A stretch of DNA of 64,000 bases, from contig NC_081360.1 in the NCBI RefSeq assembly GCF_030684315.1, positions 45,021,424 through 45,085,423 of the forward strand, read 5' to 3'. Shown piece after piece: positions 1-64,000 of this stretch. The translations under genes and the position numbers were made by a program. The notes beneath the pieces were generated by a model, which was not told the origin of the DNA, ran no database searches, and worked only from the letters and a program-made list of their open reading frames with translations. Every line of letters begins with the position of its first letter. The stretch's first letter is position 1. This stretch comes from Stegostoma tigrinum (Eukaryota).

Positions 1-648
1 TAGGGTGGTGTCAGTAGGTACTCAAATGGAGGAGGAGCGACACATAGGCACTTTGTGAACTTCCTCTTAGGACACTTCAGAGGTGCTGACCCTTCCTCCT
101 TCCCCCTGCATGTGATCCCAAAGCCAGCAGCAGTTCCACCAGAGGAGGGTGAGCATGTATCTGGGCTGGAGATTCTCAGCAGGACTCTAGGCCTAAAGAC
201 ACTAGGAGACACTGGCCAGGTCTCCAGACCAGCAAGGGCCAGCTATCACGCACGCTCCCTCCACCTCAGTTGCTAAGACTGAAACCAGGATTGCCCTCAG
301 ACATGGTGGGACACAGAGGAAGGAGAAAACACACTGAAAACATGGATAAAACGTCATTGGAAGTAACTCTTCATTATTTGCAAATATACATTCACTTGCT
401 CGAGTTATGACACCTGTTGGAATGTAATTTTCACTGGTGGACCTTGTTAAATCACACATCATGTGAGAGATGATTCAGTTCTGATGAAGGGTCACTGGAC
501 TCAAACGGTAACTTGTTTTTCTCTCCTTAGATGTAGCCAGAATTTCTGTAGCAATTTCTGTTTTGTGTGAGATGGGCAGCCTGTTCAGACATTTCTAAGG
601 AAGAACGAAGTTTCAGTGGCTCAGTATTGGTCAGCTCTCATGAATAAA

Positions 649-880
649 TAGAGTCATAGAGTCACACAGCACCGAAACAGATCCTTTGGACCAACTCGTT
701 CATGCCAACTAGGTTTCCCAAACTAAACTAAAACCACTTCCCTGCGTTTGGCCCATATCCCTCTAAACCTTTCCTATTCATGTACCTGTCCAAATATCTT
801 TTTAAATGGTGTAACTGTACTTGCATCTGCTACTTTCTCTGGCAGTTCATTCCACACATGAACCACCCGTTGTGTGAGAA
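649..880 (-). mobile_element. CR1 3' end fragment
   Basis: Minus strand FLTQRVVHVWNELPEKV and a typical 3' UTR. Confidence 0.8.
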
Positions 881-884
881 AGCG

Positions 885-1345
885 CATTCCCATCTCCTCA
901 AATGTTGAAGCAATCTGTGTCCAAGTGCAGCAATACCCGAGCAATATCCAAATTTGGGCTGACGAAAGGCAAGTATCATTTGTCCCACAAATACCACGCA
1001 ACAACCATCTCCAAGAAGAGGGAATGCAACCATTACCCCTAAATATTCAGTGCCATTACCATCACTGATTCCTCATTATTAACAACTGAGATTACCCTGA
1101 AACAGAAACCGAACCTGGCTACCCACATAAATGTGTGGCTCCAAGAGCAAGGCAGAGGCTACAAATACTGCAGCAAATAACTGTTTCCCCAATGTCTGTC
1201 TACCATCTCTAAAGTACAAGTAAACAGTGTGATGGAATACTCCCCATTTGCTTCCATGAGTGCAGCTCTAACACTTGAGAAGCTTAAGAACATCATCCAG
1301 GACAAAGAAGTCTGTTTGACTGACATCACATCTGAAAACATTCAT
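885..1345 (+). mobile_element. Degenerate LINE RT fragment (second family)
   Basis: NIQIWADERQVSFVP and ctaccatct..aagtacaagt...gtgatggaatactcccca, shared with 9500-10170, 28730-29650 and 57330-57400. Confidence 0.7.
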
Positions 1346-1878
1346 CGGGGTCAATAGGGCTACATTCTTAGACCATCCTTGTTCCTCATTAACAAGGTGT
1401 TGACTTTGTCTCCCTACTTAGTGGTGACCTTGCCGTTTGAGTATCCTTCACCAACTCACATCATATTGGAAAATCTTCAGAGGTCCTTAAATGACTGGAA
1501 GAACCGGTATGCTCTTGGTTTCCATAAGGTTAAACTTCCAGAGAAAGTAGTGTTCAGTCTTCAAAAGGCATGAAGCACAAGAAAAGTCATGACATGACTC
1601 GTTGACTGTAGATAGAATTAGAATTAGTTTTATTGTCACATGTGGTCAAGTATAGGAGTACACTGAAAAGTTTATAATGTGCTCCAATGGCCCCATTTAG
1701 GTACAAAATACCTAGGTACAAATCTTAGATACAAAATGGAGAAATAAAGAAAAAAAGTTACATTACCTTCTAGTCATTCATAATATGTTAGAAAAATATG
1801 AAATAAAGTTTAAGAAGGTAAACGTTACAGTCTTTCTACAAAGTCCCCTGCAGTAGATCCATGTGGCTGCTTGCACAC

Positions 1879-3237
1879 AAATCCATTGTCAAGGATTTTA
1901 TAGCAGAGCATTTAGAAAGCAGTGGCAGGATCACACAGAGTCAGCATGGATTTATGAAGGGGAAATCATGCTTGACAAATCTATTAGAATTCTATGAAAA
2001 TGTAACCAGTAGAGTTGACAAGGGAGAGCCAGTTAATGTGGTGTATTTGGACTTTCAGAAAACATTTGACAAAGTTCCACACAAGCATTTATTGCGCAAG
2101 ATTAAAGAACCTGGGATTGGGGGAAGTGAATTGAGATGGATAGGAAACTGGTTGTCAGAGAGGAAACAAAGGGTAGGAATTAATCTGTCCTTTTCAAATT
2201 GGCAGGCAGTAACTAGTGTGGTACAACAGGAATTGGTGCTGGGACCCCATCTATTCACAATGTATGTTACTGATTTGGATGAGGAAACAAAATGTAACAT
2301 CTCCAAGTTTGCAGATGATACAAAGTTTGTTGGGAGAGTGAACTGTGACGAGGTTACTGAGATCCTTCAACATGTTCTGGACAGGTTGGGTGAGTGGGGA
2401 ATGGCAGATGCAGTATAATTTGGATAAATGTGAGGCTATTCACTTTGGAAGCATAAACAAGAAGGTAGATTACTACCTGGATGGCTGCAAATTGGGAGAG
2501 GGGAGTGTACAGTTGGATCTGGGTGTCCTTGTGCACCAGTCGCTGAAGGTAAGCCTGCAGATGCAGCAGATGGGAAAGAAAGCAAATGGTATGTTGGCTT
2601 TCATTGCGAGAGGTTTCGAGGGCAGGAGCAGGGATGTATTGTTGCAGTTGTACAGGGTCTTGGTGAGGCCACACTAAGAATATTAGTCTCCTTTTCTGAG
2701 GAAGGATGCTCTTGTTCTCAAGGGAGTGCAGTGAATGTTTACCAGGCTGATTCCAGGGATGGCAGGACTGATGTATGAGGAAAGATTGACTGGGTTAGGA
2801 TTGTTTCCACTGGAGTTCAGCCAAATGAGGGGTGGGGGGGGGTGCGGAATCTCATTGAGACTTTTAAAATCCTGAGAGGACCAGACAGTGTAGCTGCAGG
2901 GAGGATGTTCCCGATGGTGGGTGTGTCCAGAACCAGGAATTGCAATATCAGGATTCAAGGTAAACAATTTAGGATGGAGATGAAGAGAGAGTTCTTCACA
3001 TAGAGTGGTGAGCCTGTGGAATTCATTACCACAGGAAGTAGTTGATGTCAAAACATTGAATGTATTCAAGACGTGGCTAGATGCAGCACTTGGGGCAAAT
3101 GGAATCAAAGGTTATGGGGAGAAAGCAGGATTAGGCTATTGAGTTGGACGATCAGCCAAGATAGCAATGAGTGGCGAAGCAGGCTCAAAGGGCCGAATGG
3201 CCTCCTGTTGCTCGTATCTTCTATGTTTCTATGTTTC
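1879..3237 (+). mobile_element. CR1 LINE 3' half (RT remnant)
   Basis: QHGFMKGKSCLTNLLEF, VVYLDFQKTFDKVPH, ISKFADDTK. Tail gggccgaatggcct...tctatgtttctatgttt. Confidence 0.9.
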
Positions 3238-3299
3238 ACGTATGGTCTGACTGAGCCGGCAAGCTGCTGACTGTCAGTACAGGTCCCCAGTCCGACAAT

Positions 3300-3545
3300 C
3301 ATCCCGGCTCTGGGCACACTGGGCGTCCCTGCCCCGCTCCGGGTGCGCCGGGCATCCCTGCCCCGCTCTGGGCACTCCGGCCGTCCCTGCCCCGCTCCAG
3401 GCGCGCCAGGCGTCCCTGCCCCGCTCCGGGTGCGCCGGACGTCCCTGCCCCGCTCTGGGCATGACGGGCGCACTCTGGCCATCCCTGCCCCGCTCTGGGC
3501 ACTCCGGCCATCCCTGCCCCACTCTGGGCACTCCGGCCATCCCTA
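3300..3545. repeat. GC-rich minisatellite, about 29-30 bp unit (ccctgccccgctctgggcactccggccat and variants), about 8 copies
   Basis: Directly visible tandem array. Confidence 0.9.
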
Positions 3546-4309
3546 CACCACTCCATGCTTCCATCACGCTCTGCTCTGGCACTCAGCCAATCTGATGATG
3601 TCACTGCTGCTCCAAGATAAATTTTTTTCCACAAAAAAACCTTATAAACTTTGAAAAAGACAGAAGAATAAGGAAAGAAAAAAACAGATGGAACAGACAA
3701 GCTCCAGGTCAAGGATTCTCGACAGTGCCTACCCCACTACCTGGCCTCCACTGTCAGGATTTTTGAACGATGCTGTGGACAATTGCTACTGAGCCACTTG
3801 AATGTGGACAATATTGAGACTAGGCACAATGAGAACGGATTGTTCTGCTTCATGGCCCACATGCATCCTTCCACATTTACTCCCACTTTGTGAGTAAGCA
3901 TAGGGAAACGGTGATAATTCCACATATCTTTGCAGGGAAAGGTTTCAAGTTTCAGGTTTTCAAGGAAGTGCACTGCCAATCAATCCAGGAAGATGTCCAA
4001 TGTACAGTTCACACGACCACGCTCCCAAATAGTTCGTTTATCCACTGAGAAAAGCTACATAAAGCATACTTCTCGTAATTTCAGTGCTGTCCCAGAGGAT
4101 GCACCAGCATTTCAGGCAACGTAATTGTCTACATGCACTCTAATGTTGCAGAGTTACCGATGAAGGAAGGGTCAAAAGAGGTTCCTCAGGATTTCTCTCA
4201 ACCTGCTAGCTGACATAAGGGCCTGCACTAAACAGCACATAAATAGGATATACTGACGGATGACTTAACATCAATCTGACCTTAGCCCAATGCTGTGTTA
4301 CTGCACTAT

Positions 4310-5865
4310 ATCACTCACTGACTCTGAGTGATTTATTGTTGCCACATATACTACGATACAGTGAAAAGTGTTGTTTTGCATGCCATACAGGCAGATCGAA
4401 CCATACAAAATGCATCAGGGTAGCAGAACAGAATACGGGATACAGTGTTACAGCTGCAGAGGAAGTGCGGAGAGAGAGATCAGAATTAACATGTGAGAGG
4501 TCCATTCAAAAGTCTGCTAACAGCAGGGAAGATAATGAAATGTGAGGCTGGATGAACACAGCAGGCCCAGCAGCATCTCAGGAGCACAAAAGCTGACATT
4601 GCGGGCCTAGACCCTTCATCACAGAGGGGGATGGGGTGAAGGCTCTGGAATAAATAGGGAGAGAGGGGGAGGCGGACCGAAGATGGAGAGAAAAGAAGAT
4701 AAGTGGAGAGGAGAGTATAGGTGGGGAGGTAGGGAGGGGATAGGTCAGTCCAGGGAAGACGGACAGGTCAAGGAGGTGGGATGAGGTTAGTAGGTAGGAG
4801 ATGGAGGTGCGGCTTGGAGTGGAAGGAAGGGATGGGTGAGAAGAAGAACAGCTTAGGGAGGCAGAGACTGGTTGGACTGGTTTTGGGATGCAGTGGGTGG
4901 AGGGGAAGAGCTGGGCTGGTTGTGTGGTGCAGTGGGGAGAGGGGACGAACTGGGCTGGTTTTGGGATGCGGTGGGGGAAGGGGAGATTTTGAAGCTGGTG
5001 AAGTCCACATTGATACCATTGGGCTGCAGGGTTCCCAAGCGGAATATGAGTTGCTGTTCCTGCAACCTTCGGGTGGCATCATTGTGGCACAGCAGGAGGC
5101 CCATTATGGACAGGTCATCTAAAGAATGGGAGGGGGAGTGGAAATGGTTTGCGACTGGGAGGTGCAGTTGTTTATTGCGAACCGAGCAGAGGTGTTCTGC
5201 AAAGCGGTCCCCAAGCCTCCGCTTGGTTTCCTCAATGTCTCTGCCTCCCTAACCTGTTCTTCCTCTCACCCATCCCTTCCTCCCACTCCAAGCCTCACCT
5301 CCATCTCCTACCTACTAACCTCATCCCACTTCCTTGACCTGTCCGTCTTCCCTGGACTGACCTATCCCCTCCCTACCTCCCCACCTATACTCTCCTCTCC
5401 ACCTATCTTCTTTTCTCTCCATCTTCGGTCCGCCTCCCCCTCTCTCCCTATTTATTCCAGAACCCTCACCCCATCCCCCTCTGTGATGAAGGGTCTAGGC
5501 CTGAAATGTCAGCTTTTGTGCTCCCGAGATGCTGCTGGGCCTGCTGTGTTCATCCAGCCTCACATTTCATTATCTTGGATTCTCCAGCATCTGCAGTTCC
5601 CATTATCACTAACAGCAGGGAAGAAGCTGTTCTTGAATCTGTTTGTACGTGTATTCAAATTTACATGTCTTCTGCCTGACAGAAGAGAGTGGAAGAAAGC
5701 ATAACCTGGGTCTGAAGGGCCTTTGATTATGTTGGTTGCTTTCCCAGGACAGTGGGAAGTATAGACGGAGTCAACGGATGGAATGCTGGTTTGCATGATG
5801 GACTGGGCTGTGTTCATGATTCTCTATAGATTCTTGCAGTCTTGGGAAGAGCAGTTGCCGTATCA
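4310..5865 (-). mobile_element. Degenerate LINE 3' fragment (Rex1/Babar-like tail) interrupted by the fold-back PLE
   Basis: Minus-strand remnant ...FHSLLSGRRH...RTNRFKNSFFPAV, and a tail ttttcactgta...aataaa followed by short repeats. Confidence 0.55.
4533..5608. mobile_element. Fold-back PLE insertion: inverted 3' fragment (about 4533-5235, minus strand) joined to a forward pseudo-LTR (about 5237-5608)
   Basis: Both arms match the 3' end of the 46-49 kb PLE. Flanked by direct repeat ctaacagcagggaaga (4517-4532 and 5609-5624). Confidence 0.88.
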
Positions 5866-6077
5866 AAAAGCTGCTGCTTTTTGCCTAATGTTCATTTAAA
5901 CCATGTTATAAGCTCTACACATGAACATGAGCTCACCCAAAGATATTAGAAGTTCAGTCGCTTGGGTAATGTGATATTTATTCAGGCAGGCCAAAATGTC
6001 AGGGATTGCAAAAATAACAAGCTCCACATGTTCTATGCACCAAGCAAGAGCTGCTTGCCAGATTAGCAAATGAATTT

Positions 6078-6663
6078 GGGAGATCACGTTGCAGCTGTAC
6101 AGGACGTTGGTAAGGCCACTTTGGGAATACTGCATATAGTTCTGGTCACCCTGCTGTAGAAAGGAAATAATTAAATTGGAGAGGGTGCAGAAAAGGTTTA
6201 CAAGGATTTTACCAGGACGGAAGGATCTGAGTTATAAAAACAGGATGGGCAGGCTGGGACCTTTTATCCTGGAGCATAGGAGGTTGAGGGGTGACCTTAT
6301 AGAGATTTATAAAATCATGAAGGCCACAGATAAGCTGAATAGCAGAGGTCTTTTCCCAGGGTGGGTGAGTTGTAAACTAGAGGGCATAGGTTTAACTTGA
6401 GAGGATAAAGATTTAAAAGGGACCTGAGGAACAACTTTTATAAAGAAAAGGCGGTGTGTATGTGAAGTGAACTGCCAGAGGAAGTGGTAGATGCAGGGAA
6501 AGTTACAACATTTAAAAGACATTTGAACAGGTACCTGAATAAGAAAAGTTTAGAGGGATATGGGTTAAACGCAGACAAATGGGATTAGTTTAGCTTGGAT
6601 AAACTGTTCAGCATGGACGAGTTGGACCGAAGGGACTGTTTCTATGCTGTATGATTCTATGAC
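6078..6663 (+). mobile_element. CR1 3' fragment
   Basis: ERVQKRFTRILPG...RRLRGDLIEIYKIM. Tail ggaccgaagggactgtttctatgctgtatgattctatga. Confidence 0.85.
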
Positions 6664-7140
6664 TTGCTATTCACTCTGGCAGCAGGTCTCTATTAGGTAA
6701 TGTCTGATCTTTCAGGCTCTTTATGTATTGTTGTCATGATCTCTTAGACTGATTTTCTACTCCCTGTCCTCATCTTCATCCTTATTTTCCTCACAAAAGA
6801 TCATTGTTGATCCCCCAATTCTTTGGCATCTAGAATGTGCCCATTGTTAGTTTTAGTTGTGAAAGACACAGCATGTTACAATGATGCAAGACATCCTTTC
6901 CAGACTATAGCGCGAGGCCCTTCTGGAAAGGGGCAAGCTTCTTACAGCCATCGTACCTTGTGTTAAGGGCCTAAAGTCTGTTCCACTGCAGACCTAGGTG
7001 AAGAGTGAGCAGCTTTGTATCTTCATTCTGCAACAGTCTGAGAGCTGTTTGGAAAGGGTATCCCATCTCACCCGCCAGATATCTCCACATAAACCAAGGT
7101 TTTTGGAAGGATGGAGAACCCTGTCAGTTCTCAAGAATGC

Positions 7141-7495
7141 AAGAATCATAGAAACCCTACAATGTGGAAGCAGGCCTTTTGATCTATCGAGTCCTCATGG
7201 ATCCTCCGAAGATTATCCCAACCAGACCCATCCTCCTTACCATATAAACCGGCATTTCCCATGGCTAATCCATCTACCAGGACATCCCCGGACACAGTGG
7301 GCAATGGAGCATGGCTAATTCACCTAACTTGCATCCTTGGACTGTGGGAGGAAGCCAGACCACTCTCAGGCAATGCACACAGACATAGGGAGAACATGCA
7401 AACTCCACACAGATAGTCACCCAAGGTTGGAATCAAACCTGGGTCCCTGGTGCGGTGAGGCAGCAGTGCTAACCACTGAGCCACCATGCTGCCCC
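7141..7495 (-). mobile_element. HE1/V-SINE-type tRNA-derived SINE
   Basis: Reverse strand gggcagcatggtggctcagtggttagcactgctgcctcac (A box), ggtttgattcc (B box), V-domain and CR1-derived tail. Confidence 0.88.
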
Positions 7496-9504
7496 AGTCA
7501 TAGCAGCTCCCAGGATATCTGGCACATATGTTGGGCAAGCTGATGGTAGTGGAGAATTAATCCCAGTGTCTATGCTCCTTGAATTTTTTTCTTCATAGGG
7601 AAAGGATAGGAGGAGCTGAACTCTGAAGAGAATAGCATCAGGACCATTGCTGGTGGATTTATGTGTTAGGATGTCACCCATGTCCCCAGATATGCATGAG
7701 AAGCTGCTGGCCTAAAAGTTCTGGGCAGCTGTCACTTTGATGGGTAATGTGAGGGGATGGTTGTCTAAGTATAAGTTCCTCTCCAGACAGAGAATGTAGT
7801 TCTGAAATGATGGAATGAGATATTCTTCTTCATCTGGACCTGCCTTTCAGGAAGTTGAAGAAAGTGACAGCAAAGGCATATGCTGAGTCTCATTGTTCAC
7901 CAGAGCCTCTGTGGTGGATCTTGTCTTTCTGCTTCCTCCCCTGAGTTAGGTGGCAGATGCTGGAGATTGCTGTTCTTGATGGGCTTTCTGACAAAGCTGT
8001 AATCACTGTCTCCTTCTACATTATCTTCGGAGCTGCACCAAGGCCATAAGGATTTGAGCCGCCATTATCCCCTTGTGATGCTCTTCGGAGGGCTGCTGTG
8101 GACTTGTTGGGCCGAATGGCCTGTTTCCACACTGTGGGGATGCTGTGACTCTGATGATTTTCCCATTTTTCTCATCATTCCTAATACCAGAGTACAGGAG
8201 GGGAAAATTCCAGCCAAAGCTTATGTTTTTCTGGGGTTTGACGCAAAGTAAATTAGACCAGCCGTTAAAACCTGTTTAATTATCTCACAGAGACTTATGA
8301 ACTGGAACACTATGGACTCTCCACAGCTTCCCATCAGCTAATTATAATCCATCCTCCAGTAATTCATACATTGAGGAAGCGCAGCTCAGCTACAGCAATA
8401 TCAATATCAGGATAACTCTCCCTCTGCTCTGTTCTGTTGCAGTTAAATGCCTCATCCTCAATTTTAGACCTTGACCAAAGTGCTGTAAACCCATGAGGAT
8501 TAGGACTTACAATGATAGTATCCAAATTAAATTTACAAGGTACCTTTTCAGTCAATAGACAGAGGACAGTATCATCTCATCTTTATGGCTGGGTTGAAGC
8601 ACAGGTCTGAGAGGTGTAGATTACTATTTGTTACGTTCTAGGACTCTTTCTTACTTAAGATAAAATGAATGGTGACCTGTCCTGAGACTTGCCTAACAGC
8701 AATCTTGGGTACCTTATTATTGGTGGTTAAAGAAGGCCCATTTTGTTTCATAGGGAAGAAGGATTAAGGTGTTGGCACTTTCAAGGTTGGAAAAGTACAC
8801 TGATTCTCACCAGTCCTACTAGTTGACTGGTCACAGCATCTATTTAAATGATTTACCTAGTTGCTGATGTGCTAAGTGTATACCTTTTTCCAGATTCAGT
8901 ACAGAATAAAAATATCCATCAAACATGTTGTTTTAATAAAGCGCGAAGTAATTGATTTATTATAAAATAAAACTTACTCATCAAAAATGCAAAGCTGATA
9001 AACCCGCACATAGTTTGAAATATGAATATTCACATATTTGCCCATCTAAAATATCCAATTCTCTCACAGCAAAGAAGAAAGAACGATGTTGTGAGATTGA
9101 CTTTGACTTTGAATAAAAATTACTTTGCCTAATGATTGTTAGTTCTCAAAGGGGCAAAATAAGGGAAAGTATGAAATGTTTAAGATGGCTTTCAGTCATC
9201 ATTCTGGCTCATGTAGGCAGGTGTTATCAAACATGGGCAGTCATCTCTGGGACCTTAGGAATCAGAGTTTTCAGTTCTTACACTGACTGTACTGCAAGGG
9301 CTCTTTCAAAAGGGAAGAGATTAAGCTGGATAGAGGTTTTCTCTGTGGGAGCTGTGACATGACTGAAATCCAAACAATCTTCAGATAAAAGCCTATTCCT
9401 GATATCTATAAGCCTAATAAAGTGGTTTCCAATAAATGGGTCAGAGCACTTACCTTTAGAATGTGATTCCTGTAACATATCTTTTTACAACCAATGTCCC
9501 CTTT

Positions 9505-10170
9505 TTTTCATTCATTCATGAGAAGTGGGCAGCGCTGGCTGCATTTATTCCTCCTCCCTAGTTTCCTTTGAGAAGATGGTGAGGAGCTCCCTTTTTACTG
9601 CCGCACATCATGTGCAGTAGGTTGACTCACAATGTTGTTAGGGACGGAATTCCAGGATTTTGGCCCAATAAGACTGAAAGAATGTTAGGATATTTTTGAA
9701 GACAGGATGGTGAATGGCTTGGAGTGGAACTTGCAGGTGGTGGTGTTCCCATGTATCTGCTGTCCTTGTTCTTCCTGAAGGAAGTAGTTGTGGGTTTAAA
9801 AGGTGCTGTCTGAGAAACTTTGGTGATTTTCTGCAGTGCGTCTTGTAGATGGTTCATGCTGGTACCACTTGACATCTGTGGTGGTGTGACAAAGTCCATA
9901 AATGTGGTGCCAATCAAGCAGATTGCTTTGTCCTGGATGCTGTCAAGCTTCTTGAGCATTGCTGGAGCTGCACCTATCCAGGCAAGTGAGCAGTATTCCA
10001 TCACACTCCTGACTTGTGCCTTGTGTGTGGTAGACAAACTCTGGGGAATAGAGAGGAATCCTAGCTGCTGACCTGTTCTTGTAGTTTCAGTACTTGTATA
10101 TAACCCCAGGATGTTGGTGGTTGGGGTTTCAGTATTGAATGTAAAGGGACAGTGTTTAGATTTTCTGTTA
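9505..10170 (-). mobile_element. Degenerate LINE 3' fragment (second family)
   Basis: Minus-strand STTHKAQVRSVMEYCSLAW...KKLDSIQDKA. Confidence 0.75.
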
Positions 10171-13100
10171 CTGTCTCCAATGTATCCAAAGTGACATTTT
10201 TAAAGAGAGTTCAGGCCTCTCCATCTTACTCCACATGAACTAGCATCTGCAAACGTTTAAATGCAAGTCCTCAAAAAATATTAATGTTGAAGCATTTTCG
10301 TGAATGTTTACACATGTATACAATGGCAGCAGCCTGCATGTCAACAGGGAATGGCCTGTGTGTCTCTAAAGTACGATAAATCATTTAAGAATTTTGGTTT
10401 GTAATCAATTTTGCTTTAAACTGTCGACTTACTTCTGAGATAAATAGAGCTGAGGTCTCAAAGATATAAGGCCCATGTTTTTTGTTGGTATGAATGCGAA
10501 TTTTGAGAGGGCATGCCCTAAGATATCCCTAAAGCTCTTGGATGAGATTAGTCTGCCAAGATCCAGGAGAGGCACAGCATCTATAGCCAGCAAGACTTTG
10601 ATTCATTTTACAGGAATGCAGGTGGAATTTAAACAAGAGAGGGAAAATCTTCATTGTGGAAAACCATCCTGAGATTAAAAGTTCTCAGGCTGAGAAAGGA
10701 AAAGAACAGAAGCACTTGCTTGGGGAGTGAAGACTAGTTCAGGAGAAGTGAATAACTATTAAAAGGATACTGTGAGATATATCTGTGAACTACATTTCTG
10801 AATCTGCTAAAGAACAAAGGAATATGTTCTGTTCTGTTAAAGTATAAGTTGCCTGCAAAGATAATGTTCAACCAAAATTCCTTTCGTCTATTGTTACAAC
10901 AAATAATGTGAAATCTTGTCATCTTTTCAGCTATTAATTGGAAATTCAAATTACTTTTTTGACAGTTATCAGTCTCTATGGAAATTTTTAAAATTGGTCT
11001 ATGCCAATCCAATTTCCCTAACTTTTTAATATTGATTTATTTAACATACCCCAATTAAAAATTGATTTGTAAAAATTTTTAACATATATAATTCTGCCAT
11101 CTTAAATATGTGCTCATGTATGTCAAGGGGCAACACTTTCACTCACTTGTCTTGAGACAGGAAAACTTGCAAAGAATAGAGAATCGAACATTTCAAAGAA
11201 AGTAGAACGATATTGATGAGTTTGGGAGCACCGGACGATATTTTTGTGCTTGGATCTCATTGATTTATAGAATGAAATTTTAAATCATGTAAACATTGAA
11301 ATAAATCCAGTTCTTCATTAAATACTCCACAGGATTCTACCAGCTCATTAAGATGAAGAAGCAAATAATATTTCTGTGACTTACCAATGAAATAAAATTT
11401 GAACAGCACAAATAAGCTGAGTTGAAGATAATAGAATAACATAAATCCGAACAAAAGAAAGATAATTTACAATACATGAGATTGTGAAAATTTGACCCTA
11501 CAATATAGTATAGCACAAAAAGCCAACACTGAAAAGTACCAGCAATATAATAACAGTATGATATATTTATGAACAGATAGATGATAAATCTTTGGAATCA
11601 TAATGATAGGGAGATCAGGGAGGTGGTGTTTAATATAAAACTTTAGACTGTGATGATCTTAACTACTCGGTTTCCGATACATTTTCGTTTCCTGGAATTT
11701 CTTTCCTGCAGTCAAGTAAAATGTCAATGTTGTCTGACTGCTGTGATTAGGGATAACATTTTTGTTACATCTTCAGGGGGCCCCAGCTGCTGGCTAGAAT
11801 CCAATATTTCTCTTCTCAGGAAGGTCCAAGCCTCTCAGCAGTGGCAAGCCAACCAAATGGTTCCTTTCCTGGAATCAGGAACTCTTTGATTATAGGACAG
11901 ACCTACCCACTCACTTGCTCCCTCACCCTGCCACAGCTTGGACTGACAAGCTGCCCACACAGTTTTAACAGCCTTGCACAGTACATAGTGGCAGGTCTGA
12001 CTGAAGCTGTGTTAATCTTAGCAACGGTGGGTTGAAGCCCTGAGGTGCTCCTTATTTAGCATTTAAAAGCTACAGTTGGGGTGGGCGCATTGACCATGGG
12101 TCTTTTTTACCCAGAACTTAATTTCTGGGAGACTCTAAAGGCATATAATACCACCCCACCTAATGAAATGCCCTTCCCACCTCAAAGTTCACCACCAGAG
12201 ATCTGCAAGCTTTTGATTTAGTGCTTAGGTAATTAGTAATAAATCTTTGTTATGCGTGTTGAATTTCCCGTGAAGCAGTAATACATTATCAAGTGTTCTC
12301 TTCCTTAGAGGACTAGTTTCACTATCTCAATGTGCCTTTCAATAACAAAAAACAAGAATTTGAAATCATAATTTTCCTCTAGTCTGAAACAATTTGTGAC
12401 TTCATTGTGACTTGTAAATGAATGCAAAACAATGCTACTTGTGAATTGAATGGCATGAAAAATAATTCTTTAAGTAGTGTCATACGACTCTTGTGCTAAT
12501 TTTTGTTCTTGAAAGTTTGGACCGGCTGCAGGCAGAGATTCTCTGCAACCAATTTTTTGTCCATGTTTGCAATTCATAATTTCACAAACTGTACACATTT
12601 TAGAAGCATTTCAAGGATGTAAGTCAACACCATTATTTTAAGAATTCAACTTCTTTCAATGAGCAATAAATTTCAACAGCCTCTTCTAAAGTAATAAATG
12701 ACATTTATTTCCACTGAAGGTACTCCGTAACATTTTGTAAGGGTTATACGCTTGTATATAAATAATTTGGTTATAAAAATGGTTATAAATAGGTTCAGTG
12801 CATTAACATTTTGTCTTGCTGTGTTTTAGTTTACTGGAAATTTGCATCACTTGAATGTTTTTATTTTGAATAAAATAATATGATTATATTGAGAAGATCG
12901 ATCATCTAACTACATTTCCAATAAACTAATTGAGTTGCTTTACACTGCAAGTAAAGAGAACATTAAAATTACAGTTCTTGGTGGCAAATAAGTCATAAGC
13001 AATCATAAGCAACATCATATCATTTATAAGCATTGGTTTGGAATAGTCACATTGCAATTTTAATAAATAGCAACCCAAAGATCTGCACATACCGCACAAA

Positions 13101-14180
13101 TGAAAGGAGAAAATAGCAATAATTTTGAGTTTCGAATCTGATAGCAATATCTATGAAGAGAGGAACAGAGTTAATGTTGAGTCAGATATGACCATGTCAG
13201 ACTTGAAATGTTAACTCTTTTCCCCTTCACAGATGCTGCCAGATTTGATGAGTTTCTCCAGCATTTTCTGTTCTAATTCATAATGGAACTGCACCAATCA
13301 GTGTTATATACAACTTTCTGAATAATATAGTGTTATACCATGGAATCTAATTCCAGTTTTAGCTTGTCGTGAATGTGAAGCTGCACTTCCGAGGAAGTTT
13401 GATGCTGCATTGGTCATTCTCTTTCAGCTGTAACAGTGTATTGACGTTAATGTTGTCAATAGCAGCAAACCTGTCTACGTAAACAGTAGTTCTGTCTGGA
13501 GTCTTTGATCTTGTAACTCTCAGGTTTGTTCCCTCATGGATCGTAAGAGCTTGTTGATCTGTGCATTCTGATTGACTGATACAGGAGGTTCTTGACTTAT
13601 GAACATTCAACTTACAAATGTTGGTAGTTACATATGAGATACCGTTTAGGAGTGTATTAATATTAAGATCTGACACATGAATGTTTCTTCATGCTAATTG
13701 TAACTTTAACCCAGAACAAAGATAAATGATAACAAATGTTAAGAAAAAGCTTCATGACTGCCACTGCTGCCATCATCATTTAATAACAATAGCTGTCACT
13801 AACTTGCTATTACCATTCACTTTTAGGGTCCATGTACTGCTATCAAGTTGTGTTTTGTTGAGTCAAGCACCATTGCCATATGTAAGATACAGCCTGACTA
13901 TTGCCCTATATGTTAGCTCACACAATATATACCACACAGACTTTTTTTCTGAAATGTATTAGTAATACTAACCATTTACATTGGTATAATATCATAGATT
14001 TACATACAGCCTTGGTTCTGTGTTTGCTGATGCTACTGTACATTATATACATAGAGGTGACTGAACGAACATGCCACACTGACTCCATTATACACACCCT
14101 GACGGAAGGTGAGGTGGGTATCTGTGCACTGGAGGGTCACATATCATGATATCATTGTAACTGTTCTAAGACTGTGCTCC

Positions 14181-14390
14181 CTGTGGCCATTGGTTAGATC
14201 AGTTGGCTGGATGGCAGGTTTGTGATGTGGAGTGACGCCATCAGCATTGGTGTAGTTCCTGAACCAGCTGAGGTTACTATGAACCTCACAACCTCACCCC
14301 TTACTAAGATTAAACCATCTCTATCTCCCTCTCTCTTTTCCCTATCACGGGAGAGTAGCTGTATGGTTCTCTGAGGCTATGGTGATTTTA
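14181..14390 (+). mobile_element. tRNA-derived SINE (another family)
   Basis: Similar to 29870-30100 (ttag.tca.ttggctgg...ggtttg..atg..g...cagc.....ttc....cagctga.gttactatgaa). Confidence 0.6.
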
Positions 14391-15743
14391 TGCGCTGCCT
14401 GTCTTATCTGAAATGTACATCACAATTCTTTGAAAATGGTAAAATGATACTTGAATCAAATGCCCTTTTTCAGTTTTAAATGCATGATTTTACTTGCAGC
14501 ATAGTACCTCCTAATTTTGTATTAAGATGGAATTTAAATAGAATAAAAAACTGATAATGCTTAGGCAGGTATAATTTATGAATGAATATCATTTTATTTC
14601 CAATGGATTTCTATCTGGAATTGGGAGGTTAGTGTTTGTGGTGAAAAAGCACATGATAATAGAGATATTTTGCTGAATCAATTGCTATTTCGATACAAAG
14701 TATATTGCACATCCAGACTAACATGTACGCAATACTGTAGTTTAATAGCAAAGATAGGGGAACAAGAGCTATTGACCAGGACCCATTTGAAATTACATTT
14801 GGTAGAGGGAGATTTGAACAAAGACTCAGGGTGCCAATATTCAATTAAAGTGCTTTGATAAACCAAATTTAAGCTACACATGTTGAGACAGATCAGAATA
14901 TTCAGAGTTACAGTCTTTGAAGTTGAATGCTTAAACCTACATGTTTCAATCCCAACCCAGGAATACTTCTATTTCTGTTCAAGAGATCTTAGTGAAGGCT
15001 TAAAATTCTTTAATATGGCTGAACCTTTTTCAATGATTCACTGTTTCCAAGAGTACCTTCAGTAACTTGATGCCTCAAGGTCTCAGTTGCTGCTATCACA
15101 GTGGATATCTCTTTTTCTGTTCCTTTGCTGCCACCTATGCTTACAGTACCTGACCAGTCATGTCTGCTTTATCACGTGATTTTCTGACCTTTTCTTTCTT
15201 ATTCGTTAAACTGATTTTCCCAGAGCTTCCTCTATCCTAGAAACTCAGGGCTCACATTGTCACAACTATTGTGCGAATATAAAAGATGCAAGTAACTTCG
15301 CAATCTAATTAGTATGTACCAAATTTAAAATTAACAGAGGCGCCAAGAAAGCTCCAAACACATATACTTTTCTTTCCATCTTTCGCGCAGTTATTTCAGC
15401 AACCTGCCATGAGAGATGATATTCAGTTTTTTTAATGTGCCATATGCTTATGCTTGAAACATGATTTAAAAGGAAAAAAACAATACAAAGTACTGAGGAT
15501 ATATGTTTTAGTTGTGCTGTCTTTAGTCAATCAATTTGGTTTCCTTAGGGCTAGTGTGGTTAAGATAGTAAGCAGTAAAGTTTATTGTGTACATTCATAC
15601 TTCATTTTGTATCATTGAACCAAACATGTTCTATAATGATATTAAAGTTAGTGTGTAAATCAGGTAATGCACACAATTTAAAAAAAAGACTTCCTCATCC
15701 AAAGAGCTTCATTGCATTGTTTCTATTATCAGGTCAAGCCTGG

Positions 15744-15967
15744 TATCCCCGTGTCTGTGTGGGTTCCCTCTGGGTGCTCCAGTTTCCTCCCACAGTCCAA
15801 ATATGTGCAGGCCAGGTGGATTGGCCATGCTAAATTGCCCATAGTTTTCAGGGATGTGTAGATTAGGTGTGTTTGAGGAATGGGTCTGGGTGGGATGTTC
15901 TGAGAGTCAGTGCGGACTTTGTTGGGCTGAAGGGCCTGTTTCCACACTGTAGGGATTCTATGGAATC
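15744..15967 (+). mobile_element. HE1/V-SINE, 5'-truncated
   Basis: gtttcctcccacagtccaaa.atgtgcagg..aggtggattggccatgctaaattgccc plus tail. Confidence 0.85.
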
Positions 15968-18900
15968 CACATATTCAGAACACATAACCCCTTCACTTGC
16001 AACATTGAAGTGAAGCAAAGAAATAAAATTGCCAAGTGAATGTAGCATGAGAGAATTACAGAAGCAGGTGGATCACTCAGAGAGATGCCTCACAACAAAA
16101 AAGTCATAGAGAATCCTAGGATGGAATTTGATGCCATCCCCTGTGGTGTGTTTGATGGGGATGGGGTATTTAGTCACATTGGAGGGTGACAGGAGGGGAT
16201 ACCAACTCCTTCTTCTTCAAAAAGCGCTGAGTAAGCCCCGGGTCAGCCAGCCTTCCTGCCCTATTGCCAATAAAGCCTCTTGAATGATCAGTAGTTGTGT
16301 ACCTAGGGAGCCAATACTACTTGGTTCACCCAGCATTGGGCAGAGTAGTCGGGGCACGGACGAAACCACAAGCAAGTGAGCAGGTGGGCTTGTCGGGGTA
16401 TAGTGTGAGGGGCCTTCATTCAGTGACACTCAGCATTGGATCAAGGGATCAGCTTTGTATGGGGCAGTGTCATTGAAATGTACGTTCCTGCTGTTGGTGT
16501 TGACCTCCTCACTCCCTTGCTCTGCATCCTGCAACCCTCATCCTGCTATCCCTTACCTGTGGCCTGGGTCCATGACAATCTTGGGTCATGTGTGGTCTCA
16601 GATTACCAGCAGTGATGTTGGTAGGTGGGATTCCAGTCCTGGGGTGGCCTTGATCCCATGGAAAGCCTGAATCTGTCCAGTGAAATGCCTGAGTGGCTCA
16701 TAATGTAGTAGGCCTTCCTGAAGAGAGGTGACAGCAGGTTTTCACTGACTGAGATCCCCATTAACTTCTTTAAGTGCAGGTTTATTAATTATATATCCTA
16801 TTGTAAAAAAGTGTTTTATGCATAAAAAGGGAATATCTACAGACAAAAGACTACATGAATGTCATTTGTTTATTATGAATTGTAGGAGGCATTGTTTCTT
16901 GTTGAATAGACCGTTGCCTTTAAAAGACAGCAACAGTTCATCGAGAGTTGTAATGAAACCTTTGTCTTCATCCATTCACCATCCAGTGGTAGTAAAAGTG
17001 ATAACAAATGGAACAGCTGGTGCTCTGTTCACATCATATTAATAATACATCACATCATTATCACTGATGTGTGGTCAAACTAACAGAGCTTTAGATGCAC
17101 TACTACTATACCTATGAGAGAAAACAACTGTCAACAATGCTCCAGACTATTGAATTAATATCAGCATTAATGATCCTTTGCTTACAGACACAGCCATTTC
17201 TTTACTATAAAATTTGCCTATTGAATTCTAACTTAATTCTCACGAGTTGATGTTACTTGTCAGACATGATCAAATATAATAATAAACCATTTTCACTGAT
17301 AGATGAGTTGCTTTCTGAAAGCTGTTTGAGAATTAACACACATTTTCTGTCATTCTTACATAATCAACACTACTTAATTCAACATAAATGAAAACAAATT
17401 GGACATTTTTTATCGCTTCATCACTCAACGTATCATTCCCAATTTTAAATTATTTTACGTTTATAGATTCCAGATGAAAGTATATTGTGAAAACATCTAT
17501 GGAAAACAGTTTAATGCGAAGGAAGTATCACATTCATTTACATAAAGATACACACAATAGTTTTTTTAAAATAAGTGTCTGGGGTATTTTTCCAATTGCC
17601 TGTAGTGCCATGTAAACCTTGAGAACACTGAAGAACCAATTTTTCAACTGCAACACTCACGCATTTCTGTACTGATGGAGTGGAATCCCAACACTGTGCA
17701 ATTAATTAAATAAATTTCCATGAATGCAGGAGGGCCTATGCAAACAAGTGATTGAGGATTGTCATGATGATAATGGGTCAATATAATGGGCTGCTGCTAT
17801 TACCTTTTTCTTCATCTTTTCATTCTGGTTTATGGTTCTGCCATAAAGATGTCTGGACCACTTGGTAGGACTGCCCATTTCAATAATGAGTTGAAACTGC
17901 TACAGAAAGCTAACAGAGGAAAGTGGTGACATTTGGTGTCAAGGAGATCCTTTGCACCAAATATAATATGCATAAGTCTCACAGGAGTGGCCCCTTGAGT
18001 AAATGCATTGTTCCATAGGCTGAAGGAACAAATGGTGAATACGTTCTCCGGATTGTGGGGGCACAGAGAAGGTGGGCTGATTAAATTATTCCCATTCAAA
18101 GGGAAGAATACTTCTATGTTACATGCACCAGGGACTGGCCACAAAACATGGTGTCACATGAGCTGTGTAGTCTGGAAAGCACCACACTTGTCTCTTGTTT
18201 CTTGAAGAGTCATATCTGACATATAATGCTAACTCTGCTTCTTTTCCTGCGGATGCTGTCAGACCTGCTGAAATTCTCCAGTACTTTCAGTTTTAGTTCA
18301 GATCTCCAGCATTCTCAGTGTTTTGCTTTTATTACAGTTGCTTCTGCTGCTGATGCAGTTCTCAGAATGGAATGGCATATCCGATGCAACCAAAAGCTGT
18401 ATAAAGTAATAGTTTGTTTGTGTCTTTTTTTTCGGTGAAGGGTATATGGAAATTTCAGATGTTGGAAAACAGTCAAGGTTTAATAAAGGCAGTATTGATT
18501 CCTGTAACAAAATAAGAAATATTATTACTTCTTTTGATTATTAACTCTTATTTCCATCATGTGCATACAGCTTTCTTCCTCTACATGAACTCTCCTTCCT
18601 CCTTTCAGTCCATGATTTTCATTGACAAGGCCTGATGAATGAAAAAATATGGGTTCCTAGCTGATATCAGCAGTGGTGCTCTGATTACAAATCTTATACG
18701 GGATCTGGAAAAGCAAGCAGACAGTAATACTACCAAAAGATTATAGCGCAGTCACAACAGAAGATCAAGTCAAGTACAACAGCAACTTCAAACCTTCCAA
18801 TGAGGTGTGAAGCTAAAAATCTGTTGAAGGAGAACATCCCAATACAGAACCTCCACGAGAGCATTACAAATCTTTCAGGGTTGGAAGCAGACCATTGTAC

Positions 18901-21154
18901 TTGCATGCCATTGAAAAACACTAAGGGGTGTCTACTCAATGAACAATGACATTTTTTCCCTAACCATACCCCTCCCTAATCTTAACATAGCGATCCTTAC
19001 AGAGAAATATGCCAGAACAGTAAATTAGAATTGTCCTGTCCTATTTTCCAACACATTTCTGTCACAGTAATGACAGAAGTACAGTAGAAGTGATAAATGT
19101 TTGGGCTCAGGCTGGATACAAATCTAAAATCCACATTGTGGTTTTAGCAGAACAAGAGGCTTTTTGAGAAAATTGTAAATATTTTCAATAATAATTCAAA
19201 GTAAACTGTGATCACGTTTGTTGTAAAGTGCATTTTTCTTTGTTTCAGTCCTTATTTTGCATATAAGGAATGTTATTGAGAAAATGGTGACTAGAAGAAA
19301 TTTCAGAAAGCATTTTGAATGATTGTTGGAAAACGTGTGGTCAAATTGTATAATCTCAGTATAATATATATTAACCATGAAGTAAAGCCTTTTGTACATT
19401 TAACACTGAAAATGTTCAACACAGTATCAAATGCAAGGACAACGATAGATTTGTGACCAGGTACTGGAGGACACTGCAAATAATATTTCTTTTGCTATTT
19501 TTAATTATGCCTCACGGATTTAGTTACAAAAATGCAGACAAAGTATAATCCAGAAATTGTGACATTTCCAGTCATTTAATCGCTGATGGTACTATCAGTG
19601 TTCGAAGGCTGCATTAGTTCTCCATCGTATGGCACCTTCATGAATGATTCTGCACAGTGAATGACTACCACATCTGTGTGCTTAATTTCTCTCAATTGTC
19701 AAAGTCCTCCCTTTTGCATCTAACAAAACTGAAAACAATTTTAGCTTCTCTACTGTCAACCTAGCTGTATTCAATATACTTTGAAGTAACAATATAAGCT
19801 TAAATGACAAATTCAGTTCTCCTATATAGTTTGACTTTATGGGTGAGGGAATTTTATCATGAGAGACCCAAACACAGCAGGGAGGCCAGTAGCGTGTCGG
19901 AAACCAGTTTGTTCTGTCAGCAGTTTTTGTTCCTTAACTTAGCCAGAGTACTAATGTGCCATTTCTGAGTTTCAGAAGGGATGGTTAGGATGTCAGTCTG
20001 AATCTGTCGAAGGAAAGATTTCTGATTAAAGGTACCCTGCCATTCTTTAGAGTGACTAGAACGGACATTGATTCCTGTGAATTCAGGGCTGCAGAGTAGA
20101 CCTGGGAAAGTGGGCCCTGTATCTGAGTCACTTACCTGGAGTTCCTGATGTGAGATCTGTGGGAGAATGAAAAATGGGATGATGTTTTCGAAGGAAAGGA
20201 GGGAGGGGCCAAGTCAAGAAGATGGGATGCAAGTGACCAAGGAACTGAGCAGAAAAGATGTGGTCCCTTCAACCTGAAGTCCATGTACTGAGGATCTAGG
20301 AACTCAGGAGGTCAAGAAAGATGAGCAACATAGCCCTTTCAGTGCCAAGCCCCTCACTGACATGGCAACATCCTTCAATACAATTCTTACAACCCCACTC
20401 ACTTGTCTCTCTACAGGCATCTCCTCATACCCTCAACAGTCAACACTCACTTACCTTCAATGTTGTGCATTTTCACACCCATGTCTCACAATCCCTCTCT
20501 ACAAATGTTGTCTTTCTCACATCCCTGTTATTCCAGGCTTTAAAAGAGCTAATACTTGGCACTGTGCAAATAACACCTCCAATAATGTCACTGTAAGCAA
20601 ACACATGATTGAGAGGTTTAGAGGGACAATAATCATGGGTTCAGCATGGTAAGACATACCAACTGCATGTAGATTCTTAAGGTTCAATAAACTGGTTATG
20701 TTTGAATATACTAATGATTCAGTAATCCCTCTGAAGCAAGATTCACCAATGTGCAACATTCTCCACAATCCATTTTACCTACTCTTGTGTTTCTCTCATT
20801 AGAGAAGAAGAGTAAAGGACTGTAGGGAAAGCCAGAGAACTGGATAGGGAGTGGGGATTACTGGCCCAGTGTTAACTGTTTTGAAAGCTACAGGCAGTAT
20901 ATGCCCACCTTGTCCAATTGGAAAGTTTGCTGCAGGTATCTACAGACATGAGTCATGAAAGCCTGAGGCATTTGTACTCAAACATGGTAAGATAGTTAGT
21001 CCTCTGCATTATTGAGCTTATGTTGGGGGTCGCACCTCCATTGAACTGAATTTCATTTTTGTAGAGCAGTGCACAGTTGAGAAGAAATTAATTGCTGGAG
21101 CAGCTGGTACTTATCCTCTTGTTCTTAATCAGAAGTACAGTGAATGCTTATTTT

Positions 21155-21960
21155 TATTCAGCCATGGGATGTGTATTGCGAGCTTTTGTTGCTCATTCCT
21201 AAATGCTCCTGAGCACATGATGATGATCTAAATTCTTGCATCACAGCAGTCCTTAGGATATAGGGACACCCACAGTGTTGTTATGAAGAGGTGTAATGTT
21301 TGAACCTTCAGCTTTTTTTTTATTTTCTTCTCAAAACTAAGTAGGTCTGCAACACGTAACTATTAATCTTATTTCATATGTTTTACACTAGACATAATTA
21401 CTGCAATGTTTAATTTTTAACCTTGTTCTTTCTTTCTGCCTTGTTCTTAAGATTCTGTACCTAGATACCTATACCTAAGATAACACATTGTGTGGCAACA
21501 TTATACACTTTTCACCGTACTCCTGTACTTTTGTACTTGAATATGTGACAATGAAATCACAATCTAAATCGAGGGAGTTCCAGGATTTTACCCAAATGAA
21601 TTAAAAGGACAACGATCTAATTCTAAGTCAGGATGATGTGTGGCTTAGAGGTAAACTTGCATGTTTTGGTGCTCCTATATGTCTGCTGCCTTCATCATTC
21701 TAGATGGTAAAGCTTGTGGTTTTGGAAGATGCTGTTGAAGGAGCCTTGGAGAATTACTGTAGTGGACCTTGGAAATAATGCATGCAATTGTCATTGTATG
21801 TCAATGGTGAAGGGAGAGAACATTGAAAGTGTTACACGGGATGCCAACCAGATGCAATTGAATGTCTTGGGGTGCTGGTTAGATTCTCTTGAAAGTAGTC
21901 ATTGACTGGACTGAATATTACTTACTATTTATCAGCTCAAGCATAAACTGCTTGGATGCT
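21155..21960 (-). mobile_element. Degenerate LINE 3' end (second family) interrupted by a + strand non-autonomous repeat at about 21295-21570
   Basis: Resembles 9510-9850 on both sides of the insert. Confidence 0.55.
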
Positions 21961-24900
21961 GTCCTGAAAGCGAGCAGGTGAAGTTTGGTGTAGATCTAAG
22001 AAGTTGGAAATTATCTGTCAAGAACGAGAACACATTCTTAGAAAAAGTGCAGTGAGCCCCAGGCTCTTGCCAAAGCAGAATAGCAGCCATTCAGTTTCGA
22101 GAGTTTGAAGGATTCCCAGCCTGCCATTTTCACCTTGTCAGATCCACTTCATTGCTGTGTTCTCATTTGGTTGACCCTAAAAGCACCCATCCAGCTCAGG
22201 GAGCCTAAGCACTGGCTGGTCAAGACAGCATTTGGGTTCAATCAGACTGAATGGCTTAATTACACACCCGACAGCTCCACCAAAGATCTCCGCTCCCCCT
22301 AAACATGCCTCAGTTAAATGTGGAAGACTGTGGATCACGTGGTGCTCCTAACTAGATGCCACCTTTTGCCATCTTGCCCCTTCCCCTCACCACTCTTCAT
22401 GTACCAAACCTGCAGTTACGATTCTGTCCAATGTTGTGAATGGTTTCCTAGATTACTTTGCATTATTCATCCTCCATAAACTTGAATTCATCCAACACTC
22501 TGCTGTCCATCTTCTAACTCGTAAAATGTCTGTTCATCAACATTATCGAATGTAGCCTTCCAGTTAAGCAATTTTTAAGTTTTCATCCTTGTTCTCAAAT
22601 TCCTCTCTGGCCTTGGCCCTCACAGTCTCTGAAATCTTCTCCAGCCTAGCAATCTTCTGAGGCCACTAAATTCTTCCTCTTTAATCACTGTAGCATTGGT
22701 GTGCATACCTTCAGTTGCATAGGTCACTTTGAAATTTCCTCCCTAAACTTCCTTGCCTCTCTACCTCATTCAATTCCTTAAAGATATGCATTAAAACCTA
22801 CTTATATGAAGAAGGAAGTGCTTAGTCAGCTGTGTTAATAACTGCTAAAGTAGCTTTCACAAATTTTCTCTGTTACATTTAAGCCCCTCAAGATGTTTTC
22901 CTATGTTAAAGGCGCTGTACAAATGTAAGTTGTCATTGTGCTTGATTTCGGGCTAAATATGCAATGAAAGCCTTATCTCTGTCTTAAGTATAACAAAAAT
23001 TATTCCCTTCACATTGATTTATTTTGCTTTCATGCATATGGAATATTGTAGTGTAGAATAAACGGGAAAGCAAAATAAACTCTATGCTTTTACATAGACT
23101 ACCCTTTTGCTAGACTTCTCAATTACACAACTAGGACCAGGTAATAAAGTCATTCATAACATAATACACCTTAAAACTAAAATATTTTACTTTCTGAAAT
23201 GAATGGGGTGATTACTTCAGTACCTCATTTTATCAAATTAATGTCTATGCGCATTGAATCAAATGGATTTGATCAATGAAATGCTGGAATAATTTTCTAA
23301 AGTTGCTAAACATGCCACATCTTCAATTAATTTCAGGGATGTTATTAATAAATATTCAATTATCTTTGACCTTGCCCCCACGTAAAAGCTACCTCCACCC
23401 TCGGAAAAAAGTCTCTGGCTGTCTACTCTATCTATACCTCTGATCATTTTGTAACCATTACTCATCATTCTTTTTCACCTAGTATGTTGGAAGGATTAGC
23501 AAACCACACTCTATGTGATATACTGGCAGGGATCATGAAAACCTGCCATCACAAGTAAGTATATTAATAGTCTTGAAGTATTACAGTTTTAAATAATTGT
23601 TACTTTGACATGGTACTTTCATAAATAAGCTGTTCTATTGTGAAATAATCAACACATTACAAAGTTGCCAAACATCCTCCTTTTAGACACTAATACAACC
23701 TTTGCTCTAATAATTCCAATACTGTAAGCAACTTAAATGTTTTAAAATAATTGCTCAAGTATAGGGGCCACAATGTCAATTATAGTTTATATTAGGAAAG
23801 ATGTAATTCTGTAAATATAATTATCATTGACTAAATTGCCCTCATTGCAATTTTTATAACTTCTTCAGATACAGTACTTTCTCTTTCTAGCTTCTGATTT
23901 TCTCAGATTGAATTCAATACAAAACTCTGGGCAACATACAGTTTATGGAGATCTCTTCCACAGACAGCAACAGGGGCAGGACCATTGAACATTTTTAAAG
24001 CTGAATTAGACAGATTCTGGACTGACAAGGGAGTCAGGGGTTGGACGATAGACAGGAAAGTGGAGGACACAATCCTCCACAGCTGCGTTCTTTTCAGATT
24101 TAGGTTGAGTTTCCTACTCATGGTCCAAATTTGTATGCATGATTGCTTTTATGCAAAACTTGACTGGAACACTCAAAATGTTTACTTCTGAGGATCTAAG
24201 ATTGAAAGGAAACATTTTTAACATCAGCAAGTAACATGTCCACAAGACATTCCTTTGTATGCTGTTTTAACAAACATTTAAAAGAGAACCTACTTCAAAA
24301 TAGATTTTGACCAAGTCAGGCCAGATTGTATGATGTCAAGGTAATATAGGATAAGAATAAAATTGCATCTATTGCCTGCCACTAATATTGACAACAAACA
24401 TTCCTTAACTAAAAGAAAACTGCTGTAGGTCATGTAATTAAAGTAAACTCAAAGAGTTGCATTTCTACATGAACCAAACTTCAATAATTAAAACAAAATA
24501 TATGCAATTATAAGTTGAATAGTAATATGTAAGGACAAGGAATAATTGCAATTCTCACTTAGAAGAACACAATATCTAACGTGTCCATTAAACATCAGCA
24601 ACAGAGACATGAACTAGTTCGAAGCAACTTGATTAGAAAATGAATGAAATTGCACAATTAAAATTGATCTGCATGGAAAAAATATCAAAAGTGTAGGTGG
24701 ATTTGATAATAGCAAAAACAATGAGGAAGAGCTCTGTTTATTCAGAGCCCCAAGATATCTCTCTCAGAGTGTGAAATGATACACATTAATCATGTAATAT
24801 TGACAAAGTTATTCCTGAGACACGTGTTTATCTACTTCAGTGCTGCTGCTGGTTTCACAGGAAGATTAACCATTTCACAGGAGGTACTGTAATATGGAAA

Positions 24901-27900
24901 TTTAAGTGGTTATTCTTTCTCTGCCATCATTGTAATGTTCCTGTCTTCTTGTTTTTGCATTTTCCTCAGTTAGTGTCCCCCCAGACTAAATACTAATGAT
25001 TCTTAAGAATGGCAAACAGGAAAGCGACTTGTTCTAACTGGGGCACTGTCTGAGTTTCCATCCTCTTACCATCCATTCAGTAACTATCATAGAAGTTTGG
25101 TGAATCATGGCAACAGCATAATGAGAGCTATAAATCTGTTTCCTTTGCTGTAGCAATGCATGCATGTAAATACACCTTTCAACTAGACTCAAATTTTAAT
25201 TATAGATTTCCAGGTTTACTCTACAAGTAGTGCAAGTCTGAAGCACTTACATTATAATTGTATAAGCAGTTGTTACTTGAGAATCATTCAGTTACTATTG
25301 CCTGTGTAATATTCAGCCAGTGCAGAAAAATCTGGTACAGGGATTCCATTCAAAATTGTTTTATCGTGTTTCAAATACTATTTTTTTAAACAAGTCAGCA
25401 CGGATCTGTGCAGTGCAAAATAATTTCTTTTCACAAGGGGCAGTTACATGAATTACTTTCATCCACAGTTGAGAGTTGATTGTTGGAATTCTTGACATAT
25501 GGGGGACTATATTGGATAGTCCTCAAGAGCAGACATAGGGTTCATGATGCACAGTTCACCCACTGAAAACAGGCAGCACACCAGCTTTAATTTCTGTATG
25601 TGGCCAGCAATAACTATGCTGTTCATTGGCTGCACACATCACTGGGCAGTGGAAAATTTTAAGTTTTGAGCACCACTTAAAGCGAGAATGTAATGCTGAA
25701 AGTTATCCTGCGCTGTTTAAATGCAGCCTTAGCTGCTTAAAGTTAACCTTTACTGCTTACCGCTCGCCTGCAATGCTTAAATGTGGCCGGCACTGTTTAA
25801 AGGTAGCCTGTATTGCTTAAAGATGGCAATGGGAATAGGGTAATGAAAAGGCATTGAGGTGTTTGATTAGTCATGATCATAGTAAATCGCAGTGCAAGTT
25901 CAATGGCCTGAATGGCCACTTGTCTTCCTATGAACCTGCGTGACGCACTGTGTTTGATCTCATTCTAAGTAGAAATTGAAAGTGGAGTTTTTGAAGATTC
26001 ATTCGTGGGAGAGGGGCATCACTGGTTAGGCCAGCATTCATTGCTCTTCCTCAGTTGCCTAGAGGGCAGTTAAGAGTCAACCACATTTCTATGGATTTGG
26101 AGTCACCTGTAGGTATAAACAGGTAAGAATGGCAGGCTTCCCTAAAGGACAGGAGTGAAACATTTCCTTTTGATTTGGGGCAGAGATGCCAATGCAAAGT
26201 GTAAAACATATAAAATTTAAAAGCCCATCACTCTCAGCCACTGCCAATGAACTCCTGGCTTTCCTCCAAGACTGAAATTGGCAAATTTCCATAAGGACAT
26301 CTTCATTGAACTACAAATGTCTCACATATTGTTCCTCTTTAAGGCTCAGGTAGGAGAATTGTTCCTTGAACTCCCATGGCTAAGTATGCCAATGAGCTGA
26401 GAATCTCACCTTCTCTCCTTTATAGACATAGAACATAGAAAATTACAGCACAGTACAGGCCCTTCGGCCCTCGATGTTGTGCCGACCTGTCATACCAATC
26501 TCAAGCCCATCTAACCTACACTATTCCATGTACGTCCATATGCTTAACACGTTTTCCTTCATTCATTCTCCAAGTCATGAGGAATTCCAAGAGGAATGCT
26601 GACTGGTCCATTCATATCTCAGAGTAACTGATCAGTGCAGAATCCTTAATGTTAACAAAAGGTCCTTCAACACCTGTCAACCCATTTCCTTAGACTCTTG
26701 CAACTTGCAAGAATTATGGAAAGCCTCCACCTAATGCTTCTCATTATTTCAATCAATCTGCTCAGACTTGCTGTGATGCCCCACCAGGGAGGATGAGCCT
26801 TGAAACTGAATGTTCTCCTAGAGGAAGGAGATGTAACCATTGAATCACAAGATTGTGCTGTCAGTATTACAGATATTTATTGTTAGCAAATACTTTTAAC
26901 CATCTTGTTAAGACACAAATCCAGGGCTGATAAGACAAGAACCTGGACTTTCCTGACCTACACATTACCATTGTGCAGCAAGAGCCCTCAATAAAAAGAA
27001 CTTGGCTGATGACTTGTATCCAATGTTTGGTGAAAGATATTATATGAAGATGCCTGGTCCTTAAGTTGGTCTTAATATTTTTAATCAACCTGTTCTGGTT
27101 ATGACACACCTCTAGAGCTGGGGCGGGGTGGTCTTCGGGTACAGAGGTAGTGACATTAACAAGGCATCACTCTAAGCTCACTAATAAAGTGTTCCGAGAT
27201 GTTATTACCATTATACATCTCTGGAGCAGGTGGGACTTGAACATGAGACTTGAACCTGGGCCTAATGTGTAGGACATTCCCACTGCACCATAAGAGCCCC
27301 TCCCCAACATGTTAAAACTGTGCCAGCAGCCAGAAAACATCAAAGAGCAAACTAGCTTGCAAGTAGCTGATGATCCCTTTAAGTAACAACGGTGAGAGAC
27401 CCTTCCTTTTGCTTTATGTATGTTCAACTCTGAGGTTATAAGAATGACTTGAGAGATGAGCTCCAAAATGGAACAGCTGCTATAAATTCCAACTTGCATT
27501 GTTGATTCTTGTCATGATCTATTCGCTCTGTATTTTTTGAATAGAAATAAACTGCATATGTTGTGATGTCTTCATCAAGTCAACAGAGAGCATAATTTGG
27601 AGTAGATTTATGCCCAATGAATGCACTTTAGTTCTGACATGGTCCCGTAGCAAATATAAAATAGGCATCTAATTTTGCCATCCCATGTTAGACCTCTTAC
27701 ACATACCAAAGAATAAGACTGGAATCCAATTATCTCTATGCCCACATTCAGTCACAGTCTACATATGAAGCTAAATGAGTGACAATAACCAAACGTAAGT
27801 TAAATGACTTGTGTCCATGCCAATATCAGAACTCAATCTATTCTTTAAGGTTGTCTGGTGCAGATAAGATGTTTAGTCAGACCAGCTTACGGAAAAACTT

Positions 27901-27944
27901 GTTTAACTTCAAAATAACATGGTGCAGAATTTTTACAATCATAT

Positions 27945-28110
27945 CTAGGCTCTTATAGCACAGTGGTGATATCCCTGCCTCTGAGCCACTAGAGCAAGGT
28001 TCAAGTCCTACCTGGATAACAAAGTGTGGAGCTGGATGAACACAGCAAGCCAAGCAGCATCTTAGGAGCACTTCAGAGGTATGCTGTAACGTTTCTGAAT
28101 AGTTTGAATA
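27945..28110 (+). mobile_element. Short tRNA-like SINE (other copies on the minus strand near 26890-26995, 27195-27300, 51580-51680)
   Basis: ggctctt..ag.gcagtgg...tccct.cctctgagcca...ggttcaagtcc.acctg head. Confidence 0.6.
28015..28070 (-). mobile_element. 56-bp PLE pseudo-LTR fragment inserted in a tRNA-SINE
   Basis: Reverse complement of tgctcctaagatgctgcttggc..gctgtgttcatccagctccacac..tgttatc, as seen at 52162-52217. Confidence 0.75.
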
Positions 28111-28719
28111 AAAGATTCTAAATACTGGCCAACTTATTGACAGAAAAAGCTAACTAATTGCAGACAAAACATCCATGAAGCTTCTTGCTTCTGTAACTGT
28201 TTGAAGGTAATTAGGTTAAAAATTCACAGTATGAATTTGACATCATTCTATGTTATTAATTATTTCTAAGATACTGCCAAATATATATCAGCTTTCTTAG
28301 AGTTTCCTCTTTAATTCCGTCCTCAATCGGTTAGTCATTCACTTTGCATCATTGCCTTTCCAATTAAAATATGATTTTCAATAAAATAAATCATAACACT
28401 TACTCATGTTACATACCATAGTGTTTAAAGGAAATGTGAAAATGCTGACTTTCTAACCACAATTAATGTAGTTTAATGCCCTTGTATTCAAGCCCTATTG
28501 AACATTCTCTATTGTTCCTTTTCTGCGCATTTCTCTTCCTTAGGTTCTTTATCCATTTCTCCCAAATATTAAAGCAAGTTTAACTTCAAACATGTGGATA
28601 GTATAAAACAATTTTTTTAAATGATAGCAACATGATGCTTTAAAGTGCCATTATTATTTAAAAGTAGTAGTGTAAAAATACATTTAATAGCACTAACATA
28701 GGGAGATCTTATAGAGAAG

Positions 28720-29640
28720 TTATTCATTTGCAATTGTGGGCATTGCTGGTATGGCCAGGATTTATTGTCCAGCCCTAATTGACCTTGAGAGGATGATGGT
28801 GAACTGCTTTCTTGAAATACAGAGCATATGTTGCTGATAGACGTACAATGTGGTTAACGAGGCAGTTACATGCTATTTACCAAGGACAGTGAAGGAACAG
28901 TGATTTAGTTCCAGGCATGATGGAGTGTGATTCGGAGAGGAACATGCAGCTTGTCTTTGTCCTATGCATCCTCTACCCTTGTCTTTCCAGGTGATCAAAT
29001 TGACAGTTTTGGAAGATGATGTTGAAGAAACTTTGGTGAGTTACTGCAGCATCTCCTGTTGCTGGTATACACTGCTGTCAATGAGGTCTGGTGATGGAGG
29101 AAGTGAATGTTTCTTGTGGTGGACTGGATACCAGCCAAGCTTTGTGCTAGATGGGCTTGAGCTTCTCAGGTGGTATTTGAGCTCAATCATCCAGACAAAA
29201 GGAGAAGATTATTGAATCACACTCCTATTTGTACCTTGTTGATAGTGGTATGTCTTTTAGGTGTCAGAAAGTCAGACGGTTGTTGCAGAATTCCCAGCTC
29301 CTCATCTGCTCTTGTGCGCTGGTAGCCTAGATCCTTACATGTCTGATCAATGACGATCTTCAAGCTGTTGACAGTAAGGCGTTCAGTGATGGTAATGCTG
29401 ATGACTGTCAAGGAGAGGTAAATATACTCTCCTTAGTTTGAAGGTGATCATTAATTGCCACTTAGTTTGGCACAAATGATATTTGTTCATTATTAGCCCA
29501 AGGATGGATATTGTCCAGGCCTTGAACATGATGTCACAATCTGCCTCAATATTTGAGGAATTGTGAATGGGGCTAAACACTGGGCAATCTTCAACAAATA
29601 TTCCCACTTGCGATCTTGCGCTAAGGCACAGAAAACACAT
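28720..29640 (-). mobile_element. Degenerate LINE 3' fragment (second family)
   Basis: Minus-strand remnant LGILQQPSDFLTPK...TINKVQ and shared 3' UTR. Confidence 0.65.
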
Positions 29641-29869
29641 GACTAAATGATAATGAATGTCTAACAGGAACAGGATGAAAATCAAGACATTAATTCACAT
29701 TGATTATGTTTGAAACTTAGTATTTTTATACTCCCTCTGTGTGCTATGTCACTATGTTGAGTAACATGGATAAGCGTTATGGTTTTTACTTATTCTGACC
29801 TTTTATGATAAAACAGCTGAAGATGGATTGGCCCAGGACACTACTATGAGGAAATCCTGCAGTGATATC

Positions 29870-30100
29870 CTGGGGCTGAGTGATTAGCTCAATTGGCTGG
29901 GTGTCTGGTTTGCAATGCAGTGAAATGGGCCAACAGCATGGATTCAATTCGTGCAACAGCTGATGTTACTATGAAGGACACGCCTTCTCAACCTCTTCAC
30001 TAGCCTGAGGTGTGGTGACCCACAGTTAAATAACCACCAATCATATCTCTCTAATGAGAGCCCTGTGGTCCAGTAAAACTAAAGTGACTTTGCATTTACC
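29870..30100 (+). mobile_element. tRNA-derived SINE (same family as 14181-14390)
   Basis: A/B-box-like head and internal similarity to 14181-14390. Confidence 0.6.
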
Positions 30101-32461
30101 TTTTATAAACAATGGCATTCTCTCGGTCCCACATACTAAAGAATTAGCTTTATTGGCAATGTTCTAAATAGGGCCTAAGTGAATTAACAGTGAACCATCT
30201 TGAAATAGAGTAGATCAAATCAATCCTGTGTGATGTTGGCTATCCTGATCAGACGATTTCACACTTTCTATCATGCAAAATCATGAATGGATATAAGGCC
30301 AATCTTTTTGGTCTTGAGATGTGCCTGAATTAACCCTGGAGGTTTGAGGTGTTTAAAAATGTTGAGCAACAGCTGTTTGTTTCAGGTTGCTGTTATACAG
30401 TAGCAATGCGAGTGGTGTTTGCCGCTAATGCGATGCTGCTGTTAAGCCAAAAGATATTCTGCCTATCATGTAAATGAATAATGTCGAAAATGAATTTCAG
30501 TATCAGCTGTGTAGGCCATACACAGGATATCATATCAAACAGCCTATCCTTTTGGGTGTTCACAATGTTCACAATAAACCAACCAACCAACTAGTGTATG
30601 CTTGCAAAAGCTGCAATGCAGTGTTCAATATTAGATGTGTTTTTGTAATTTGACAAATAATCCTGAGTATGCAACTAATTATGCTCAAAATTATTTTACG
30701 ATTATCAGTCAGGGTCAAAGTGTGGTGTGGTTGCATGCACTACAATATAGATATATTAGTACACAGGTTCCCATTCTTTGAAGCCAGAAGGCATATATAC
30801 AGTAAATCCTTGGAATCCATTAAATCAGGAATCACGAATTCACCTATCAGCGCTAAACAATAACTGTCAAAAAATTCAACATTGCGGGCAAAACTCATGT
30901 ATCTGCAATTTTTCACCTTTTTTAATTTACTTTTAAATGAGCTCTGCACTCACAAATTTCATCATTTGTGGGGGTTCTGAGGAAAGGAATCCCTGCAGAT
31001 ATATACAAAAGCCTGTAGGTGCTCTGTGCCCATTTCAACTCAACAAAACAGATGATAACTATTTTCTGGTTCATTAATTAGGACAATGCCTTGACCAAAT
31101 GAAGTCAACTTGCCCGGTTTAAAATTTAAACAATGCCTGGCAGTCAACTTTCAATCATCATTAACTACGGCATTCTTCATGGCAATGCCTCTACCAATCA
31201 GATTCCACTTGCCAACCAATCTGGATTCTCCTCTCATACTGTATAAAGGTTGGTTTTTGCCCTTTAATTAGTATTTTTGTGAATTTTCCTGATGAGTGTA
31301 GGATAAAAAACTTCAGCAAAATGTAGCTTTGTGTTAGCAATGCTCAAGTCCAAACATTGTAAACAAATAAGTTTGAACTGAATGATACGAAGCAGAAAAT
31401 TACCTTCAGATCTTGCGGCTTCTGCCTTAAAAAGTTTTGATTGAGGTGAAAGAAACACTTCGAATGTAATTTCAGAAATGAATACACTGTTTTGTAATAG
31501 TTTCTCTTTTGGAAGGACATTGTTTCAAACTGTATGGTTTTAATCTGTAAGTGGTTGTGTAAGCCTGCAATCATTAGCTTGTATAAGACACGAGAAAGAT
31601 TAAAGATAATAGAAATTATTCTCCCTTCACAGGATGCTGAATATATGCAATGTTCACCCAGAGATGTTCACCAATTATGAGTCAGTGGGTATTTTGGAAA
31701 GAAACTGATTGATAGCTTTGAGAAATAGCAACATATTTAACAACACTGTTTAATTTTGTTTTTGGATGAAGTCATGGAAGGAAGTTACAGTCCTCCTGAG
31801 AAAGGAAGTAAAGTCTATACCAGCCTGAAGTTATATGTTGTAGTTTTTGCCTGGATTATCCCGCCCACCTCCACAGCAGTGTGCTCTGTTGGAGAGGTCA
31901 TGGGAGCAGCACTTCTATTCTCTCAATTCTACAAGAACAATTTGAGGAATTGCCTGACAATAAGAATAATTTGAATTCCAATAATAATTTTTAATGTAGA
32001 GACAGTTATAAGAACACATTCTCATACCTGAGATGAAATCACACCTCCCCAAGGACCATACTCCCACCTTCTCCAATGTCAGCTCTTTCTAGTGAAAACA
32101 AAAGTAAAATGCTTTAATGGCATTTGTCCCTCAATCGAGCAGTTTGTGAGAACAAAATAAATTTTCTCTAAATGTTATCAAACTATAGCCAATTCTTTGT
32201 GTCTGTGGGACCACTTCTTCAAGTTAATTTCTATGTAATTTTCAGTTTTCCAATTAGATGTAATATTTACTATGTACAGCTGACTTTAAATCTCACAATA
32301 AGGAGTTGCCCAATGTAGTTGGAATTGTTCTTTCTATGACATGACTCCTATTATTAAATGACCAAACCTCATGGTCAAGTATTCTGTCTCATTTGCAATT
32401 GGATCTTTGATAAAAAGACAGTTGTATTAAATGGCCAACATTTTACATTTTTTTTGCCCAG

Positions 32462-32551
32462 GTGCTGGGGATGTACCTCCCATTTTGCGGAATTGCAATT
32501 TCAAATGCTCAGTTGTTTGCTGCTTCCAGAAAGGAGTATGATAGGAGCAGG
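32462..32551 (+). CDS. PDE11A: PDE11A coding exon (end of GAF-A and linker): VLGMYLPFCGIAISNAQLFAASRKEYDRSR
   Basis: Polypyrimidine tract ttttttttgcccAG acceptor, 90-bp open phase-0 exon, donor GTAAGT. Translation matches recalled human PDE11A VMQMYLPFCGIAISNAQLFAASRKEYERSR. Confidence 0.95.
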
Positions 32552-32829
32552 GTAAGTAAAGAGGGTGCACTACAGGGGTTTGCATCTGACTATTCATTCC
32601 ACACAATTTTCCCATAACTCGAGTGTTGCTGACTGCTTGTCCCAAATCAAAACCCACTTAATTGTTTGAGGCTCGAAATAATGGCACAAATTTTCTGGTC
32701 TCTGGATTGCTGGAGATGAGAAGCACTGGGACATATGAGTCAAAAGCCTGTGGAAATACTAATATGTAGACATATGCGGGAAATAACTTCAAAGTTTATA
32801 CTTCTGAGAAGCTGATTCACTGCTGTCTA

Positions 32830-33330
32830 GAATGGCCCAGCTACCCTCCCCCAACCATCCGACTACCCGCCCGTTACCTGACTGCCCCCAACCTGACTCC
32901 ACTACAATCAAGCTACCACAATCACCCTCCCCACCAACCACCCAATTAGCTCATGACTACGCAGCTATACCCGTGATGCAACCCAATTACCCTGATCACT
33001 CTCTGATCGCCACTCAACTACCCTCTAACCAGCTGACTAATCCCCAACTGTGTAACTACCCCTTGACCCAACGACCCCCTCAAACACCTGCTGACCCCAC
33101 ATATTTACCCACATTTTCTGCCTCACCCTGTTGCCCACTTCACCTACCTAGACCCACCTCTCCCATTTATCCACCTTACCATCTACCCACTCACCCACTG
33201 AATCCATCTAGCCACCCACTCACTACCCACCTCATCTAGCCATCTACCTAACTGTCCACTTATCCACCTTATCCAGCTCACCACTCCCACCTAAATAATC
33301 ATTCAACTACGTGCACACGTTCACTAACCC
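32830..33330. repeat. C-rich low-complexity tract
   Basis: Degenerate cacc/cacc-ta repeats. The ORF at 32832 is a compositional artefact. Confidence 0.6.
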
Positions 33331-34031
33331 GCAAAATATTGTGGGTCATGGCATTGTGCCCATAATTGCTGCTGACTGGTAAGAATGAGGTCATTATTTT
33401 CTTTTAGTTTTTTATCTAAGGAAGAATGTGAAATCCTTCTCTTTTCTCCTTGTCAGCCCCCAATTTCGGCCTTATAACACAAATAATTCTTGCAGTTGAG
33501 AGGAAGCAGAAACGCTAATCCCCCATACTTGAGCAACACTTAGCTTCACCTGAAAACAATATTGAGTTGGCAATGACCGTCCCTCTAGAAAGGTGCTTGC
33601 CCTTTGCAGATTGGATCCACGTAATAGGGTGGGGTCACTGAAACAGTGCCACTGTGCTGAATACTGTTGTTTTAATACAAAGGACTGCACCATCTAACAC
33701 CATTCGAACCTGTCTTTGAAAATTTCACAGGATACCCACTGCTTCATTCAGAAATAGTGGAGCATAAAGATAAATTTTCAGTTTTGAAATCTACTAGCTT
33801 GGTACCATGAGGAAGATTCTAGAATCTTTTATAAAGGGAGGAATTCAAGAGAATACAGCAAGTGGGTGGCAATGAATAAAATCAAATACATTCATCAAAA
33901 AGAAATGGCTCAAAAGTTTAACAGAATTATTTAAGGATTTCACAAAATACGCAGCTGAGAATAAGATGGAAATTATCATGCATCTTGGAATTTCTGAAAA
34001 CATTGAATAACATTTTTGATAGACTATTTAC

Positions 34032-34391
34032 GGAATCATAGAATTCCTATAGTGTGGAAGCAGGACGTTCAGCCCATCGAGTCCACACTGATCCTCTAAA
34101 GAGCATCCCACTCAGACCCAACTCCCTACACTCTCCCTTTAATGCTGCAATTTTCCCCACGGTTAATCCACCAAGCCTGCACATCCCCGTACACTATGGG
34201 CATTTTAGCATGGCCAATCCAGCTAACCTGCACATCTTTGGGCTATCGGAGAAAATCAGAACACCTGCAGGAAACCCAGACAGACATGGGGAGAACATGC
34301 AAACCCCACACGATCAGTTGCCTGGGGATGGAATCAAACCGAGGTTCCCAGTACTGTGAGGCAGCAGTGCTAACCAATGAGCTACTGTGCC
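34032..34391 (-). mobile_element. HE1/V-SINE
   Basis: Same structure as 7141-7495. Confidence 0.85.
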
Positions 34392-36085
34392 ATCTACAAG
34401 GAAACCTGTTCAGGTCTGACAAAAAATAACAGACATCATCATATATTAATTAGAGAAGAGGAAATCAATCTAATTATGAAAATAGGACCAGTGGAACTTC
34501 TGAATGAAATCATGACATTTTTTATGGAGTTTTAATGAAAATTTGAAAAAATAGACTAAGCAGTATGGAAGACAGCTTTTCATAAGGAGTCCGAATCTTC
34601 CAATGTGAGGTGTGTTTCCTGAGATGCACAGTTGTACCTTAACTGGTTAATTAATTTACAAATTATATTGAAAATTGAGATACACTTAGGATAATATAAA
34701 GTAATGCACTATATTGAGGGTTTCAACCTGAAATAAGGAATGAGAGGAGAGAGATTTTTGTAAGCTAGATGATCAGATATTGACACTTCATTGCTTGCAT
34801 GTTGTGGAAATTACAAAAGCAAGTGGAATATTGGGGGTGGAATTTCAGGTTCCACCCCTCCCCCAAACCCCCGCACCTCACCTCATCCTGCCAATTCACC
34901 ACCAGGCTGGAGTCAGAGTCAAATGGGGCCTAAACTTAGCTCCATTGACCAGTTCTATTCTGGATCAGATAAGTGGTGGCAAGATTGGGACTAGCAGCAG
35001 CGATATCGGGCCTTATGCGGCAGGTAGTTGATTAGGCTAGCCAGGGCCTAATTGTGTCCAATTAAATGAAGTCAGACTCCAAATTCCTCATTAAAAAAGT
35101 CCATTTTTGTGCCTGGAAACAAATGCCTGGCTGCAGACTGGGACCCCAGTGGTTCACACAGGACTATAGATGCTCCCTCTGTCTAGGAGAGCAGCCATAT
35201 GTCTCCCCATGTAGAAGAAATTCTCACTCTCTACCTGCATCCCCTGAAGGCCTGGTCAACTGCTCATTCCCCTTTTGAATAAATGATCTTAAAAAGATTG
35301 GGGACAGTGTAGACTTGTAGAGTAATGCAGCATGGAAACAGGCCCTTCGGCCCAAACTGATCCATGCTGACCAAGGTGCCCACTCAGCTAGTTCCATTTT
35401 GTCTGCCTCCATGTTGAATTGTTCTCTGTCTGATTTACCTTCTATTGCATTATGCAGTTCCTCTCAGGCTGGAAGGTCTTTGATTGGCCCTCTGGCTTCA
35501 AGTTCTCACTTGGGACCTTGAATCAAACAGAAGAAGAGCCTTCATGCCTGCATTAAACCTATGAAAGTTGTATTGAATGAGTGCCTCCATCATCCCTCCC
35601 AGAGGTGGGTTCAGGACCCTAAATTAATTCTGATTTCTGTTTTCCTGTGCTGGAAGGAAAACATAGCCCACATTATCTTTGTGTAAAAGTATAAGGCCCA
35701 GGAGCCCAATACTCAAGTTGTGTGTAATGTAAAGGGCTCATACCAATTGTGTGACTGTTGGCGAAGCTAAGAGAATGACACTGATTCTTCCTGGAACGAT
35801 GGAAACTGGAAGGAACTTATCGATAATATTATTAAAGACTGGCATAGCCCACAGCTTCTGTAAATGTAAATGTCACTGCAATTTGTCTATCAGTTTAAAA
35901 GTAAAACATTACCAATCAACATTAATTGAATTGGAGAGGAATGGACAATCAAATGTGAGGAAATAACCTAGAAAAATTGGAATGCCTAAAGGATATTGTG
36001 TGATAATTTTTGCTCCTCAGTGTAACTTCTGATACACTATGTGCAATATCATGGAAGTTTAGCTCAGATCCAGAAGATATTACAT

Positions 36086-36402
36086 TTCATAGATTGACTC
36101 CCACTGTGTCGAAACAGTGCCTTTGGCCCAACAAGTCTAAATGACCGTCAGAGCATTCCACCCTTACCAATCCCCCGCCTAATCTATACATCCCTCAACA
36201 CTACCATCAAGTTAGCATAGCCAATCCACCTTACCTGGACACCTTTGGACTGTGGAGGGAAGCTGGATCACCTAGAAGAAACCCAGGCAGATACGGGGAA
36301 AATGTGCAAACTCCATGCAGGCAGTCACCTGAGGCTGGAATCAAACCCAAGTCCCTGGTGCTGTGAGGCATGAGTGCTAACCACTGAACTACAATGCTGC
36401 CC
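36086..36402 (-). mobile_element. HE1/V-SINE
   Basis: Same structure as 7141-7495. Confidence 0.85.
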
Positions 36403-36734
36403 TTTCTTGGGTTTTTCTTCTAGTTATGTCTAATTTCAGTATTGGCTCTGAAGTATTGGGATTTTTAAAGTTACTATATAAAGCACTGTAAGATACTGAT
36501 AGTAATGCCTGAAATATCTATTTTATTGCTAGGTCTTTTATGGCCTCTGCTTCTCCATGCAGTGTTACACTATTTCATATATTTTGAAATTTCCATTGAA
36601 ACCTTGGCATCCAGCTGTCACAACAAAATAACTAATCCTGCTGGCCTCTATTCAAATGCTACACTTTCTACTGACTCACTCCATTTTGAATGTATTGGCA
36701 TGCGTTTTACAGTGGTAACATTGGTAAAACCAGA

Positions 36735-37075
36735 GAGGCAATGGCCTAGTGGTATTATCACTAGACCTATTAATCCAGAGACCCAGGTAATGTCCTTAAG
36801 ACCTAAGTGCAAATCCTGCTGAGGCAGATGGTAGAATTACAATTCAATAAGAATCCAGAGTTAAGAATTTGATGATGATCACAAAACCATTGTCTTTTTT
36901 TTTTGAAAAACCCATCTAGTTCACTAATGTCCTTTAGGGACAGAAATTGCAATCCTTTCCTGGTCTGGCTGAAATATAACGCCAGACTGTCAGCAATGTC
37001 CACTGCCCTTTGGGCAATTAGGGATGGGCAAAACATTCTGGTCTAGCCAGAAATCCTCATATCCTATGAATAATG
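36735..37075 (+). mobile_element. tRNA-derived SINE carrying the second LINE family's tail (related pieces near 26000-26160 and 49940-50175)
   Basis: tggcctagtggta..tcactagac...aatccagag head and gggcaattagggatgggca tail. Confidence 0.6.
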
Positions 37076-37953
37076 TTTAAAAATACTGTAGCGTCCACTC
37101 TGGCATGTCCATGGCAATTGGCATCAACTTTGAGAATTTGCAAACATGCAGAATTAAGAAGAGACCCAAAGATTTCTGTCAGTGATATCAATCTCTCTAT
37201 GAGGTTAGAGTGTGAATGTTTCCTATTCTTACATCTGTAGAATACAAATTTTGAAGCTAATCAACAAATGGACAAAGACTTTCTGTGTTGTTAGTCCGTT
37301 TGTAAAAACCACAAAGAAGTTACACTTGGTTGAATAATTTGTGACTGCGTTTGAAACAGCATAATCATTTTGTAAATAATTCCAAACAAAAGTTCACTGG
37401 ATCTGGGGTGCTATTTTCATGTTTGTGGAATGTCAAATTTCTCCACTACGACAAAAAGTGCAATGACTTCTTTTATTGCATTCTTAAAATGTAATTGAAA
37501 ATACAGGAATTCCCTACATTTAAACTCCTGCCTTGTTGAGTGTGAGAATAGTTCATTGTGATTGGTTCTTTACCTTGCTTGTTAACAGTATTGTCACTGG
37601 GCATGGGGAGACCTCCTCAAGTGAGGATGTTTTAGAATTAGTTACAAACGATTGTGCTGTTTCAAACCCAGTCACAAACTTACTCAACCAGATGTAACTT
37701 TGTAGTTTTTACAGAGATTCAAACAATATAAGTCTTTGTTCATTCGTTGACTGCTTCAAAATTGTACTCTGAATAGGAAAGTTTCATAGGCTCAAGTTAC
37801 CATCAGGAAAGGTGAAATCACAGAAATTGCTGGATTTTTGTGCACAGCTTTCTCCAAGATCATTGCTTTACCACAAACACAAGGCCCAGTCTGATATTAA
37901 TGGAAAAGTTTACACTTTCCCCTCATTAAGCATAGATTCCATTTGCATTGATC

Positions 37954-38272
37954 ATCATAGAATCTATACAATGTTGTCACAGGTTCTTTGGCCCAACATG
38001 TCCACACCAAGCCTCACAGCATCCCACCCAGACCCATTCCCCTATAACCCACCATATCTACATGTCCTTTAACACTATGGGCAATTTAGCATGGCAATCC
38101 ACCTAACCTGCACATCTTTGGACTGTGGGAGGAAACTGGACCACCTGGAGGAAACCCATACAGACATGGGGAGAACATGCAAACTCCATACAGATAGTCA
38201 CCTGAAGCTGGAATCAAACCCGGATCCCTGGTGCTGTGAGGCAGCAATGCTAATCACTGAGCCACCGTGCTG
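37954..38272 (-). mobile_element. HE1/V-SINE
   Basis: Same structure as 7141-7495. Confidence 0.85.
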
Positions 38273-40344
38273 CTCCTCACATTGTTGCCCTTTCATAAAT
38301 AATGTTACTAATTTCAAAATAAATAACTCAATGCTGCAATTACAATTAAATTAAATAACTAATAGCACCAATCTCAATAGAAACAATTTCATTCCAGCTT
38401 CTTGCCCATTTTGAGTTGTCCAAAGCTTCAAATGGTAAATAAACATCTGTGCCAAAATTCTTAACATGAACAAAAGCCAAGAAAATGAAATTCCTCTGTT
38501 CTCTTTCATTTCATTAGTCATAACAATTTCAATACTTGCAAGTTGAATTCCAGTTACTGCCCTTTAATAAACAAATTACCTAATAATGTGATGTAATAAT
38601 TAAAATGTTACATGGTCTGACTCATCATCAGCCATGACACAGGGGATTAATGAATAGAACATAATAAAAAATCTTGCATCAGATACTTGCTCCAAATGTC
38701 ATTTTGTTACACATGTAAAATAATCTTAAAGAAATAAACCTGGACCTTAAGACTTGCACAATATTGAACCTGTTATCTGATGAGATTTACCATCTCAAAT
38801 AACTTAAGTTACCTGGATCTTCTTACTTAAAACAATAGCCTTTAAAGACACAAACCAAGGTAGCAGTCCATCATTATGTAATATCACTGCAGATCTACTA
38901 AAGATTGTAATATCATGGATGAAGTAATGGAGAAACTGGTTGCATAATTCAATTGCAGAACATGGAGAGTTTTATCATTGAGAATAATGCTTTAGTGTAA
39001 AATGGCATCTGAGCCACTAACACACACATCTAGTGTGGACAGCATTAGGTACTATTTTGCATAGGTTAGACTGGACACTCGGCTTGGGAGTAGGCATACT
39101 GTGATGCTTGTTAGTATCCTACACTAATCTAACTGTGATGGAGGCCCTTTCAATTTAAATGCTCCAGTTTACACCATCTCTTTACGTCATAAAGCTGAAC
39201 ATCCTTTCATCAGCAGGAAGGACTCCCAATGCAAGTCCTATTACCATTTACATAAAACCTAAGTCACTGACAGTCTGTAAGCAAAGAGAAGGGAATATAT
39301 TGAGTTCTCTCTTTCCAGAAGGAACAAGATAAAGCAGGCATGTAATTTCACCAGGATAGCAGGCTTCACTGTGGCCTACTACATGATGTGTGCCCATGTA
39401 ATCAAGAGTTCAGCTCTGGTCTCTGTCATCTTGGTCTGGGTAGCATCTGGGCTGACTGGCTTACAGGTAACATCAAGAGAACTGACAGAGTTGCAATGTT
39501 GGGAGGACAGATATTGTCATCCTAAGATAGGTCAGCAGGCCCTTGCTCCATGGAGACCTTGTACTTGTGCCTTAACAACACGAGTGCTGTGTTGCATGTC
39601 AGATCGCCAAATGGTTGTAAGACCCTACAAGTTCTTTTGGACGCAGGTTGTCAGCAGCCACCGATGCAGCAATCTGAACCTGGAATCTGAGCTTACATGA
39701 CTTTAGTCTGAACTTCCCCACAGCACTCAGTCGTTGAGTGGTTTGTCTTTGTGTTGCATTGGATGCTGAGACAGTGGCCACAAGACTCAAAGAACTGGCC
39801 TTTCACCTTTGCGGTAGAAATTGCCAGTCAGCCCACTTCCTGATATCACAATCACCCCACCTACCTATTAAGGCCCACTCAAACTGAAATCATTGTGAGA
39901 TTGTTGGGACAGATTGGAGTCAGGCTGTCACCTCAGGAAGCTGGCCTGAGGTGGGAACACTAATAGAGAATTGCTGAACCAGGCAGACAAAAAGCCCCTC
40001 TCTATACAATGGGTCGTTAGCCAGTATTCACAATGAGCTTTCATTGCACAACTGTGTCAACAAAACCTTAAAGGCTCACAGGACTAAAGCCTTTTAAATA
40101 ATTGGAAGAGCTCAGCTATCTGTTCAAGCTTCAAAGGAGGGAAATGGATTTCTGAATTGCCAATTAATGAAAAGATTAAACTACCAGGAACTCCATCTGT
40201 GATCCGCTGACTGCCCCCTTAACCTAGCCTGATTCCAAGCACGCTCCCACCACCATAATACCCCACAGACCACCTGACAAACCCCCGCTGAGTCACCCGA
40301 CAACTCCCTGTACGGCCCATCAATCCTGTCTATGACCCAACTTC

Positions 40345-40558
40345 ACATGTATGCAATGATCTGCCCCAGAAGGCAGTGGAGGCCAACTCTCTGGATGCTT
40401 TCAAGAAAGAGATAGACAGAGCTCTTAAAGATAGTGGAATCAAGGGTTATGGGGATAAGGCAGGAACAGGATACTGATTGTGGATGATCAGCCATGATCA
40501 TAATGAATGGTGGTGCTGGCTTGAAGGGCCGAATGGTCTCCTCCAGCACCTATTGTCT
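40345..40558 (+). mobile_element. CR1 3' end fragment
   Basis: ctgccccagaaggcagtggaggcc...gaagggccgaatgg tail. Confidence 0.8.
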
Positions 40559-42308
40559 ACACCCCACCCCACCAGGCTATCTTGTAATCAGACCCATCCC
40601 CTCTCACTCATCTGCTACCTGCCAATCTGCACCTACCTGCCACCCTTACCCACATGCCACAGTCTACATTCTCCTGCCTACCTGCCAGTCCACCCTTTAC
40701 CTTCCTGCTACCTAAGTCCTTATTCACTTATTTGACACATTTACCGTCTCTCCATGACTTTTCATAGGCTTTGGACTCTTAAACCCTGTTTTCTTACAAG
40801 GGGACGGCTAATGACATAAGAAAGGTGGCACAACTTCCACAGAAATGCCCCCAACACTGCTTTCTACAAACTTTGCTGCACTTGGTTGTTCAGTATAATA
40901 CTGCATCCAACAACAGGCTTGAAAAATCACAGATCAGTAAGTATCTGTGCAACCTGTTGTCTGATTGGGTTTGAAATTGGGATTTCAACCGAGATTGGGA
41001 AATGTGGGTCATTCTTTCCTTCTGTAAGCATTTTGTGTGATTCACTACGTGAGCCGGTTTATAATGCACATTACTTGCACCAAACTATTAACTTAAATTA
41101 CACCCTGTGGCATGCTGAACAAAAGTAATGGAAAAATGATTTCAAGTATAAGACTGTGTTTTTCTATGTGGGTAAAATTTAACAACATTAAGCATGGAAA
41201 AGTGGCTAAACAAGCCCAGCAGAAAGTACTAATGTAATTTTCTTTTGTCCTTTTCAATGCAGATTTGATATCTCACTGAAAAGTGTGAGAAAATTAGTCC
41301 ACCAGAGTAAATAAAATGCTTGATAGTGAGGAATTAAGATTCTATTATAGCATTCTGCTGGCTGAATAATTACAAACATTTGAGTTTGTTACATAGTCAC
41401 CCTCATGGATTAGTATTGTGAAGGCAGGACAAGGTATATATAGCTATTATGAACTTAAGGATGTGTGAATGTATCTGTTTACTAGTCTAATTCACACTGG
41501 CTACTAATGATAATCCTTGCAATTTATTGCTGTAGGTTTCCCATTCTTAAGGTGGGAATATCCCATTTTTTTTGCACTCACGTTAAAAATATTGAAACAC
41601 AAATGTACACACTATAAATCTCTATTCCTTTCACTTTTAAACTGAGTCAATTTATTTCTGGCAAATTAATTCATTTCAAGGTATGGGCTATCACAGCAGA
41701 TGTCAAATGAGAAAACGGATTGTGTCAGGGATTCGCAAAGTTTTCTTTGGGCAATTTGTGCCACACTTTATGAATGTTGCAGTTTCATTAAGACATTTCT
41801 CAATTTTCTTTACCTTAGGTATTGGAAAATTGTGGAAATATTTTTATAAAAAAGAGGTAATCTATGCCTTTTCAAACAGGACAAGATAAACTATCTAGAT
41901 TTAATCTTTTGTACATTTGTTAGCAGCAAGCATCTGAGCACATGCTTATTTCAACCATTTCAAACCTGCAAACAAATATCAGCTTTAAGGGGAATATGAC
42001 AGATGTAACTTTAGAGCAAAACAGAAATGACTGAGGGCTATGTAAAGTGTAAATATTGATCTAAACAACAAGGAAACTTAAAAGCTGTTTGGTATTTTTA
42101 AATTCATATTTTAGTTCCAAATGAGAAAAATTGTGTAACAAAATTGGAAATTAAAATAATATAAAACATGTCATTTCTATGCAATTTATACGAAGCATGT
42201 CTTTTTAATTTTTGCTTTTCTGATACTAGCATTTTTCAGCTCTCACATGTTCATTGAAATAAATTAGTCAATTCTAAAGAATTATGCTGTCCCAATTTTC
42301 TTAAATAG

Positions 42309-42449
42309 GCTTTGCTAGAAGTAGTCAATGACTTATTTGAAGAACAAACAGACTTGGAAAAAATTGTGAGGAAAATAATGCACCGAGCACAGACATTACT
42401 GAAATGTGAACGTTGTTCTGTCCTGCTCCTGGAAGACATTGAGTCTCCG
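42309..42449 (+). CDS. PDE11A: PDE11A coding exon (start of GAF-B): ALLEVVNDLFEEQTDLEKIVRKIMHRAQTLLKCERCSVLLLEDIESP
   Basis: ttttcttaaatAG acceptor, 141 bp, donor GTAAGT. In frame with the previous exon and near-identical to recalled human PDE11A. Confidence 0.96.
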
Positions 42450-42895
42450 GTAAGTTAGCTCCAAAGTGCATAAAAGAAGGCCCAATTTTTAAAAAAAGTA
42501 GAAATAATTCTATTTTGTCAGGCCATTATAATTGAAATTTACTTGAGAAGTGGAAGACATTGAATCTAAGCATTTAATTATTTATTTGTTTGTTTTGTAA
42601 GAGTTATAACCTGTGAGATTAATTTTTATGAAATTTTTCACTCTTTCTCTATGATTGTTCTAGCATGATCGATAAGGAGTTAATTTTAGAGTTGTTACTA
42701 ATTAGAAAGCTATTAACTAGTGACTGTTTAAGGATGCTTTTATGTAAACCTCAATGATCTAAAAATGAGTTAACTTTTTTTTGTTTTCTCTTCTGCAACA
42801 GTTTTACAAGTCTATCCTTTTCACGTGTTTTAACTTCTGTCTTAGCAATTTTTAAAGAAAAAATTTAAATTAAAAATGTTCCAAATAGAATAACA

Positions 42896-43870
42896 CCATA
42901 AAACTAGAAGGAACAGTAACAGGAGTAGGCGGTTTGGCCCCTTGAGCCTGCTCCACTATTCAATAGGATCATGGCTGATCTGACATTCCTCATGTCTACT
43001 TTCCTGCCCATTCCCCATAAGCCTTAACTCCCCTCCCGATCAAGAATATCAAGTGTACACAAGGACTCTGTGCCCCAGCTTTGTGTGGCAAGGGGTGTCA
43101 AAGTCTCTCAATTCTCCGATAGAAAAAACTCCCCCTCATCTCAGGCTTAAATTGATGTCCCATAATTCTGAGGCAATGCTCTCTGGTTCTTGACTCTCCC
43201 ATGAGGAGAAACATTCTCGCAGCATTGATCCTGCCAATTCCCTTAAGAATTCTATATGTTTCAATGAGATCACCTCTCATTGGTCTAAACTCCAGTGATT
43301 AGAATCCCAATCTGTTTAGCCTTTGTCATAAAACAATCTCTTCTTAATGCCCTCTGAGCAACCACTAATGAAATGATACCTTTCCTTTAATAAAGGGACC
43401 AAGACAGCTTACAGTATTCTAGATGTGTTCTAACCAGCACCTTGTTTAGTTAGAGTTGCACTTTCCTACTTGGACTCCAACCTCCTTGAAAGGGCCAACA
43501 TCCATTAGCCTTCCTGATTAACTTCTGTACCTGTGTGCTAGCTTTCTGTGTATTCTGCACAAATCCCTTTGTGTTGCAGCTTTCTGCAGTTTTAGTCCAT
43601 TTACATAATAGCCCACCCTTTTGTTTTCCCTTCCGAAATAAAGAACTTTACATTTTCCCACATTATGCTACATTTGCCAACTTTTGCCCACTTTATCTAA
43701 CGTATGAATATTCCTCTGTAAACTATATTCCTTTCACAGTTTGCCTTTCCGGCTATTTTTGTGTTGTCTGCAAATTTGTTTACAGTACACTCACTTCCTT
43801 CTGCTAAATTATTAATATCTATTATAAACAGTTATATTGTAAACTAGTCACGGGTCACCAACCTGAAAAA
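42896..43870 (-). mobile_element. CR1 3' fragment in the intron between the 141-bp and 65-bp exons
   Basis: Minus strand RGDLIETYRILKGIGR and FADNTK remnant. Confidence 0.85.
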
Positions 43871-43995
43871 GATAAACCCTGACTGTCAGAAGTGGATTGA
43901 CAATTTCTCTGAATTCATTCAATTTCTAAGATGAGAATAAAGATATTTTTCTGCTGCATATTATGACACATATTTTTCCTGATATTTTGTGGCAG

Positions 43996-44060
43996 GTGGT
44001 AAAGTTTACAAAATCATTTGAACTCCTGTCCCCTAAGTGCAGTGCAGATGCTGAAAGCAG
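43996..44060 (+). CDS. PDE11A: PDE11A coding exon (GAF-B): VVKFTKSFELLSPKCSADAES(S)
   Basis: ttttgtggcAG acceptor, 65 bp ending in phase 2, donor GTAAGT. Matches recalled human VVKFTKSFELMSPKCSADAENS. Confidence 0.95.
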
Positions 44061-44472
44061 GTAAGTTCCTCATTATATTTAATAAGAGTTTGGTGGGGTC
44101 TAAGAGACGCAATTATAAGCAAATGGCATGTCTTCCAATCTACCACACAGGCCCTGGGACAAGGGATTACATCAGGGTCTACTAACCAGGACTTGAGGTT
44201 ATAGGGAACCCGCTTTCAGATTAGGATGGGATGGTGGTGCTGGTGTCGGGAGCAGGACCGGGGGCATAGGGCTTGGGACAAGGGCAGGTCTGCTGCCTGT
44301 GATGTCTATGCCTGGCCCTATTGCTGTCCTACACTTTGGAGGATTGTGGATCCTGTGGGCATGAATTTAGAAAATTTAAATTCATTGTGTAGAGAGTGAA
44401 AGATGTTTAAGTAAACATTGCAAAACTTAAATTAAACAGGAATTACATTGTATATTATAACCTACTGAAAAA

Positions 44473-45776
44473 AGAATACACCTCCTCCCACCCACCCTCC
44501 TGCAAAAATTCCATCCCCTATTCCCAATTCCTCCGCCTCCGCCGCATCTGCTCCCACGATAAGACATTCCACTCCCGCACATCCCAGATGTCCAAGTTCT
44601 TTAAGGACCGCAACTTCCCCCCCACGGTGATTGAGAACGCCCTTGACCGCGTCTCCCGCATTTCCCGCGACACATTCCTCACACCCCGCCCCCGCCACAA
44701 CCGCCCCAAGAGGATCCCCCTCGTTCTCACACACCACCCTACCAACCTCCGGATACAACGCATTATCCTCCGACACTTCCGCCATTTACAATCCGACCCC
44801 ACCACCCAAGACATTTTTCCATCCCCACCCCTGTCTGCTTTCCGGAGAGACCACTCTCTCCGTGACTCCCTTGTTCGCTCCACACTGCCCTCCAACCCCA
44901 CCACACCCGGCACCTTCCCCTCCAACCGCAGGAAATGCTACACTTGTCCCCACACCTCCTCCCTCACCCCCATCCCAGGCCCCAAGATGACATTCCACAT
45001 TAAGCAGAGGTTCACCTGCACATCTGCCAATGTGGTATACTGCATCCACTGTACCCGGTGCGGCTTTCTCTACATTGGGGAAACCAAGCGGAGGCTTGGG
45101 GACCGCTTTGCAGAACACCTCCGCTCAGTTCGCAACAAACAACTGCACCTCCCAGTCGCAAACCATTTCCACTCCCCCTCCCATTCTCTTGATGACATGA
45201 CAATCATGGGCCTCCTGCACTGCCACAATGATGCCACCCGAAGGTTGCAGGAACAGCAACTCATATTCCGCCTGGGAACCCTGCAGCCATATGGTATCAA
45301 TGTGGACTTCACCAGTTTCAAAATCTCCCCTTCCCCCACTGCATCCCTAAACCAGCCCAGTTCATCCCCTCCCCCCACTGCACCACACAACCAGCCCAGC
45401 TCTTCCCCCCCACCCACCGCATCCCAAAACCAGTCCAACCTGTCTCTGCCTCCCTAACCGGTTCTTCCTCTCACCCATCCCTTCCTCCCACCCCAAGCCG
45501 CACCCCCAGCTACCTACTAACCTCATCCCACCTCCTTGACCTGTCCGTCTTCCCTGGACTGACCTATCCCCTCCCTACCTCCCCACCTACACCCTCTCCA
45601 CCTATCTTCTTTACTCTCCATCTTCGGTCCGCCTCCCCCTCTCTCCCTATTTATTCCAGTTCCCTCCCCCCATCCCCCTCTCTGATGAAGGGTCTAGGCC
45701 CGAAACGTCAGCTTTTGTGCTCCTGAGATGCTGCTTGGCCTGCTGTGTTCATCCAGCCTCACATTTTATTATCTTG
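44473..45776 (+). mobile_element. 5'-truncated copy of the same PLE (RT thumb, GIY-YIG, 3' pseudo-LTR)
   Basis: Near-identical to about 48486-49780. The 289-aa ORF at 44588-45457 is the C-terminal part of the polyprotein. Confidence 0.93.
45680..45711 (+). ncRNA. Minimal type I hammerhead ribozyme in PLE pseudo-LTR
   Basis: CUGAUGA-A-[GGGUCUAGGCCC stem II]-GAAA-CG-UC, predicted cleavage after C45709. Stem III is only the ACGU palindrome, as in dimer-type minimal PLE hammerheads. Confidence 0.8.
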
Positions 45777-46227
45777 AACATAAATATGCTCTAAATTACA
45801 AAATTGTACCGTGTTATTAAGCTAATGGTTGTTGATATATCTTCCTCTGTTTTAATCTTTTGTTCTGTCATCTTTTAAGTATTTACTTTAAACATATCAA
45901 TCTTGGTTTGAACATGAGTAGGAGAGAGGCTGGGTGAGCAACGAGCTCTTCTGATACTTTCATTATTAGCCCTGGATGATTTAACTTGTAGGTTTCATTT
46001 TAATACGTTTGGTAGGCTGTGTCTCCATCACACAGAAACTATAGTCCTTCACTCTACAATATCATTGCAAGCAGCTTGAACCTATTTAAAGCTAGAATGT
46101 ATCTCTTAAAGCAAGGATATACTATCTCCAGCATCTGCAGTTCCCATTATCTCTGATAATCTCCAGCATCTGCAGTTCCCATTATCTCTGATACTATTTT
46201 AACCTCACTGCGAAGCCTCTTCCAGGG

Positions 46228-49200
46228 ATGCCTAACCTGAAGAAGTTACCCTCCTCCCTCCGGACCAACCTCAGGGAATCTCTCTCCCATTGCAACTCTC
46301 TTGTAATCTCTTCGGCCTTGAAACTGCTCGACCATGTCCTGAAGCAAACCAGGTACCGCAGCCACATCACCTTTCTCAGCACCTGCCTACGGAACCAGAT
46401 CATCCCCAAGGGACTACAGTCCACATTTCAGCCTTCCCAATTTGGCCCCAACCGTGACCACCTCTACACCCAGAATATTCAGACCCTTCAGAAGCGTTTC
46501 TCCCTGCGAGTCCTGAAACAGACACTTGCAGCCATGCGCCGGCACCTCCAGGCACTGCAATCCAGCCTGCCCCAGCTCAGAGCCTCCCTCTTCCAGACCT
46601 GCAAAGGACCCCTGCTGTTTTTTATCCTCCGCAGGATCCACAGACTGAACACCCAGTTCCACTCAGCTTTACTGGACACCAAAAATCGTAAGTACAACCA
46701 ACTCACTGGCCCCTGCCACCCACAAGAGGATTCCTGCGCCTCCCAAATCCCGACTCTGTCCCTGCCCCTCCCCCACCATGCACCCGCCGCCATTGACCAT
46801 GAGGACACGGCCGGAGACCCCACCGATGACGTCACATCCGCCTCCGCCGGCCACAGAACTTCCGGAACCGCTGCTGCAGTCACCACCTCCATGTCCAGGT
46901 ACTACAGCCCACACACCACCCTCACCTCAGCTGCTGCCGCACACCCCGATCCTCCCACCGCCGACGGAACCCCGCCCACGGTCGACGCCGACGGAACCCC
47001 GCCCACGGCCGACGCCGACGGAACCCCGCTCACGGCCGACGGAACCCCGCCCACGGCCGACGGAACCCCGCCCACGGCCGACGACATAATCGCTCCGCCC
47101 ACAACCTCCACAGCCTGCAACCCCAGAGAAGACAGCCACACTGAGCCCTGCCGCATCTTCACCATCCCCCCAGACCTCCTACTGACTGAGGACGAACGGT
47201 CAGTCCTGAGCAAGGGGCTCACCTTTGTCCCCCTACAACCACACATCAACGAATACCAGTCACGGTCGGACATAGAGCAGTTTTTCCGCCGTCTTCGCCT
47301 GCATGCCTACTTCTTCAACCGGGAACCCAACCCTCCTTCCACTGACCCCTTCACCCGCTTCCAACACAAGTCCTCCTCCTGGACACCACCCCCAGGCCTC
47401 CTACCCTCCCTCGACCTCTTCATCTCCAACTGCCGTCGAGACATCAACCGCCTCAACCTCTCCACCCCTCTCACCCACTCCAACCTCTCCCCCGCAGAAC
47501 GGGCAGCCCTCCGCTCCCTCCGCTCCAACCCCAACCTCACCATCAAACCCGCAGACAAGGGTGGCGCAGTGGTAGTATGGTGTACTGACCTCTACATCGC
47601 CGAGGCCAGACGCCAACTCTCCGACACCACCTCCTACCGCCTCCTCGATCATGACCCCACACCCGAGCACCAAACCATCATCTCCAACACCATTCATGAC
47701 CTCATCACCTCAGGGGACCTCCCACCCACAGCCTCCAACCTCATTGTTCCCCAACCCCGCACGGCCCGTTTCTATCTCCTTCCCAAAATCCACAAACCTG
47801 CCTGCCCTGGTCGACCCATCGTCTCAGCCTGCTCCTGCCCCACCGAACTCATCTCCACCTATCTGGACTCCATTTTCTCCCCTTTGGTCCAGGAACTCCC
47901 CACTTATGTCCGTGACACCACCCACGCCCTCCACCTCCTCCAGGACTTCCAATTCCCTGGCCCCCAACACCTCATATTCACCATGGACGTCCAGTCCCTG
48001 TACACCTGCAATCCGCATGGAGATGGCCTCAAGGCCCTCCGCTTCTTCCTGTCCCGCAGGCCCGACCAGGCCCCCTCCACCGACACTCTCATCCGCCTAG
48101 CGGAACTCGTCCTCACACTCAACAACTTCTCTTTTGACTCCTCCCACTTCCTACAGACTAAGGGGGTGGCCATGGGCACCCGCATGGGCCCCAGCTATGC
48201 CTGCCTCTTTGTAGGTTACGTGGAACAGTCCCTCTTCCGCACCTACACAGGCCCCAAACCCCACCTCTTCCTCCGGTACATTGATGACTGTATCGGCGCC
48301 GCCTCTTGCTCCCCAGAGGAGCTCGAACAGTTCATCCACTTCACCAACACCTTCCACCCCAACCTTCAGTTCACCTGGGCCATCTCCAGCACATCCCTCA
48401 CCTTCCTGGACCTCTCAGTCTCCATCTCAGGCAACCAGCTTGTAACTGATGTCCATTTCAAGCCCACCGACTCCCACAGCTACCTAGAATACACCTCCTC
48501 CCACCCACCCTCCTGCAAAAATTCCATCCCCTATTCCCAATTCCTCCGCCTCCGCCGCATCTGCTCCCACGATAAGACATTCCACTCCCGCACATCCCAG
48601 ATGTCCAAGTTCTTTAAGGACCGCAACTTTCCCCCCACGGTGATTGAGAACGCCCTTGACCGCGTCTCCCGCGACACATCCCTCACACCCCGCCCCCGCC
48701 ACAACCGCCCCAAGAGGATCCCCCTCGTTCTCACACACCACCCTACCAACCTCCGGATACAACGCATTATCCTCCGACACTTCCGCCATTTACAATCCGA
48801 CCCCACCACCCAAGACATTTTTCCATCCCCTCCCCTGTCTGCTTTCCGGAGAGACCACTCTCTCCGTGACTCCCTTGTTCGCTCCACACTGCCCTCCAAC
48901 CCCACCACACCCGGCACCTTCCCCTGCAACCGCAGGAAATGCTACACTTGTCCCCACACCTCCTCCCTCACCCCCATCCCAGGCCCCAAGATGACATTCC
49001 ACATTAAGCAGAGGTTCACCTGCACATCTGCCAATGTGGTATACTGCATCCACTGTACCCGGTGCGGCTTCCTCTACATTGGGGAAACCAAGCGGAGGCT
49101 TGGGGACCGCTTTGCAGAACACCTCCGCTCAGTTCGCAACAAACAACTGCACCTCCCAGTCGCAAACCATTTCCACTCCCCCTCCCATTCTCTTGATGAC

Positions 49201-49461
49201 ATGTCCATCATGGGCCTCCTGCAGTGCCACAATGATGCCACCCGAAGGTTGCAGGAACAGCAACTCATATTCCGCCTGGGAACCCTGCAGCCATATGGTA
49301 TCAATGTGGACTTTACCAGTTTCAAAATCTCCCCTTCCCCCACTGCATCCCTAAACCAGCCCAGTTCATCCCCTCCCCCCACTGCACCACACAACCAGCC
49401 CAGCTCTTCCCCTCCACCCACTGTATCCCAAAACCAGTCCAACCTGTCTCTGCCTCCCTAA
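46228..49461 (+). CDS. PLE polyprotein: reverse transcriptase + GIY-YIG endonuclease (1077 aa)
   Basis: RT motifs KPADKGGAVVV, YLLPKIHK, GRPIVS, TMDVQSLYT, GVAMGTRMGPSYA, LRYIDD, FLDLSV. Cys linker CNRRKCYTC. Endonuclease NVVYCIHCTRCGFLYIGET...RFAEH...VANHF...GINV. Confidence 0.95.
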   Translation: MPNLKKLPSSLRTNLRESLSHCNSLVISSALKLLDHVLKQTRYRSHITFLSTCLRNQIIPKGLQSTFQPSQFGPNRDHLYTQNIQTLQKRFSLRVLKQTLAAMRRHLQALQSSLPQLRASLFQTCKGPLLFFILRRIHRLNTQFHSALLDTKNRKYNQLTGPCHPQEDSCASQIPTLSLPLPHHAPAAIDHEDTAGDPTDDVTSASAGHRTSGTAAAVTTSMSRYYSPHTTLTSAAAAHPDPPTADGTPPTVDADGTPPTADADGTPLTADGTPPTADGTPPTADDIIAPPTTSTACNPREDSHTEPCRIFTIPPDLLLTEDERSVLSKGLTFVPLQPHINEYQSRSDIEQFFRRLRLHAYFFNREPNPPSTDPFTRFQHKSSSWTPPPGLLPSLDLFISNCRRDINRLNLSTPLTHSNLSPAERAALRSLRSNPNLTIKPADKGGAVVVWCTDLYIAEARRQLSDTTSYRLLDHDPTPEHQTIISNTIHDLITSGDLPPTASNLIVPQPRTARFYLLPKIHKPACPGRPIVSACSCPTELISTYLDSIFSPLVQELPTYVRDTTHALHLLQDFQFPGPQHLIFTMDVQSLYTCNPHGDGLKALRFFLSRRPDQAPSTDTLIRLAELVLTLNNFSFDSSHFLQTKGVAMGTRMGPSYACLFVGYVEQSLFRTYTGPKPHLFLRYIDDCIGAASCSPEELEQFIHFTNTFHPNLQFTWAISSTSLTFLDLSVSISGNQLVTDVHFKPTDSHSYLEYTSSHPPSCKNSIPYSQFLRLRRICSHDKTFHSRTSQMSKFFKDRNFPPTVIENALDRVSRDTSLTPRPRHNRPKRIPLVLTHHPTNLRIQRIILRHFRHLQSDPTTQDIFPSPPLSAFRRDHSLRDSLVRSTLPSNPTTPGTFPCNRRKCYTCPHTSSLTPIPGPKMTFHIKQRFTCTSANVVYCIHCTRCGFLYIGETKRRLGDRFAEHLRSVRNKQLHLPVANHFHSPSHSLDDMSIMGLLQCHNDATRRLQEQQLIFRLGTLQPYGINVDFTSFKISPSPTASLNQPSSSPPPTAPHNQPSSSPPPTVSQNQSNLSLPP
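46958..47082 (+). repeat. Coding minisatellite within the PLE ORF (21-27 bp unit; TADGTPP repeats)
   Basis: gccgacggaaccccgcccacg repeated about 5 times in frame. Confidence 0.9.
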
Positions 49462-49683
49462 CCGGTTCTTCCTCTCACCCATCCCTTCCTCCCACCCCAA
49501 GCCGCACCCCCAGCTACCTACTAACCTCATCCCACCTCCTTGACCTGTCCGTCTTCCCTGGACTGACCTATCCCCTCCCTACCTCCCCACCTACACCCTC
49601 TCCACCTATCTTCTTTACTCTCCATCTTCGGTCCGCCTCCCCCTCTCTCCCTATTTATTCCAGTTCCCTCCCCCCATCCCCCT

Positions 49684-49715
49684 CTCTGATGAAGGGTCTA
49701 GGCCCGAAACGTCAG
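49684..49715 (+). ncRNA. Minimal type I hammerhead ribozyme in PLE pseudo-LTR
   Basis: Identical core ctgatgaagggtctaggcccgaaacgtc, predicted cleavage after C49713. Confidence 0.8.
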
Positions 49716-51094
49716 CTTTTGTGCTCCTGAGATGCTGCTTGGCCTGCTGTGTTCATCCAGCCTCACATTTTATTATCTTGGAATCTCCAGCATCTGCAGT
49801 TCCCATTATCTCTCATATACTTGCTGCTGTCTAATTTTGTTGGAACAACATGAACAAGATTGTTTCAGTGCATTAGAGTGCTGCTCATGTTACCAGCAGC
49901 TCCTTGCTACCTGAAGAAAATGAATTTACTCTGCCATGGCAAGATTCAATTAAAAACCTGGAATTAATAGTCTAATGTTGACAATGAGCCTGGATTTGAT
50001 TGTTGGGGAAATACCCACCTGGTTTGCTAATGTCCTTCAGGGAAGGAAATCTGCCATTCTTATCTGGTCTCGCCTAAATATGATTCCAAACACACAGCAA
50101 AATGATTGACTGTTACCTGTCCTCTGAGCAATTAGGGATGGCGATAAATGGTGATGCTCATATCCCTTGATGAATAAAAGAAAACCAATTCCTTTAGCAT
50201 GAATAACCTTCCAGTATGTCTCACCTGACACACTCTCCCAGAGAATCCAACACGCGAGTTCTATAGTTTGTTGTTTAGTAGGTAAAGATTTCATCCATTT
50301 TATTGATACCACAAACAGCAAAGAGATGAAGAACATACTGGTAGTGTTGGTTAAGGGATATTGCTTCCACATCTTTGAAAATGTGTAATGGGATCCATTA
50401 TGCAGAGCTGAACGGACAGACCATTGATGTCTGGGATGGATGGTACATCCAGCAATGCAGCATTTTATAAGCACTCAAAGATGATGTGCTCATGTTTTGT
50501 TCTGGGTGGTGATCCCACAGCCCTCTGTCTCAGAATTAAGAAGGCAGCCACTGCAGATTGGCATGTAATGTGCACTTTGTAGTTTAATAACTTATGCCAC
50601 TAAACAATCATTCTAAACAGAATGGGGATTAAAAAAAGCACTAGGTATATTTTAATAAAGCAGAAAGTGTTAAAATTACCTTGTACTTTCATCATTGGTG
50701 ACCTACAGAAACCTTCATTTGATAGCCAGGAATGATCCACCCACATATAGAAGATTTAAAATTAAAGTCATAATTCTGAGCAGCAAATGCGCAATTGCAT
50801 TCTCACACGGTTGCTCCATTAATTCTAATCCACCTTGTCTATAAAATGAATGGCAGCAGGTAAATCACTGTAAAAATTAGTTCAAACAGATGGGATATAG
50901 GTCACACATCCCTTGGAGTACTACTGTATACCACTACCCTATAGATTGTCAACTCCATACTTTACAATGTTTCTTTAAAGACAAGCTACAAATATAAAGT
51001 AGTGGCAATGAGTTGATTGAGGTACATTTGCAAAAACCTGTAGTAAGTACTTTCCAGGCCATGTTACCTTTAAATTTCCGATTTTCCCAATTTA

Positions 51095-51445
51095 TAGAGT
51101 CATCGATTTATATAGCACGGAAACATCCTTCAGTCCAACTCATCCATGCCGACCAGGTATCCCAATCTGACCTAGTCCCGTTTTCCAGTATTGGCCCATA
51201 TTCCTTGAAACCCTTGCCTTTCATATACCCATCCAAAAGCCTTTTAAATGTACTTGTACCAGCCTCCATCACTTCCTCTGGTAGCTCATTCCATACATGC
51301 ATCACTTTCTGTGTGAAAAAATTGCCCCTCAGGTCCATTTTAAACATTTCCCCTCTCATCTGAAACCTGTGCCCTCTAGTTTCCTCTACCCTAAGAAAAT
51401 GACCTTGGCTATTCACCCGATCCAATCCACTCATGATTTTATAAA
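51095..51445 (-). mobile_element. CR1 3' fragment
   Basis: Minus strand RGHRFQMRGEMFKMDLRGNFFTQKVMHVWNELPEEV. Confidence 0.85.
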
Positions 51446-52023
51446 AATGGATTTTAAGTGGCTCGCAGTATTGGTAAAGCTGTGTTGGTAAAGTGTCACA
51501 GGATATATTGTGAGAGCTTAGTCAGCTTTGATTAAATCGCAAGTGCAAGCTATCTGGAGGGAGAGAGATTTTCTAACAAACAGGTCAGTCGTGTTATTGC
51601 GCATCTCTGAAGCAGATGGGACTTGAACCTTGGCCTCCTGGTTCAGAGATAGGGCATTCCGCTGCACCCTGAGAGCCCTAACTTGGTGGGAGACCTCAAA
51701 TCATCGCATCAGCTGGGACTGTCATGTTTAACTTGAAATTAGGAAAACAAACGTTGTTATTAACCCGAGAATTATACACCGTCATTCCACACTGACATTT
51801 TTTTCGATCTGATCAAAGATGGCACAGTCCTTGACTGATAGCCATTGTCCTGAGGAAGCATCTGAAATATAATACATATAATATTATAAACTATAAATAT
51901 ACATAAATTATAAAATTATAAATGTTCTCACACCCTGTTTAATTGTAGATGAAGACTACACTTTACACTGTTCTCAAAAGTAAAGGTGCCAGCTAGCAAT
52001 CGGCAACCAGATATAATTGTATC

Positions 52024-52220
52024 AGTGATAATAGGAACTGCAGATGCTGGAGAATCCGAGATAACAAGGTGTGGAGCTGGCCAAGCAGCAGGAAAGCTGA
52101 CGTATATGTACAACATGTACATTTTCTGATGAAGGGTCTAGGCCCGAAACGTTAGCTTTCCTGCTCCTAAGATGCTGCTTGGCCTGCTGTGTTCATCCAG
52201 CTCCACACCTTGTTATCTCA
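52024..52220. mobile_element. Short fold-back PLE end (related subfamily)
   Basis: Perfect inverted repeat gagataacaaggtgtggagctgg / ccagctccacaccttgttatctc enclosing a hammerhead core. Confidence 0.8.
52126..52155 (+). ncRNA. Hammerhead motif in a solo/fold-back PLE end
   Basis: ctgatgaagggtctaggcccgaaacgtt (GUU triplet). Confidence 0.65.
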
Positions 52221-53039
52221 GTAACCAGCCTCTGAGCCAGCAAGAGTGAAAGTTCTTCTCCTGTTTGGTAATTTCTCGATGGGATCATTGGAAGCACTTT
52301 GCTTATGAAACATTCTCTTTGTTCAAACTCTGGCATGAAAGCACTAAGACTGCTTCCTGGAAATCATGAGGAAAAATGATGAGATACCAACTGTCTCATA
52401 ATTAAGTGACAACTCTTGGTGTTCAATTTTAGAGCAGATTCAATGAGATTTCATACTCATGTAATTGCAGTCTGAGGCAGCTTGTTCTCAAAACAATCAC
52501 TGGAAAGAATATCTATACCATGTCCAAGCATGGTCTCCCAGCCTGGGAAGCAAGAGCAAGTTTGGCTTTGCTATGAAAGTGCTGAACCCTAGTTCGATAC
52601 AAATTTGTTCTTCAGAACACCTAATGTAGTAGATTGTACAAGTATGTGCTAGCTATTCTTGCAAGGGACGCTGGTTTCCTGACACATGTTGACTTACATG
52701 TCAACAGCTCTATTAATGTGTCCCAGAATAGAGGTAGGTCTTGCCTAAGCATATTACATTGTATTGCACTGTTTTGGAGAAAATGCAGTTGTGCATAATA
52801 TACCAACTGATATATCATAGTCATGTAGCCTCGATTTCCACTGTAAGTGCCTTTGTATTCAATCTACACGAGCTTTGATCACACATCACTTGTAACATGG
52901 TGGGAAGTGGAATTTTTTGAGTTATAAGAGAGCCTGCTACTGTGAAAAAGACAGCACAAAGTTTTGGATTTTCAGAGCTGTGAGAAAGTCCGCTACTGAA
53001 AGAAACAGCAGGTGGTGAGGGAACCTACAGGAGTTAAAA

Positions 53040-56000
53040 AGAAAACATAGCTGTCCTGGCTCTCACCAAGATACCAGTAATAAATACATCTGCCTCTGAC
53101 AGTATTGATGGGAGTGATTCCCACACAATTTTCACATTCATTTTGCAGATATCCTTCCTGGTGTTATCTAGCATCACTGCGGTACTGAATGGGATAGCTT
53201 TTATAAAAAGCTAACAACTCAAGACTAGGGGCCTAGCAGGCACTTTAAGCTATCAGCAGCAGCTATTCCATCTCAATCAGTCAGCTCATGGCCTATCTCA
53301 TCTGCCCACTGTACAATTGTCACCAAGCCACCCTGGTTCAGTGAAGATATCTCTGGATTATTACCAGTGCCATGAGATAACGAGGTAAGAAATAGGGAGA
53401 GAGTGCAGCTAAACACGTGGCTACAAGGCTGATGTAGGAGGGAGGGCTTCCATTATGTGGATAACTGGAGCACATACTGGCGAAGGTGGGACCTGTACAG
53501 TAAGGACAGGTTGCACCTGAACCGGAAGGGCACAAATATCCTGGGAGGGAGGTTTGCTAGAACTGTACGGATTGGTTTAAACTAGTTTGGCAGGGGGTAG
53601 GAAACCGGATTTATAATTCAGAGGCTGAGGTATTCGGCCTTCCAACAGACTCAACAGGGAGTGAGGTGGGTTATAAAGAAATGCGGTCTATGGAGCATAA
53701 TTGCAGACACTGAGCTGGTTTGTGGTGTGCATACTTCAATGCTAGAAGTATCAGAAATAAAGCGGATGAACTTAGGGCATGGGTCAGTACTCGAAACTAC
53801 GATGTTGTGGCCGTTACAGAAACTTGGGTAACTCAGGGACAGGAATGGTTGTTGGAAGTTCTGGGATTTAGATGCTTTTAAAGAAATAGGGAGAGTGGAA
53901 AAAGAGGTGGGAGAGTGGCCATGCTAGTCAGGGCTCGTATAGCAGCTACTGAAAGGCAATTTGAGAATGATATGTCTGCAGAGTCAGTTTGGGTTGAGGT
54001 CAGGAACAAGAAAGGAGCAGTCACTTTGTTGGGGATTTTTTACGGACCTCCTAATAGTTGCAGAGAAGTAGAGGAGCAGATTGGGAGGCAGATACAGGAA
54101 AGGTGCAGAAGTCACAGGGTTGTAGTAGTGGGTGACTTCAACTTTCCAAATATTGATTGGAAACATTTTAGTTGTAATAGTTTAGATGGAGCAGATTTTG
54201 CCCAGTGCATCCAGGAAGGATCCCTGATACAGTATGTAGATAGATCAACACAAGGAGAGGCCACTTTGGATTTGTTGCTTGGCAATGAACCAGGCCAAGT
54301 GTTAGACCTGCTGGTAGGAGCGCATTTTGATGGTAGCGATCATAACTCATTTCTTTCATGATAGTCGTGGATAAGGATAGGTACATAACAGCAGGGTAAG
54401 GTTTATTTTCGGGGGAAGGGTAATTACAACTCAGTTAGGCAAGAACTGGGGAACATAATTTGGGAACAGATGCTGCCGGGGAAGAGCACCACAGAAATGT
54501 GGAGATCGTTTAAGGAATGCATACTGCGCGTGCTCGATATGTTTGTCCCTTGCAGGCAGAGAAGATGCAATCGAGTGAGGGATCTATGGTTCTCGAGAGA
54601 GGTCGAATGACTGGTTAAGAGGAAGAAGGAGGCTTATGTAAGGTTTAGGAAAAGAGGAACAGAAAAGGCTCCAGAGGGATGCAAGTTAGCCAAGAAGGAG
54701 CTGAAGAAAGGGCTTAGGAGAGCTATAAGAGGGGATGAGAAAACCTTGGCAGAGAGAATCAAGGAAAACCCCAAGGCTTTTTACACGTATGTGAGGAATA
54801 AGAGAATGACCAGAGTAAGAGTAGGGCCGATGAAGGATTGTAAAGGGGATTTGTGCACGGAGCCTAAAAAGATAGGAGAGATCCTTAATGAATACCTTTC
54901 TTCAGTATTCACAACTAAGAGGGACCGAGTTGTAGAGGAGGACATTGTGAAACCGGCAGGTAGGCTAAAGGAGGTTGATGTTAGTAAAGAAGATGTGCCA
55001 AGAATCCTGAGAAAGTTGAAGATAGATTAGTCACCAAGGCCTGATGGGTTTTATCCAAGGATTCTATGGGAAGCGAGGGAAGAGATCGCCGGGCCTCTGG
55101 CAATGATCTTTTCTTCCTCACTGTCCATGGGTACAGTGCCGGAAACTTGAAAAGAGGCAAACGTCATTTGCTTGTTCAAAAAAGGGAATAGGGATAACCC
55201 CAGAAATCACAGGCCAGTTAGTCTTACATCAATGGTGGGGAAATTTTTGGAAAGGACTCTGAGAGATAGGATTTATGATCACTTGGATGGGCACAGGTTG
55301 ATTCATGATAGTCAGCATGAATTTGTAAAGGGTAGATCATGCCTCACAAACCTTATTGAATTCTTTGAAGACGTGACCAAACATGTGGATGAAGGTAGAG
55401 CAGTGGATGTGGAATACATGGATTTAAGTAAGCCATTTGATAAGATTCCCCATGGTAGGCTCATGCAGAAGGTAAGGAGGCATGGGATAGGGGGAGATGT
55501 GGCAGATTGGATTTAGAATTGGCTGACCCTTAGAAGACAAAGGGTGGTAGCGGACGGAAAATATTCAATGCGGTGCTCAGTTACGAGTGGTGTACCACAA
55601 GGATCTGTTCTGGGTCCTCTCCTATTTGTGATTTTTGTAAATGATTCGGACGTAGGAGTGGAAGGGTGGATTAGTACATTTGCGGACAATATGAAGGTGG
55701 GTCACGATGTGGACAGTGCAGAGGGCTGTTCTAGGTTACAAGGGGACATTGATAGGATCCAGAGCTGGGCTGAGAAGTGGCAGATGGAATTTAACCCTGA
55801 AAAGTGTGAGGTGATTCATTTTGGAAGGACAAACTTTAAAGCAGGATACAGAGTTAATGGAAAGATTCTTGGCAGTGTGGAGGAGCAGAGGGATCTTGGG
55901 TTTCATGTTCACAATTCCCTGAAAGCTGCCACCAGGTGGATAGAGTTGTTAAGGCGGCATATGGTGTGTTGGCTTTCATTAATGGAGGGATTGAGTTCAA

Positions 56001-57740
56001 GAGCCGTGAAGTTATGCTCCAGCTATACAAAAGCTTGGTTTGGCCACATCTGGAGTATTGTGTCCAGTTCTGGTCACCTCATTACAGGAAAGATGTGGAA
56101 GCATTAGAAAAGGTACAGAGGAGATTTATCAGGATAGTGCCTGGGAAGGAGGGAAGGTCTTGTGAGGAAAGTTGAGAGAGCTAGGGTTTTTCTTTTTAGA
56201 ACGACGAAGGATGAGAGGTGACTTGATAGAGGTGTGCAAAATGATCAGAGGTATAGATAGAGTAGACAGCCAGAGACTTTTTCCTAGGGTGTAGGTAGCT
56301 TTTACGAGGGGACATAGTTTTAAAGTGAGTGGAGGTAGATATTGGGCAGACATCAGAGGTAGGCTCTTTACTCAGAGAGTGGTGGGGTGTGGAATGCATT
56401 GCCGGAGAGGGTAGTGGAGTCAACCTCATTCGGGTCATTTAAGCGGCTATTAGATAGGCATCAGGATGATAGTATAAGGTAAGGGTGGAGGTTAGATAGA
56501 CCTTAGGTTTAGGGCCAAAGTTTGGCGCAACATTGTGGGCCGAAGGGCCTGTACTGCGCTGTAATGTTCTATGCTCTATGTTCTAAGAGGGCCAGGAGGG
56601 CATGCCAGGAGCAGCAGTAGACAAACTTAAAAATAATGTATCAACCCCGTGAAGCTACAATACAGGATTACTTGCATGCCAAACCACATAAGCAGCAAGC
56701 AACAGACAGAGTTGTGTGATCCCACAACCAACGGATCAGATCCAAACTCTGGGGGCTTGCCAGATCTGGTCTTGAATGGTGGTGGACACCATCATTGATG
56801 ACGAGAGTCTATAAATGTCCCCAATCTTGAAAACAGGGGCACCCAACATATCGGTGTCAAATACATGTGGATGATCCACCAGAACCCGTTCCTGAGTTCC
56901 CCAGCATCAAAGATACCAGATTTCTGCCAATTTAATCCATTCTACATGATATCAAGAAATGGCTGAAGGCACTGGATACTCTGAAAGCTATGGATCCTGA
57001 TAACATTCTGTCAATACTACTAAAGATCTGTGCCCCAGGACTAACCACACCGTGAGTTGAGCTGTCCCTGTACAACCACTGTTACATATGCGGAAATATG
57101 GTATTGTGTGGGGAAATAAAAATTGTGCCACACAAGTGCAAAGCAATCCAAGACCATTATAACCTGATATTCAGTGGCCTTGCCGTGAAACCTCCACTAT
57201 TAACATCCTGAGCATTACCATGGAGCAGTAACTGAACTGAAGCAGCTATATAAATATTGCAGCTACAAGAGCAGGACAAAGGCTAGGGATTCTGTGGTAA
57301 GGAACATATCTCCTGACTCCTCAGTGCCTTTCCACCATCTACAAGGCACAAGTAAGATATGTGATGGGATACTATCCATTTGCCTGAATGGTTACAACTC
57401 CAACAACACTCTCAACTCAACATCATCCCAGATAAAACAGCTTGCTTAATTGGCACTCCATCCACTACTTTTGATCTTCATTCTCCTGGTTAGTGATGAT
57501 CAGTTCCAGTAATGTGTACCATCTACAAGATGCACTGCAACTACTCACCAAGGTGCTTTAAACGGCATCTTCCAAACAAGTGACCTCTATCATCTAGAAG
57601 GACAACAGCAGCCGACGCTTAGGAACTTCAGCACTTACAAGATCCCCTGTAAGCCACTCCCTATCTTGACTTGGAACCATCCGTTCACTGTTTGGCCAAA
57701 TCCTGACCATTCCTAACCACATCATTGGTGTACCAACACA
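53040..57740 (+). mobile_element. Older degenerate LINE (second family) split by the CR1 insertion (parts about 53040-53347 and 56586-57740)
   Basis: Sequence reads through the CR1 (ccctggttcagtgaaga | gggccaggagggcatgccaggagcagca). The downstream part shares ccaccatctacaaggcacaagt..gtgatgg.atact with other copies in the window. Confidence 0.65.
53348..56585 (+). mobile_element. CR1 (HER1-like) LINE, 5'-truncated within ORF1, pseudogenised
   Basis: ORF1 esterase remnant (ISGLLPVP, LHLNRKGTNILG). ORF2 APE endonuclease (VVVGDFNFPNIDW, LDLLLGN, SDHN) and RT (RPVSLTS, GRSCLTNL, SGVPQGSVLGP, FADN) with stops and frameshifts. 3' tail gggccgaagggcctgt...(ttctatg)n. Confidence 0.92.
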
Positions 57741-58059
57741 ACACTCTCACCTAAGGCCAAGATGGATGCAGGGATCCAACATGACATCTAATCCACGAGC
57801 ACTGCCTTTGGACTCCTAGGGACTAGAGTCTGTGGCAACTGCGATATTTTTCCTGATTCCAAGATCTTTGCGTAAAGGGCATACCGACTTCCGGCTCTTC
57901 TACTTGGCCCCAAAACTTTGATTATGTATAGCAATCAGATCAAGGCCCTCAGCTGTGGCAATTACTTGGAGACTTTTATCAAAGTGAAATTTTTCTTTCT
58001 GTCATTTAACCTTGGTTTTGCCACTCATGGCTATTATGACTTCTGGGTTTAGAAATGCT

Positions 58060-58600
58060 GTGTGAGATAGATTCTCCCATCAGCTGAGAGGACAGGCATC
58101 CTAACTTGAAGATTCCTTGAAGGAACCAATAACACTAGCATCGAGGCCATGATCATCCAAAGCCAACTCTGCTGGGATGGCACATGCTTAAGAGATATGA
58201 CGGCCAAAGCAATTCTTCTTTTCCCTGCCCAAGGAAGGCATTTGAATAAAAGAACCAAGGGAGTGCTTCGAAGATTTCCTGAAGGTTTACCTCCAAAAGT
58301 GCATCATCAATGTCAATGCTAGGGAGATCCTCTTTCAGAAGAAATCAACTTTGCAGAACCTCCTGTATAAAGGGACACAATTCTTCAAGAACATCCATTG
58401 ACAAAAGAAAGTACAGAAAAGGAACTTGAGAAAGGAATGCTATAAATCTCGAGGCCAAAGACCAAATCCATCTCCCGCACAAGCCTGCCAAATGTGCAGT
58501 TGAAATGCAGCTCTAGGATTAGGCTCATCAACCACACAAAGACCTACAGGCCCCATGACCAATGACATGGAATTTCCTAGGTGGACAATCATACCCATTA
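58060..58600 (+). mobile_element. RTE-clade LINE 3' relic
   Basis: Decayed SIEAMIIQSQLCW.G...PKQFFFS...FEDFLK pattern typical of the RTE ORF C-terminus. Confidence 0.55.
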
Positions 58601-58829
58601 GTGAGTGATTGTAGGTGATGCTACATGGAGTGTAATAGTATCAGACCAAAGCTTGTCACCGCCTTCTCAAGGGCAATTAGGGATCAGCAACAAATGTAAT
58701 AACCACATTCCACTTCCTGTGATTAAATTAAGGAAAAACAAACATCCTGGGCAGACCCTAGATGAAGGTTGGAATATAAATCCACAATCTTTTAAGATGT
58801 GAATATCATGTCACCTTAAGTAATAATGT

Positions 58830-59250
58830 GACAACTGAGAGGTAGACAGATATACTCAATAACCACCAGTGAAATTTTAGAATACCAACACTGCATTTGA
58901 GATATGATGAGTGACTAAGGCCCACAATTCTTGATTAAAGATTTCAGTAGCTTCATAAAGGCTTGGAAAATTTCAACAACATACATCAAATCCACAATGA
59001 AATGGAAAGGCTGAAGTGGCAGTAAAACTTGTCAAAGAGATTGTAAAGAGTTTGAGCAAATCTAGCACAGGCTTTCATAAATGCATCTAATGAAGACAGG
59101 ACAAAGCTGTCCAGACAAAGACTAATTTCATGCCACACCCAAACTGTTCTTCTCATGGTGAAAACATTACTAAACCCAGAAGTCATTATAGCCATGAGTG
59201 GCAAAACCAAGGTAAAATGACAGAAAGAAAAATTTCACTTTGATAAAAGT
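58830..59250 (+). mobile_element. Ty3/Gypsy integrase relic
   Basis: DMMSD*GPQFLIKDFSSFIKAWK, then after a frameshift HTSNPQ*NGKAEVAVKLVK. This matches the integrase SDNGPQF...TSSPxxPQSNGxAExAV motif. Confidence 0.7.
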
Positions 59251-59528
59251 CTCCAAGTAATTGCCACAGCTGAGCATTGCAATTGCTGGGGAATTGTGGA
59301 CCTCTGGGACTGATGGCTGTTATGTACACTGTACAAGTGTTAAAGTCACCTTTCTCATCAGTTTCCTCCAGTGAAGCTACAACTTCTCTAATTGTACATA
59401 GATATCTGTGGTTGTGGCAATCTGTTGGGTCACTCAAATTCACTGCATATGATTGAGGTGACAACTGCTGAACATGGGTTCCAAGTTGTCAAATGAGCCT
59501 ACTGTCAAGAATATCAAGGCCTGTTGCT

Positions 59529-59697
59529 TAGGAAAATTCTAGGGTACACTAGCTTTGCATGACAGGCCAGTGGAATGATCAGGTGACCATCAGTTCCATC
59601 AAAATCATGGCAGCCTCTAGGGTGATGGAACTGATGGTCATCTGATCACTCCACTGGCCAGTCATCCAAAGCTACAGTGTACCCTAGAATTTTCCTA
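59529..59697. repeat. Long imperfect palindrome, MITE-like (about 73-75 bp arms, 21-bp spacer, TA at both ends)
   Basis: taggaaaattctagggtacact..agctttg.atgac.ggccagtgga.tgatcag.tgaccatcagttccatca followed by its reverse complement. Confidence 0.85.
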
Positions 59698-62600
59698 GTT
59701 GAGAGCCATCATGGTATATACCGACTGTGTAATGTTATCGTATAATCTGAACATTATCAGTATCTTCTCTGCTCAGTTTGTGTACTTATTATTAACAAAC
59801 AGCATCTCAGTCATTCCATCTAATACGATACAATTTCAATAATGTTTCTTTCTTAGTGAATCTTTTTTGCTTGTGGACTTGGGTTATTGTTAAATGGTAA
59901 TGAGGTTGGATGATTTGTGTGGTAGATACCAAAGCAGTACCATGGGTGAAAGCAGTAAATAATTCCAACAGGCAAAGTTGATGGTCTTATATTGCATTGA
60001 CCTTCACACTTATAATTACATTCATAAATCTGAACTTGTCAGAATGTTCTTAGAAGTATCCTTGTGCTGCATTTAGCCTAAAAGTTATTAATGTAGAGAG
60101 AAGTTGGCCACTGTAGAAAATAAAAACTTGTTTGTTACATTTATTATAAAACTGGTTATTAACAAAATATCTCAACTAGAATTCTTCACTGATGTAAGAT
60201 TATCTGCTTCCAATTCTTAGAAGTTCAGCTTATTGAAGAAAGTCAGTGAAGTGCATATTTTAAACTCAGAAAATTTTAACATACTGAAGCACTAACTTTA
60301 GCCCCTCTCTCCAACCTCCCCTAGTCAAAATTGGTAACTTGGAGGAACATCAATTTTGACTCCTTCACCCAGCATTATTCCAACCAGCACTGGGTGAAAT
60401 TAAGTATTGGCGTACACAGTCTAGAATATGAAAATCTGTCAGGTTGCTTAAACCACTGCATCGAAGAGTTTGTTGATCCCTTAGGTCCTTGTAGTTCCAA
60501 TACCTTCCTTAAATTAAATCTTCTCTTAAATTGCTAGTTTCCTACTGCTGTAACTATGGAATGGAATGATCAATGCAGCCTTGAAGAAAAATAGATTTGC
60601 GTTTGCGTTGTATTTTTCATTATATCCGGGTATCCCAAAGTGCTTAGCAGTCAATAAAACACATGTGAAGCCTTTTTTTATTCTTTTAGGGATGTGGGAA
60701 CCTCTAGTAAGGCCAACATTTATTGCCCATCCATGGTTGCTGTATGCAGTAGTGAGCTGGGTTTATTGAACCATTGCAGTGCATGTGCTGTGGGTGCACC
60801 CATGGTTCTGGTAAGTAGTGAGTGCCAGTATTGTGACCCACCAATAAAGAATGAACGTTGAAATATTTCCAAGTCAGGCTGTTAGCAATGATTTTGTCAT
60901 GCCAATAGGTCATTCATGCACCAGCTGGAGACCAGGAACTCCTGTCAGTTCTGAGGGAAAGACGTGAAGGAACAAACTCCAGTTTAGGCACATGTAAATG
61001 GCTGTCATCATTCTTTCCCCACTATTGAGGTGCCCAGCAATGGATGTCCCATCTGGCAAAAACTGCCAGTGGGAGTGGTGCAAGCTGGCATCAGATGACT
61101 GGGATCATTGTGGGGCCTGATACTGAAGGATGGTAATGGTAGGATAGGTGTTAGTGGAAAGGCAGGGGATTGATGGAAGGACAGGGTTGGCTTTTAGCTG
61201 GCCCCCTTTCCTGATGCCAAATCCATCAATCAGACACAAATACCTGACCCTCACCCCACACCCCACTCCACCTTCTGGTGACCACTGGTAAATACTGGAA
61301 ACTATGGAGCACCCACTTAATTCTGTAGAAGCAGCAAATTTCAGTGAGTTCAGGAATAATGTGTGTCAGTGGGGTCTTTAATGGCATCCTGTTGCTGAAA
61401 ATGCGGAATCTTGTGTCAGACACCGTCCCTTTCTAAGTTAATTGGGGGGAGGTTTATCTTTTGTTGGGAGACCGACCCAGGGCCTGTCCAGCAATTCAGT
61501 GCCTCTAATTGCCATCTGACTGACCAAGATGAACTGCATTAAATCCACCTTGCTGTGTGACTTGAGGGGAGCCTTGGAAGTGGTTGAGTACCATCCACCA
61601 GCAACTTCTGTCTTTCAAGGTAATGGAAGGCATAGGGTGGACAGTGGTGTGAAAGAATCCTTGAGGACCACTGTGGTATGTCTTGTAGATAGTGCATAAT
61701 GCTATCACTGTGCAGTTGGTACTGGGAGGGAATGATCAACGTGATTAATGGGGACTGTTTTCCTTTGAATGGTGTTGAACTTCTTGAATGTTATTTGAGC
61801 TATCCTTCTGCAGGTTTGAAGAAGTGGAGCCAGAGAAAGAGGTCATAGGCCCTGGCGTTTCTTCTGTTCACAGACACCTTATTCCACCATCCCCCTTATA
61901 TCCTTTGGGTGTCCAGAATTGGGAAATATAGTCACAATGGTGTCCAACTATTTTGCAAATAATTGGGTTGCAAAAGCATTGTGTCCTTTTGCACTCTTTT
62001 CCATTTATAAAACTCATCAAAATCACAACTCAGTCAGACAACTACACACAATTGACGAAGAGTCACTGAACCCAAAATGTTAACTCTGCTTTCTCTCCAC
62101 AAATGCTGCTCGACCTGTTGAGTTTCTCCAGTAATTTCTGCTTTTTGTTTGTCTCGGATCTCCAGCATTTGCAACTCTTTGTTCTACTTAATTACAAATA
62201 ATTTGCTGATATAGATTGTGCAACATCCTCCCCTTCTTTGAACCAAATCCAAGAAACAATCAGATTGTGATATCCAAAAGGTTTGAACCTCACAATCCCT
62301 ACTAACAAAAATCCTATGTTACAACTGAAAACATTTTGGACTCACAGTGACAGAGTCCTGGTTTTGTTTCCAAGGTCAAAAATGACAAAACATTCCACTA
62401 AATAGCCACCAAGCAATAATGTGCCATTTCAATCCACACCAGTGGATACTGTTAACAGAAAATTTATACAATGTATTGACTGATATGTGTTTCCTAATTT
62501 TAAGTTGAAACTAATCACACTTGTAAATGTACAGGGTTGGGTGTTTAATAGGAGAGCAAAGTACTGTGGGTAAAGTGGCCCACCAAAAATTGTCAAAGCA

Positions 62601-62921
62601 ATAAGTTGATAGCTTTAAAACAAAACATTTTAAAAAGTGTCAAGCAGCAGAGCTTACTAATAAAACATCTTTTGCATCTTCACTTAAGAAGCAAAGCTAA
62701 GTAGAACAGACTAGACTGAAAGTCCAGATCACCAGGAAAGGAGAAGGTGACCTCAGCTGGGTTTAAATAACACTGCTGACTTTGCATGACTCTCTGGTGA
62801 GGACACTCTGAGATGGCCTTGGTCATACAACAATAATGCTCAGAAATCGAATGCCTTTCAATCTTGTCTTTTTTTCTTATCTCCCAGTTGAGAGGTTTTT
62901 GGGGTCGGAAGAGGCTTGTGC

Positions 62922-63040
62922 TGTGTGTGTCTGTGTGTGTGTGTCCAGCTCTCTCCCAGGATTCTTTCACACTACCTTTGTCTTTTCCTTTCTTTGCACT
63001 TTCTCTCTCTTGCTCGCTAGCTAACTCTCTCTCTCTCACT
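62922..63040. repeat. (TG)n and (CT)n microsatellites
   Basis: Directly visible. Confidence 0.85.
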
Positions 63041-64000
63041 CAATCATGCTCATATAACATGCTCATATAATCACCCTCATACACTCACTCTCACTGTCTC
63101 ACTACCCCAGTGTCCAAGAAATTGAGATTAATATGAATGAATGAACGATTTATCTGTCACGCCTATTATCTATTTTACAGTGAAAAATACAATAAAATAT
63201 AGTGAAAAACTTCCACTGTTGCCAAATTCCAGTGCCATTTTTTAATATCATGAAGGAACACAAAGTGGCTGTGAAGGTAGCAAGATACCCCTGCTTCTGC
63301 CCAGTCTGACATTCTAGCTGCCTTGGGCCTTACTGTTGCTGAAGCTGTCACTTTATCTGGCCTCCCTGATCTGCCATGTGGATATGTCCTTTAGTGAGTC
63401 CATGCAGGAGGGCAGAGCATGTCACCCTGAATGCAGATTGTCAAAAACAAACCGCTACAAGAATTCAGGCTCTTGCTCCAAACATTAGAAGCTTAAGCGC
63501 TCAAACTTTGTCCTGGAATAGATTGCCAACTACATTCTTGTGTGTGAGGACATTGAGACATGAGTTGGCCACTTGCAACAGAGAGGGAAAGCCTATTGGT
63601 AAAGGCAAAACCTGTGAGTTTGCACCCACCCACACTCCCACCCACCCAAGGACTCAAAGTCCCAGTGTTTGCATCTTGTGAAATCCCTTCTCCCAAGCCT
63701 TTGTGGCACATATTACCACTCCTGACCTGTGCCCTGTTATAGAGTGGAAAATGTCTGAAGATTCAGGAGGTGATTCACTGGTTGAAGAATAATCAGCTTC
63801 TCACCTTTTGTAGTTATTATATTTATTTGGTTTATCCTGCTCAATCTGTTGTCAAGTAACTCTCAGGATTTTGATCATGGGGTATTTGGTGATGGCAACA
63901 TATTTGAATGCTAATGGGAGTGGTTAGACTTTCTGATGTTGGCAATGCCTGTGTGGCATGTGTGCCATTTGCTGTATTTCAGTTCCAGCCTGAATGCTAT

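Follow-up and report, generated by a model that had tools for sequence, protein, structure and literature searches.

Two Penelope-like insertions with identical minimal hammerhead motifs in a PDE11A intron of Stegostoma tigrinum

Described hammerhead-bearing Penelope-like elements

Minimal hammerhead ribozymes (min-HHRs) of Penelope-like elements (PLEs) were described by Cervera and De la Pena in 2014 (PMC4209133). The Stegostoma tigrinum motifs studied here share with those described there the core boxes, an extra base before stem II, G10.1-C11.1 and a palindromic 15.2-16.2. The arrangement is also alike, with tandem cores that enclose an RT-EN ORF at a spacing of about 3-4 kb, most motifs scattered as truncated singles, and close inverted pairs. 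They differ in stem length (here 4 bp for stem II and 2 bp for stem I, compared with 7-8 and 4-5 bp in most motifs of that paper, although stem I of D. virilis is also 2 bp) and in abundance, with 89,060 identical cores here versus about 9,000 motifs in Xenopus. Moreover, the upstream core most likely derives from a separate insertion, unlike in the min-HHR elements that PMC4209133 describes.

The coding region resembles that of Neptune/Nematis-type EN+ PLEs as presented in PMC8557442, in which a reverse transcriptase (RT) is followed by a C-terminal GIY-YIG endonuclease, with a CX2-5CxxC linker and CCHH residues. That account also describes partial tandems, inverted 5′-truncated copies and a 30-40 bp tail, all of which recur in this family, the tail as a 35-nt unit. 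The single ORF, RT then GIY-YIG endonuclease, agrees with the original prediction of a Penelope-like element, and we infer a Neptune-type affiliation because of the linker and because the host is a vertebrate. Unlike the Neptune/Nematis type of PMC8557442, the full-length copy at this locus lacks a contiguous partial tandem. Its anatomy is instead that reported for Penelope copies without terminal repeats, in which the ORF lies between 34-bp repeats and a target duplication is present (PMC2377424); those copies belong to another clade and host, whereas the copy here has a doubled 5′ tail.

The Poseidon element PAc of the green anole, as described in PMC11167929, has two 3′-end sites that define the tail, AT-rich targets and genomic copies made from uncleaved RNA, as here; its hammerhead overlaps the start codon and its priming sites lie in the ORF, whereas here both precede the ATG. 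Finally, accounts of non-LTR retrozymes (PMC7229834; bioRxiv 10.64898/2026.07.22.740005) describe release and circularisation between tandem hammerheads, and short tandem derivatives in this genome are similar. The retrozymes demonstrated there have canonical type I hammerheads and units of a few hundred bases, in contrast to the minimal cores here, which are separated by 4 kb and lie within a host intron. Among the results listed by a literature search that took in few subscription papers, none dealt with shark PLE hammerheads.

Two insertions in one host intron

The features below lie in the window, the whole 64,000-nt stretch that was analysed; coordinates are those of the window.

42309..42449, + strand: PDE11A exon (GAF region), AG/GT bounded, 96-98% identity to proteins named PDE11A
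43996..44060, + strand: PDE11A exon immediately 5′ of both insertions
44061 to about 66506 (past the window end), + strand: host PDE11A intron, 22.4 kb
44473..45776, + strand: insertion 1, a 5′-truncated copy (end of the RT thumb, linker, GIY-YIG endonuclease, 3′ UTR, hammerhead), 98.4% identical to 48486-49780
45682..45709, + strand: minimal hammerhead core 1 (CUGAUGA box, extra A, GAAA box)
45777..46123, no strand: host intron DNA between the insertions (spacer), 347 bp, one match in the genome, about 8% diverged in a related species
46117-46123 (left) and 49815..49821 (right): 7-bp target-site duplication around the long copy only, single copy at the empty site of the related species
46124..49814, + strand: insertion 2, full-length, flanked by this duplication, in the order tail, ORF, 3′ UTR, hammerhead, tail
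46124..46193, + strand: 5′ end of insertion 2, made up of two 35-nt tail units arranged head to tail
46228..49461, + strand: 1077-aa ORF without a stop, with RT, linker and GIY-YIG endonuclease
49686..49713, + strand: minimal hammerhead core 2, the same as core 1, predicted to be cut after 49713
49783..49813, + strand: 3′ tail of insertion 2, ending at the family's second 3′-end site
52125..52218, + strand: a third copy within this intron, short and older, whose cut triplet is GUU and which could also act as a dimer partner

The exon identities, and a tblastn search with two cartilaginous-fish PDE11A proteins that placed all PDE11A exons on the + strand between about -143,100 and +189,100 (window coordinates), confirmed that both copies sit in a PDE11A intron and have the sense orientation. 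This intron lies between the exon ending at 44060 and an exon starting at about 66507; a motif scan inside the window found no next exon, and tblastn supplied its location. As predicted, the two 28-nt cores are identical, on the same strand, and bracket the ORF. Identity extends over 94 nt (45681-45774 and 49685-49778, 100%). The cores were called as hammerheads by the published min-HHR descriptor, which they match in core boxes, stem II, palindromic stem III and NUH triplet; stem I, counted in Watson-Crick/GU pairs, is 2 bp and thus short of the descriptor's 4-5 bp. Core 1 forms stem II from 45690-45693 and 45698-45701, and its palindrome is at 45705-45708; stem I measures 2 bp, and the predicted cut follows 45709. 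An Rfam scan of the window gave no hammerhead family match and one weak, unrelated match at E<=1.

Several observations indicate that the two insertions are likely separate events. In the related species a single 1397-nt contig joins the left flank (43657-44470), the spacer (45774-46118) and the right flank (49818-50048), the right-hand join also being present in a second sequencing run. Insertion 1 is absent there, and its empty site holds 7 other letters; a target duplication was looked for around insertion 1 and none was found. The 7-mer duplicated around insertion 2 has a chance of about 2e-4 per position. The insertions differ at 12 of 1295 sites and by a 9-nt indel, close to the median of 10 differences between unrelated copies (903 pairs), whereas among 10 pairs that share an insertion 8 show at most 3; at four of the differing sites each insertion carries a family-common variant. 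The proposal that the upstream piece is a separate 5′-truncated insertion was thus borne out by the empty sites, the single-copy spacer and the different family variants.

These data also bear on a reading in which there was one insertion, in which case the upstream piece would be a pseudo-LTR of the long copy itself that captured DNA had split or that had formed around such DNA. The upstream copy does end at element position 49780 and the downstream copy resumes at the equivalent of 49783, but 49780 is one of two 3′ ends that are usual in the family, the target duplication encloses the long copy alone, the copies differ in family variants, and the spacer is host DNA whose orthologue in the related species runs into both flanks without a break. 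We regard a single split insertion as extremely improbable. The spacer as an element intron or a captured repeat was likewise ruled out by its single-copy status and its orthologue in the related species. An assembly artefact was rejected, and the tandem arrangement accepted as real, because single contigs from two sequencing runs, possibly from the assembled animal itself, cross all four junctions (43574-44500, 45753-46152 and 49793-50042). A second insertion within 550 bp has a 0.8% chance per copy, with 12-21 such cases expected genome-wide; a single event in which two templates were used at neighbouring nicks is a possible origin of the pair.

We hold with considerable confidence a model in which the locus carries two insertions, likely separate, of one young, very abundant Penelope family, which would remain uncut and be spliced out as passengers.

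The family across the genome

The exact 31-nt core (44,429 + 44,631 occurrences) had no match in a reversed control. For comparison 38 loci were fetched, of which 36 were analysed after two were dropped for a failed anchor; these are the best of 2737 candidates and, being chosen as best matches, are biased to young copies. An exact core lies 166 nt 5′ of the ATG in 26/36, so the family has the partial-tandem pseudo-LTR, and exact cores flank the ORF on both sides in 23/36. A frame of at least 1000 aa is present in 22/36, accompanied by two bracketing cores in 16/36. With 23 of 36 young copies bracketed in this way, members of the family ordinarily have the ribozyme-gene-ribozyme layout, and the PDE11A gene itself contains 7 exact cores in sense and 4 in antisense, compared with 4.6 expected per strand, giving no sense depletion. 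The arrangement is therefore not special, contrary to its original presentation: the cores are beyond chance as element features, but the coincidence of the pair is not noteworthy. Insertion 2, as was claimed, has no contiguous hammerhead-bearing pseudo-LTR upstream and starts at 46124 with the tail units; three of the 36 other loci likewise start in the tail and lack a contiguous pseudo-LTR.

Ends of copies suggest how such structures would arise. Across 464 kb, 3′ ends fall at 49775-49784 in 17/38 copies and at 49810-49813 in 16/38, so that 33/38 belong to two clusters. Each copy would result from reverse transcription that the endonuclease primes at either of two sites, which lie about 35 nt apart. 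Insertion 1, which stops at the first 3′-end site and has no tail, would have been primed at the first; insertion 2 would have been primed at the second and has a tail for that reason. Reverse transcription of insertion 2 would then have covered one unit length and halted in the tail, short of the upstream hammerhead.

At the 5′ side, 1/38 copies starts at the cut site and 11/38 begin 0-6 nt before the core. Genome-wide, 151,268 of 179,596 copies (84%) run across the cut site, compared with 90% at a control step; the loss is 16% over 8 nt against 10% over 6 nt, and the loss above control would allow a few percent of copies to start at the cut site. The boundary just before the core is relevant to an alternative in which a displaced pseudo-LTR promoter is supplied by the upstream copy, with transcription starting inside that copy, perhaps near 45678, and yielding an uncleaved RNA of spacer plus ORF independently of PDE11A. 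The 11 copies beginning there would fit such a start, and for Drosophila virilis Penelope PMC2377424 places the promoter and start site within the upstream copy, in its 3′ UTR. Exact copies have G before the boundary in 4,821 cases and A or T in 2,302, as a capped 5′ end could give. However, this boundary may arise where reverse transcription halts at the hairpin: among the 30 G-prefixed loci viewed, about 17 appeared by eye to be fold-back junctions (8 by a strict test). A cap-derived G may contribute to the excess, which is confounded by these junctions; in one locus the G belongs to a target duplication. The spacer would also bring 5 upstream AUGs, and it has no second genomic copy. A displaced promoter is accordingly judged improbable.

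Short tandem arrays of hammerhead-bearing units also occur in the genome, indicating circles or repeated template jumps in the family; the junctions of these arrays lie elsewhere than at the cut site.

Cleavage, RNA release and the open reading frame

How the motif folds bears on the model of uncut passengers. ViennaRNA energies, which leave out tertiary contacts and proteins, are -11.4 kcal/mol per monomer for an inactive hairpin and -3.6 for the active-shape monomer, and -38.0 kcal/mol for an alternative duplex versus -5.5 for the active-shape dimer. The motif is thus predicted to prefer the inactive hairpin over the active shape; it would mostly adopt that hairpin and would need the element protein or another chaperone to fold. 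The original prediction took PLE motifs to cleave efficiently as dimers, which the published reports do not support: PMC4209133 describes a single PLE min-HHR as not cleaving and the activity of dimers and trimers as 'some, though low', and PMC11167929 describes an anole PAc hammerhead that cleaves only with its own protein, is dispensable for insertion and has no RNA-seq ends at its cleavage site. As the hammerheads are predicted to remain uncut in host pre-mRNA, splicing of the intron likely removes both copies along with it.

The competing proposal was that palindrome-paired cores cut after 45709 and 49713, releasing a 4.0-kb ORF RNA that could be ligated into a circle serving the element. 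Both cores are perfect and on the same strand as PDE11A, and Cervera and De la Pena put forward dimeric release for PLEs generally (PMC4209133). Tandem canonical hammerheads of retrozymes yield circles, with RtcB ligation in vitro (PMC7229834), and the short tandem arrays exist here. Against this stand the weak dimer activity in vitro and the protein dependence of the anole element, the 2-bp stem I, the preferred inactive fold, partners 4 kb apart, array junctions away from the cut site, and a PDE11A gene that tolerates its 7 exact sense cores. Nor did the claim of a productive ORF RNA hold up, since the linear product would be uncapped, carry 6 upstream AUGs and lack 3′ priming sites, the RT probably bears a lesion, and the spacer has no second copy in the S. 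tigrinum genome, hence no spacer-bearing daughter insertion. We consider such release very unlikely. Equally doubtful is the broader idea that a Penelope protein or host chaperone triggers dimeric cleavage of intron cores, so that neighbours brought together by chance, like the pair here, would again form a ribozyme-ORF-ribozyme cassette and host promoters would release and circularise kilobase segments of introns throughout the shark transcriptome, the 4.0-kb RNA among them.

The ORF retains RT Asp587, YIDD at 684-687, a C-x4-C-x2-C linker at 900-908 and GIY-YIG with CCHH residues, and contains a 21/27-nt minisatellite at 46951-47083. Pfam gave RVT_1 and GIY-YIG matches, both under curated cut-offs, and a PDB sequence search with the RT-EN part gave no match at E<=0.1. 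Among 8000 scored sequences, 1473 were homologues at E<=0.001, with conserved catalytic residues; Cys900, 905 and 908 together with Cys943, Cys946, His965 and His981 are conserved in 112-118 of 120 homologues. Position 595, in RT motif A, is Asn here but Ile in 118/120 homologues (Leu in 1, Val in 1), and a 3-residue deletion near 813 is not present in 116/120. Private changes occur in 19 of the 21 tallied copies and are most numerous in insertion 2, whose 12 private residue differences appear in none of the 20 other open-frame copies. The ORF had been called intact: the 1077-codon frame is indeed open, but with 12 private changes, including Asn595, and the 3-residue deletion it is probably damaged and its product likely impaired. 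The protein may nevertheless keep activity, all catalytic residues being there.

As it stands, the locus is an unremarkable case of two young retroelement insertions. Their family, which has about 90,000 identical cores and many copies with an open frame, allows the mechanism of transposition to be read from the genome, including two priming sites, mostly uncleaved templates and a 5′ boundary just before the hammerhead, and this bears on the function of PLE hammerheads. The 347-bp spacer, being single-copy, offers a natural barcode by which the proposed circle could be recognised at one locus; host-driven cleavage, if true, would connect a transposon ribozyme with host pre-mRNA processing in a new way.

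Anatomy and origin of the two insertions

Two identical + strand hammerhead cores, the 1077-aa ORF between them and their location in a PDE11A intron had been put forward in the original prediction, and were confirmed by sequence, exon identity and tblastn.

Features of the PDE11A locus (window coordinates; PLE, Penelope-like element)
42309-42449, +: PDE11A exon, 96-98% identity to PDE11A-named proteins, sharks best
44061 to about 66506, +: PDE11A intron holding both insertions (tblastn exon mapping)
44473-45776, +: insertion 1, 5'-truncated PLE copy, 98.4% identity to 48486-49780
45682-45709, +: hammerhead core 1, 28 nt
46117-46123 and 49815-49821, no strand: 7-bp target duplication flanking insertion 2 (chance about 2e-4)
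46124-49814, +: insertion 2, beginning with two 35-nt tail units, then ORF, pyrimidine-rich 3' UTR, hammerhead and tail
46228-49461, +: ORF, 1077 aa, open frame
49686-49713, +: hammerhead core 2, 28 nt

A tblastn search with two cartilaginous-fish PDE11A proteins against 464 kb of assembly around the window places all PDE11A exons on the + strand, over ~332 kb. In two samples, which may include the assembled animal, short-read contigs run unbroken through all four insertion junctions; an assembly artefact is thereby excluded as the source of the tandem, and both samples appear homozygous for the insertions.

In a related species, a single 1397-nt contig (sample X5) runs through left flank, spacer and right flank, and the right-hand join recurs in a second sample (X7); both sites are therefore empty there and the 347-bp spacer, which occurs once in the Stegostoma tigrinum assembly, is host DNA. 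The insertions differ at 12/1295 sites plus a 9-nt indel, close to unrelated copies of the family (median 10 differences, 903 pairs), whereas pairs within one insertion differ at no more than three sites in 8/10 cases. At four sites they carry alternative variants, each common in the family. Insertions 1 and 2 are therefore most likely separate events from different source RNAs, bearing out the claim that the truncated upstream copy is a separate one. The tail-flanked ORF with target duplication seen in insertion 2 is a form described for Penelope (PMC2377424).

The region holds other repeats. Two older, truncated members of the family lie in inverted orientation at 4529-5610 in an upstream PDE11A intron (arms 4529-5238, -; 5236-5610, +), and a 29-nt GC-rich minisatellite lies at 3285-3587. 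Two ORF fragments (1861-2418 and 55568-56107) resemble CR1/L2-type LINE reverse transcriptase. Beyond the window, at about 156650-157010 on the same contig (C9), a small PDE11A exon (query residues about 765-784) gives four matches at 100-bp spacing, a tandem repeat taking in exon sequence.

Family layout and state of the ORF

The assembly contains 89,060 exact matches to the 31-nt core (one per 72 kb per strand) and 1,632 to the pseudo-LTR/ORF junction; large hammerhead counts were known before, up to 120,000 in axolotl (PMC7229834). A search with the 5' ORF scored the best 40 of 2737 candidates; 38 family loci were retrieved and 36 analysed, two having failed the anchor test. An exact core lies 166 nt upstream of the ATG in a contiguous pseudo-LTR (a hammerhead-bearing partial tandem) at 26/36 loci, while three start within the tail and lack it. 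At 22 loci the frame reaches 1000 aa or longer, exact cores flank the ORF on both sides at 23, and 16 have both. Hammerhead-ORF-hammerhead is thus the family's normal shape, as previously described for PLEs (PMC4209133), and the arrangement at this locus is ordinary. By chance, 12-21 ORF-bearing copies genome-wide are expected to lie no more than 550 bp downstream of an unrelated core.

The PDE11A gene contains 7 sense and 4 antisense exact cores (4.6 expected per strand), a small sample with no sign of purging from the sense strand; a relaxed descriptor gives 12 and 14. At least two further families in the 464 kb around the window also carry hammerheads, which differ in stem II and have a stem I of 3-5 bp. 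At one locus (L033, G000:C17:35408306-35418305) two complete units stand in full tandem and carry three exact cores, the first pair 3699 bp apart; this locus is a better substrate than PDE11A for a dimeric cleavage test.

The ORF had been called intact. No stop interrupts its frame, which retains the catalytic residues together with the CX4CxxC linker and CCHH motif, the latter two fitting the Neptune/Nematis type by sequence (CX2-5CxxC linker and CCHH motif; PMC8557442). However, it carries 12 differences that none of 20 other open-frame copies shares, the highest count listed. Among the best 120 of 1473 homologues, the column of Asn595, eight residues C-terminal of catalytic Asp587, is Ile in 118, Leu in one and Val in one, and 116/120 are full length where this copy has a 3-residue deletion near 813; changes at 318, 669 and 999 fall in variable columns, and the Cys452 column is mostly polar. 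The RT-EN protein of insertion 2 is probably impaired. A 21/27-nt coding minisatellite in the N-terminal half (46951-47083) differs in length from copy to copy; most open frames are 1073-1129 aa.

Hammerhead folding and use of the cut site

The motif fits the minimal hammerhead descriptor, with a stem I of only 2 bp. In ViennaRNA, whose energies take in base pairing and leave tertiary contacts and proteins outside the model, a hairpin pairing the first core box with the cut-site strand (-11.4 kcal/mol) and a duplex formed by the near-palindromic stem II (-38.0 kcal/mol) are predicted to be preferred over the active-shape monomer (-3.6) or dimer (-5.5). Efficient dimeric cleavage had been assumed; PMC4209133 reports no cleavage by a single PLE hammerhead and low activity for dimers and trimers. 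The hammerhead of an anole PLE is reported to cut only with the element protein; insertion in vitro proceeds without it, and no RNA-seq ends mark its cleavage (PMC11167929).

Genomic 5' ends agree with little use of the cut site. One of 38 copies in the unselected 464 kb starts there, and 13 start immediately upstream of the core, at 49680-49687 (11 once two that run on as variants are left out). Across the assembly, 179,596 copies contain the 25 nt that follow the cut, and 151,268 of them (84%) also retain the core bases preceding it, compared with 179,596/199,085 (90%) retained at a control step, so at most a few percent of copies could start at the cut. By contrast, the ten nucleotides upstream of the core are retained in only 52,661/89,060 exact cores (59%), to which subfamily variation contributes.

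Short derivatives and the fate of a released RNA

The 3' ends of 33/38 copies form two clusters about 35 nt apart, like the two 3'-end sites reported for the anole PLE (PMC11167929). Short copies of about 95-135 bp number in the thousands (examples are loci L118-L121 and L122-L151 and window 52125-52218); they start 0-4 nt before the core and stop at either tail site, and many are head-to-head inverted pairs. Their 5' boundary may reflect a capped start immediately upstream of the hammerhead, or else reverse transcription that stops at the hairpin and folds back; in exact short copies the preceding base is G in 4,821 versus A or T in 2,302. Near-identical short units (3' UTR end, hammerhead, tail and ORF start) also form tandem arrays.

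Tandem arrays, by locus and unit length
L110: 166 bp, 8 cores
L111: 313 bp
L112: 329 bp
L113: 336 bp
L114: 293 bp
L115: 362 bp

The internal deletion junction differs from array to array and never falls at the cut site, and similar junctions (46276-46312 to 49597-49636) occur at high depth in short-read contigs. By sequence, the arrays look like non-autonomous retrozyme-like derivatives, which have been reported from one cartilaginous fish.

A hammerhead cleavage product has no cap, and RNA 45710-49713 would be uncapped. It would have six AUGs upstream of the ORF and lack the 3' priming sites. A circle of it could be copied, giving daughters that carry the spacer; the spacer has a single match in the assembly, which speaks against a useful ORF RNA. 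The predicted anatomy thus stands in part, while host-driven cleavage with release of an ORF RNA is unlikely. The element belongs to, and works like, the EN+ PLEs with minimal hammerheads.
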